Made by a program: the position numbers and the translations under genes
Origin: Octopus sinensis
Taxonomy: Eukaryota
Assembly (NCBI RefSeq): GCF_006345805.1
Contig: NC_043014.1
Location: forward strand, 27,962,001-28,026,000
Reading direction: 5' to 3'
Length of the DNA: 64,000 nucleotides
Notes under the pieces: generated by a model
What the model was told of the DNA's origin: nothing
What the model saw: only the letters and a program-made list of their open reading frames with translations
Database searches by the model: none
Part shown: piece after piece, positions 1 to 64,000 of the stretch
Numbering within the stretch: the stretch's first letter is position 1
Layout of the letters: every line of letters begins with the position of its first letter

Positions 1-144
1 TACTATGGATGAGGAGAGATGAGTGAAGAAGCTGTAGAAACACTGCCAGATCAGACTGGAGCCTGGTGCAGCCTCCTGTCTTCCTAGACCCTGGTTGAAC
101 CGTCCAACCCATGCTAGCATGGAAAACGGATGTTAAACGATGAT

Positions 145-146
<2 letters not shown>
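1..146 (+). mobile_element. RTE-derived 3' tail fragment; similar tails at about 24420-24605, 33745-33990, 47378-47470 and 57080-57430
   Basis: CCATGCTAGCATGGAAAACGGATGTTAAACGATGATGAT terminus, as in the RTE copy at 61505. Confidence 0.8.
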
Positions 147-177
<31 letters not shown>

Positions 178-747
178 TTAACCTCTGACTGCTACAAAGC
201 CAGACAACAATATTTAAATGAAGGCTATGGTTGCTAGATCAATAGATGTTAACAGTAATACACTTTAAGAACTTGATCCTAATCACTGATCTTATAGTTT
301 CCTTTACCCCATAGTGTATGAGTGTCACTGTTAGTCAATGGATGACTCACTGGAACTGCACATTCAGCATGGTGTCTCCTATAACCTCACCTCTAATCCT
401 AGATCAGATGGTGTCAGGTGCCATGCTTTGCCAAAGGGCAGCCTATTTTTTGTTCAGGACAGCTTATTTCCATATTTGTTACTAACCTCTATATCAGGAA
501 GCTATTCCCCTATCTGCCCCCAGAAGTCTGGCAGAATATTTCTTTCTCAGTTCTCCCCTAGCATCTGGGATAAAGATGCTAGGAGAGATTGTGATGGGTG
601 ATGTGATTGAGTCAGGAAAATCTGAGCAACCTCGATTTCATGAAGATGGTATCATACAACTGCAAATAGTAATAAAGAATTGTATACTATTTACTTTAAG
701 CTAGACAAAATGATGGAAGCTGAATAAGGAAACTGGGTCTTTATCGC

Positions 748-1155
748 TTATCTTTTACTTGCTTTTAGTCATTAGACTGTGGCCATGCTGGGGCACCACC
801 TTCAATTAATATGGTCAAATGAATTGACCCAAGTACTTATTTTTTTTAAAGCCTGGTACTTATTCTATTGGTCCCTTTTGCTGAACTGCTAAGTTATGGG
901 GATGTAAGACACACCAAGACTGGTTGTCAAGTGGTGGTGGGGGACAAACATAGACACAAAGATACACACACACATATATGTGTATATGTATGTATATATA
1001 TATATGACAGACTTTTGTAGCTTTCTGTCTACCAAATTCACTCACAAGGCTTTGGTGGGCCCAAGGCTATAGTAGGAGACACTTGCCCAAGGTGCCATGC
1101 AGTGGGACTGGACCTAGAACCATGTGGTTGGGAAGCAAGCTTCTTACCACATGGA
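748..1155 (-). mobile_element. tRNA-derived SINE (octopus-type) with internal microsatellite
   Basis: Minus-strand head with a GGTTCTAGGTCCAGTCCC B-box-like segment and CCTTGGGCAAGTGTC; central (TA/CA)n; same family as the copies at 20630 and 28480. Confidence 0.85.
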
Positions 1156-1491
1156 CTAAAGTTAACCATTTTAGCAAATTTTGTAAAAATTAAATTGTGT
1201 TAGCTATCAAACACTTAATCTTCAGCTGTTGATCTTCTCTAATGATTAAAATGAAACATTAAGATTGTCAGGAATGACAATTTCAGATATTATAAAATAT
1301 CTGTTTGGACTAAAAGAACTTCAGTAACTGTTTTTCTAGTTTGTTTAATCTAAATATTATTTCCCCTTCTCATTATTAAAACCTCTAACCTATCTCGGTG
1401 CAGAGTAAGAGTGAATTGCATTGTTGAGTAGAAGTACAAATAAAGAAAACTGAAACTAATCCAGAAGGTCAATGAAAGAATTAAAACTCAC

Positions 1492-1816
1492 CTGTGTGAA
1501 ATCGTCGATGTGCTTGAAGATAGTGCCTTGTACCAAATGCTTTTGGACAGAGATCACACTGATGTGGTCTTTCCCCAGTATGACTGCGGCGATGTGCAGC
1601 TAACGTCGCCAGTATGGGAAACTTCTTGTCACATTGTTCACAATGATAAGGTTTCTCACCTGTATGGTACCGCAAATGAATGAGTAAATGAGACTTTATG
1701 CGGAAAGATTTTTCACACACCTGACAAATGAAGGTCTTAGTGTGTTTGAGAATGTGCTGTTCCAAACGATTACGACTCTTGAAAGTCTTGTTACAGAGGT
1801 TGCAATTATGAGGCAT
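1492..1816 (-). CDS. C2H2 (Kruppel-type) zinc-finger protein, first coding exon with four fingers; the gene probably continues leftwards
   Basis: Four C-x2-C-x12-H-x3-H fingers with TGEKPY and TGERPH linkers. ATG at 1816 with an in-frame TGA upstream (1849-1847). Donor CAG|GTGAGT at 1492/1491; acceptor ttttacAG with a pyrimidine tract gives an exon start at 1968. Confidence 0.9.
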
Positions 1817-3663
1817 GCTGGTACTTTGGATACATAGGGACTTTAATCATAGCAAAAAGATAAGGTCTTTTTACTAAGCATGTCTAAAGAGGGTCAATGT
1901 TGAATTTGTTCATGAAAGAATCTTGACAGAGGGACCAATTTGGAAGCATTGCAATTTTGGTTCCAACACTGTAAAATAATAAAAGGGAGAATAACAAAAT
2001 TAAAATAAAACTGTTAAATAATAATCATTTTCATCATCACTTTGACCATTACACTACAATCTTCATCATACTGAACTGCAGAGACTCTGTTGAACATGTT
2101 CTACTGTGTGCTTTCCATACAAATTCTTCATAGCAAGCCAATAAGTGTGTTTCAAGCTCTCATTTAATCTGATAGAAATAGCAGCCAATTATCCTTCAGA
2201 TTACACCCTACAGTCTTAAAAATAGTGTACACTGGATAATGTAATCCTAGATAAACTATGTCTGATAATAAAAGATAGGATGGCTATAGTATGAGCATTT
2301 TTGACTAGATCAGGTTAATTAGGCCTGAGTTAGAAGTAAACAAAAATGTAGTGTAACAGGATCCTCCAGATACACTGAAATAGGATATATGGATTTATCT
2401 CAGACATTCTATCAGGAGTAAACACTAAGTTTACTGAGGTTATTCAATAGAAAAAAAACAAAACAACGCTACAGCAATAACTATATCAATTACCATTGAG
2501 TCTATAAGACTTTGGAAAACATATATTCATATATTTCACTTGGTCTGCATCATAAAAATATTGAATATGCAATTATATATGGTCTAGCATACTAAATAAA
2601 TATGTAATAAAACCCATGTTAAAGTTTACATTATAATTTACTGAAGAATCTTGTTAAAAAAAAAGGTAACACAAATAACTTGCAAAATATAATTTATATA
2701 TTAAGCCAGTGAGAAACTTCTTATATTATTTCTCAACCTCTTTATTGTAACTTCCAAATCTATTCCTCCTATCTTGATAATGACGTTGTTTATTTTAAAC
2801 CCTAAATCATGTACAAAATTAGAAGACCAGATATTTATTACTCATGCTATTATGATAGACCCAACTGATATACCATCTTATACCTGCAGAATTGGAATTA
2901 TGAGTTTTTGAGTACATTATAGAATTTTTTCAAGAGTGTTGACTAAATCTACTCAAAAACAATGAATTGTTTTTTAATTCCAGGTCAGTTCCTGATAAAG
3001 ACATATGATTAAAAGCGCTTCAGTTGAGATCATCCATGAATTGCATTAAGAATTAAATGAAACCATTTTAATTTTAAAACAGTAGGGTATAATTTGAAGG
3101 AAATCTGGCTGTGATTTCTTGCAGTTTGAGTAACCCCACAGAGGCTATAGCAAGATTATGTAATTGCTATTTAGCCCCAGGTTAGCACTCATACAACACA
3201 TCGGTAATCAAAGGTTTTTTTTTAAACAGTATATCCAAGGTTACATTATTTCAGCATGCAATTTCCTTCTTTTAAGATGAGATATGTAATTAAGATGAGA
3301 TATGTAATTAAGATGAGATATGCTATTTCTAGCATATCGAGTGACTACATAGAGGTTCTCTTAATATTGTAAGTCTGATACACAAATAGTAAAATTTGTA
3401 GTAAAAAAATTCTGTAATAATATAAGGGAATAGAAGAAACCCCTGTTTGATTTCTTACATAAGCTACATAGTTTAAAGGAAATGAATGGCAAGTTGTATT
3501 CTGTGAGTGTGTGTGTGTGGCTGTACTTTTTTTAAGCTCATTTGTGATGAAATCAAAGCTGGTTTCCATTTTCTGGTTGTATAAATGAAACCTTTTTTAT
3601 ATATGCTTGTATATACCTGAGTAAAAGAACCACTGAGTATATACTGTGAGATGGCATATGAGT

Positions 3664-3664
3664 A

Positions 3665-3735
<71 letters not shown>
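3664..3735. repeat. Compound (TA)n(GA)n(GT)n microsatellite
   Basis: Directly visible. Confidence 0.95.
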
Positions 3736-5540
3736 AAGTGACAAAGTCTGAGTGAAATAGATATTTGCGTGTGGCTGAGTGATGTAGTCTGAATGATAAA
3801 GATGCTCGAGTGTGTGTGTGAGTGAGTGAAATCGAGATTGTGAGTTTAAAGTCTTTTCTTTATTCTTTCTTCAGGAGGGCGAATGAGGAAGGAGTAATAT
3901 CATCGTAACTGTGCTCGATGTTAAATACAAGTATATTGTTTATATGATGCCATTTTGCAACTTTAAATCTAATTTAACAGCTGTCAAAAACACTGCAGTC
4001 TTTGAGCAACAGCAAACTTCAGTATTCAAACTAAGCGAGTATGTATAGGTGCATAAACGAGTGTGTAAAGTAAACTGGTTGCGGTTTAAGTCAAACATCG
4101 ATCAAGATGCCATGTAAAATGAATGTTGTACCTCTCTCTACCTATTTACTCAGAAAGCGGGACAGAGCGCATGACCATTGTGGACTCTCCCAGAATGGCT
4201 GTTAGATCGACGCGATTGATATTTAATTTCAAATTTTGCAGGTTGATGCAGAGAGCAAACGAGAATGCTTCTTGGTGGTCGTTTAACATCTTAGAGATAT
4301 TAACTAAATCCTCAAATCACACCCTACTCTGTTTTGAAAACACACTGAAACAATGTGTTCCTTGATACCCTAAAGCTAATCTAACGGCTGGAATGTCTTT
4401 GAGTATATGACTATTCGATCAGGTCTCAACTGATTGTTAACCAACTAGAATGACAGAGAGGAATTTCAGAGAGTTGAGCAAATTTTTTAGCATAGGATTC
4501 GGTAGGGTTATAGATGGAATTGTGGTGCGTGTTCTACGTCGGGTCACCATTTTAGATAGTGGTCCGTGTTCTACGTCGGGGTCACCAACTTTAGATGGTC
4601 GAGGTAAAGCGTGGTTTCACAACGTGTACACTCGAGTGAATGCTAAAGATAGCCCCTCACAAATCATTTTGTGGGAAACAAAATAGACGGTAAAAGGAAG
4701 ATATTTCTGTAGCGAAGAGATGAAATTAGAAAGAACGGTCGGTCAGTGAAGTAAAGTGATAGCTTGTATCTGCTAAATTCAAATGCCCGTATATATAATA
4801 AAAGGAAGAACAAATTTCACTCAAGTGTACGCTACAGGGTGATATACAATTAAGGGCAATGAAAAAAAAGAAGCAGTGAAAAGTTGGTATGTCAGGACTG
4901 GGGATGGTGTGCACCTTGTTAGGTCAGGAACAGAAGCTGTGGTAATAGCAATGGAAGACAGAGAGAAAGAACACATGTTGATAGAAGGAATTTATAAATT
5001 CTTACTTCCAAATATGAAGTGATATTTAGTTTCCCTATAATTTACAACTAGAATGCTTGAGACGGAGCAATTTGAGGTTTTGAAAATGTACGACTACTCA
5101 GACAAGCTGAGTTTTGTTTTAGCAAGGGTTGTTATACATGACAAGCGTCTGCACAATTTCCGTTTATCAAATTTCGCTCATAAGGCATTGATCAACCTGA
5201 GCTACGACAGAGTAATAGAATCGAACTAGGAACCACATGAATGTGAATCGAGCTTCTTAACCATAAGCCTATGTTATCAATGAATAAATGAAGGGAAAGT
5301 GTACAAACTCTTGAACAAAAGATAGATTTGACCAATACTATGAGTTATCATAAATATTTAACACGATTAATTAAATAATTAATAAACTACGAAAATGTTC
5401 TTGATCTTAACTTTAAAATGTCAACACTTTGATAAATATAAGATTGCCAAAGTTTTTTTATAGCGATAATCATCGTAGAAAAGAATACAGAAGTTTACGA
5501 AAAGGTTTAATAAAGTACAAGGATGTAAAGCATTAAATAC

Positions 5541-5800
5541 CTTTGGATAACAAGACTATTGATTGTCTGGGCATGATTTGATCCAATTAGTAGAACAAAT
5601 TCTAATGAAGAGGGAAAGAGAGAAAGTTAGAATATTTTGGCACAAACAAGAAACAGAAAAATGGCGAGCGGCAACCAAGAGAAACAAAATGATGGATTAC
5701 GGGTGGAGTTTAAGGGAATATTAGTTTCCCGTTATTGGCCATCCCGCAACTTTCGTATTGTCTCACCTGTTCTCATCTAATTTTCCAATGTATAAAGGTT
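5541..5800. promoter_or_regulatory. Probable bidirectional promoter between the ZNF gene (-) and URB2 (+)
   Basis: YY1-like AAAATGGCG at 5657-5666, ATTGG (CCAAT box) at 5734-5738, local CpGs, a candidate minus-strand donor AAAG|GTATTT at 5541/5540, and a candidate URB2 ATG at 5788. The TSS positions are inferred. Confidence 0.4.
5788..5797 (+). CDS. URB2: URB2 candidate first coding micro-exon (M-Y-K-G/)
   Basis: ATGTATAAAG|GTTTAC supplies the phase-1 G needed by exon 2. The joined MYKGVFARLKS resembles vertebrate URB2 VYSGISLKLKS as recalled. The donor is weak. Confidence 0.45.
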
Positions 5801-6559
5801 TACTTCAATGCTTCTGGATGCTTCCTATGAAGTTTTTTTTTTAATATCTATTTTTATTTTATCGTATTCACTTTTTTCGCACTGTTAATTTTTGCCTTTG
5901 ATTGATTACACATATGGACTTCCGTAGTTAAATAAAGGCTTCCCCTTTTATATCAACCGGTGTATGTTAAACAAAAGTTCCTATATATTTATATATATAT
6001 TTTTACGCCTCAGTCGTAGACGTACTTGGACGTCAGCTGGCACGATTTATCTTACATTTAGTTTAGGGTTGAATTAACAATTTGTTTACCCCTGTTGTAG
6101 TGGGTAATTAAAGAAACGTGTATGCTTTTTGATTCATTTTTATTTTCATTATCCGTTAACTTACGTAAATTACCTGTTGTAATTTAAATTTTTTTTGTGT
6201 CGAACCTTTAAGGACGTGTTGGAGCCGCTAGAAACTTAATTCCATTGTATTCTGCTCGGTAATGATTTACGAAGTAGGAAATAATTCATAAAAATGAAAT
6301 GAAGAAATAAACGTATGAATTAGAAATATGTGAAAGAAAAACATTCAGTTACATAGCGGCAGTAGTAATCATTTTTTATCTGAGAAATTAGTCAATCACC
6401 TTCGGTTAGTGGCGAAGTGTAAAAATACGAATCTATTATAAGAATCACTGGATCTTTCATTGCACTCACACACAAATAGTTTATTTCATTGGCCTCGGTG
6501 TTTTTTACCTGCATATATAGTGTTCTATGCGTTAACACATTAAATGAAGATGCACAAAG

Positions 6560-6734
6560 AAAGGAATATTCGGAAATGAGGAGGAGCCGATGACAACATA
6601 CACTTGAGGAACACGGTATGTGCTGAGACATGGACGCTGAAATCTCAAGGAAAATAAGGGCAGGATGGAAGGCGTTTACCTCGATAAAAGGTGTGCTCAA
6701 AGCAAACTAGAAAGATCCAACGTGCCTGTCTCTT
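6560..6734 (+). mobile_element. RTE-type LINE fragment (different subfamily)
   Basis: Translates as DAEISRKIRAGWKAFTSIKGVLK. Confidence 0.6.
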
Positions 6735-8143
6735 TGTTGCGAGGGTGCTTGTTCACCAATGTCGTGGTGCTTGTTGGTGTTTGTTATATTGCTGATGATC
6801 ATGGGGGTGCGACTTAGCTGGCTGCGTGTATAATAAATGAAGCAGCTCACGAACTTTTAATATATTTATTGCTGGACAAGATTTAATGCGTTGGGTTTTT
6901 ACAAAAGAAAGATGCTGATAATATAATTGCCGACAGGGAGGAGAGAACCGTATTGTGTTGTAGAAGGCTAGCAGTGATACAGCGTATGTAGAGGTATCCG
7001 AAGTCGTCCGCCTCGCTCTACTGTCCAAGACTGTCTAGTCTTAGCAGCCTGCCTTCTATGAGTGCTTAAGGTTGTCTATGCGAAAGCCTAAGAATATCTA
7101 CTCAGAAAGTTAGGTGCCAAATGGTTTTTATAGAGTGAAAAGGGGGCACATTTTTAGATCGTCCGAGGAGCCAAATCATGTTACAACTTCACGCGGTCAA
7201 TTTATAGATCATTCAGGCGAAATTGTGGTGGCTTACTCATGTTCCCAAATTGAATATCTTGCAGTTGGGGTTCGGATCCTTACTTATTCAATAGAACTGT
7301 TCCACCTGCGCTTTATATGCAAGTGAGACGTAAGCTACTACAAAGAGGGAAGAACATCGGTTGGCTACAACACAAAGTTCTGTAGCATACGCTTAGTGAA
7401 ATTCTCTCTCTCTTCGGTTTTTTGGACCCTGTTGTGTCCACTACTCTGATTGGTTGGTATTGGCGCAATTTGTCTCTTGCGCAACCCAACCAATCGTGAC
7501 CTTCTGATAAGGTCCCGTGACACGGCTTTTCTAAAGCTCCGTTTGAACCGAATATTTACTATAAAACTTCTGCGATTCACCATGTTTCGACTTTGGTTCT
7601 AGACCTTCTAAGGTCAAACCACTGACCACATAGCCAGTTCCAGCGACTACACCAGCAACAACATGGAGAAACATCAACACTTCGTCTAGCAGCATTCAGA
7701 ACCTTCATCTTAACGACGCCAACACCATCTCTACGTACACAGAAACATTCGCTCAGGTTAAATTTCCTCTCTGTTTGTGAATTATTTCACCAAGGTTAAC
7801 AGCAAGCTCAAACTGCGAGATCTTCCTGTAACCGGCACAGCATAGTCACAACCGCTTACACGACACGTGATTCAACCGGCTCTGCATTGTAGCCACAACT
7901 TCTTGTTACAGAACTTCAACTATTGTGTATCTTACTATGAACTGGTATTTATCTTCATTGTGTCTGAACTTCTAGCGTCCTGTTATAGACTCTGTATATC
8001 ATCTCACACGCATACACCCTTGTTTGTACACACATACACATTATGTATGCATGGTGGCCTGTCTATTATTGTTATATATATACTTATATCGCACATACAG
8101 AAACACACTCTGCTAACACCTAAATAAAACCTTTCTCTTAACA
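6735..8143 (+). mobile_element. Probable solo-LTR-like element related to 29581-30491
   Basis: Starts TGT, with CCAAT at about 7490, TATAAAA at 7560-7566, the shared GACCTT-CT-AAGGTC motif at 7602-7615 and AATAAA at about 8123. The TSD was not confirmed and the right boundary is uncertain. Confidence 0.4.
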
Positions 8144-10073
8144 TTCTACGGTTGTGTCTTCTCCCTTTTCCTTCTGGCACTCTTACTCATTTATCCATTT
8201 TTGCTTTTATTAAAAGTGACTGTGCGGTGTATTAAAGGAGCCATTCATTCGTCACCTCACCTTTCGCACGGTCGTTCTATAAAGTCTCGGTGACCTAGTG
8301 CCTATTTATCCATTTTTGCTTTTATTGTAAGCGAGCGTGCGGTGTATTAAAGGAGTCATTCATTCGTCACCTCTCCTTTCGCACGGTTGTTCTACAGTTC
8401 CACTTAAAGGCCAATGCTAAGAATATCGTTGCGGAAGCATATCTGGAACAAGGTGGTGTGAGAACAAAGCGGGGCGAATGACGTGATCGCAGAATATCGA
8501 AAGTACTGCGGGGTCAGATATGTTGCAAGGTTCACAGACAAGTTATCTTTGTTCTCTTTGAGCATATAAAAGACAAATTTACCTGGGGCAAAATGAGTAA
8601 GGCGAGAGAAGGTAAATTTGTCTCTTCAATTCACCAGAATTACATATGGAAAAAGGCTCATGCACATCATTATCTATAGTTAGACATCAGAAAGATTAGA
8701 AATGCAACAAAATGTTCTAATATCTAGGTCAAATTGAAAGAGGATCATGGAAAAATGGCACATGATAGGAAATTAACGAAACTCAACTAAATCTAAAAAC
8801 AAAAAACCCCAAAACTCAATATAAGATATTTTCAAGCTTCTTTATGATCTTCTGGAGTGGCAATCTTCATGATATATTTACACACCAAACATTTAAAGAA
8901 AAGAAATGGTTGAAATTAGACATGGCTCATTAAACCCCATTTTAGATACCATCTTTGAAAATTGAAAATTTTCAAATTAGATATTAGTATAAGGAAAGAT
9001 GGACTTGGAATCTAACAGAGAAAAGAATATAAATTGTTAAACACCAAAAATTATCCAGATACTTTATTAGCAACCTAAATCACAATCAGGTCAAGGTAAA
9101 GGAAAAATTTCTTGACAGAAAGTATCTGTCACCTGACTGTTCCAAACTCTCAACTTCAACAACTATGTTAACCAATTGGTTTCTATGTCACTACACCAAG
9201 AAGGTTACCTCGGTGCAACAGATGGACTGCCAGGAAACGCCAAAAGAATAGAGGTTGCTCTATTCTCTGGAGAGTAGATGCGAAAGATATGCAAGGATAT
9301 GTGTGCGCGCGCGCGCGTGTGTTTGCATTAGGCTGTATGTTGGAGTTGGCAGTTACTAGTTTGTAATGGGTGTTGCTGTTGCAGATGTGCAAGATGAACG
9401 AAGAACAGTGGTTGAAGTTGTAAAGAAATATTTATTTACCGTTACTTTATATAATGCCATGCCACGACGAACAGATGTGTGGCATAACATAAGTGGAAGG
9501 ACATGCGAGATAAAGGAAGTTAACTTCTTGTATAGTTGGTGTTTGTGTTCTCGTCATTGTGTAGTAGTAACCCACAGATAAAGATGAAGTAAAGTTCTAG
9601 AGAAAAGAAAGTGAGCTAGTGAGAGTGAGAGAGTCGAGGGAAGTTGTGTCTCATAGTCGCTGATTGTAACCTTCTGGCTGTTTATCTTTATTGGTTGCCT
9701 GACTCTAGTTGGTCTTTGTTCACTAATGGATTTTGCCTTGCCAAATTCTAGTATTTATAACTATGCAAAACCAGCTTGAAAGATAGACATATTGTTGAGA
9801 ACAATAGATTTCGTTGGAGGTCTGTTATCTCTATTTTAGCTTTCGGTGGCCTAGAAGAGGTTAGAAGGGTCAAGTGGCAAAGACATTATTCTGCTTAACG
9901 AAGGCATCTGGAAAATGTAACTGCTGTCACTCGGAAAAAAAACTATAGTTTTATCGTGATAAGAGTGCTGTTGAACTGTTAAGTGAAATTTGGCGATTGA
10001 GGATCGAATCCACGCTATGCCTGCATGAAGCCACTACACACACACACACACGTGCTCGCGCGCACACATATAG

Positions 10074-10343
10074 ATGGAAATTTCCTGGAAGGTCATGCAC
10101 CTAACTTTGGGATTAAAAGCTTTACCAATCACTGCACACAACCAAAGTTCCCACCTCTCTGTCCAGAGTAAGAACCCATTATTGTACAGTTTAAGGTTAA
10201 AGGTTACGCAACTTTTTAATACTTTGCCAAAAGGTCTCAGAAATCTACAAGGTGTAAACATACATGTGTTCAAAGAACAGTTAGATAAATGTTTATATGA
10301 TATACTAAATGAATCCACATCACGGCAAGCAATACAAGAGTAG
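10074..10343 (+). mobile_element. CR1/L2-like LINE 3' ORF fragment
   Basis: SLRLKVTQLFNTLPKGLRNL...FKEQLDKCL is a typical C-terminal motif of CR1-group ORF2. Confidence 0.6.
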
Positions 10344-12440
10344 CTCTGTCCAATTCATTCCTTCAACGCTAATGGTGGAAACCTCTATACAGTCCCTTTT
10401 ATATATCTTACAAACTACCATACAGTGCCTGTAAAAAGAGTATGATCATAGCAGAAACTTCTTTTATCGGAAAGTACTGACTTGGGAATTAAACAAAACA
10501 ACACCTCTGATACATGTAAAACAACATCCTTAATTTATTGACCCCTCAAAGTCACTACTCTGCAAGATCGTATCAATAGAAAAGACAAGATAGAGCAGAA
10601 ATTGTCAATTGAATCATGAATTCGTATTCTGTCACAATTGCTTCACTTCTACTCCAATTCCATATTTTTCTCTTCTAAAAAAACACACATACAGGAGGAG
10701 TAAATTATACATATAATAATACTTTCAATGAGGCTCCCGATAAACAGTATAAATAATTACCCGATCAATGACGGGTTTTTCTGCTATTTTAGTATAAGAA
10801 CATATTTATTTTGTGCAATCATTTATCTAGAAGGATAAATAAAAAGCACAGACTGGATATAATAGCAATAGGAACACAAAAGGTGCGGTTTATTGGTGTG
10901 CTACGAGTGGATATATCTAATTTCTTGAAGGAATAGAGATTCTTGCAAGAAATGTTAGCTATATCTTCTGCTTGATGTAATTGTTTCTGTATAGAGGCAT
11001 GACACCGGGAATAGTAGTAATTTGTAGTTATCTCCCATGCACACTTATTTCACCAACTTCCGGTAAGAACACCACATGGCCTGTAAATATGTCTTTACGG
11101 CATGTTGTTCCCGGTAAGAGTTTCTTAACTTTTTTGTTATTTTCTACCTTCAAGTACTTTTAATATTGTAGAATTTATAATATAATTAGTATTGCCATAG
11201 TTTCTTTGCATACATCTAGTTTTTGTTTGGTTTATATTTCCAAATTTTCATATTTTGTGCTATTTATTTACATGGCTCTCTAAATATTTTTGCATGAACT
11301 TGAAAACAAAGTCACTGAAAGCATAAATTGTCTACAAATATTGTCGGTCTTTCATACCCCTTCTACCATTAAAATATAAGAACAATCTTTAAACAGTAGC
11401 TTGTTGCATCTCGGATCAAAACAGTTCTTTCTACATACCTCTATTTAACTGGAGACTAGTTAATAAAACCTTCAACGAAATTTATTGGTAATTCATTAAC
11501 TTCGTATCAAGGGAGATATCTATTTAACTTTCGCTGACGCAGTAGGAACTTACGATAGCTCATGACACCTTGTAATTCGTAAAAATAAAAGTACCTTTTA
11601 ACAAATTGATATTTCCTTTGAAATGACTTAAAAGTTAATGCGATTTGGCCGTCTTAAGTAAAGATAATTCAATCTGTCGTTTGTTTGTTAAATGTTATGC
11701 ATGAGAAACCAATAGTTTTCAGATATCCTCATACAAACTCCGTTGGTAACTCAGATTTATCCATCTTCACCCCAAGGCAGTCGGATATCTAAGATACTGA
11801 CCCAAGCGTCAGTATCTCAGATATCTCACCTCGGTACATCAGTACTTCTGGTCTCCCACCTTTCGCGTGCGCGAATTTTTTTTTTCATATTCGTTCATAG
11901 GAAGTTGTTTTACACCTATTACACACATTTTTTTTTTGATTTTCTGATATTTGTTACGCCCTATATTAACCGAAAATTCTATAGAGACACCCATTCTGAA
12001 AGTGTTGTAATATAGTTAAAACTACACATTGCCCCTATTTTCAACTTTGTTTCTTGATAATTTTCTGAAAAATGCACATCTTTAAATGAAATATTGCAGA
12101 TACTTTTTCAGTGGTACAGATCTCAAGGAGTTTTGGATCATTCTCTCTCCTGATTTTTGCTTTCTCTACAGAATAACATTTTGTAGAAATACGTTTTTGA
12201 GAGTGTAAATTATGTAATGGAGTGTGGAAGAATACGATCCAATCTCTTCCCTCTAATTTTTTCCCCTAAATGTTATCAACAAAATTATAAATGTATACCC
12301 CCAAAAATATATTTTTTGCAAAATTTCACTAAAAATGTACATCTTGTAGGAAGTTATGAGGTCATAAAATGGCGTGTGGGGAGCTCTAGTTATGATACAA
12401 TATGATTGCTTTTACAATATAATAAACTTATTTCTTTCAG

Positions 12441-12591
12441 GTGTTTTTGCACGTTTAAAGTCCATAACAACACCATTGAAAGTAAAATTAAAATTGGCGA
12501 AATATTTATGGATCTCCGAGTCGGTCATTATACCAAATAAGACTGAAGTCCTGTTCGATTTTATTGCTGGATTGCTGGTGAAAAAGAAAAG
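12441..12591 (+). CDS. URB2: URB2 exon 2
   Basis: tttcAG|...|GTAAAA. GVFARLKSITTPLKVKLKLAKYLWISESVIIPNKTEVLFDF matches the conserved URB2 N-terminus (recalled KLKLAHFAWIS...PNKEQVLLDW). Phase 1 to 2. Confidence 0.9.
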
Positions 12592-12613
12592 GTAAAAAAA
12601 AATCAATAAGTTT

Positions 12614-13920
12614 CATCATCATCATCATTTAACGTCCATCTTTTCAGATAGTTTTCAGATATCCTCATCCCAACTCCGTTGGTAACTCAGATTTATCCAT
12701 CTTCACCCCAAGGCAGTGGGATATCTAAGATACTGACCCAAGCGTTGGACAGTTTGACTGAAACCTGCTAAGCTTGGGAGCTACACCAGGTTCCAGTCTG
12801 ATTTGGTATAGTTTCTACAGCTGGACGCCCTTCCTAATGCCAGCCACTCGAAGAGTGTAGTGGGTACATTTTACATTCCATTAGCATGGGTGCCAGTTAC
12901 ATAACACTGGCATCAGCTATGACTATGATCTCACTTGGCTTGACAGATCTCAAGTATATTGCCAAAGGCCTCAGTCACCTGTCATTGCCTCTTAAAGCCC
13001 AACGTTCAAACAGTGCTTTTTATGTGCCACCTGCATGGGTGTCAGTTACGTGATACTGGCATCGGCCACAACTATGATCTCACTTGGCTTGATGGTTCTT
13101 CTCAAGCAAGGTATATCAAAAGAGGTCTCAGTCACTTGCCATTGTCTCCATGAGGCCCAACATTCGAAGATCACGCTTCACTACCTTGTCTCATGTCTTC
13201 TAGGGTCTGCCTCTTCCACAGGTTCCTCCCCACTGTTAGAGTTTGGCACTTCTTCACACAGCTGTTCTCGTCCATACACATCACATGACCATACCAGCAC
13301 ACTCGTCACTCTTGCACACCACGTCTGATGCCTCTTATGCCCAACCTCTCTCTCAAGATGCTTACACTCTGTTGTGCATGCACACTGACATTACACATCC
13401 AGTGAAGCATGCTAGCTTCATTTCTTACAAGCCTACGCATGTCCTTGGTGGCCACAACCCATGTTTCACTGCCGTGTAGCATAGCTATTTGCACACAGAC
13501 ATCATACAGTCTACCTTTCACTCTGAGAGAGAGGCCCATTGTTACCAACAGGGACAGAAGCTCTCTGAACTTTGCCCAGCCTATTCTTATTCTAGCATCC
13601 ACTCCCACTACTGACTTGGCCACCTCAGTAACAGAAGCTATCAACTACTTCTAGATATCCTCACTGGCATTTGATGGAGTCTATTTTCTGTACATTTTTA
13701 ATGTATATTGTACCTGTGCACACACAAAGACTATTTTCCCAGTTAACCTTCCTCTGATATTGTTGCACCACTTATGTGGCCATAGATTACACAAGGTACA
13801 TCTTATGGAGTTTCTGCTTACACCTTTACAGATTGAGCAGGGCTACGTACCTGAAAAGATTTGTGATTTGTCTGCTCTTCTACTCACTAAGACTTTAGGT
13901 TTTGCTAGATTAACTCTAAT
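12614..13920 (-). mobile_element. RTE LINE 3' fragment
   Basis: ORF 13306-13644 has ARIRIGWAKFRELL and MLHGSETW; (GAT)n tail at 12614. Confidence 0.88.
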
Positions 13921-16282
13921 TCATTGATTCATTATTAATTCTCTGTATTTTTCCCTAATTAACCAAATTCCTTTGGTGTTTCATAACTTCAAAATGGTTT
14001 GTTTTATCTATGTTGTATTAAGTTTTAAGGGTACATCTTTAATATCTATTTTTAATTTACTTGCCTCATGATGATATGTTGACCATCTCATTCAATTTTG
14101 TGTAATAGTTACATGATAAGGATGTAATAGTTACATGATAAGGATTCATGACAACAGTGTTGCTATGAACTGATTTACTTACCTATAGTTGGTCTCTATC
14201 CAGAATTGCATGAAAAGAAAAAGATGGTACTTATGCATGTATAGATTCCACTCTGCCTATCATTCCTCTTCAGCAATAAGAACTTCCAATTACTCTAACA
14301 CAACGTTTCCCTCCTCACTCCTCTATATACTTCTTTGACGATATCTCTTCCTCCTTTAAAGATATTGCTTTCACCTCAATCCTCTTGGAAGTAACTACCC
14401 TCTGTGACCTCAACACTTGAAACTCTTCTTTGCTCCACGCTCGTCCTATATTGATGCTGCTTGTGAAGAAGCCAAATCTTTTGTAGTCCTCAACTCTGCA
14501 TTTAGTTTATTTTTCCTCTGCATCACTTCCAGTCTGATACATAATAAACCCCAAACATGCTTCATCTCTATCTCCTCTCCCGATCAGCTTTTGCTAATCC
14601 ATGGCTGCCTCTGCATCTGTTGGGATGTTTGATCACTGTGTTACACTGTATTATCACCAATGTCCACCATATATCACACTGTTAAAACCTTCAAGGTCAT
14701 TACGAATACTAGGTCTCACCATCTGATTATATCTCCTAGCAAACATACATCCTCAACATAACAAATGCAGCATCACAAAGACTGTTCTTCCTCTTCAGCT
14801 CTAGAAAATACTTTAGGTCTAATAACAGCTAAATCTCAACAAAACTCAGTTGAGGACCATGGAGAGTATTACTGACACATCTAGGACGATTCTGCTGCTG
14901 AATGTGTCCAAAAAAGAGATCACCCAACTGATTGGCTTGAAGTCACTCACTAACATGCTTCAATATCTAGCCCACAGACATGCTGTCTCATCTACTTTTT
15001 CTACCACTATTACATTGGCCTCTGTTCTTCATTACTGGTTAGTCTTGTGTCATTTCTACACAAACACTCCTGATTTATTTGTCTCTTCTCATCTTTTACA
15101 TTGTGGCCACCTATTCTCCCTCTTTGCCAATCTTTTCTTCCCAAAATACCAGCCTTCCGAAAATCTCTCCTTAGCTTTTTTTTTTCTGCAGCCATCAGTT
15201 TGCAAAAGAAATATTGTGTTGATCTTACTGATTTTGGAGGGCCTTGAAGGCCATAGTACAAGCCATGTCTCAAGACCAAACCAATAAAAAAATGATGTAC
15301 AATGAACAACTGTTAGATCTGAGTTTAATTGGGCCATCTCTGGGCAAGTGTTTTCTGCTATTGCCCTGAGCTGACCAAAGCCATATAGAGTGGATATGGT
15401 AGATGGAAACGAAGAAGCATGTTGTGTATATATAAGTACATATGTGTGTTTTACTGTCTCCTTGCCTTGACATTGTATAATAGCTGTAAACAAATATCTC
15501 TGTCATACAAGTAGTATTGTCTATTTCCAATCCTCCATGAAAACTTGTCTATCACTGGGAAATATTATCTTATTTGTAAACAGATGAGGAATGGCAACAG
15601 GAAGAACACTCACTGGTATATAAATCTACCTCAACAAAATTCCATTTGACCCATGCAGGCATGGAAAAATAGATGTTAAAATGATGATATTATTTTCTGT
15701 TGGTGTGTTCTTTTAGAATCAGATTCTCTTAAATTTCAACTTGATGTTACTACAATCACATTTTTAAGGTATTTAAAAAAATATTCTTGCCATAAATAGT
15801 AATTCATATTTCTGTATTTGCTATGGAAGCACACTTTTTAGCTAGTTATTCTGTAATAATTTTGAATGCAATGTCAGATTTCAGTTACCTTACCGTTCAG
15901 TCAGTAGTTAAAATGTTGGGATAGCTAATTTGTTCATTGTAATTACTTTCTTCTTATCAATGTGTTCAATTATAATAGTAATGATATAGTCTTCTTTGTT
16001 ATAATAATAATGTTATATTCTTATTTGGTTATGCTGCATAATCCTGTGCAGTATCGTCTGGGACTTGAGCTTTTGTAATTTTGTTGTTGGTTTCTGACTT
16101 ACCAGTAAAGTATTCAGTATTGTTGGTTCAGTGCCTGTTCAGCTGTGACTAAACAAACCTATGATCAAAGTGTTCCAACCACGACCATGTCTTTTTGGTT
16201 ATCCAAGATTATATTGTCCAAAATGTTAATTTTTTTTCCAATGCTAGGGTGTGGTTTGAAGGGATTCTGCTTAACTATCATA

Positions 16283-17160
16283 TGTGAACTGATCAATAAG
16301 TATCCAGACTGTTGCCATAGTAATGAAGCTAAAGCACACAGAGTGAAGCCGCTTGGCACAGATTGACCTTGAACTCTGCTGTGTATGCATACTAAGTTTT
16401 AACATTCTAACTCACTTCTGCTATTTACTGCAGTGCTTGGAAGGAAGGTGTGTAGTGTGTGATCGTCACATTGACCATGACAGAGAAAGTTGAACAGAGA
16501 ATCTGCATCAAATTTTGCCAAAAGTTTGGTAATACCTGCAAAGTTTTCATTGTTTTCGACACAGTCAAGGAGATCTTGTGCAGCTGAAACCTGAGTGTCT
16601 TTTTGCTCAGCTGAAAGCAGTTTGGACACAAACTTGACAGACATGTCTTGTCTCATACCCAAATCTCCAATGATAATGGACTGAACTGAATTGTAACTAA
16701 TCTGCACATCCTCTGATAACTCACAGATGGTGATTTGACGTTTTCGCCTCACAGCCACTTGCACATCTGTGATGTTTTTCTCAGGTCAGTTCTGCTGGTT
16801 GCGGGTCTCCCAGAACGTTTGTCAATATCTACATTTTTTTGGCCGTCTTGAAAACGTCTGAACCACTTGTACATTTGTGTGCTGCTCATACACTCCTCTC
16901 TATACACTTTCTGCAACTTTACATAGGCCTCTGAGCAGATCTCGCCATGAAAACTTCCTCTGTCATGGTCAATGCGACAATCACATGCTACATGCCTTCC
17001 TTTCAAGCACAGCTGTAAATAGCAGAAGTGAGCTAGAACATTAAAACTTAGTGCATGTGCACAGCAGAGTTCACAGTCAATCTTTGCCAAGCAACTTTGC
17101 TCTGCATGCTTTAGCTTCGTTACAATGGCAATAGTCCAGATACTAATTGATCAGACCTCA
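16283..17160 (-). mobile_element. Mariner-like element, internally deleted
   Basis: TA-flanked imperfect TIRs of about 70 bp (GAGGTCTGATCAATTAGTATC-like). Fragments YKWFRRFQDG, RSGRP, ITICELSEDVQISYNSVQSII and KFVSKLLSAEQK. Confidence 0.85.
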
Positions 17161-17277
17161 TATAGAAGCTCCTTGGTGACTCAAAATATTCACTGCCTTG
17201 ACACAGGTGGGCAAACTTAATATTTGCCATCACCAACATTTGGTAGTTTCTGGGAATATTTTAATTTCTTCTTATAG

Positions 17278-17404
17278 AACAAGCTTGTCTGATGAAGATT
17301 TTGAAGCCATATGGCAATGCCTGGAATGGCTTCTACTTACAAAGAAAATGCAGCGACGGTTATCCAAGAAACAGGCTGTTATTCTGAAACCATCTTTCAG
17401 CACT
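17278..17404 (+). CDS. URB2: URB2 exon 3
   Basis: cttatAG|...|GTGAGT. TSLSDEDFEAIWQCLEWLLLTKKMQRRLSKKQAVILKPSFST. Phase 2 to 0. Confidence 0.85.
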
Positions 17405-18497
17405 GTGAGTATTTGTTGTCTCTTTATTTATTTTCATATTAATTTTTATTGTAAAATTTTCATTTTCTTTTTGTTTATTGACGTTGTTCTTTTTTTACAG
17501 ATACATATAACAGTGTAAGCTAATTCTTACCAAATCATAATGATTTACAGGGCCATTGCTGAACTCTCATTCAGCTTTGTGCAGATGAAAAACGTGTCTT
17601 TTCTGTATAGGTTGGTGGTTTGTTGGAAGTAGCTTTCACTTTGAAACAAATTTAATTCAACACTGCAAACCAGCAAAAGACTATAATGTCTACAGTTGTT
17701 GAAGTATTCATGGATGTTTCACCCAGTTGGAATATTTATATTTCTCACTACAAACTGTGTGTGCACTATTGGACAACACCATTTGTTGTCCAATCATTGA
17801 AGTTAGCCATCATCAAACCTAGTTCTTATATTGGTGATTGCTTTGGGAATCCATGTACTGTAAACATCTAATTTTGGTCAACAATTAGAAACAATATAGG
17901 GCAGAGGAAAGTTTTTAGAGTTGCTGGGAGCCTGACAATCTCTCTTGTGCTAGTGCTTTGCTAAATGCACTCAGTATGTTCTGTACAGTGATTGGCAACA
18001 GGAATAACATTTAAAACCTGCCAAATATTGGATGTACAAGCAAGACATGGCTCCCAACCTGTCTGACAGGACAGTAACTATGAAGAACTGATTCAGTTCA
18101 TGATGATCCATTAAACCCATGCCAGCATGGAAAAGCAATGGTTTCAGGTTCAGTCTCACTGCGTGTGCTGTGATCAACTGTCTTCTACTATAGCTCTGGG
18201 CTGACCAGAGGCTTGTGAGGGGATTTGGTTGATGGGAACTCAAAGAAGCCTGTTGTATGCATGTGTCCTTGTCTGGACATCATGCGATAGTTATATATTG
18301 AACATTGCATCATACTAACGATATCATTTGTTTCCAGCTTTTTATGAAAAATGTCTGGCCATGGGAAAATATTACCTTGTTTGGAAATAGGTGGGAGTTG
18401 GTGACAAGACAGGTATCCAGCCCTAGAAAATCTGCCACAATGAATTTTGTCTGATTCGTATAAGCTTGGGAAGTGGACATTAAAACACTGATGGGGT

Positions 18498-18631
<134 letters not shown>

Positions 18632-18924
18632 AAAATTATGAAACTAGTAAACTACAGGCTTAGGTAATGCTTTTAAAATAATTTGTTCTTAGGCATAAAA
18701 TAGTCTAGCCTGGTGCCATTATCTTACATGCTACTCATATTTGTCTCCTTCTGGAAATCTGTTTCCATTTCCCTACTCTCTCTTTTCATGTTTATCTTCA
18801 TCTACAGATTTTTAAAAGTTCAAATTCAATATTTAACTTATACAGTGTCTCTTTCTCCTCCTCTGTATTTCTGTTCTTCTTCAGACAAAACAAAATATAT
18901 AAACATTTCTTATATTCTTTGCAG

Positions 18925-19056
18925 ATATTAAATTTCAGCTTGGCTAATGTGTCCCAAAATAAATTGAAGTACTCAGACAGTGTGATGGCTTGCTGTAAGT
19001 TGTTGTTGTCATCTCCAGCCTTGTCCTACCTTTTTACCTCAAACATTGAAAACATG
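18925..19056 (+). CDS. URB2: URB2 exon 4
   Basis: tttgcAG|...|GTAGGT. ILNFSLANVSQNKLKYSDSVMACCKLLLSSPALSYLFTSNIENM resembles the recalled human VLRCCQGILSTPALAVIY segment. Phase 0 to 0. Confidence 0.88.
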
Positions 19057-20048
19057 GTAGGTATCAGCAATATTCTTTTACACAAATATTTCTCAGTCCT
19101 GTAACACCTATTGTTTAAAATTTTTAATGCTTTAAATTCAGTGCTTCTGCGGCAAGAAAATGATGAGATTGAAAGCTTGGATGAGCTCGCAGGATACTTT
19201 ACATTTGAACATTATTATTGTATGCAAGCAGTTTAGTATCTGGCAATTGTTGCAGAATTATTGACATCTGAATAATATATATAGCACATACAATATGTGC
19301 TATAATAATGTTTGCATTATTAGAGCTGCTCATAATTCATAATTTAATTTTGTTTTCCTTGTGCGGTGCTGTTGCACATCAGCAGATAGACTGTACTATT
19401 TGCATATATACCACAAATCAGCCATTGTAGTCACTTGAATACATGGTGCTGGGAAGCTGAAAAGCAGCAAAATATCGATATCCACTGTTCTCAATTGCTT
19501 ACAGGGCAAGTTGTCTTGCCTAGTTTGAGATATTTAGTGTTTTTCAACACTTGGCATCTTGAAGGGACATTTCCCATGATGCTGTCTTGCAGTCAAGGAG
19601 CTCATAAACACCTGTAAGTATGTAGGCTGACTGTGCTTCAACATTACCTTCAGGGTACGGTTAATGATATTGGCACCAAATACTTGACTGGTTACTTTAT
19701 TAATCTTAGAAGAATGAAAGGACAAATCAGTCTAGGTAGGATTTGAATTCTGCATGTAAAGAGATGTAACCAAATACCTTAAGACATTTTGTACAATATT
19801 CTACAGATTCTGACATCCACAGCCTTCTGTGTTAGTTTGTTTGTCAGAATGTATATGAATGTATATATATATGATTGCCTATGATAGCTTTATTGTATAA
19901 GCAAGTGTATATGTAAATACGTGTTTAGATGTAAGAAGTAGTTTGTATGTGGGAGTGGAAAAGGGCAAATGCTATAGTGCTTGTATATAAGTGAATAAGA
20001 TTATATGGTTTAAAGTAACATAAATCTGTTTGTTTTTTTTTACTTCAG

Positions 20049-20192
20049 GTTAACCTTTTGTCTGCTGTGAGCAGCATAAGTCTGCAACAACTTGCTACAA
20101 CTGGTCACATGGAGCAACATATTGACGACTTGTTAACTAATCTGATTAAGTCTTTCTGTGACTGTCAAAAAATTAGTTGTAACCAAGGCCAG
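20049..20192 (+). CDS. URB2: URB2 exon 5
   Basis: cttcAG|GTT...CAG|GTAAAG, 48 open codons (VNLLSAVSS...CNQGQ). Phase 0 to 0. Confidence 0.85.
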
Positions 20193-20254
20193 GTAAAGAG
20201 GCTGACGTATTCCTTCTTTGCTAATGTTGTCATCACTTCAATCAACTTCATAAT

Positions 20255-20560
20255 TTCTACCACAACTAACACCACCTTACCAACCACCACCACCTTCATT
20301 GTTTTCCCTTCCACTAGTACTACCATCATCATCATCACATCATTCTTAAACTACTACCACCAGTACTACCACTATCAGTACCACTACTTCTTCAGCTACA
20401 ACACCACCACCACTATCACTACTACAATCATTACTTTGCCACTGCCTTTTTTTTGCCCCTGCACGACTATTATCGCCATCATCATCATGGTTTCTGTATT
20501 ATTGCCCACCAGCAGCAGTATCACAATTGCTATTGTTTCTGTCATCATCATCATCATCAC
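20255..20560. repeat. Degenerate trinucleotide (ACC/ACT/ATC) low-complexity tract
   Basis: Directly visible; it explains the spurious Thr/Ile/His-rich ORF extensions. Confidence 0.85.
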
Positions 20561-20629
20561 AGTAAAGGATTATTTACAAAATTACCAAACTCATGTCGGT
20601 ATGTTAAAAGATACTCTCTTTCTCTTTAC

Positions 20630-20826
20630 TTTTTTACTTGTTTCACTCATTTGACTGCAGCCATGCTGGAGCACTGCCTTTAGTCAGACAAGTTGACCCC
20701 AGGACTTATTCTTTGTAAGCGTAGTACTTGTTCTATCAGTCTCTTTTGCCGAACTGCTAAGTTATGGGGACGTAAACACATCAGCATCAGATGTTGGGGG
20801 AACAAACACACACACACACACACACA

Positions 20827-20882
<56 letters not shown>

Positions 20883-21068
20883 CATACATACATACATATA
20901 TACAACGGGTTTCTTTCAGTTTCCGTCTACCAAATCCACTCACAAGGCTTTGGTCGGCCTGAAGCTCTAGTAGAAGACACTTACCCAAGGTGCCACGCAG
21001 TGGGACTGAACCCGGAACCATGTGGTTGGTAAGCAAGCTACTTACCACACAGCCACTCCTGCACCTAT
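20630..21068 (-). mobile_element. tRNA-derived SINE, full length
   Basis: Head AGGAGTGGCTGTGTGGTAAG (A box)...GGTTCAGTCCC (B box); central (CA)n(TA)n. Confidence 0.9.
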
Positions 21069-23521
21069 GTGAAACAATATTAATGTTATCAATATTTTTC
21101 ACATTTTGTGCTTTCCTTTGCTGAAATGATTATGACAATCAGCAGTTTACTGAATCATCTCTTTTCAAAATGTCTGTGTTCTTTGTTAAAGTTAATTAAC
21201 ATGTTTTATATTTCTTGCACCATGTTTATGTTGGGTTACTTTTGATCATTTTGATATTGACATATTGCTGGAACAAATACTTTTAACTGTTGGCTGTTCT
21301 TCCTAAATCACTCACAATGCATACTTAGGGGAAGCATGGATGTAAAATGGCAGGGAAAATGTGTGGCAATGTATATTAACTGCATAATGAAATCCATACT
21401 GTTGTATGTGTATGTGGTTGACTATATAATTAAATCTATAACATGATTTTCATTTGAGTATCCAAATGAATACTAATCATTCTCAGTGAATGGGAATGGA
21501 AACTTATGTATTGAACAATAGGTCAAACCTCTTGCTGGTTGGACACCTCTGTTTGGTCCATGAATGCTTTTGTTGGGGTCAACTCTCTGAAGCATTTGGA
21601 CCAGACTCCAGTTCCCTATTTGCTTACTATTTTTCTGTAGATGTTCAGCTATATTGACCTCATCAATCTTGGAAAGCCTACAAAGGTCTTTGAATGCTGC
21701 CCCTCCTTCACTGATTAACTGATGAAAAAAAAAGACTCAGAGAAGTCAAGTGAGATTGTCTTTTCAGGTGCTCTAAAAAATAAAATTGATTGCCTTCAGA
21801 TGAATAAATTTTACAATGTGAGATTCATTATCTTAGAACCAAATCCACATGGCTTTTTTTTTTATTGCTTATCATTTAAAATGTCAGAAGTTGTCATGCC
21901 ATGTGATATCAAGTTAGATGAGTTTGTTGCTAGGCAACAATCTCATGTTTAAATCTGAGTTGTGGAATGAACAGTGTGTCTTCCAGTGAATTTTCTCTCT
22001 TAATACAAGCCTGTTGATATTGCTATGTGTAGGTATTTTTATCTGAACCAAATTCAGAGTATAAATTCTTTCTTTTGGGATAGATGTCACTATTTTACAG
22101 TATACATTTCATGATTGAGTGGTTAGCAAGTGGGACAGTGCAAACATGTCAATTTACTCCCTAACTACTGGATTTATGCTAACATAGAACTTGTGTTATA
22201 AACTGAAATAGATTTTGTCTGAAAGTGAGGAATTATCATTTTTATACATTGATTTATTCAGACTATTGTCCTCATCAAGAATTAAATTTAAGGCTTCTAT
22301 TTTCCATTAGCTATGGGATAATAATATAGTCACTATTTTCTTTTCATTGCTTTTGCAGTTTCCTATGATTCCCTGTCGCCATCCATTTTTTATTATGAGT
22401 TTCAATTGGGTGCTTGAGTCATTGTGAATCATTCATTAGCTGATTACACAATCATGGACACCACCCTTATAGATGCATTGCAGTTACTATCTTGATAGAG
22501 CTTGGTGATCCTGGCCGTTGATCTTCTGGGATTCTTCTGCTCATAATCAATGTAAAAAGCACTGTTGGCTCAGTTGAGCTCTTCCACTACCTCTTCACAC
22601 TCTACCATGCTGCAGTCCCATGACTTTGCTGTACCGCTGGCAGGGTGGCTGAATGGTTGCATTGCCTTGCCAAAGGGCAGCTGTAACTATGCAATATAAG
22701 TATTGGTTAAGGGCAATAGTTTATTTAGCGGGTATGAATTCAGTTTCTAGTTTAGTGTATCTATCTATATACTCTAGTTTAAGCAGAATGAGCAAGCAAC
22801 ATTAGAGCTAACTAACAACTAATATCCCAAACAGGGACAAGGAAATGAGAACAATCTAGTCTCCCATGTTCTGAATAAAGGGTTTAGTTTGGAATTCCAA
22901 GAATATTATCAAATTCAACAACATCTGAAGTTAGCTGGAGGGCACAACGTGACTAACAATCAAAATGAGGAAATTCATCATCATCATTTTAATGTCCACT
23001 TTTCCACGCTCCCATGGATCAGATGGAATTTGTTGAGGCAGATTTTTCTATTGACAGATATCCTTCCTGTTTCCAAGTAAGGTGATATTTCTACATGAAT
23101 GTCTTCATGGAAAATTGGAAATGAAGAACACCACTTGCATGACAGTGTCACTTGCTTTTGCAACTGTCAAAGCAAGGAGACGACAATACATACACACACA
23201 CACACACATTTCTATATACATTAAGGACTTATTTCAGTTTCTGTCTTACAGATCCATTCACAAGGCTTTGGTTGCCCTGAGGCTATAGAATACCCTTGCT
23301 CAAGGTGTCAGGCAGTGGGACTGAACTTTGAACCATGTGGTTGGGAAGCAAACTTCTTACCTAACAGCCATATCTATAAAATTAGTTCAAATAAATCTAT
23401 GTATAATAGTTGTAAATAGTATTTAAAATATAAATGATTTTTGTAAAACAAGATATATCCCTGCCCAGTTTCTTGAATTTTCATTCTCAAATCAGATTTT
23501 CTTTTCTTCCCCTCTTTACAG

Positions 23522-23652
23522 GTTCTTAAGTTGTTCTGCAATAAATTATTTCAATCTGTACTAATTCTCCGATATAAATGTCAACACCATTCCGATTACA
23601 ACCACATTTCATGTTTACTTGATGAGATGATAAAAAATACTGTTTTTAACAA
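23522..23652 (+). CDS. URB2: URB2 exon 6
   Basis: tttacAG|...|GTAAGT. VLKLFCNKLFQSVLILRYK...EMIKNTVFN. Phase 0 to 2. Confidence 0.85.
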
Positions 23653-23756
23653 GTAAGTGAATATAAGTTAAGATTTCTTTTTCTAAGAAAGTTTGTTGTT
23701 TTCATGCTGCCTTGAAAAAATTCCTCATAGTTTCATATATGTTTTATTTTTTTCAG

Positions 23757-23874
23757 AGATCAAAGATTATTTTTCAGGAAATTGCAAAAACAGAGTGCTG
23801 CAACTAATATTTTAGAATCCAAGTCTGGGCTAATTCAGCTGTTTACAATAATGAAAGAAGCTATTACTGGAACT
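23757..23874 (+). CDS. URB2: URB2 exon 7
   Basis: tttcAG|...|GTAAGA. DQRLFFRKLQKQSAATNILESKSGLIQLFTIMKEAITGT. Phase 2 to 0; follows a 104-nt intron. Confidence 0.8.
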
Positions 23875-25666
23875 GTAAGATATTTATATATTCATTTTAA
23901 CCCAGCTGTAATATTCTTCCTGTTTTACGTTCAAACTTGCCAGATCTGGCCTCTCACACCTACCCAATATTTGTTATTCTAACTGTAAACAGCCACATCA
24001 TTGAAATCTGAAAGCTACAACATAATACACAAGTAATTCAAAATAATGTGAATAAATAAGCTTTACATTTGACTGAGTAATCTTAATGCTAAAAGGTTAA
24101 TAGACATATTGTGTGTCTAGGAAGTTCAGCTTGCAACCAACATGGTTCTCAGTTCCCTGTGCAGAATCATGCTACAGAGTTTTCTGTCCATGTTGAAGAT
24201 AGAAACTGTACAGAAGCCTGGTTGGTGTGTGTGTGTGTGTGTGAATGGTGCCATGTGGATACAGAGTTTGCTTCATAATTATATGGTTTCAGTTTCACTT
24301 TGAGCAAGTATCCTCTGGCCTCAGGTTGTCCAATGCCTTGTGTCTGAAATTGGTGGATAGAAACTTAATGGATACCCTTTGTGTATATGTCTTGTGCTGG
24401 CACCATGTAAAAAGTACCCGTGCTGGCATCACATAAAAGCATCCAGCACACACTGTAAAGTGGTTGGTGTTAGGAAGGGCATCCAGTCATAGAAACCAAG
24501 TCAAATCAGACTGGAACCTTGTGCAGTACTCCAGCTTACCAGCTGTGGTGAAACTGTCCAACCCATGCCAGCATAGAAAATGGCTGTTAAAGGATGATGA
24601 TGATTTTTATGTGTGTACATATATGTTGAATTGAGGAAGTGAGGATATGTCATTGGTTTTCTTTGAAGTGGAACTATGACAAGTGCAAGAGCTGATTGAT
24701 TAATAAGCTTTATCTTTTTTATGACGTTCTTATCCTTAAATGTTCATTGTTATTTTTCCTAAAATTCCAATTAGTGAAGATGGGTTCATGGCTTATGGTT
24801 GAATTAGTATGCTGTTTCTTCATTCGTTGTTTTCCTTCAGTTCTATTTCAGTCCAGATATAAAATGTGGAAATTCAAAATGTAATCTAAAAGAGCTTTTG
24901 ACTCTACTCACTGGAACAGACACATATGCCACTATTGCTGAGTGATATTAACACAATGTTGTTTATAACATATGTAACATTCAGCAATGAACAGTCATGT
25001 GGGGCTGAATCAAATTGTTTTAATGATAATATATATATGTTTTTGTTTTACAAGTTATGAAAATGTCAATATTTGAGTAGTGTTTATAAATGTGTGACCA
25101 ATATTTAGATCAGTGGTTCCAAAACTTTTTCAGGCTGCTGCCTCCCTGACACCTGGGCCACATTCCTAGTGCCTCCTCCCCACTCACCATCACAAACATA
25201 GACCATTTTCTGCAGCAAATTCAAAACAACAGTATTTCACAAATAAAACTTAACCTAATTAACCCATCATTTTGTTTGCTTATTCATCTAGTGCCCCAGT
25301 TTGGCCACTCCATTATTGCTCCACTGAATCTTTCTACTCCTCCCCTATGAGCCACTGATTTAGATCGTAAGAGATATTCTTAGGTGCATTGTGCTGTGAC
25401 TTTTGAGCGACGTATATGACCTTATCTCAATTGATTTTGGTAGACAAAGTTATTACACCTACTACACCGGCTTTACAAAGGCCATAATTTGTTCCAACAG
25501 TCAAGGAAAGGTTTCTTTAAATTTACAGAACCTTAATCTTGACAAAGCTAAATTGAAAATATGAATAGTTCTTAACAAGTTTTTAAGCAAGTTTATTTTT
25601 AAATTCATTCATTTGATGGAAAATATTGTGCTTATCTTCTGTTTGTTATATTTCCTTGATATTCAG

Positions 25667-25752
25667 GACAGTGAAGCATTAGCGATTGATTTCAGGGCTG
25701 CTGTCTTCGATTATTTACCAAAACTTTTTGCTTCATTTATTGAAGGAGAAAC
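25667..25752 (+). CDS. URB2: URB2 exon 8
   Basis: attcAG|...|GTGAGT. DSEALAIDFRAAVFDYLPKLFASFIEGE. Phase 0 to 2. Confidence 0.8.
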
Positions 25753-25902
25753 GTGAGTTCTTTATATGACATTATCTACAAATGTTTTATGTATTTGTGT
25801 GGGAGATAGAACCTGAACCGAAAGCTTTGAAAACGATACCAAACTTAATGCAAAACACTTTTATATCTGAATCTTGCAGCAATGTATTTTAGTAGATATC
25901 AA

Positions 25903-25904
<2 letters not shown>

Positions 25905-25946
<42 letters not shown>

Positions 25947-26003
25947 GTATATATGTATGTATATATGTATGTATATATGTATGTATATATATATGTATAT
26001 ATG

Positions 26004-26058
<55 letters not shown>
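25905..26058. repeat. Compound (TA)n/(TATG)n microsatellite
   Basis: Directly visible. Confidence 0.97.
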
Positions 26059-26060
<2 letters not shown>

Positions 26061-27126
26061 TTTTTCATTTATACATATCCTACAGAAGTAGTCTCCGATA
26101 TTTTAGTATCAAAAGAATTAAATGAATTGATTATTATTTTGTAGTGATCACAATTTATTATGGTATATTGATAAAGAATAATGTTACTTGGTTTTTTGTT
26201 TTCTTCAAATTATGTTGGTAATCTAGTTTAAGCATTAAAACTACTGCTTTCTCAAGTGTTGTGAGCTGCTGTAGAGTATAATTAATCCTTTGGTTACCAG
26301 CTCACTTGCAATTATCTCTAGTTATGTGATACAAAGCTGCATGTTTTAAAGTGTTGGTAATTGAATTAAAACCTCTGTCAAAATTTTATGTAAGCCTTTT
26401 GTTCCAGTTAAATATTGGCAAAGGTTAGTTTTTTATGAAATCCATCCAAATTGTTGGTTATTTTCAAAATTAATTGAAATACTACATCATGTATTTCATT
26501 AGAAATATCATTAAAGAATATGAATTAAATAAAACATGACATGTCATTTGTGGAAATGCGATGTATTTGTCTTGCTTTTTCCTAGTTATTAGTGATATGA
26601 TGGGAAGTATCTTCTAACTGGAAATAAGAACAGAATTACGGATTCAGATTAGATAAGAAAACACTTTGATGATAAAAATAATAAATAACACAAAGAGAGG
26701 GCATTTAAAAAAAATATTGTGTCTTTTGGATTTTTTTTCTTTTTCAAGTAAGTCTCAGGAATCAGGGCTACTCCTTTTCACTCCCTCCAAGATTAAGTTT
26801 AATGGTTTTAATATTTGTCTTAAAATTTCTTGGTGCCACAGACATGGCAGCGTGTTAAGAAGTTTGCTTCCTCACTACATGGTTCTGTGTTCAGTCCCAA
26901 TACATAAAACCATGAACAGGTGTCTTCTATTATAGCCCTAGGATTATTATAAGAGGTTTGGGTTTGATTCCCATGTGTACTAATACCTATTTTTTTCCAT
27001 CATGGGTTTATATGACTATTTCCTATAGTCAATTTATACAGTGAAAACTTAACATTTACAAAATTTTCACTCATACAACCATTTCTTAACTTAGGCAGAA
27101 TATATTAAATGCATTCCTGGCATATA

Positions 27127-28226
27127 CAGGGGTTGGACAAAATAATGGAAACACCTAGTATCATAGCATCATAATTTTAAAATATTTATAAAACCGTCAA
27201 AAGCTTGTTTTTATGTTTTTTGATTTATTACAAGTGTTGCTTAATATGTTTTGCTAAAATTGCTGTTTCTTTTCATATATTATCAGAAAATAGGTAATTA
27301 AAATTCATTAAAATGACACATCTATTAGACTTTCAAAGAGGTCAAATTGTTGGTGCTCATATGGCAGGTGCTAGCGTAACGAAAATAGCTGAAATGTTTG
27401 TTGTATCAAGAAGTACTGTCTCGAAAATTATGACAGCCTTTGAGAAAGAGGGAAAAAACCTCCCCGTTGAAACAAAACTCTGGAAGAAAACCAAAACTTT
27501 CAGATAGGGACCATCAGGCTCTTACATGAATTGTTAGAAAGGATCACAAAAGTATAGCTCTCAAAATTAGCAGTGGAAGAATGTTATTTTTTTGGACGAG
27601 TCATCCTTTACCTTATTTCCGACCACCAGTCGGGTATACGTGTGGATACAGCCAAAAGAAGCATTCGACCCAGACTACCTTCTTCCAACTGTTAAACACA
27701 GAGGAGGATCTGTGATGATCTGGGGGGGTTATATCTTGGAAATCTACTGGCCCAATGGTTTCCCTTCATGGCAGAATTAACAGTCAAGACTATTTAAGCA
27801 TTTTATCTGATTAAATTCATCCTATGGTTGCAGAACTGTTTCCGAAGGGAAACGCAATCTTTCAGGACGACAATGCACCAATTCACATATCTAAAGTTGT
27901 TACTGAATGGCATGAGGAACATTCTAGTGAAGTTGAACATCTTATCTGGCCACTACAATCCCCAGGTCTTAATAATATTGAACATTTATGGTGTATTTCA
28001 GAAAAACAAGTAAGAAGTTGATATCTTCCATCATCATCACTACAAGAACTGGTGACAGTTTTAGCTGAAGAATGGACAAAAATTCCTCTGGAAATAATTC
28101 AAACTTTGTATGAGTACATACCTTGTAGAATTCAAGCTGTAATTATTGCCAAAGGCAGTCCTGCACCATATTAAAATAGATTTGTTCGAAATTTTAAGGT
28201 GTTTCCATTATTTTGTCCAACTCCCA
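27127..28226 (+). mobile_element. Tc1-like transposon with DD36E spacing, degenerate and internally deleted
   Basis: TA-flanked TIRs CAGGGGTTGGACAAAATAATGGAAACACC. Transposase fragments DFQRGQIVGA, DESSFTLFP, TVKHRGGSVMIW, QDDNAPIH and SPGLNNIEHLW; frameshifts and stops present. Confidence 0.92.
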
Positions 28227-28479
28227 TATATGTGTATGTCTGTTTGTGTCTTTTTGTTTTATCATTGTGTGATGGTTGTAAAATGATTGTCACTGTCATA
28301 CAAGTAGTGTAGTGCCCTTTATTGTTAATATTTTCAAGAACATGTCTGGGCATGGAGAAATATTACCATGCTTGGAAATAGGTGGAAGTTGTTAACAGTA
28401 AGGGCATTTGTAAATTTCAGAGAAGGGGTTCAAGGGCAAACAATTAGGGATGATATTGACTACCTCTTGTACACTCTTT

Positions 28480-28862
28480 ACTCTTTTACTTGTTTCAGTC
28501 ATTTGACTGCGGCCATGCTGGAGCATCACCTTTAGTTGAGCAAATCGACCCCAGGACTTATTCTTTGGAAGCCTAGTACTTATTCTATCGGTCTCTTTTG
28601 CCGAACCGCTAAGTTACAGGGACGTAAACACACACCATCGGTTGTCAAGCGATGTTGGGGGACATACGAAGACACATACACATACACACATATATATACA
28701 CGATGGGCTTTCAGTTTCTGCCTACCAAATCCACTCACAAGGCTTTGGTTGGCCCAAGGCTATTGTAGAAGACACTTCCCCAAGGTTCCACGCAGTGGGA
28801 ATGAACCTGGAACCATCTGGTTGGTAAGCAAGGTACTTACCTCACAGCCACTCCTGCGCCTA
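28480..28862 (-). mobile_element. tRNA-derived SINE, full length
   Basis: Same head, body and tail as the 20630 copy. Confidence 0.9.
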
Positions 28863-29029
28863 TTTCTAAATAATGCATTTGTCAAATTCTCTATGATTCA
28901 CTACTATGCAACACTCTGCAATAATCTCTCTTTATAAACCTGTTTTTGGAAAAACTATTGTAGTTATGGTGTAATACATGAAACTGTTGGTTTATAAAGC
29001 AAGTTGTTTTATTTTGTCTATATATACAG

Positions 29030-29254
29030 GGAAAGCTCTGTGCCGATTCAGATAATGTTGGACAACATCAGTAAGTTACTTGGGTTTGATTTGGAACAAG
29101 GCAAGTTCCATGGTGCTGTTGAAGAAAACAAGGCTATAGAAATTATGGGGCAGTTATTGAATATTTACAATTTGAGTGCAAATGATGATAATGAAGAGAA
29201 ATTTTGGTTTATGTACTCCAAACAACTCCCTCAAATTCTTTTCACAGCTGAAAG
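29030..29254 (+). CDS. URB2: URB2 exon 9
   Basis: atacAG|...|GTTAGT. ESSVPIQIMLDNISKLLG...MGQLLNIYNLSANDDNEEKFWFMY. Phase 2 to 2. Confidence 0.85.
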
Positions 29255-29364
29255 GTTAGTTTTTTTTTGTTCAAACACCTTTTTGTAGTTGTTGTTTTTT
29301 TTTTTTTACTTATTGTCTTTGATCTTTTATATTTAATTCATGGGTGGCCATGATGATGATGATC

Positions 29365-31130
29365 ATCATCATCATCGTTTAATGTCCGTTTTCCATGCTA
29401 GCATGGGTTGGACAGTTTGACCGGGGTCTGGGAAGCCAGGAGGCTGCACCAGGCTCCAGTCTAATCTGGCAGTTTTTCTACAGCTGGATGCCCTTCCTAA
29501 CTCCAACCACTCCGTGAGTGTATTGGGTACTTTTTACGGGCCAGAGGGGGCTGGCAATGGCCACGATTGGTTGATGCTTTTGTAGGAATGTATATAACCG
29601 TAACGTAAGATGGTTGGTGACAAGGTCTCCTCTTGTACGCTGCACGATCGTGCCAAAGGAAATGATGGAAGGACGACAAGCTGTTCTGCTGTTTGAGAGA
29701 GAAGATAGACTTTATTCATGGTTGTGATTACTAGCGTAGTGTTGTGGTATGAATTCATTCGTATAGTAATTGTGTCTGTGTGTTCGTGTGTGTGACAAGG
29801 TACAGATAAAGGTGCATGCAAATACAACAGAAATACAGAGTATAAGAGAAGTCTCAGCATATTGAGTTAAGATAGAGTTAGTTACCAGTTCATGTGGTAC
29901 GCGATAATAAGTTCTATAACAGATTTGGGTCTCGAAGCAGAGACTAGTTGAGTCACTTGTTGTGCAGGTTTCTCTTGATATAGATTATTCTTTCAGATAA
30001 TACTGCAACTGTTTTTCCATGGTGAAGTTTCACGCAAACAGCATGAGTTGAATCTGTGTAATTGTGTACAAGTTGAAATCTTCGGAGATGTAGACGACGT
30101 TAGTGATGATGTTCTGTCTGTCACTGGTATACAATAACGTCTTCGTTGTATGGTTGGCTGGCTGTCGTTTGTCATTCGAACTGGAACATGGCTGAGTAGC
30201 TCTGTGGTCTCCGACTAGACCTTAGAAGGTCTAAAGCCGAAAGATGATGAATAGTGGAAATACTAGCTTATTTAAAGAGTAAAGATGGCTCGAATGAAAG
30301 ATCCTATCCGAAGGCTGTGATTGATCAGTTTACACACTGGCGTGAAATAAGTAGAGAGACAGACTGCGCTAGATGCTAACCAATCAGATCAGTGAACACA
30401 ACAGGGTTAAACTAGCCAAAGATGGTTGTAATTTCAAACGAGATCATTCCTAATGTTTTTCTCAAACAGTGAGGATATCAATATTGTCACACTTTTTATG
30501 TGCCACCGGCATGGAAGCCAGTCAAGGCGGCACTGGCATTGGCTACGTTTGGATGGTGCTTTTTATGTGCCACCGGCATGGGTATCACAACTGCAATTTC
30601 CATTTGATTTTTATTTTGATGTTGATGTACTTGACTCAATAGGTCTCCTCAAGCACAGCACCCTATGATCCAAGGTGCTTTTGAATGGGCTGGGGCAGCT
30701 TATGCGAAACTGGTGTAGGATACAGCTGCGAACTTACTTTATTTGCCAGGTCTTCGCAGTCACAGCATATCTCCAGAGGTCTCGGTCTTTCGTCATTGCT
30801 TCTGTGAGGCCCAGTGTTCGAAGGTCATGCTTCACCACCTGATCCCATGTCTTCCTGGGTCTACCTCTACCCTGGATTCCTTTAACTGTTTGGGAATGGC
30901 ACTTCACACAGCTCTCCTCATCCATCTGTAGTACATGACTATACCAGCACAAACGTCTCTCTTGCACTCCACATCCGGTGCTTATGTCTGACATATCTCT
31001 CAGGGTGCTTAAACTCTGTCGTATGTACACTCTGACATTATACATCCAGTGGATCATGCTAGCTTCATTTCTTTCAAGCCTACGCATGTCCTCCGCAGTC
31101 ACGGCCCATGTTTCACTTCTGTTAATTATG
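29365..31130 (-). mobile_element. RTE LINE 3' fragment, split by the solo LTR
   Basis: Tail at 29365-29580 resumes at 30492. ORF 30734-31102 has MRRLERNEASM, RRLCWYSHV and GRGRPRKTW. Confidence 0.85.
29581..30491 (-). mobile_element. Solo LTR (911 bp) inserted into an RTE 3' region
   Basis: TGT...ACA termini with a CTTT duplication on both sides. It interrupts the RTE consensus gatgc-ttttt-atgtgccaccggc. Minus-strand AATAAA near 29712. Confidence 0.75.
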
Positions 31131-31444
31131 GATGAAGTGAGTATGGAACTAGTTATTAGCCTGGCGGAATGTAGTAAGGTTTGAATTCATGGTTGTGTAC
31201 TCAATTGTCTACCGTTTTGCCTTTATTATATAAATGGATAAGAAATTAGTAAAAACTGATCTCCCTTTATTTCTTTCTCTTTGCACAAACACACATTTAC
31301 ACACTCACAGAAAACATTTTATTATTTTAATTAAACCTTATTTTTGAGTATGGTATCCTTGAATCTGTGACCAGATGAAATTATTGTCAGAATTCGGTTC
31401 AGTGATTCCAGGAGGTATCACAACGTTTATTATTAATATTACTT

Positions 31445-31670
31445 GGCTGAGGTGGCACACTAGTAGAATTGTTACCATGTCGGACAAGATGCTTAGCAGT
31501 ATTTTGTATGTCTTTATGTTCTGAGTTCACATTCTGCTAGGGTTGATTTTTGCCTTTCATTGTTTCTGAGTCACTAAAATAATTTCCTGTTGAGCACTGG
31601 GGCCAATGTAATTGACCATCCTACTCCCCCAAATTTCAGACCTTGTGCCTATAGTAGAAAGGATTAATAC
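31445..31670 (+). mobile_element. Second SINE family; related minus-strand copies at about 34700-34915 and 38760-39170
   Basis: Shared TTCTGAGTTCA(A/C)ATTC, TTTGCCTTTCAT and GAGCACTGGGG..ATGTAAT segments. Confidence 0.65.
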
Positions 31671-32353
31671 TATGTAGGTAACTGGGAATAGTTATTATTG
31701 GAGCAGTTGTTTTTACAGCTGGAGAATTTTTCTATAGCTAATTACTCATCTAAAAATTGGGAATTGACACCTGTTTGTTACTGACAAAGTAGTGTAAAGT
31801 GAGTTAATTTATTTTGATCTGCAAAAATTTCAAGTCTCAATGTTCTATATTGTCTGGTGTTTGTTCTCCAGATTTTTAACATTAAGTAGATAAGGAGCAA
31901 ATCTCCCTTTGGTCTATTCTGGATAAACTTTCTCGTATAATGAATTGAACTTGGTCTTGCAAGCTAACAAATCACTTGCTAAATCAACAGAGCTGCTAAT
32001 GTTGTTTCAAACCTGTTATTCCTATTGTGTGATACATGTTTACTTCTTGGTGGATTGCTCCATTTAAAAGTTGAGTCTCTGGACTTAAACAGTACAGTGC
32101 CAAGAACAGGATATGAATTTGGACAACTTTGGACTGTTCTAATGGTTGTTCACTACCTTGTACATTGACCAACAAATTCTGTTTTGTTTGGATGCACATC
32201 ATTATGATTGTAGTCATAAAGCTTGAAAACATAATCTTCAGATTATTAATTCAGCATCTCACCTTCATAGTTATTGTTTCTTTGAAATAATGTGAATATA
32301 TTTTATGATTATATGTCAGTATATCTTTTGTATCTTTGTATTTTTTATTACAG

Positions 32354-32629
32354 GAAAACAGATTCATGGTTTTTGTGCTTGAAGTCTTTGATTTTACTTA
32401 ATCCAGATATCAATAAAGAATATTTGGATCAGATCTTATCTTTATGCTGGTCTGTATTATCAGAAAGTGATGAGTCTACAATTGAGCAAGTTGATGGTCT
32501 GCTAGAAAGTATTTTAGAAGTATACAGCAAATTACGACAGATACCATTCTTGTTTAAGAAGTTAATTGCATCTGTCATTGCATCCTCGGTAGAATATAAC
32601 TGCAAGTGGCCTCAGCGATTTTCTCTTAA
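32354..32629 (+). CDS. URB2: URB2 exon 10
   Basis: ttacAG|...|GTAAGT. SWFLCLKSLILLNP...VYSKLRQIPFLF matches the recalled URB2 motifs AWFRCLKTLISLN and YAKLRQVPRLF. Phase 2 to 2. Confidence 0.92.
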
Positions 32630-33197
32630 GTAAGTGCACTGTGTGTTATTTATCATTCCATAATTCTCTTTGACAAATCCACAACTTTCAGTAGTTGTAT
32701 GTGATAGATACAGAGCTAGAATAGTACCAAAACTTTTTTCAGTTTGCAGCATTGTATAATACAAATAAAATGTAAAATTTTCCCAAACCCAAATGAGCTA
32801 ACTCGAGTGACATTCCCAGTTAATTCAAATACCAGTTTCCAATAGTTAATGGGGCTAAGTAATGTAACATTTTGTGTACTGAAAATACATAACCAAAATG
32901 TATTTAAATAGCTTTAAATTTTCAAACTCTGATTTGATATTCCAATGCCATATTCACTTGCCTGTTTCAGTTGCACCTTTTTATAATGTCTGCTATGTAA
33001 AATTAATGTAATTCTTCAGTGTTGTTGGCAATGGGTTTGCACTATAGAAACAAATCAATGCAACAAAGTTGTCTCAAAACAGCCCTGGCAGATCTAATTT
33101 CTTTAACTTACTGCAAATAATAGGCTACCTGCAGGATGTTGTGTTTGATAAATGGAACCAAACACACAACTGCTGGTTGTATTATGTAAAAATTATA

Positions 33198-33560
33198 CAT
33201 GGCTGTGTGGTAAGAAGTTTACTTCCCAGCTGCATGGTTCCAGGTTCAGTCCCATTGTGTGGTACCTTAGGCCAACCAAAGCTTTGTAAATGGATTTGGT
33301 AGACAGAAACTGAAAGAAGCCCGTCATATATATACTTATATATCTATGATGTGTGTGTCTTTGTGTATGTATATGTTCCCCACCATCACTTGTCAACCAC
33401 TATTGGTGCGTTTACATCTCCTTAACCTAGCAGTTCAACAAAAGGGACTGATAAAATAAGTACTAGGATTTACAGAAAATAAGTACTGGGGTCAATTTGT
33501 TAGATTAAAATTCTTTAGGTGGTATCCCAGCATGATTGTAGTCTAATGATTGAAAAAGTT
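33198..33560 (+). mobile_element. tRNA-derived SINE, diverged
   Basis: TGGCTGTGTGGTAAG...GGTTCAGTCCC head, followed by the family body. Confidence 0.8.
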
Positions 33561-34470
33561 TAGGGCAAAGAAAGTATTCTATACTGTTTGTGGGTTTACC
33601 CTTTTCCCAGTTCACCAAATTTCACTCACAAAATTTGGTGAAACTATGATAGTGACACTTTCAGTGAGATTGAACCCCAAACTCCATACTTTTTAACCAC
33701 ATAGCTATGCTTGCATCCTATCATGATACTAAAATATAATGTATCTTTATTCATCATCTTCATCTTTGTGTAATGTCCAGTCTCCATGCTGGCATGGGTT
33801 TGACATGGAGCTGGCTAGCAAGGAGCTGTCTGAACTCCAACTGTCTGTTGTGACATGGTTTCTACAGCTGGATGTCCTTCCTATTACCAAACACTTAGCT
33901 GAGTGTACTGGGTGCTTTTTATGTGTCACAGGTGTATTTATACAGCACCAGTACAGGTGCTTTTTAAGTGGCACTGGCACCTGAAAGGGCAAGCTTGTAT
34001 GTTTGGAAGACAGCAATTTTTCAAGCTAAGTTAATACTATTTGATTAATTCCTTATTTTCAATATGTTATCAATTTCTCAGTCAGTGGTTGCTGGAAACA
34101 CTATAATAGTTACTACTATATTTTACATTTAACTATTCTTATTATTCTTAATCATGACTTAAGTAAAGGTGCTTGGCTTAGTGGTTGGTGTATTCAGCTC
34201 ACAATTGTTAGGTGAATTCGATTCCTGGCAGCACATTGTGTCCTTGAGCAAGACATTTTATTTTACATTTCTCCAGTCCACTCAACTGGCAAAAATGAGT
34301 TGCACCTGTATTTCAAAGGGCCAGCCTTCTCACACTAAATCTCCCTGAGAACTATGTTAAGAGTATGTGTGTCTGTGGAGTGATCAACCACTTGCATGTA
34401 AATTTCACGAGCTGGCTGTTCTGTTGATTGGATCAACTGGAGCCCTTGTAACTGATGGAGTGTCAGTTAA

Positions 34471-34691
34471 CCCTTTCGTTACTAACCTGGCTGAAACTGG
34501 CTCTGGCTCTTTAGTATAAACGTCTTGTTTTCATAAGTTTTGAATTCAAATCTTCCATCAAATCTTAGTCACAATTTATGTTCCTAACACTAGCTCAATG
34601 ATAACGATGTTATTTTACTAAATTCATTGTTATATTTAAAATAATTGGAAGAAACACAGAGCATCTCAAAATAAATACAGTAATGAAAGAG
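34471..34691. mobile_element. piggyBac-type MITE (221 bp)
   Basis: TTAA|CCCTTTCGTTAC...GTAATGAAAGAG|TTAA. Its left end matches the terminus of the element at 35642-37066. Confidence 0.8.
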
Positions 34692-34972
34692 TTAATCCTG
34701 ATTTCAAATTTTGGCACAAGGCCAGCAATTTTGGGGGTAGGAGTAAGTCAATAACATTGATCCTAGTGTTTAACTGGTACTTGTTTTCCTGACCCTGAGA
34801 GGGTGAAAAGCAGAGTAGCTCTCAGCAGAATTTGAACTTAGAACGTAAGGATAAATTAAATGCCTCTAAACATTTTGCCCAACATGTTGATGATTCTGTC
34901 AGCTTACTGCTTTTTTTACTTACTATTCTTAATCATGTTATCTATCAATTGTCTGTTCTTGTTTTTTCATAG

Positions 34973-35082
34973 ATTCCAGAATATTGTGCAAATGTTACCT
35001 CAAACTGTTGCGTTACAAGTATGGGAGATGCTGCTGACTGCAATTGAAAAGGAATTAGCTCCAATACTTAAAGATGATGAAG
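34973..35082 (+). CDS. URB2: URB2 exon 11
   Basis: ttcatAG|...|GTGACA. FQNIVQMLPQTVALQVWEMLLTAIEKELAPILKDDE. Phase 2 to 1. Confidence 0.85.
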
Positions 35083-35641
35083 GTGACATTTAAAGCTAAC
35101 ATAAATTACTCGGAAAATACTAACTTAAGTTAAAAGTGTTTGGTTCTTGTGTCTGCTAATCACTTGACTTTGCAGCTACACAAGCTGAGGCAAATAATAT
35201 TACATGCTTTCCTCTGTGCTTCAGCATAAGGGCTGCAACAAGATTTTATGCATGGGTAGGATGGTTCTACCTGGCTGGCTCCTGTCAACTGTCCTACCCA
35301 TGTATGCATGGAAGATGGATGTTAAACGATGATGATGATGATATTTTTGTTGATTAACTCAGGTCAGCTATGATGAAAGGCATTCCAGCCATGGCCTTCC
35401 CATCTTGTTAGGGTTATGTTGTTGGACTACATTATCTAATGTAAGATGGCAAAGAGGGATTTGAGATTTGACTGCTATTTGTAGCAGGTCGATTTACCAC
35501 TTTACTTAATAATATTAGTAATGTAAGCATTTTGACAAGTGCAAGAATATTTAAGTTTAAGGGAATTCTATAATTCATATTCTGGCACAACTTTCAACAT
35601 TTAAGTTTACCCAGCCAGCACTGCAGAGAGATATAACTTAA

Positions 35642-37066
35642 CCTTTTCGTTACTATATTTCTGACCAAAATACACCCCTCATGAGTTTCAATTAAATTCT
35701 AAAATAATCATGAATTTAGGCTTGTTTCATTAAATAACTGTAACTTTTTTACTTATCAACATATTAATGCAATATTTGGAACATAATTAAAGAAAGGGTT
35801 CTTAATCAATTCTATTGCATAACTTTTGTCTCAAAGTGACTTTAATTACAGGTAAATTGAGCAAAAGGTAAAAATATTAGAATTTTAAATTGAGCAAAAG
35901 GTAAAAATATTAAAATTTTGCTTAAACATCACCATAGAAAATGAATCATCAGCTAATATTCAAATGGGTATGCAACAAAATTTTGATAAAGAAGAATTGT
36001 GCACATCACTAGATCATCAGTTGAATTTAATGCACAACAAGTGTACCATAAAGGTGGAATAAACTGGAATCCACCGCAAGTTTGACCGAACTAAAGAAAT
36101 CGGTCAAAAAATAATATATGGCCCTGGTTATGGTATGGAAGTGATAAATTCCAGACCACATCGTTCCCCTACCATGCTGACTAATATTATTTTCCCTGTA
36201 TAAAAACTAAATCCATGCAGTACCCAGTATTTACTTCACAAATTTTCCGAAATTTGATCCCCCATTTTGTGTTTGTTTACAATCTGCGTAAATTTGTTTC
36301 CGCATTGATCGCTTCAAACAATAACTTCCAGACCACATCGTTCCCCTACCATGCTGACTAATATTGTTTTCCCTGTATAAAAACTAAATCCACAACAGTA
36401 CCCAGTATTTGCTTCATAAATTTTCCAAACTTTTGTGTTTGTTTACAATCTGTGTAAATTTGTTTCCGAAGTGATCGCTTCAAACTAGCATACTGAAAAA
36501 AATAAAAAGTCTAATGGTTTCGCTTCCTAACAAAGACTATAGATAAACTCTATCTCCTCAGAAAATTTGCTAATAAAAACATTTTAAAAGTTTTTTTACT
36601 TCATTCCGATGTAAAATCGTCTTTGCTGTCGCCATCGCCGCTTTGTTTCTTTGGAATCGCTGGTTTCATTTTCGGATAAAAAAATATCCTATTCATTATT
36701 TTGTACACCATGTGCTGTTGTACCTATTTCATTCTTTTTCTCGAAATCTCCCTATTTTCTGTTGAAAAAGCTTTAAATTCGGAATCAATGCTTGATAACA
36801 TGCAACTCCTATCCATTTTCAAAGTTGAAGAAAAATCGATGCCGAAAAAATGTGGAAAAAAATCTCCCAAAATTCACTGAGTTGAGATATCACTTCAAGC
36901 AATGTCGGATACTATAAGCCAACTATTTACAAAGTGAAATCACATGTTTTAACGAATGTACCAACAAGATTTGGGTTCAAATTTACATTTAAATAACAAT
37001 AGGTTCTCTTGGCCGGGTTGGTATTATGAACCAAAATATTTTTCAGCCAGGTTAGTAACGAAAGGG
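35642..37066 (-). mobile_element. Non-autonomous piggyBac derivative
   Basis: TTAA-flanked TIRs CC(C/T)TTTCGTTAC. Minus-strand remnants MDRSCMLSSIDSEFKAFSTE and KVWKIYEANTGYCCGFSFYTGK resemble piggyBac motifs. Confidence 0.85.
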
Positions 37067-37362
37067 TTAAATAACATAAATTGTAACTGAGCAACAGCCA
37101 TATTGTAGAATTGGTAAGTTGTTTGTTGATGTGCGTTGCTCAACTAAATTGATCTCTTATAGGAAAAACATGTTTGGGATTGCCTGGCATTCTGGCCAGT
37201 CTGAGATTTGCTTCTCCTCCTCTTAATGTCTGAGAAAACAGCAATAACTATAAAAACAAGAGGATTGACTAAGTTATGTGAAGAAACAAAAATCTAGCAT
37301 ATTAACCTCTCTTGCTGTATTTTTATTATTTTCTGATTAATATTTCTTCCTTGTTCAACCAG

Positions 37363-37550
37363 GTGATGACTCCATTTCCAACCAGAAACCTGTATGTTCT
37401 TGTATAATTGGTTTGCTGCTGAACTTTCTGGGTGATGTTGTTATAGTTGGCCCATCAGTGACTGCCAAAAATACATTGGCAATACAGAATTTTCAGACCA
37501 GAATGAAGATAACAGTTGTGGTCCCTTCACTATACTTATGCCTTAGTAAG
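37363..37550 (+). CDS. URB2: URB2 exon 12
   Basis: aaccAG|...|GTAAAG, open frame GDDSISNQKPVCSCIIGLLLNFL...LCLSK. Phase 1 to 0. Confidence 0.78.
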
Positions 37551-38178
37551 GTAAAGTTGCTTTTGTTAACTTTTTGTTTTTGTTGCTGTTTAGCACTTTA
37601 GCATTTAAGCTGGCCATATCAGGCCTACAGATTCTACCTGTTTTATGTTCAAACTGGCTAGATCCAGCCTCTCGCATCTACTGTATAATGCCATGCTAAA
37701 AATAAGCAATCACATCATCAAAATCTCAAAACTATGAGATAAGGCATGAATAATTCAAAGCAATATCAATAAATAAGCATTACATTTGACAGAGTAACCT
37801 AAATGATAAAAGATTAATCCCTAAGATTTATTAACAAAAGTATCACCCAACACCACCCAATCTTTATTCACACAGTGTATATCTAGAACTATATTATCTA
37901 ATATGTTCTTCTTTTCCAAAGACAGTAGGGTGTGGTCTGAGGGAAATTTGGCTGCTATTTCTAGCAAATCAAATAAACCTTGGCTTATATTGTACGTTGT
38001 GGTTGATAGCTGTTCTGCTGTTTGTTGATAGGTTTTTCTTAACTCATCTCCATCTGAATCCCAATATCACGTAACTTGATACATTGCATGACATTTTATA
38101 AATTTATCTATTTCAATTGGTTGATTCATTGATCTGTTATGTTACTCTACAATCTTGCCTGCAATACCTATTTTTCAG

Positions 38179-38373
38179 CCTAATTGTGATCCACATCTTC
38201 TGGAAGCAACCCTGCTACTGATCTATGAATGGTGGGAGATAGCATTCATATTAGCTTATTACACACCACCAGGCCAAGAGGAATTTCTTTTAGACCTGTC
38301 CACCTTCAACTTCCTCTCTGCATCAATCCGGAAGAAGATTTTAAAGTCTGTGGGAAATGGATCTGTTGTTTGT
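38179..38373 (+). CDS. URB2: URB2 exon 13
   Basis: ttttcAG|...|GTAAGT. PHLLEATLLLIYEWWEIAFIL resembles the recalled SVLLLSYTWAQV segment. 65 codons, phase 0 to 0. Confidence 0.82.
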
Positions 38374-40069
38374 GTAAGTTGCCTCCTCCCCACCACCAGA
38401 TGATGCCTATTAAAATTAATGGATCATTAGTTTTATTATTTCATTCATGTTTTTAAATTATAGGTCAGTAGTGTTGTGTAAACAATAAGTTCTTCATGCT
38501 ATGTCTGCAATCAACTGATAATAATAATAATAGTTTCTGATTTGGGCTAAAGATTAACAATTTGAGGAAAAGGGATAAGTCAGTACCTTTGATACCCACC
38601 ACACTTTGACTGGCTATTTCTTTTCTTTTTTTCTTGATCCCAAAGAATAAAAAGCAAAATTGAACCCAATGTGGGTTTTAAAAAGCTGGGACAAATAAGG
38701 GATTTTTTTTCAACATTCTAACAATTATGCCAGTTCACTGCCTTCAGCAATAACAAAAATTTATCCAAGGCCAGTAATTTTGAGGCAACGGATTTAGTTG
38801 ATACCATCAACCCCAGTACATGTCTGGTACTTTATTTTAATGACTCTGGGGTGATGAAAAGTAAAATAGACCCTGGTGGAATTGAACTCAGAACATAAAA
38901 TATTGAATGAAATACCACAAGGTAATTCTAACTTTACCAGCTTACCACACTCAACAACAATAATCCTTTCTAGTATAGGCACAAGGCTTGAAATTTTTGG
39001 GGAGGGGACTAATCGATTACATCAACCCAGTGTTTCACTGGTACTTAATTTGTCAACCCTGAATGGATGAAAGGCAAAGTTGATCTTGGTGGAATTTGAA
39101 CTCAGAATGTAGTGACAGGTGAAATACCACTTAGCATTTCATCCAGCATGCTAATGATTCTGCCAAGCTTGCCATGTTAACAACTACAGCAATAATAATG
39201 CTGGTTGTATTTGTCTCCTCCAATTACCTGTGACAAGTTTTGTAAGGTAAGAAAAGTGAACAGCTGTTCTCATAACACCTTTTTCAGTCTGGCAAGCCAA
39301 ACTGCTGATCCAGAAAGAAGCTGAGTATCATTACTTCAGTTTTTTAGGTAGTCTAGCCACTACCCTAAGCATTTGAATAACTGCAGTTATATTCATACTA
39401 AATATTCTAATATTAAAGACAAGGATGAGGAACTTTCTTAATATTTGATGGTCGCATTAAATTAAGTATAAGGCTGCATTAAAGATAACATGGTGAAGTA
39501 TAAGGAAAAATGCAATTACATTTTGTAAATGCAACTAGAAATTGTGAAATTAAAAATGATCTTTTTTTTACTCCTGCACACACACATATTTCCAACCATG
39601 AAAAAAAATATTACCATACTTGGAAACAGGTGAGGGTTGACAACAGTAAGAGTATCTGGCTGTAGAAAATCTACGTCAGTGAATTCCATCTGATCCATGC
39701 TAGCATAAAAAACCCCAGATGTTCAGATGGTGAGGATAATGATTTTATATAACATAAATAGTTACAAAGCTCAGTGAATATTTTATAGACACACATTGCA
39801 AAGATATTTTTATGAAATGAAGAAAAAACATAAGTACCCTTCTAAAATGAACAAGTTTGTAATATTCACATGCCTAACAAGAATAAAGAATCAGGAACAG
39901 AATTTATAATAAACATTGAATAAATTGTATGCAAAGTTTCAGAATAGAAGTGTACATTTTGTAAATGTTTCAATTTATTGGGAAATGGCATTTTATTAAG
40001 GAATGAACTTATGTGAAAATTACACTTTTTGTTGCAGTTGTTAAAAATGATATTTTTTTTCTCCAACAG

Positions 40070-40228
40070 TACTTACTGCAATTGCAGTGTATTAAAGCAG
40101 TACAAGTATTCCCAGAGTCTGAAACAGAAGAGAAAAAAGCAAAGATTTGTAATTTGAGTGGAATCATAAACATGTTGATGTCAAAGGAAAATAGTGAAGT
40201 CCCTGCTGAAAATCAGAATAAAATTGTG
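40070..40228 (+). CDS. URB2: URB2 exon 14
   Basis: ccaacAG|...|GTATGT. YLLQLQCIKAVQVFPESETEEKKAKICNL. 53 codons, phase 0 to 0. Confidence 0.8.
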
Positions 40229-40974
40229 GTATGTTGTAATTATTGTGGTTGAAGAGCTATTTTTCAATTAAAATAGGCATTATACAAGATCGTGTCCTCT
40301 CACCTCTCATCATCCATCATCATGATACGTCCATGCTGGCATGGGATGGACAGTTTGACAGGAGCTACCTGTCCAGAAAGCTGTGCCAGGCTCCAATTGT
40401 TTGTTTGGCATGGTTTCTACATGCTCATCCTAATGCCAACCACTTTGCAGAGTGTGCTGGGTGCTTTTTATGTGGCACGAGCATCAGTGCTTTTTACGTG
40501 GAACCAGCTTGGATGCCTTTTACATGGCACCAGTATCAGCAGGGTTGCAAGACAAATACCTCTCAGCTGAGAGAAGGAGTGGAACTGAGAAAAGTAATTG
40601 TGTGCCAGGCAAAAGGTTAGAGGGACAGAAATAGCCATCTTACTAAAGAGGAGACATTTGGTTACCCCAGTAGGACAACGAAGGAGAGGAAAGTGGGAGA
40701 GAGTTTGAGAGAAAGAAAGACAGTCTGAGTGAGAAAGAGAAGGCCTACTCACAGGAAACAGTGGGGGAGTATAAGTAGTAGAAGGGATAGAGGGGGATGT
40801 TCCATAAGATTGTGGGAGATGTTTAGAGATAGCAAGTGATGATGAGAGGAATTGGAGTGGTTGGGAGGGGGTATGGTAGATATGTGAGGGCATGTAGAGT
40901 GTGCAGGTAGGCACATAATAGAGTGGAGAGGCCTGCAGTGGGTGGGGGGATGTTGGAAAGTCTCGGCCCCTTGT

Positions 40975-41255
40975 CATCTCTGTGAGGCTTCACACTTGAA
41001 GATCATCTTTTGTCACTTCACCCCACATCTTCTTGGATCTACCCCTTTCACAGATTCACCCAGAATTAGAATTGGCACTTCTTTATACAGCCTTCTTCAT
41101 CCATATGCACACTGACATTACCCATCCAACAGGGCATGCTGGCTTCATTTCTTTCAAGCCTTTGCATGTCTTCTGTGGTCACAGCCCATGTTTCACTGCC
41201 ATGTAGCACAGCTATTCATACACATGCATTATACAATCTGCATTTCACTCTGTTA
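40975..41255 (-). mobile_element. RTE LINE fragment, with a 3' tail piece at about 40310-40545
   Basis: Nucleotide similarity to the other RTE copies (cacactgacattac..., catgtttcactgccatgtagc). Confidence 0.7.
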
Positions 41256-41278
41256 TTCAATATTGTCATTTATGCAGT

Positions 41279-41665
41279 AACTAGCAGTATCGCCCGGCGT
41301 TGCTCAGGTTTGTAAGGGAAATAACTATAAAGCATTTTTAGAGAGTTATAGCCAAAATATAGCAAAAAAATGGAAAAAAATGATGGTAAATTTTTTTTGA
41401 GAGTTAAAAATGGTGGAGTTGCGTCCCCTAGACAGTTTATGGTTTGTGTTTCTGATTCTCGACCCCATGTCGAATTTATCGATTTTTTTCAGAACTGGGG
41501 GAACTTTTCAAAATTTTCGCTGCGTTAGTTTTGAATTATGACATTGGGCTATGTGTGTGTCAAGTTTCATCAGAATCAGTTGAAAGCCGTGGTCAGGGTG
41601 AGGGTACAAGCAAACAGACACACAGAAACACGCACAGACAAACTGCCGTTTATATAGAGAGAGAT
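41279..41665. mobile_element. Helentron/DINE-1-like (HINE) non-autonomous element
   Basis: Starts AACTAGCAGTATCGCCCGGCGTTGCTCAGG and ends ACAGACAAACTGCCGTTTATATAGAGAGAGAT. This end architecture is typical of DINE-1-like elements (recalled). Confidence 0.6.
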
Positions 41666-42925
41666 GAAGGTATACATCTCCAAAAGAAATTTACAATTTT
41701 GTCAGAATCCTACATCAACAGTCTTATATTTACTGACACAAAATACAAGGCCAAGGAGGTCCTACAAAATAGCCAAAATGTAGGTTTGTAGTTTAGTCTT
41801 AATGCTGATGTTGATAAGTACAAACTACTTGTTATGGACGATACTTAGAGCAGTGTCTCATTAGTTAGAATAAGTTACTGTGTTTAAATAAAATAGATCA
41901 TATATAGAAAAAAATAAAATTACTGCATGTTTGTATATCAAAAATGGAAGTTCATTAGCATTCTTGACTTTTGGTTGTTTTGCTGTCCTTTAATCCAAGG
42001 TCAGCTCTGATTGATCATACCTTACAATTAGAGACATAGCAGCAGCTGTGATCATCCCATTCTTTTAGATATATGTAGGATTACATTATCAAAGATATCC
42101 TTTTTTTTTAGGGAATTTTGCTGATATTTTTTAGCAAATCGAATGACCGTGTAGCAGCTCACTTGTATGCTTTTGGTCTTCTCAATTGTTGTTCAACAAA
42201 ACTTTATATCACCAAAATCTTTGTATGAATCAGTTTTTTTTATTTCCTGCATTGTTCGTTGTATAGTACCAAATCATAAACGTTACTGTAGAATGGTTTG
42301 GATATGTTGATAGTCTTTCAAGCAAAATGTCTAATCCTTGGAGTATTGTGGATTAACTGTCTGCAATGATAAACTTGCTTGGCACTGTCATGGCTTTGGG
42401 TGTCAAAAGTGAAAGTAGAGAAATCTGACGTCAGACGTCAACTTCGTGTATTTACGTCGTCTTTCGTTTATTTACGCCGTTTATTTACGTACCACTGAAA
42501 TGCAAGTAAAAGCTTGTATGTATGTATGTATATATATATACATACATACATATATATACATATATATACATATACATATATATATATATATACATGTATT
42601 TTTAATCGGTCTTTTTTCTTAACCACTATACATTATATACATACATACAGATAGATAGATAGATACACACACACACATATAATAGATATGTACGTGTGTA
42701 CATTTTTCAGAAAAAAATTCATACATTTTAAATATCAATAGCATTTCTCTTATTTTTTACATGAAGTTTTCGAAAAATGAATTTAGAATGTAAAAATCAA
42801 ATATATCAAATTAATAAACGCAAATTATTTTCAAATATCATTTTCAACGGTGAGATTATCAAAATATAAACTTGAAGTTAAGTTTAAAAATAAATGCGAT
42901 ACTCATTCTGTCTTGATACTTATGC

Positions 42926-43831
42926 TCAAATACATGGATATAGCTGTCGAATTTGTTCTATCAACTTCCCGAATATATCATCCTTAAATTCATAGCGCCA
43001 CATGAATTCGATGAGATGGGTCTGAAGTAAATTTCTGGCTGTTCCACATTCTCTCCTATTTCGAGTCTTTACGTGTTTCCATAAACATTCTATGTGGTTG
43101 GTTGTGGCAAATGTTACCGGATCAACAAAATTTATAGAATGATTCACGGTCAAATGTCTGTATCCTAGCTGACTGAGTGTATTATACGAACGCCAAAGGT
43201 CGGATATTATTGTTGTACCAGGCAATATACGCTCGCGTATAATCTGTAATAGAGTGTCCGCTGTTCGATCTTCAACTGCCACTAAAATACATCTTCTACT
43301 ATCTCTTTCTAATGCACCAAACACCCATTGCGTTTTAACCCGATGGCCAACATGATATTTTCTCTTAACAAACGCAGTTTCATCTATTTCAACGATTCTA
43401 TTGGGTCCTCCCAGTTTAATATTCTGTGCAACATAATATTCTGCACATACATCGCGGCAAAAATTCCTCCAATCGGTTACCGCTACATTTGCTAAATGAC
43501 ATTCCTGTCCTATTCCTTTTGCTAAATCTTCTTTGGCCCAGTAAAACAAAATATCTATGATCTGTTGACACTTCAATTTGCTATTTTCTAAAAATGTTCC
43601 TTTTCTAATTGACACGGATTTTCTACAAGGTCTTCCACACGACCATATTATTTCATCAGATATATTTTTTTTCGTTACTTCTCTCATGGGAGCTCCACAC
43701 GATGTACATATTTTCTGGGTATTCAAAAGGCCATGTCTCTTAAGCCAATTAATGCTATCTGCTGTTGTAGCAGTGGAGACGGCAATATCGCGGTGACTAA
43801 TTCCTCTTAAACTTGGATATGCAAAAGCCAT
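42926..43831 (-). CDS. Merlin/ISXO2-like (DDE_Tnp_IS1595) transposase, intact, 301 aa
   Basis: WLKRHGLL, a C42/C45/C65/C69 zinc ribbon, SIRKGTF, VEIDET (D150), WVFG, TIISDLW (D211), HLTVNHS.NFVDP, TNHIECLW (E248) and EFMWR are all ISXO2/Merlin hallmarks. Confidence 0.93.
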   Translation of the reverse strand: MAFAYPSLRGISHRDIAVSTATTADSINWLKRHGLLNTQKICTSCGAPMREVTKKNISDEIIWSCGRPCRKSVSIRKGTFLENSKLKCQQIIDILFYWAKEDLAKGIGQECHLANVAVTDWRNFCRDVCAEYYVAQNIKLGGPNRIVEIDETAFVKRKYHVGHRVKTQWVFGALERDSRRCILVAVEDRTADTLLQIIRERILPGTTIISDLWRSYNTLSQLGYRHLTVNHSINFVDPVTFATTNHIECLWKHVKTRNRRECGTARNLLQTHLIEFMWRYEFKDDIFGKLIEQIRQLYPCI

Positions 43832-44231
43832 ATTAAAAATTGTTTAGCACGTGTTGATATCACACTGAAAGTTTCTAACTGAATAAATTTCAAAGTTTGA
43901 ATTACGCACGTGGTGGTCAGTGGTCATTCTGATTGGTGTATGTAATCGCGGTGATGGTCATGGGGGTTCATTTGTGCAGATTTTGGTGTGATTTCTTTTT
44001 TAAAAACAATAATGAATAATGCAAGAATATATTTATTCTTGCATTATTCATTATTGTTTTTAAAAAAGAAATCACACCAAAATCTGCACAAATGAACCCC
44101 CATGACCATCACCGCGATTACATACACCAATCAGAATGACCACTGACCACCACGTGCGTAATTCAAACTTTGAAATTTATTCAGTTAGAAACTTTCAGTG
44201 TGATATCAACACGTGCTAAACAATTTTTAAT

Positions 44232-45135
44232 ATGGCTTTTGCATATCCAAGTTTAAGAGGAATTAGTCACCGCGATATTGCCGTCTCCACTGCTACAACA
44301 GCAGATAGCATTAATTGGCTTAAGAGACATGGCCTTTTGAATACCCAGAAAATATGTACATCGTGTGGAGCTCCCATGAGAGAAGTAACGAAAAAAAATA
44401 TCTGATGAAATAATATGGTCGTGTGGAAGACCTTGTAGAAAATCCGTGTCAATTAGAAAAGGAACATTTTTAGAAAATAGCAAATTGAAGTGTCAACAGA
44501 TCATAGATATTTTGTTTTACTGGGCCAAAGAAGATTTAGCAAAAGGAATAGGACAGGAATGTCATTTAGCAAATGTAGCGGTAACCGATTGGAGGAATTT
44601 TTGCCGCGATGTATGTGCAGAATATTATGTTGCACAGAATATTAAACTGGGAGGACCCAATAGAATCGTTGAAATAGATGAAACTGCGTTTGTTAAGAGA
44701 AAATATCATGTTGGCCATCGGGTTAAAACGCAATGGGTGTTTGGTGCATTAGAAAGAGATAGTAGAAGATGTATTTTAGTGGCAGTTGAAGATCGAACAG
44801 CGGACACTCTATTACAGATTATACGCGAGCGTATATTGCCTGGTACAACAATAATATCCGACCTTTGGCGTTCGTATAATACACTCAGTCAGCTAGGATA
44901 CAGACATTTGACCGTGAATCATTCTATAAATTTTGTTGATCCGGTAACATTTGCCACAACCAACCACATAGAATGTTTATGGAAACACGTAAAGACTCGA
45001 AATAGGAGAGAATGTGGAACAGCCAGAAATTTACTTCAGACCCATCTCATCGAATTCATGTGGCGCTATGAATTTAAGGATGATATATTCGGGAAGTTGA
45101 TAGAACAAATTCGACAGCTATATCCATGTATTTGA
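44232..45135 (+). pseudogene. Second Merlin transposase copy, frameshifted
   Basis: Mirror ATG at 44232. It lacks 2 nt (TA) after the A8 run at 44391-44398, giving TGA at 44403-44405 (57 aa). The downstream 229 codons translate identically to the left copy. Confidence 0.88.
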
Positions 45136-46464
45136 GCATAAGTATCAAGACAGAATGAGTATCGCATTTATTTTTAAACTTAACTTCAAGTTTATATTTT
45201 GATAATCTCACCGTTGAAAATGATATTTGAAAATAATTTGCGTTTATTAATTTGATATATTTGATTTTTACATTCTAAATTCATTTTTCGAAAACTTCAT
45301 GTAAAAAATAAGAGAAATGCTATTGATATTTAAAATGTATGAATTTTTTTCTGAAAAATGTACACACGTACACATTTTATATCTATTATATGTGTGTGTG
45401 TGTATCTATCTATCTATCTGTATGTATGTATATAATGTATAGTGGTTAAGAAAAAAGACCGATTAAAAATACATGTATATATTATATATATGTATGTATT
45501 AAATATATATATATATGTATATATACATGTATATTATATATATGTGTGTATGTATGTATATATATATACATACATACATACAAGCTTTTACTTGCATTTC
45601 AGTGGTACGTAAATAAACGGCGTAAATAAACGAAAGACGACGTAAATACACGAAGTTGACGTCTGACGTCAGATTTCTCTACTTTCACTTTTGACACCCA
45701 AAGCCATGACAGTGCCACTTGCTTCAGTAATCAGTTCTACTGGTATGACTATGTGAATTGAATGGCTTATTCAAAATTGCCATACAGACTACTTCCACAT
45801 CTCTAGCCACAAAAGAGTATCGAAAAAGACTTGGCTAAAAATGATCTAATGAAATAAGAATAAACTAAAGATAACCATAGGAACACCTGGCAAAAGACTG
45901 GTGAAGCTTCAAAGAAATTGCCTGTGAATTAAGGGCACTTGAAGAGGAGGAGTGGTCCAGAGGAATAATCGAAGGTCACTCTCTGCTTAAAGGTTTCGTG
46001 TTGGTGCTGATGATGATACAGATGTTGGTTTCATTGAATAGCCTCAATGACTTCTTTTGAAGTAATTCTGTGGCACAAAGGTAACAAATAAACCAATTTC
46101 TGCTTATGACAAGTTTAGTTTAGTTTCATAGTTAAACCACTCTGATGCAAAGTGGAGGGTGAAGTGAATATCTCAAAATTTATTTCTCTCTTTCCTAAAG
46201 TCCACAGGGCTCATTTACTCAATGTTATAGTGTTTAACAACAGTCATACATTTAATGTTTATCACTTTTAATTTTCACAAATTAAGAAATAATTTATTAC
46301 TTTATTCTGTTATGAAATTCCATGTGATTTTGCAAGAACCATGCCAATTCACTATTTGACACAAGTCGAATACTAATTCCTTATCCATTCATTACAATTC
46401 CTATCGGTTTTCCACTCATTCCTTAGTATTTAAACTGCTATCTTTGTAATTTTCTCCTTTTCAG

Positions 46465-46625
46465 CACCCTCGTATTCCTGTAAGGACAATAAAGCAGGCT
46501 ACATGGTGGTTTCTCACCACTAACTTTCCAATTGTGTTTCCACTTCTCACTCCACGAAACATTTTGATTATCTCTCAATATATTGTTCAAACTCTGATGA
46601 CTGACACAGTTGAACATTCAGAAAG
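46465..46625 (+). CDS. URB2: URB2 exon 15
   Basis: ttttcAG|...|GTTTGA. QATWWFLTTNFPIVFPLLTPRNILIISQYIVQTL resembles the recalled VAHWHLIVSNLTIL...LLRTL segment. Phase 0 to 2. Confidence 0.82.
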
Positions 46626-48104
46626 GTTTGAAATTTCATTTATTTTATTTTCATTTGTCACATTGCTTTAATTTTAATGAAATGTACAAGCAACCTACAG
46701 TCTTTTGACTCATCTAGGAAGATACTGACTCTGAATAAGAACTGACTTAGAAAGGTTTCAGGTGGATTGGCATCAAAAAGGTTAAAGGAAGGACTGAAAG
46801 GGAATTGTTACAATCTGCAGTGTGGCATGAGCAAATTTAAAGATCCAATCTTTAAAGAGACAACAGTGGTAATAATAATGATTTCTTATATAAACATAAG
46901 ACCATATTTTGGGGAATGGCAAAGTCAATTCTATCAATGCAACGAAACTCAAAGACAGATGATTTTGGCAGGATTTGAACATAGAAATGTAAAAGTCTGT
47001 AACTACACATCACATGGTATTTTGTCTGTCACCTTAACAATTCTGCCATCCTTTGGCTGATTTCTTTGGTACAAAGCCACAAATTATCAAACTCTGGTAC
47101 TTTATTTTATCAACTTGTTAATTTATCAGGATTTGAACGGCCCTGGTAACAATCATGTTTGGATGGTGCTCTTAGCGCTCCACTAGCATGGATGCCATTC
47201 ATGCGGTGCTGTCATCAAATTTGTACTAACTACTATATTTTCTCTGGAGCTTTTCTGCCTGAATTTACCAAATCTGATGGCTGATAGTGATATGGCTACA
47301 GTACCCTGGGTCATTTCCACCCAGACAGAAAGTGGCCAAAAGAAATTTTTCATAATATATATATATATATATATATATGAGCCTGGTGCAGCCTTCTGGC
47401 TTCCCAGATCCCCGGTCGAACCGTCCAACCCATGCTAGCATGGAGAACGGACGTTAAACGATGATGATGATATGTCAAAATTGGTTGGGACAAACATGTT
47501 AGCTTTAGAGCTGACCGATAAGACATTGCAAAAATTAGGATGACATTCAGCGCTTGTTTGTATGAAAAAACATTGATGTTAAAATGATAGTGACAGCCAT
47601 TATCATTACCAGGTATATCCTTCATTATCGATATCTTCTCCAGGCTTTTTATGTTTTCTGTTCAAATTCCATCAACTTCAACTTTGCACTTGTTCCTTTC
47701 ATAAGGCACCAGTCAAAGTCTTAGGTAAATTTTATTGGAAACTCACCACTGTGTAGCCCTGTACTGGAGAGTCCAGTGCAGTGCACCAAAGAAGACATGG
47801 GTGAAACAAATTGAAGAAAACCTAAAGTCACAGTACTTTGATCTCACGTGTGCTAAGGCCAGCGCCATGGATCAGAAAGCATGGAATAACATCGCCACCA
47901 GAGTCTGTCATCCAGCAGCACCCACAGCAGTGTGTTGGTTGAGAGGACAATCTCCCCTTCCAGTTGCCAGCTAGAGATTTTACTAGTCCAAAAGCATTAA
48001 TGCTCTTCCAAATATCCTCAAGTATTTTTTTAAATAAATAACTGCCTTTAAATGTTTTGATGTATTTACCTTTAAAAGAATTTTTTTCTCTTTCAACTAT
48101 TTAG

Positions 48105-48239
48105 GGAAATGTCAACGGAAGCAAGTTTTACATGGGATTTAATCAAATCTCCTTTCTTTCAAGAAATGGCTTCATTCCATCCTCTCATTATCTCTTGTAT
48201 TTTCTCTACACTGGCTGGTTCAATCTTGAAACAAGATGG
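48105..48239 (+). CDS. URB2: URB2 exon 16
   Basis: atttAG|...|GTAAAT. LIKSPFFQEMASFH matches the recalled LHSPLFPEMQSLH. Phase 2 to 2. Confidence 0.88.
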
Positions 48240-48455
48240 GTAAATTCTCAATTCTTACCATCTTAGTCATAAGTTTTTTTTTTTAAACTCTTTCCTAGTG
48301 TTTGTTAATTATTTTTCTCATAAAATTTTGTTTTTACAGTTAAAAACTTTTTTTTTTCTTATCTCTGAATTTTCATATATTTTTGCCACCTATTTTTGTC
48401 GTTTCAATTTGAAAAACTGAGCAGTTTTTCTTATTTTTCTTTTTCTTAAATCAAG

Positions 48456-48542
48456 TTCTCTACCTGAAGATATGAAGACTGTTGCTAGTTTATTCAGTAC
48501 TTTAGGAAACTCAGAGATACAGTGGAATAACCCCAATGATAA
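48456..48542 (+). CDS. URB2: URB2 exon 17 (probable)
   Basis: Long pyrimidine tract, then tcaAG|...|GTAAGA. SLPEDMKTVASLFSTLGNSEIQWNNPND. Phase 2 to 2, so it could be skipped without shifting the frame. Confidence 0.6.
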
Positions 48543-48869
48543 GTAAGACATTTCCTTTTTTTCTATTCTTTATTACATTTTAAAACTTATTTACATTACC
48601 ATTTCATGGAATGTTTCTTTTTTAAGTTTTTATTTTTTTTTATTTGTAAGAAAATTATTTTAAAGTTGGTTGCTTTGTTAAACAGTACTCACTTACATGA
48701 GTAGTTGGAAATGCACTACTGGCACTGGCATGAATGCTCTTTTACACGGCACCAATCATGGTGTCTTTTATGTGGCACTAGTATGGATCTTTTTATGTAT
48801 CACTTACATGGGTGCTTTTTATGTGGTGCTAGCATGGGTGCTTGATTTTATGTTGCTTGACATATTTTC

Positions 48870-49870
48870 TCAATCACAGCAAATTGCCTGAAGTCTCAGA
48901 CTCCTGTTAACTCCTTGGTGAAATTCAATATCTGAAGATCCCTTTTCACCACTTTGTCCCGTGTCTTCTTGGCGGGGTCCACCCTTTCTACAGGTTCCCT
49001 CCACAATTAGAAATTGGCACTTCTTTATGCCATGACCATACACATGCAATTTTCCCTCTTGCACACTACATCTAATGTCTCTTATGCCCAATTTTACTTT
49101 CAAATCACTTATATTCTGTCATACATGCACACTGACATTATCCATCCAGTGGAGCAGCCTGACGTCATATCTTTCAAACCTTTACATGTCCTCTGTAGTC
49201 ACAACCCATGTTTCACTGCCATGTTCATACACAGGCATCATACAATCTGCCATTAACTCTGAAGGAGAGGCCCTTCATTACCAACAAAGGTAGCAGTTCT
49301 CTTGGCCCATCCTTAGTTTAGCAGTTATGCTTTCAGAGCTTCCTCTTCCACTGTTAGCCTGTTTGCCTAAGTAATGGAAACTATGTATTACTTCTAAGGA
49401 TCCCCTGGACATTTGAGGGAGTCTATTTTCTGTGCATTCCTATTGCTTATTGTACCTGCACATCTTCTACACACAAAGACTACTTTCTCTGTTAATCTTC
49501 CTTTGATACCACTGCACCTCTTATGTGTCCATAGCTTGCACTGGGTACACTGTATGGAGTTTCTACCAACACCTTTTCTACATATCAAGCAGGCCCATCT
49601 CCCTGAAGAGCTCAGTGATTCGTCTCTTTTCCTGCTTACTAGGACTTCAGACTTTGTTAAATTAATTCTAAGGCCCTTTGATTTCAGACCTTCTTCCACA
49701 CCTGAAATTTTCTCTCTTGTTTTGGTTGTGACTCAGCAGTAAGAACATGGTCATCAACATAGAGGAGCTCCCAAGGGTAGCCAGTCTTAAATTCCTTGAG
49801 AAGATTTATTAAAATAACACTTTTGTTTTTGCCATTGTTAGATATTACTACAATGTAACTGGAAGGCATG
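48870..49870 (-). mobile_element. RTE LINE fragment
   Basis: PWELLYVDDHVL, SKGLRINLTKSEVL and CLICRKGVGRNSIQCTQCKLWTHKRCSG. Confidence 0.88.
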
Positions 49871-50012
49871 TACAATTGTACAGCATTCTTGTTGAGAGAA
49901 GATATGAAGGTCAAGCAGGCCATTCATCATATTTGCATACCCATATGTTTAAATCTGTTGTTTTGAAAAGAAAATATTTCATTATGTATATTTTTTTTTT
50001 ATCTTACTCTAG

Positions 50013-50130
50013 AAAGACTTCTGAAGCATTAAAGATTGTTGGAGAAGGCTTTTGCAGTTTATTTGGGAATTCAGTTGCTCAAAGTGATGCACAAGAAAAG
50101 GTTTTACAGAAATCTTCAACCATCATTAAA
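50013..50130 (+). CDS. URB2: URB2 exon 18
   Basis: actctAG|...|GTAAGT. KTSEALKIVGEGFCSLFGNS...STIIK. Phase 2 to 0. Confidence 0.8.
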
Positions 50131-51054
50131 GTAAGTCAGATGAGATGTTTCCTTACAATTCGACTATTCATTATCATCCTGTGTTTTTTTTTTTGTAATG
50201 TGTCTTTACTTCTATCTCAATCTTGTGTTGTCACTTCACCTATGAGTAATTTATAGTCTGATTCTATCCTATTTCAGGTCTTTGCTATATCTCAACTTTA
50301 TGTATCTTTTCACACTAACTCATGTCAGTTTATCATCCAGCATACATTCACCAGTGTTTTTTGGCATGTCCTTTTGCTTTATCTTGCATTTCCACAATAC
50401 CTTTCTTGTAAGTTAGCATTGAAAACACAATAAATCCTAGTCAACTGCCCAATTTTTAGATTTCCTACATTATCATACATCTTGCACTTTGCTTTAACTT
50501 AGTTTACTTTTTGTATAAAGAGAAAACTTTGGCTAACAGTTAACTAAACTTCTATTTATTCCCAACTGAACCATAGGTATCCTATCTCAATCCCAAGCAC
50601 AATGTCACCTAGGAAACTTGGCAATGTTATCATTAAGCCATATAAAGAGTTCACTACATTTTTGCTTGTTTGAGTATACAAGTTTTTTTTTGTGTGTGCT
50701 TAAGCTATTAGCTGCTGTTCCAAAATAGGTATTGGACTAATTGTCTAAAGAAGTTTTTAATAAGTATATAATTTTGAACATCTTTGTACTTTAACAACTT
50801 TACTGAATAGAAGCTGAAATACATGTTACTTTATTTTCTTCACTAAGAAAGTAAATTCAAGCGTAGCCTGAACTGCTTTCATGAGTTGAGTGATACTTTT
50901 ACTTTTAGCTTTTTCATTTCTTACTAAACTATGCACACATTTTAGACAGAGTTGTGTACATAGAAGTTTTCTCAGCAACTGATCTGTGTTTATGTTTTAT
51001 CTAATCTATCCTTGTATTGAGGCCTTTTGGTACAGTCCTGTGCAAATATATATA

Positions 51055-51087
<33 letters not shown>

Positions 51088-51402
51088 TCTAGGTTTACAT
51101 ATGTAATAACTTGGTAATGTGTGAACTGTGTTCCCCATTCACAGGCCACTGGTTTTAAGTAAAGTATTAAGCACCTGTAGTATGCAAATTGATAATCCTA
51201 ATTCTCTGAGTCTACTAGATTTGATGTGTATATAAATGGGTTGGCTACTTGTTACTCTGGGATTGCTCACTTGATGTAGACACCTGATGAGACCCCAATG
51301 AAGGTCAAAAATCAATTAAGGCTGTTGTCATTTTTTTCAATCTATGGAGAAATTGGTGAATTTGACATATTTATTTGTATGTCCACCCTGTATGTCTCTG
51401 TA

Positions 51403-52639
51403 TTTGAGGCTGGGCTGAAAAGTTCATAGGATGACCATGAAGGGGTGATACTAGAACTGAAATCATCCATGTATTAATTTCAGCCCTTCCTATTAATAAC
51501 TACATTGCTTTTTTCCAGTTAAACTGACATCTAACTGCTCGAAAAAGGCTTCAAAAGTAACTAGGAGCAACTTCTCTTGAAAATGGATGAAATTTGGGAT
51601 TGTGGTGTTATCAAATACTTACAGAAAAAAGGGTTTAGTCCCCAAGGACATTCCTGCTGACCTAGTTGCTACATTAGGGGATAATGTTCCAGCTTTATTA
51701 ACAGTACAACAATAGGCATCTGAATTTAGGAGGGGAAGGGTGTGTCTTGAAGATGACCCAATGTCTGCATGTTCTGCATCTGCCACCCCAAAGGAAAACC
51801 TCCATTGCATCCACCACATGGTGATGGATGACAAGCAATTGACTATAAATCGAATAGCCAATGTTATTAGCATATCCAATGGGAGATTTGAGAATATTCT
51901 GCACAGTGAACTTGGCATGATGAAGGTTTCTGCTTGGTAGGTGCCACATCTTCTGACACCTGATCAAAAGTGCATCAGGCTGATCACATCATGGCAAAAT
52001 CTGACATTGAAGCAGATCCAGCTGGTTTCCTTGAACGTTTCCAAACCCAGGGTAGGTGTTGGCTTCATCACTTTGAGCCAGAAACAAAGAGACAATCCAT
52101 GTTGTGGAAATCACCTCTCCTCACCTGCTCCAAAGAAGGCTGTTTCATTTGTAGGCAAGGATGCAAAAGGCATTATTTTTACTGACAATCTTGAAAAGGG
52201 CCACACCATCAATGGAGAGTACTATGCCAACTTGCTGAGGCAGTTATGAAAGTCTACCAAAGACCAAATACCCAAGTAAACTGACAAAAGGGTCTTGTTT
52301 CATCAGGACAATGCTCCAGCACACAAGTCCTTGCTTTCAATTTCTCCTGTGCATGATTGTGACTTTGAACTGGTTGATCACTGTTCATATTCTCCTGATT
52401 TGGCCCCATCTGACTATCTTCTATTCCCCACCATGAAAAAACTCTTGGCTGGGAACCAGTATCACAGTGATGATAACATCATATCTGCTGTTGATGACTT
52501 TCACCAATGGGATCCAAGCAGTGCAACACCGATGGAAGAAGTGTGTGGACTGCAAGGGGTCTATGTTGAAGCACAAACCTCATTTGGTCACATTCCATGA
52601 GAGTATCTAGGTCAACCTATGAACTTTTCAGCTCATGTG
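51403..52639 (+). mobile_element. Mariner (DD34D) element, near full length, degenerate
   Basis: TIRs GCTGAAAAGTTCATAGG. Fragments W*VPHLLTPDQK, WLHHFEPETKRQSM, HQDNAPAH and YSPDLAPSDY, with 34 residues between the last two Asp; stops and frameshifts present. Confidence 0.92.
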
Positions 52640-52923
52640 TATATGTATATGTATGTATATGAGAAACAGCAAGACTTAGATCAGTATTTTAATTTAAATA
52701 GATATCGATTATATTATTCTAATCTTTTCCCTTCGAACTTTTTTGCAACATAACGACTTCGTTTAAATTTTCACCAACTTGAAGGAATGACTAAAAACAG
52801 CAAAAATTATGCTCTTAATTCTGTACTCTTATCAGTGTTGTTGTTTTATTGTATTTTTTGTTATTTCCTCTCTTGAATGCAATGATTATCTGTAAAATGT
52901 CTCTGAATTTCTTTCTCATATAG

Positions 52924-53211
52924 ATTGTAGAGTTGCTACCTCTGAGGTTCCTTCCACCAAATGAGAAAATCCAGATCACATTTGGCTTGCATCTTGTAAT
53001 TTCATGTTGTCCTGTCAGTGACATCTGTCCAGATGATAGTAACTTAGTTAGTACAGTACCAAATGACCAAAAACTTTCTCTGATTACTAACTGCATTGAC
53101 TGCCTAAGCACTTTGATGATGTCTTCAGAGAATGTTTTTATATACAACTATCTCAGACCAGAAGTCGTACTTAATTTTCTGGAAACTTCCTTAAGCAAAA
53201 TTCAAAAACAG
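52924..53211 (+). CDS. URB2: URB2 exon 19
   Basis: catatAG|...|GTAAGG, 96 open codons (IVELLPLRFLPPNEKIQITFGL...SKIQKQ). Phase 0 to 0. Confidence 0.85.
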
Positions 53212-54329
53212 GTAAGGATAGACAAGATAAGCAAGAGACTTATTGTCTTTTTGCTTTGGTTTATTTTTCAATAGTTAGAAATAAGACCAGTTACTTATTT
53301 GCAATGAAAAAAAGGCATCAGAGGAGTGATGCATACCCTGTGTGCAGATAACTTGTTTTGCTTACCCATGCTTTTTAATTGAACTGAATTAAGCTTTCTA
53401 ATCCTAAAAGAGGATTAGAGGCCTAAGAATAGTGAAATTAAGGAATCAGTTTGTAAATAAACAAAACCCTTGAATCCATCACTGCACACATATGCACACA
53501 CACAGAGTCACATATCTATGTATGTATGTATGCATTCACATGTGTCTACACGCATAGGTACACCGTCATCTATAGACACAAAGAAGGGTCAATTCATATG
53601 AAAAAGAAAGTGAACAAAATGAAATATTTATGGAAAATATTGCATAGCAACATCATTCAATGATGGCAGGTGAATCAAATGAACTGTAGTTCATTGTAGG
53701 ATATAAATAATATGACGCTTATTGAGAAATTTTTAAGTTCGATTAAAAAAAAATTTTTTTCTCATGTATCACCATTATAAGTATTTACACTCCAGTGAAA
53801 TTAAAAGATCAACTCGTAAATAAACGAAACCCTTAAATCCATCACTGTACACACACACATGCACACAGTTGCATATCTATGTATTTATGTATGTTTGAAG
53901 ATAATCAAATCAAATTTTCATCATTTCAAGCCACTGACCCAATGAGTATTTCTGCCAAATTTGGTGAAAATCCATTCAGCTGTTTTCCAGTAATTTTGCA
54001 AATGCACAGTCAAACAAAGATGTGTGATTACAATACTCTGCTTTTTCTTACGTACACAAGGTAATTAATAACTTGTGGCTGTGTGTCTAAGAACTTTACT
54101 TTTGAACCATATATTTTAGACTGTGTTTTTTACTTCATGGGCACTTTTTGTTGGTGTTTTCTTCTATAGCTGTGGACTGACCATTGCTGTTAAGTGAAAT
54201 TGGTAGGTGGAAACTGTAAGAAAACTGTCATATAAGTATATTTATGTGTGAGTGTGTTGGAGCTTCCCTTCGTCTTGACATTTGTGTGCTGATTGGAAAT
54301 AAAGTCACCAGTCATACTGATGGTGACAT

Positions 54330-54697
54330 TTGTCTTTATCTTTTATTTGTTTCAGTCATTCAGCTGTGGCACCTCCATGAGTTTTTAATCAAAAGAATCA
54401 ACCCGAGTACTTATTATTTTTTAAGCCTGATACTTATTCTGTCAGTTTCTTTGCTAAACTGTGAAGTTATGGGGGATGTAAACACACCAACATTGGTTGT
54501 CACATGGAGGTGGGGCACGGGCACACACACACACACACACACATGCGTGTGGCAGACTTCTTTCAGTTTCTGTCTATCAAATCCATTTGCAAGGTTTTGG
54601 CTAGCCTGAGGCAGAAGACACTTGCCCAAAGTTCCACATAGTGGTACTAAACTGGAATCATGTGGTTAGGAAGTAAGTTTCTTATCGCACAACCACT
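54330..54697 (-). mobile_element. tRNA-derived SINE, diverged
   Basis: Same family body with a (CA)n core. Confidence 0.8.
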
Positions 54698-54870
54698 TTA
54701 CTTCCAGGAAAACATGTCTAGCATTGAGTTGTTCATTGTTTGAAGGACAAAGGGAAAAATTTCCTTACTTGGATACAAGTGATGATTAGTGCAAGAATAG
54801 CATCTGGCTGTAGAAAATCTGCATCAGTAAGTTCCATTGAACCATGCAAGCATAGAAAAGTAGACATTAA

Positions 54871-55903
54871 CCCTTTCGTTACCAAACCGCCCAAAGCCGC
54901 CCGAATTTACCTATTCATATTTAAATGAGAATATCAGAGCAAATCTCTTTAGTACATTCGTGAAAACACGTATTATACTTCGTAAAGAGTTCAACTACAG
55001 TTTTGAACAATAATCAAAGTGTAATTTTAATTCCCTGAATTTTGGGAGATTTTTTTCCGAAATTTGTTCCTATTCTGTTTTCAAAATTTGTAATTCTGGC
55101 AAAAAATGGATACGAATTTCATTATATCAAGCAGCGAGTCAGAATTCGAAGGATTTTCTACTGAAGACCTTCATAAATCTAACTCTATGACTGAAAAAAA
55201 AAAGCATGTGGTATTTGATAATGAATCTGATGTTTCATTTTCCGAAAGTGAAAACTGTGAATCCGAGATCGACAGCGATAAAGAAAATGAATTGGCACCC
55301 GAATGGAGTGAAAATTTAAAAACTGTTTCTTTCGGTGATTTTTCTGAAGAAACTGGACCAAGTCACAGACTTTCCCAGAAGAGTAACGCCTTAGACTATT
55401 TCTTTTTACTTTTTTGAATGAGCCTATTTGAAATCATTACGGCGAAAACGAACTGTTACGTAAACAAAGCGAAAGAAACGATAGTTTGTGGTTTCCCACA
55501 ACGTTAAATGAAATTAAGACTATTTTGCCATAAATATTATTATGGGTATCAGAAAGTTACCCAGAATAACAAATTCTATCGTAAAATTTTGTTGTATATC
55601 CAATTGAATATTAGCTAATAACCCATTTTCTATAGCGATGTTTGAACAAAATTTTAATAATTTTATATTTTGTTGAATTTACCTGTATCTACCTGCAATT
55701 AGAGTCACTTTGTGACAAAAATTATAGTATAGAATTGGTTGAGAATATTTCATTAAATTATCTTCCAAAAATCAGATTAATATATCGATAAATAAAAAAA
55801 GTTATAGTTGTTTAATGAAACCAGACTAAATTTATGATTACGTTAGAAATTAATTGAAACACATAAGGGGTGTAATTTGGTCAGAAATATAGTAACGAAA
55901 GGG
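54871..55903 (+). mobile_element. Non-autonomous piggyBac derivative, same family
   Basis: TTAA|CCCTTTCGTTAC...GTAACGAAAGGG|TTAA. Acidic N-terminal ORF at 55106-55417 ending ALDYFFLLF, followed by KTNCY, WFPTTLNEI and IIMGIRKLP remnants (DDE_Tnp_1_7-like). Confidence 0.88.
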
Positions 55904-56487
55904 TTAAATGATAGAATGATGTTGATATTAGGAATTTATGACTAAAATTTCAATATAAATCACGTTAGGCATTATAAACACCAGTTTGAAGTGGAAGAGA
56001 GAAAAGAGCTCACTGATAGGACTTAAATCACATGACTAGTTACTGGGCAACCAGTTACATATTACGCTATTTGATGTAGACTGAAGAAGGCTTCTCTGAA
56101 TATCATTATTGTCATTGTTTTACTGTCCACTTTCCCATGCTTGCATGAATCAGATGGAATTGTAGCTCTTCCTGTCATCAACACTCGCCTTTTTTTTTCA
56201 AATAAGGTAATATTTCCCCATGACCAGACATGTTTTCACAAACAATTGGGAATGAAGGACTCTGCTTGCATAATAGAGACAGTAACACATACACCATGGG
56301 CCTTTTTTCAGTTTCCATCTACTAAATCTACTCACAAGGTTTTTGTAGGCCCAGGCCCTAGCAGAAGACAGTTGTCCAAGGGGGATTGAACCTGGAACAA
56401 TTTGGTTGTCTTAGAAAGAAATTATATTTGTTGTTGTTATTATTATTATTGCTACTGCTGAACTTTGTATGATTTCTACAATAACAG

Positions 56488-56604
56488 AAACCCAACAGCC
56501 AACAGGCTCTATTGATGTGTTACTACAGGCTTCTGGAATATTCTATATCTTCCATAATTGAAGGTTTTACATTATGTTCTATATTAGAGACTTATATCAT
56601 GAAG
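56488..56604 (+). CDS. URB2: URB2 exon 20 (probable; alternative in-frame acceptor 18 nt downstream)
   Basis: ataacAG|KPNSQQALLMCYYRLLEYSISSIIEGFTLCSILETYIMK|GTAAGT. Phase 0 to 0. Confidence 0.65.
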
Positions 56605-58719
56605 GTAAGTAAGCCTAGCATTTTATAACTCTACTTCTATTTATTTCTCTGGTGTATCATTTGATTAAAAACTGACTTAGGTCAGTTTGATCAAGCAATC
56701 TTGTGTACTAAAATGGTTGGTCAAATGGAGCTGGATGTTGGAGAAACCTGTAGGATTCTACTCTCACTTTATTCCCACTTAAATGTAGATGTTCTCTTGG
56801 AACAAACTATACTGTGGTAGATACCATGAGAGAAACTCTCACATAGACTTTTTGTGTAAAAAGCATGCTTGTTGCTAGTGGGGAGATAAATCCCCACCAA
56901 TGATAAAAACTAGTGTGCATTTTGCACCAAGAACCTATATGAGAGCTTCTTTCATGGTATCTATAACAGTAAAGTTTGTTCTAATGGAACATCCACATTT
57001 TAAATGGGAATAAATATTACCTCTTGGTATTAGTACTGCCTCTCTCGCTCATATATATATCTATTATTATTGTCTTCTTTTTCATCATCATCACTGCCGT
57101 TTAACGTCCACTTTCCATGCTGGCATGGGTTGGATGGTATGATAGAGAACTGGCAAGCCAGGAAGCTGCACCAGGCTCTAATCTGATTTGGCAAGATTTC
57201 TACAGCTGGATGCCCTTCCTAATGCTAACCACTCTGAGAATGTAGAGGGTGCTTTTTATGTACCATCAGCATGGGAGCCAGTCAAGTGACACTGGCATTG
57301 GCCATGCTCGAATGGTGGTTTTTACGTACCACTGGCACAGGTGCCAGTTAGGTGGCACTGGTATTGGCCACACTTGAATGGTGCTTCTTATGTTCCACTG
57401 GCACGGGTGCCAGTCAGGCAGCACTGGCATCACATCATGTTATTTGTTTATCTAATATCAGGATTTACAAGCTTTAACATCATTGGTTACAAGTTTCCAA
57501 AGGACCAATCACTCTTTCACTGTATTTCTAATGGAGAGATTGACAAGGGAGCATCTGTAACTTGGTAGATGTCATTTGAAGGAACAATTTTTCAATGATG
57601 TTTACATCCATCATTGATATATGGAAAAATAATGATACACACACAAGTTATGGATCTCTTGTTCCACGCATCTTTGATAGCACAGAGCCACTGGGTGATT
57701 TATTGATAGGGAAATGACAACAAATTGTAGCTCGGTGCTTCTTTATGCAAAGCCTGCAGGATGTAAATCCTTATATAGTAATACATGTGCATATATAGAT
57801 ACGCTTTCACACACACATGTATGCATGTGTGTGTACATGCATATATATGTTTTGGTGCAGACATGGCTGTGTTAGGAAGTTTGCTTTGTAACCACATGGC
57901 TTTGAGTTCATTCCCATTGCAGTGCACCTCTTGGGCTGACCAATGTTTTGTGAGTGAATTTTGTTGCAGAAACTATACAAAGCCCATTATATATACATGT
58001 GTGTTTGAAGGTTTACATCTACATTCTGTGTGCTTTGCATATAAAAGTGCTGTGCTATTTGCTTGTTACCATTTCCCTATCAGCAAATTGTTTGCTGGCT
58101 GTAGACTTTCAAAGGTGTGTAGAATAAGAGAGCCGTTACTTGAAAGATAGGTATGGATTGGCAAGAGGAAGGACATCTGGCTCTAAAAACAATACCTTGA
58201 TGTACTATGTAAGTATCTAACTTAGGTGAGCATAGAAAAACAGATGTAAAGATCTATATAGAATCATAATGAAACTTACAAGACTCAGATCAAATTGTCC
58301 TGTTCCAAGTTTCAAATACATGTAATGGACAAAGTACACAGCATTTTGGTGTGGTGTAATGCAATATGTTAAACATCCGATAACATGAAAAAAAAAAAAC
58401 GTGCAGAATAACTGAGAGGTGTAAAATTAAGTCAATCTGAAATCATCAAGGAACTTCAGATTTTAGAGTTATGTATTAAAAGTATTACCTACAAAGTTTC
58501 AGCAGATAACATGCACACACACACACACACGCGCACGCACAAAACAGGTCCTATGCAGCTTTCACCTTCCAAATTCCACTCACGAAGTATTGGTCAACCA
58601 TAAAGGCTATTGTAGAAGATACTTGCCCAAAGTGTCTTGCAGTATAACAAATGTGGGACTATAAATTCTTAAACAACCATGCATGCATCCATGTTCTTGT
58701 TGAAGAGACAAGTTCCACT

Positions 58720-59500
58720 AGTTAGAAGATACATCTACTGCTACAATTGCTCGAAAAGTGTCTGAGGATGCCTTGGCTGGTAATAATCAGGCATATGCTG
58801 GGGCTGACATATCTGAAGAAATTTCTGGACAATGATGATGAACAGATGTGGTCACTGTTTGTGCAACATGTCTTTGTGTAGCTCACTTTTTTGACTGAGA
58901 TGCAAAATGCCAAGTAAGGCCAGGCACTTAACATCTGGAATGTTACCACATATTCACTGCACTATAAAAGAGAACAGCGCAGCTGATGAAAACCTCAATT
59001 TTTGCATTCTAATAAGGGTTAGTGGAGGGTAGCATCATTGAGAACTGTCCAAGTAATTTCTTCTGTAAAAGTTTCTGGTCAGGGATTGTGGAGAATTTCT
59101 AGAAGTTCTTGGCCTGGCACTGCTATAGTAAGTGGGTTTTTCTTGGAATACATACAAGCATGATTGTTATGTCTGAGATGCATACAAGGTAATGAAAGTG
59201 TCCAGCGTACACTTGTTCAGTGTCCATGCACTGCTGATTTGTGGGTTTATCTTGAGCAGCACTCATTATGTGCAAAATAAACTTGGTTATCATCCAAGTT
59301 TATTGTTACAATGAATTCACTGTCTTCTTTCAGCAAGGAAGTATAAATTGTCTTCCTCTGTCTTGTAGCTATGGTGAAGGCCTTTGAATATTGTTTAAAG
59401 GTTTAAGGGTAGATCTTTTCATCTTGGACTACATTCTCACCAACTTCAAGTACCACTTGAAGAATTGAAGAAGGTGAGCGTAGAGAGGTGTTGCCCTTTA
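58720..59500 (-). mobile_element. Possible heavily degenerate LTR-retroelement pol remnant
   Basis: Higher-complexity stretch. Faint RNase H- and integrase-like wording (AWTLNKC, LFEQL) appears across frames. Weak. Confidence 0.25.
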
Positions 59501-61119
59501 GTATATTTTATGAAAGGTGGCTGACATTGACGAAATTGACATGACTAAGTGAACAGTTGTTCCCAAATGGATTTGAACCCAAAACATAAATATAACTAAT
59601 ATTACACTGTTGTCTGATGCCCTACCAATTCAACAAATAACAATAAACAGGAGAACCTATAATGGCTTATGTTTCTTCTTTTTCTTAACAGTTATTCAAA
59701 TATCTCCAGAAGGCTAAAGATCGGATTTGTAAAAAGTCACATTCCATGGAATATATTCACAAGAAGTACTCACTCAAGTTTCTTTTTGCATCCAAATTTA
59801 TCGAGGAACTTGGCAAGGTCTGATGGTTTTGTATTGTCATCATTTACGATTCATGTATGTGTACTATTTGTGTGTGTGTGAGAGGGAGAGAAAAAGAGAG
59901 AGGCAGAGCCAGAGATCACATATGTTGTGTGCCTGTTAACTGTTGTTTAGCACCCAAGTCAGCTCTATCAAGCAAATCTTTGATGAAAGGTATTAAAATC
60001 ATTATCGTTTATTTTCAGACATAATTCATCAGAGTACACTGTCCCCACTTTTTTTAAAGGTGGTAGCTTGTGATTTAAGAGGGATTTAGCTGTTATTCTA
60101 TTAATTTAAGCAAGATATAGGCTCCCTCATTGCCTGTTCTAAATGTGGATGTTATTGATGGTTGTTTGGTTTAGTTTGTTAAGCATTGACATAGATAGAG
60201 GTTTAGCTTAACATAGAACATCTAGGAACCTTATTTGCTGACATTTGTGTTCATTTATATTATAGTCTCCTGCATTAATACAAGGCAGGCCTTACATTAA
60301 TGTAAGAGACACTCATTGATTGTGAGGATTTGTTATGTCAAGGATGTATATACTTATAAAAGCAGCGCCCTTATATAGTCCTTGTAGTACACCTCGATAT
60401 CTTTTGCAGCACACCTAGATACTTCTTCAGTGCACTGCTATATGTCTTGTAGTAGACTGTTTGAGAACCATTGATCTAACAGTTTGATCCTTGTTCTTTA
60501 TCTTCCATCTGGGAATGAGGATAAGAGGAGGAAAGTTGTGTTGTCTTTTGGGCTCTTGACAAGTAAATTCCTTTGGCCTGTGAAACACTTCTCAATTATT
60601 GAATTCTTAATACTCTTTTGTCCATTTTCTTGATTGTCATATGTGTGTGGACACGACAGATAGTGATATGGTGAATTTGGTTTATTAAGGATATTTATAC
60701 TGAGCAAAACCTGGTGTGTGTTGAAGGAGGTGATATTGTTGTTAAATGATGATGATATGTACATACAATGTAAATATATGTATATACTTGAGAGTGAGAG
60801 AAAGACCTATAGGTACATACAATGAAAGTCCTTTGATAGATGTGATAGATATGAACCTAGAGACTATAGACTGCTAGACTAATAATTTATCCTTTCAATC
60901 ATTTTACCTCTATATTCATCATCATTGTAAAAACTGTTTTTCCATGCTGGCATGGATTGGATACATCTCGCCACTCACTGCAGTCATAGCACACACCACA
61001 TCAGAGAAAACCTGGTCAACTGTGTTGTTATGTATTTCATGTCATTTTTGGTATGCCAACCTATCACTAGCTACTTTACTGTGAATAAAATTAACTTAAA
61101 CTATTCTTTCATGTCACAG

Positions 61120-61362
61120 GTATTACAACAGAAAACATTATCAGAAGACACTCGTGCTATAGCAACGAAATATATGGAAATGTTTTCTGATGTTGTCCTA
61201 GAAATGGTCACTTCCATTGATTCTGATGTACCAGACTGTGTACTTGCTGTATACACTTCTCTCTTGGAGTCCCAGAAAAATACTTCAAATGGAGGGAAGC
61301 CTTTAAGTAACAAACACAACCCCAGATTGACAGTCTGTTGTTTAAACAAGATCTCCAAAATG
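61120..61362 (+). CDS. URB2: URB2 exon 21 (gene continues beyond the window)
   Basis: gtcacAG|VLQQKTLSEDTRAIATKYMEMFSD...LNKISKM|GTTTGT, 81 codons. No Urb2 C-terminal domain was recognised within the window. Confidence 0.7.
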
Positions 61363-61504
61363 GTTTGTAATTAATACTTTACTTTTTACTTGTTCCAGTC
61401 ATTGGACTGTGGCCATGCTGGAACATTGCCTTGAAGTCTTTAGTTGAACAAATTGATCCCACTACGTGAAATCTTGTATGCATTAATTTCAACTCCATGT
61501 ATTT

Positions 61505-64000
61505 CATCATCATCGTATAACGTCTGTTTTCCATGCTAGCATGGGTTGGACGGTTCGACCAGGATCTGGGAAGCCAGGAGGCTGCACCAGGCTCCAGTCT
61601 GATCTGGCAGTGTTTCTACAGCTGGATTCCATTCCTAATGCCAACCACTCCATGAGTGTAGTGGGTGCTTTTTATGTGCCAGGCAAGATTGGCAACGGCC
61701 ACGATCGGTTGGTGTTTCTTACGTACCACCGGCACGGAAGCCAGTCGAGGCAGCGCTGGCAACGGCCACGTTTGGATGGTGCTTTTTACATGCTACTGGC
61801 ACTGGTATCACAACTATAATTTCCATTGATTTTTTTTGATCGATTTCGATTTCATTTGCCTCAACAGGTCTTCACAAGCAGAGTTTTGTGTCCAATGGCT
61901 ACATCCCAGGTAAAGGCCCTGGGTTATGGTCTCACTCGTCCTGCCGGGTCTTCTCACTCACAGCATATTTCCAAAGGTCTCGGTTACTAGTCATTGCCTC
62001 GGTGAGACCTATGTTTGAAGGTCGTGCTTCACCACCTCGTCTCAGGTTTTCCTGGGCCTACCTCTTCCACGAGTTCCCTCAACCGCTAGGGTGTGGCATT
62101 TTTTCACACACCTATCTTCATCCATTCTCGCCACATGACCATATCAGTGCAATCGTCTCTCTTGCACACCACAACTGATGCTTCTTAGGTCCTACTTTTC
62201 TCTCAAGGTACTTACACTCTGTCGAGTATGAACACTGACATTACACATCCATCGGAGCATACTGGCTTCATTCCTTGTGAGCTTACGCATATCCTCAGCA
62301 GTCACGGCCCATGTTTCACTGCCATGTAGCATGACTGTTCGTACACATGTCATACAGTCTGCCTTTTACTCTGAGCGAGAGGCCTTTTGTCACCAGCAGA
62401 GGTAAGAGCGCTCTGAACTTTGCCCAGGCTATTCTTACTCTGGCAGTTACACTTTCAGCACCCACCCCCACCTCCCGCTACTGACTTGGTCACCTAGGTA
62501 ACGGAAGCTATCAACTACTTCTAGTTTTTCTCCCTGGAATGTGGCGGAAGTTGTTTTCTGCACATTTTCAGTGTTTATTGCTCCTGAGCATCTGCCACAT
62601 ACAAAAACTATTTTCCTAGTTAGCCTTCCTTTGATATTGCTGCACCTCTTATGTGTTCATAGCTTACACTGGGTACATCTTATAGAGTTTCTACCTATGC
62701 CTCTACTACAGATCGAGCAGGGCCATCTAGCTGAAGGGATTTGTGGTTTGCCTGCCTTCTTACTTATTAGGACTTTGGTTTTAGCGAGGTTGACTCTAAG
62801 GCCCTTCGATTCTAATCCTTACTTCTACACTTGAAACCTCTCCTCTAGTTCTGATAGTGACTTAGCTATTAGAGCAAGGTCATCAGCATAGAGAAGCTCT
62901 TATGTGTACATAGCTTACACTGGGTACATCTTATAGAGTTTCTACCTACACCTTTTCTACAGATTGAGCAGGGCCACCTACATGAAGGTATTTGTGATTT
63001 GTCTACCTTCCTACTTATTAGGACTTTGGTTTTAGCGAGGTTGACTCTAAGGCCCTTCGATTCTAATCCTTGCTTCCACACCTGAAACTTCTCCTCCAGT
63101 TCTGATAGTGACTCAGCAATTAGAGCAAGGTCATCAGCATAGAGGAGCTCCCAGGGGCATCCTGTCTTGATTTCCTCTGTTATTGCCTGGAGAACTATGA
63201 TAAATAAGAGGGGGCTGAGGACTGAACCTTGGTGGACTCTACCTCTACCCAGAATTCTTCACTGTACTCGTTGCCCACCCTCACTTTACTAATGGCGTCT
63301 CTGTACATGGCTCGCACAGCTGTCACTAACCATTCATCTATCCCTAGTTTCCTCATAGACTACTAGATAAAGGATTGGGGGATCCTGTCAAAGGCTTTCT
63401 CCATGTCAACGAAAGCCAGGTATAGAGGTTTATCTTTGGCTAGGTATTTCTCCTGCAGCTGTCTTATCTGGAATATAGTATCAATGGTGCTTTTCCCTGG
63501 CACGAACCCAAACTGCATCTCATCTAAACTGACTCTCTCTCTAATTAGTTGGGCTATGATCCTCTCCATGACCTTCATTACTTGATCCAGCAACTTGATA
63601 CCTCTGTAATTATTTGTATCTAAGGTGTCACCTTTACCTTTGTAGCAGTTGACTATGGTGCTGCTACAGCAGTCATTGGGTATGACTCCTTCGTGTATCA
63701 CCTGGTTAACTATATGGGTGACTAGGCTATAGCCGACACTGCCAGATATTTTGAGCATCTCTGCAGTAATTCCTGATGGGCCTGGGGCTTTCCCTGCCTT
63801 CATACTCTTGATTGTTTTACCTACCAAGGTACTGTCAAGTCGGATAGCTGGTCCCTCTGTTGGTTCGACATTTGGCAGACTCTCTTTCTCCCATTCATTC
63901 TCTTTATTGAGCAACCTTTCATAGTGGCGTCTCCAAACCTCTCTCTTTGCAGTCTCATTTAGTGCAAGTGAACCATCATCCATACGGACACATTTCTCTC
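61505..64000 (-). mobile_element. RTE-clade LINE: 3' tail plus RT domain, extending past the window
   Basis: ORF 63363-63983 has NYRGIKLL, QFGFVPGKST and AFVDMEKAFDRIP; YADDL lies near 63130-63145; the 3' tail ends in (GAT)n at about 61505. Degenerate. Confidence 0.93.

What the first reader, a model, noticed from the sequence alone, without database searches (positions are those of the whole stretch)
42373..45724. Two-headed, fully palindromic Merlin transposon with twin transposase genes
Seen: 42381-45716 is a single inverted repeat of about 1.65 kb per arm around a 4-nt centre, and each arm contains a whole ISXO2/Merlin transposase gene facing outward. Known: Merlin elements normally have short-to-moderate TIRs around one gene. 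Here the TIR is the entire half-element, including gene and promoter. Inference: this is either an undescribed natively palindromic Merlin architecture or a fold-back derivative that became mobile.
Basis: partly seen in the sequence, partly recalled or inferred. Interest (0 to 1): 0.92.

Follow-up and report, generated by a model that had tools for sequence, protein, structure and literature searches.

The report
Mobile palindromic Merlin transposon in octopus
A 3.3-kb jumping gene in an octopus genome is a near-perfect mirror image of itself carrying two copies of its transposase gene. It has inserted as a whole unit at several sites, arose by a fold-back copying error from an ordinary relative, and decays by deletions next to its centre.

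Summary
Window 42381-45716 is an inverted repeat with arms of 1,649 and 1,683 nt around a 4-nt loop (TATT), flanked by an 8-bp target-site duplication (ACTTGCTT). Each arm carries a Merlin/IS1595 transposase gene reading outward from the centre. One correction: only the left gene is intact (301 aa). The right copy has a 2-bp deletion that shifts the frame.

It is not an assembly artefact. The same genome holds three more full palindromes, each with its own 8-bp duplication. About 15 further loci keep one complete arm, the same loop and 0-29 nt (once 196 nt) of the second arm before a deletion.

Conventional 1.6-kb relatives also exist, with one gene, a ~53-bp TIR and two different subterminal regions. 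They are more diverged. They read GAATA-TATT-TATT-TATAAAG exactly where the palindrome reads GAATA-TATT-TATT-CTTGC. That fits a single fold-back priming event on a 4-nt microhomology.

Every deletion junction is unique to its locus, so the moving unit was most likely the full palindrome. The one-sided decay products are one-gene elements with TIRs of 126-760 bp that include coding sequence. All seven informative substitutions among the full copies sit in both arms, so the arms evolve in concert.

Verdict: a new structural variant of a known superfamily. It is interesting, mainly as a visible route to long TIRs.

The parts
42373..42380 (.). Left target-site duplication ACTTGCTT
   Evidence: Direct reading. 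It is identical to 45717-45724.
42381..45716 (.). Whole palindromic Merlin element (3,336 bp)
   Evidence: It is bounded by 5'-GGCACTGTCATGG termini and the TSD.
42381..44029 (+). Left arm (1,649 nt, terminus to centre)
42381..42520 (+). Left terminus and subterminal region of the 'T5' type. It holds a CRE-like TGACGTCA palindrome and three TTTATTTACG repeats. Only the first ~53 nt are shared by both ends of conventional relatives.
42515..42700 (.). Microsatellite-rich stretch of the left arm, which holds most of the differences between the arms
42926..43831 (-). Intact transposase gene, 301 aa. Candidate zinc-finger cysteines C42, C45, C65; DDE residues D150, D211, E248.
   Evidence: (PF12762, E = 1.6e-18).
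43832..44231 (.). Central 400-bp palindromic spacer between the two ATGs. Each half (198 nt) is the 5' upstream region shared with conventional copies. The presumed divergent promoters are inferred, not shown.
44030..44033 (.). Asymmetric 4-nt loop TATT (AATA on the other strand), shared by all copies of the lineage
44034..45716 (-). Right arm (1,683 nt)
44232..45135 (+). Second transposase gene, frameshifted by a 2-bp (AT) deletion near 44400. The first frame ends at 44405; the remainder is open as 44389-45135.
45577..45716 (-). Right terminus and subterminal region, T5 type, identical to the left one
45717..45724 (.). Right target-site duplication ACTTGCTT

Best explanation
This is a young, mobile, fully palindromic member of a Merlin (IS1595-like) DNA-transposon family of an Octopus genome.

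Origin (inferred from sequence comparison). A conventional ~1.6-kb element has one gene, a ~53-bp TIR and different 5' (T5) and 3' (T3) subterminal regions. A DNA 3' end stopped 8 nt past the end of the 5' upstream region, at ...GCAAGAATA-TATT-TATT. It folded back on the 4-nt complement AATA/TATT, leaving a 4-nt loop, and copied the element's own strand back to the terminus. This replaced the 5' end with an inverted copy of everything else. The event happened once, because every copy carries the same asymmetric loop.

Movement (shown by TSDs; the enzymology is inferred from the superfamily). The two identical ends are cut and pasted by the DDE transposase as one 3.3-kb unit, making 8-bp target duplications. 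The transposase may come from its own intact gene or from relatives.

Maintenance (observed; mechanism inferred). Substitutions that distinguish copies are present in both arms. So the arms are homogenised in the active lineage, by arm-to-arm conversion or by mismatch repair in the snapped-back hairpin.

Decay (observed pattern; mechanism inferred). The palindrome is resolved by one-sided deletions that start 0-29 nt beyond the loop and end deep in one arm or beyond it, with 1-7 nt of microhomology. Two mechanisms fit: a centre break of an extruded hairpin followed by end joining, or abortive gap repair after excision in which the new strand stalls when it snaps back just past the centre. The products are one-gene elements with TIRs of 126-760 bp that include the 3' end of the coding sequence.
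For: - Structure and TSD.
- Merlin identity: PF12762 at E = 1.6e-18; D150/D211/E248 and Cys residues conserved across 14 homologues; nearest proteins are Octopus bimaculoides and O. sinensis ISXO2-like transposases.
- Three other full palindromes, each with its own TSD: C5:62.82 Mb CCTGACAC, C4:155.06 Mb ATACATAA, C18:14.98 Mb GTTCGTTC.
- An exact-pattern search finds the 12+4+12-nt centre at 13 loci, plus one more with a 3-nt loop.
- Derivatives keep one full arm, the loop and 3, 11, 21, 8, 18, 196, 14, 11, ~1, 4, 2, 5, 29 or 5 nt of the second arm. Six junctions carry 1-7 nt of microhomology, and all junctions differ. Most have their own TSDs.
- Conventional copies (L026/L050, L027-L030) all read GAATATATTTATT|TATAAAG at the boundary. 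They have T5 and T3 ends and TSDs.
- The conventional layout is found in at least 12 loci, down to 75-85% identity. In the 1.1-kb core, the youngest (crown) group of palindrome-lineage copies is 98.6-99.8% identical to this copy; the basal members of the lineage are ~96-97% and the conventional copies ~95%.
- Rooted on the conventional copies, the tree orders the groups as conventional | T3-ended derivatives with a centre remnant | T5/T5 derivative | crown palindromes.
- 7 of 7 informative substitutions are symmetric between arms.
- Literature: palindromic transgenes in mouse lose central symmetry through small asymmetric deletions (PMC8701086, citing Akgun 1997 and Cunningham 2003).
Against: - No reads were available, so the structure rests on one assembly. 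The flanks are single-copy and no empty-site haplotig exists in the assembly.
- Seven of the eight arms of the four full palindromes are frameshifted in this assembly. Self-sufficiency is therefore unproven, and the family may be close to extinction unless many of these indels are consensus errors.
- The palindrome's ends are T5-type, although a plain fold-back of the conventional element would give T3-type ends. An extra end-swap step must be assumed. It is supported only by intermediates: L044 is T3/T3, L043 is T3/T5, L046 is T5/T5.
- The tree was rooted by assumption on the conventional copies. More diverged copies could not be fetched.
- The symmetry test rests on only seven sites.
Confidence: 0.72

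Rival explanations
1. Assembly artefact. The palindrome was created by chimeric or fold-back long reads (a missed adapter or snap-back molecules), and the real locus holds a single-arm element.
For: Palindromes are a known failure mode of long-read libraries (my own knowledge). No reads could be examined here. Single-base indels are frequent in some copies, for example arm B of L032, which points to an imperfect consensus.
Against: The mirror symmetry stops exactly at the transposon termini and is flanked by two different unique sequences sharing an 8-bp TSD. The arms differ by microsatellite lengths and a 2-bp indel. Three other loci have the same architecture with their own TSDs. A dozen more keep the same asymmetric loop with different deletions.
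Confidence: 0.03
2. The palindrome is the ancestral, native architecture of this Merlin family. The 'conventional' one-gene copies would themselves be old centre-deletion derivatives: 4 nt (TATT) of a second arm kept, resuming at the inverted copy of arm positions 531-484.
For: Conventional copies carry GAATA-TATT-TATT, followed about 14 nt later by an inverted ~48-nt copy of arm 484-531 and then the terminus. This is the same layout as the proven derivatives.
Against: Conventional copies have two clearly different subterminal regions, T5 and T3, which a decayed palindrome would not have. Their inverted 484-531 segment is only 87-90% identical to the palindrome arm's 484-531, against ~95% for the core, so any such event would be much older. 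All the most diverged copies (75-85% identity) have the conventional layout.
Confidence: 0.1
3. Full palindromes are repeatedly regenerated dead ends. The real masters would be one-gene derivatives that keep a short central hairpin. Template switching at that hairpin, or conversion of the truncated arm by the full arm, would rebuild a perfect second arm each time. That would explain why the arms are symmetric.
For: Symmetry of all 7 informative substitutions. Intact 301-aa frames are commoner in one-gene derivatives (L035b, L036, L038, L039, L043, L044) than in full palindromes, where 1 of 8 arms is intact.
Against: No deletion junction is shared between two loci, apart from a haplotig duplicate and one internal tandem copy. 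So no derivative type shows signs of having multiplied. Rebuilding would require homology of only 3-29 nt on the centre side.
Confidence: 0.1
4. Passive passenger. The palindrome is non-autonomous in practice and is moved only by transposase from conventional or derivative copies. The twin genes would be irrelevant cargo, and the element may instead act as a source of hairpin RNA that silences the family, as Mu killer does.
For: 7 of 8 genes in full palindromes are frameshifted. Intact genes exist elsewhere in the family. Inverted duplications of transposase genes give silencing dsRNA in maize (PMC3440606; bioRxiv 10.1101/2020.01.07.897926).
Against: The copy in this window has an intact 301-aa frame with a complete DDE triad. 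The two genes are transcribed divergently from the centre, so their mRNAs are identical rather than complementary. A hairpin RNA would need read-through from outside. No expression data are available.
Confidence: 0.3

Closest known systems
Merlin superfamily of DNA transposons (Feschotte 2004; survey in PMC8101967), related to bacterial IS1016/IS1595
   Same: DDE_Tnp_IS1595 catalytic domain with a conserved DDE triad, an N-terminal Cys-rich region, a ~300-aa intronless transposase, 5'-GG termini and an 8-bp TSD. Merlin is already known to be abundant in Octopus bimaculoides (191 sequences, PMC8101967).
   Different: Described Merlin TIRs are 24-462 bp around a single gene (PMC8101967). Here each 'TIR' is 1,649-1,683 nt, which is the whole half-element, and the gene is present twice, head to head.
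Galileo (P superfamily, Drosophila) and other Foldback-like elements
   Same: Very long, dynamic TIRs. In Galileo, non-TIR sequence including more than 500 bp of the transposase ORF is recruited into both TIRs, and secondary insertions in one TIR become part of both (PMC4168063). The octopus family behaves likewise: derivatives have TIRs reaching into the ORF, and inserts and microsatellites are present in both arms.
   Different: It belongs to a different superfamily. [quoted passage not shown] Classical FB arms are built of tandem subrepeats, which these arms are not. In the octopus family the direction of change can be read: full palindrome first, shorter TIRs by deletion.
Mu killer and Ac 'killer' composite insertions of maize
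   Same: An inverted duplication of one transposon end plus transposase gene sequence, so both ends are of the same type. These arise by aberrant replication or transposition (PMC3440606; bioRxiv 10.1101/2020.01.07.897926).
   Different: Those are single, immobile, partial rearrangements known through their silencing effect. The octopus element is complete, bounded by functional-looking ends and a TSD, and present at many loci. Silencing was not tested.
Palindromic transgenes and fold-back inversions (centre-break resolution; snap-back priming at short inverted repeats)
   Same: A short asymmetric spacer with a few nt of microhomology at the centre. Instability is resolved by small asymmetric deletions that destroy central symmetry (PMC8701086 and references there).
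   Different: Those are chromosomal or transgene rearrangements. Here the palindrome is itself a transposon, so the process repeats at many loci and leaves a series of products.

Membership tests
Merlin superfamily (eukaryotic IS1595-like DNA transposons) | Transposase with a DDE_Tnp_IS1595 (ISXO2-like) catalytic domain | tested here: met
   PF12762 at E = 1.6e-18, 67.6 bits against a cut-off of 27, residues 147-280. The right-arm frame gives E = 1e-18.
Merlin superfamily (eukaryotic IS1595-like DNA transposons) | Conserved D-D-E catalytic residues | tested here: met
   D211 is invariant; D150 and E248 are at least 90% conserved in an alignment with 13 homologues from octopus, mussel, cnidarians, sponge and spider.
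Merlin superfamily (eukaryotic IS1595-like DNA transposons) | 8- or 9-bp target-site duplication | tested here: met
   ACTTGCTT on both sides of this copy. Perfect 8-bp TSDs flank 11 other family copies and near-perfect ones (6-7 of 8 positions) flank 2 more.
Merlin superfamily (eukaryotic IS1595-like DNA transposons) | Termini beginning 5'-GG | tested here: met
   GGCACTGTCATG at both ends. The criterion is from PMC8101967.
Merlin superfamily (eukaryotic IS1595-like DNA transposons) | Usual architecture: one transposase gene between TIRs of 24-462 bp | tested here: not met
   This copy has arms of 1,649 and 1,683 nt and two gene copies. Conventional relatives in the same genome do meet it, with a ~53-bp TIR and one gene in about 1.6-1.7 kb. 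This is a description of known members rather than a strict criterion.
Foldback (FB) elements in the strict sense | Long inverted arms built of tandem subrepeats, with little or no coding middle | tested here: not met
   The arms are unique sequence carrying a gene, with only microsatellite tracts and one 46-bp repeat region.
Galileo-type long-TIR elements | P-superfamily (THAP/P-type) transposase | tested here: not met
   The only Pfam hit is the IS1595-type DDE domain.
Transposon 'killer' loci (Mu killer type) | Transcribed inverted duplication giving hairpin RNA and small RNAs that silence the family | not testable with these tools
   No expression or small-RNA data are available. Only the DNA architecture is comparable.

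The most novel reading that the evidence does not exclude
Palindromisation followed by centre-proximal decay may be a general, repeating route by which DNA transposons gain long TIRs that reach into their own coding sequence. Within such palindromic transposons the two arms would be kept identical by a hairpin-based process linked to propagation, so that new copies are born symmetric. The octopus family would be the first case in which the full palindrome, its conventional precursor and a graded series of decay products (TIRs of 126, ~450, 488, 614, 679 and 760 bp) are all caught in one genome. The inverted 48-nt segment already present in the conventional copies would be the vestige of an earlier cycle.
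Probability: 0.3. Interest if true: 0.75.

Novelty: new variant of a known kind. Interest (0 to 1): 0.62.

Why it matters
Three reasons.

1. It shows that a DDE cut-and-paste transposon can move while being a perfect 3.3-kb palindrome with two identical ends. This bears on how much end asymmetry and internal structure a Merlin transposase needs.

2. It gives a concrete, sequence-documented mechanism for an old descriptive puzzle: how TIRs grow to hundreds or thousands of bases and come to include ORF fragments, as described for Galileo. The mechanism is a fold-back followed by one-sided deletion from the centre.

3. It is a natural many-locus experiment on palindrome instability and arm-to-arm homogenisation in an animal germ line. 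It is also a candidate source of hairpin RNA against its own family.

It is still a member of a known superfamily in a genome already known to be rich in Merlin, so the interest is structural and mechanistic rather than categorical.

Tried and rejected
- I first read the 'arm + truncated partner' copies as conventional elements with long, diverged TIRs and a fixed inner boundary at arm position 1651. The junction print disproved this: each keeps the loop and a few nt of the second arm, so they are deletion products. The low identity of the partner segments (83-86%) comes from microsatellite indels.
- A simple fold-back of the L050-type conventional element does not explain the T5-type ends. 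I had to add an end-swap step, supported only by intermediates.
- A search for an empty-site allele or haplotig using the joined flanks found only the two flanks at the locus itself.
- The look-up of encoding contigs with the 301-aa protein and with P0002 found nothing. The O. bimaculoides contig encoding P0001 (L054) matches only arm 453-1459 at 79% identity, has Ns and shows no recognisable termini, so it says nothing about architecture in that species.
I therefore used the coordinate tables to infer their layout.
- Rfam found nothing in the window.
- Literature searches for a transposon whose TIRs contain the entire transposase gene, or for palindromic Merlin, found no precedent. Repbase and Dfam could not be queried.
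Full report
**1. The observation**

The repeat finder reports window 42380-45717 as a nested set of inverted-repeat blocks. These amount to one palindrome with 4 nt between the innermost arms (43662-44029 / 44034-44401, 100% complementary).

I aligned the left half with the reverse complement of the right half. The arms are 1,649 and 1,683 nt long. All differences fall into three classes:
- microsatellite-length indels of 5, 24 and 7 nt;
- a handful of substitutions inside a (TA/CA)n tract at 42551-42569;
- one AT dinucleotide present at 43660-43661 and missing from the right arm.

Outside the microsatellites there is no substitution.

The element starts and ends with GGCACTGTCATGG and is flanked by ACTTGCTT on both sides (42373-42380 and 45717-45724). 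The centre is the non-palindromic tetranucleotide TATT (44030-44033).

Each arm holds an open frame reading from the centre outward. The left one (42926-43831, minus strand) is an intact 301-aa protein matching Pfam DDE_Tnp_IS1595 at E = 1.6e-18. The right one stops after 57 codons because of the 2-bp deletion and continues in another frame. In this assembly one gene is intact and one is frameshifted. The frameshift lies next to a T8 run and could be a consensus error.

**2. Identity**

The protein aligns with homologues from octopus, mussels, cnidarians, a sponge and a spider. D211 is invariant, D150 and E248 are nearly invariant, and so are C42, C45 and C65.

The best database hits are 'ISXO2-like transposase domain' proteins of Octopus bimaculoides and O. 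sinensis at 71-91% identity. The genome is 2.72 Gb in 13,516 contigs. The host is therefore an Octopus; I did not establish the species.

The published Merlin hallmarks are TIRs of 24-462 bp, 5'-GG ends, 8-9-bp TSDs and the IS1595-type DDE domain (PMC8101967, citing Feschotte 2004). All are met except the TIR length and the single gene. That survey already noted that Merlin is unusually abundant in O. bimaculoides.

**3. Not an artefact, and not alone**

I searched the whole genome with one arm and mapped the hits on fetched loci.

There are three more full palindromes: C5:62,817,221-62,820,591, C4:155,056,078-155,059,444 and C18:14,978,782-14,982,244. Each is flanked by its own 8-bp duplication: CCTGACAC, ATACATAA and GTTCGTTC.

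An exact pattern search for the 12+4+12-nt centre finds 13 loci and no hits for the reversed control. The C5 copy has a 3-nt loop and adds a fourteenth.

An artefact of fold-back reads would not end precisely at transposon termini between two different unique flanks. It would not differ between arms in microsatellite length, and it would not recur at several loci with different TSDs. The flanks of this copy are single-copy in the assembly, and no empty-site haplotig exists.

**4. A series of decay products**

Many other loci carry one complete arm followed by something shorter. Printing the sequence across arm position 1651 shows that each keeps the loop (AATA or TATT, depending on which arm survived) and then a short piece of the second arm. 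After that piece, the sequence jumps either to a more terminal part of the inverted arm or to unrelated DNA. The details are as follows.

| Feature | Observed values |
|---|---|
| Second-arm nt kept after the loop | 3, 11, 21, 8, 18, 14, 11, ~1, 4, 2, 5, 29, 5; once 196 |
| Arm position where the inverted arm resumes | 126, ~450, 488, 614, 679, 760, 1323 |
| Loci that jump to unrelated DNA instead | L041, L042, L045, L047 |
| Junctions with measurable microhomology | 6, with 1-7 nt |
| Derivatives with both termini and their own perfect 8-bp TSD | L034, L035, L036, L037, L043, L046 |

All junctions are different. The only exceptions are a haplotig duplicate (C1 and C9710, same flank) and an internal tandem copy in L035.

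The products are one-gene elements. Their TIRs of 126-760 bp include, from position 546 inward, the 3' end of the coding sequence.

Because no junction is shared between loci, no derivative shows evidence of having multiplied. The simplest reading is that the unit that inserted at these roughly 15-20 loci was the full palindrome, and that the deletions came afterwards.

The pattern has one breakpoint within about 30 nt of the symmetry centre and the other far away in one arm. That matches what is described for palindromic transgenes in mouse, where central asymmetric deletions stabilise the palindrome (PMC8701086, citing the centre-break work).

An equally good mechanism is abortive gap repair at a donor site after excision. 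In that case the strand copied from the sister chromatid would snap back on itself as soon as it passes the centre. It would then be joined by microhomology to the shorter strand coming from the other end. I cannot tell the two mechanisms apart. Copies whose deletion runs out of the element favour a chromosomal event for at least some.

**5. Conventional relatives and the origin of the palindrome**

A second class of copies (L026 = L050, L027-L030, and others listed) is 1.6-1.7 kb long with one gene. Their TIR is about 53 bp with one mismatch. They have two different subterminal regions:
- T5 (GACGTCAGACGTCAACTTCGTGTATTTACGTC...) lies next to the gene's 5' end.
- T3 (GACGTCATTTTGACGTCACACTTTTTCTCG...) lies next to its 3' end.

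These copies have their own TSDs: GAGAGTTT, AAATATTC and AGCAGAcA.

All five sequenced examples read ...GCAAGAATA TATT TATT TATAAAG... at the end of the 5' upstream region. The palindrome reads ...GCAAGAATA TATT TATT CTTGC.... The two agree through the loop and the first four bases of the second arm. The last TATT is the complement of the AATA just before the loop.

A 3' end terminating there can pair back with a 4-bp stem and a 4-nt loop and prime copying of its own strand. This is the classical fold-back signature. The same asymmetric loop in every copy argues for a single founding event.

Three results support conventional-to-palindrome as the direction of change:
- The conventional layout (T5 within 50-130 nt of position 1651) is the one seen in all the most diverged copies, at 75-89% identity, in at least 12 loci.
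- In the 1.1-kb core, the youngest (crown) palindrome-lineage copies are 98.6-99.8% identical to this copy. The basal members of the lineage (L043-L046) are about 96-97% and the conventional copies about 95%.
- A maximum-likelihood tree rooted on the conventional copies places the groups in this order: conventional; three derivatives with T3-type ends and a centre remnant (L043-L045); a T5/T5 derivative (L046); L042; then the crown group with all four full palindromes.

The rooting is an assumption, because I could not fetch the older copies.

**6. A complication**

A plain fold-back of the conventional element should give T3-type ends on both sides, yet this copy and its close relatives have T5-type ends.

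The early-branching derivatives bridge the gap. L044 is T3/T3, L043 has one end of each type, and L046 and the crown group are T5/T5. I infer an end swap by recombination or template switching with conventional copies through the shared 53-bp TIR, followed by symmetrisation. This step is inferred, not shown.

The arms later gained an insert and expanding microsatellites, which are again present in both arms.

Conventional copies themselves already carry an inverted ~48-nt copy of arm 484-531 between T5 and the 5' upstream region. This could be a vestige of an older cycle of the same kind.

**7. Concerted arms**

I aligned the eight arms of the four full palindromes, oriented by the loop. All seven substitution or indel sites whose minority state occurs in at least two arms are symmetric, meaning both arms of a copy share the state:

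| Arm position | Copies carrying the minority state in both arms |
|---|---|
| 13 | this copy |
| 26, 419, 693, 856, 944 | L033 |
| 890 | L031 and L033 |

The one exception is a homopolymer indel. Arm-private changes are all singletons.

A mutation arises in one arm. Finding it in both arms of every descendant therefore requires homogenisation in the propagating lineage. Candidates are arm-to-arm gene conversion, mismatch repair in a snapped-back hairpin, or rebuilding of one arm from the other. With seven sites this is suggestive rather than proven. Galileo shows the same phenomenon at the level of TIRs (PMC4168063).

**8. Coding state**

Among the eight genes of the four full palindromes, only the left gene of this window is intact. 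Intact 301-aa frames also occur in several one-gene derivatives (L035b, L036, L038, L039, L043, L044) and in one conventional copy (L030).

Whether the palindrome moves itself or is moved in trans is therefore open. Some of the frameshifts may be assembly errors.

**9. Comparison and novelty**

- **Merlin.** The element is a member by protein, ends and TSD, with a structure outside the described range.
- **Galileo.** It behaves like Galileo and Foldback-like elements in having long, dynamic, concerted TIRs that take in ORF sequence (PMC4168063). It belongs to another superfamily, and here the TIR is the entire half-element with a complete gene.
- **Maize killer loci.** It resembles Mu killer and the Ac 'killer' composite insertions in being an inverted duplication of one end plus transposase gene (PMC3440606; bioRxiv 10.1101/2020.01.07.897926). 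Those are single, partial and immobile.

I found no report of a palindromic Merlin, or of a eukaryotic DNA transposon whose TIRs contain the whole transposase gene. Repbase and Dfam could not be checked.

I rate it a new variant of a known kind. Its main value is as a caught-in-the-act example of how long TIRs can arise and decay.

Noticed in passing
window 16749-17150 (minus strand): A 133-aa open frame with a Pfam HTH_48 hit (Mos1 transposase HTH, E = 2.6e-6). It is a mariner-like transposase remnant.
   Followed up: partly
window 30734-31186 (minus strand): A 150-aa open frame ending ...RGRPRKTWDQVVKHDLRTLGL...DRDLWRY with no significant Pfam hit. From memory it looks like the tail of a retroelement ORF; this is unverified.
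   Followed up: partly
L046 (G000:C16:32,482,898-32,485,038), both arms; remnants in L042 and at window 42604-42625: Both arms of this T5/T5 derivative carry the same ~110-nt insert (GACTACGGCCATGCAGGAGCACCGCCTTTAGTCGCACAAATCGACCCCAGAAC...), possibly SINE-derived. Pieces of it survive in the younger arms. An insert present in both arms parallels the 'TE insertion copied to both TIRs' described for Galileo.
   Followed up: no
L035 (G000:C15:13,637,379-13,641,832): Two tandem units of one and the same deletion derivative (identical centre junction) sit inside a single TSD, AAAGGTTC. This is an internal duplication of a decayed palindrome.
   Followed up: partly
L038 (G000:C3:13.07 Mb) and L044 (G000:C8:51.06 Mb): Both have two termini but no matching TSD. 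This may be the footprint of ectopic recombination between two copies, that is, a rearrangement.
   Followed up: no
L039 (G000:C1:154.19 Mb) and L040 (unplaced G000:C9710): Same element, same flank (attcggtcattc) and same 196-nt second-arm remnant. The unplaced contig is probably a haplotig duplicate of the C1 locus.
   Followed up: partly
L032 (G000:C4:155.06 Mb), arm B: About 25 private changes, mostly single-base deletions, against very few in arm A. This is either local consensus error in the assembly or asymmetric decay. It affects how far the frameshifts can be trusted.
   Followed up: no
window 42423-42438 and 45659-45674; all family termini: The TIR contains CRE-like palindromes (TGACGTCA GACGTCA). 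The T5 subterminal region has three to five TTTATTTACG(C/T) direct repeats whose number varies between copies. These may be transposase binding sites.
   Followed up: no
conventional copies L026-L030, between T5 and the 5' upstream region: An inverted ~48-nt copy of arm positions 484-531 (87-90% identical to the palindrome arm's 484-531) already flanks the gene on the 5' side. It is either an extended subterminal inverted repeat or a vestige of an older fold-back cycle.
   Followed up: partly
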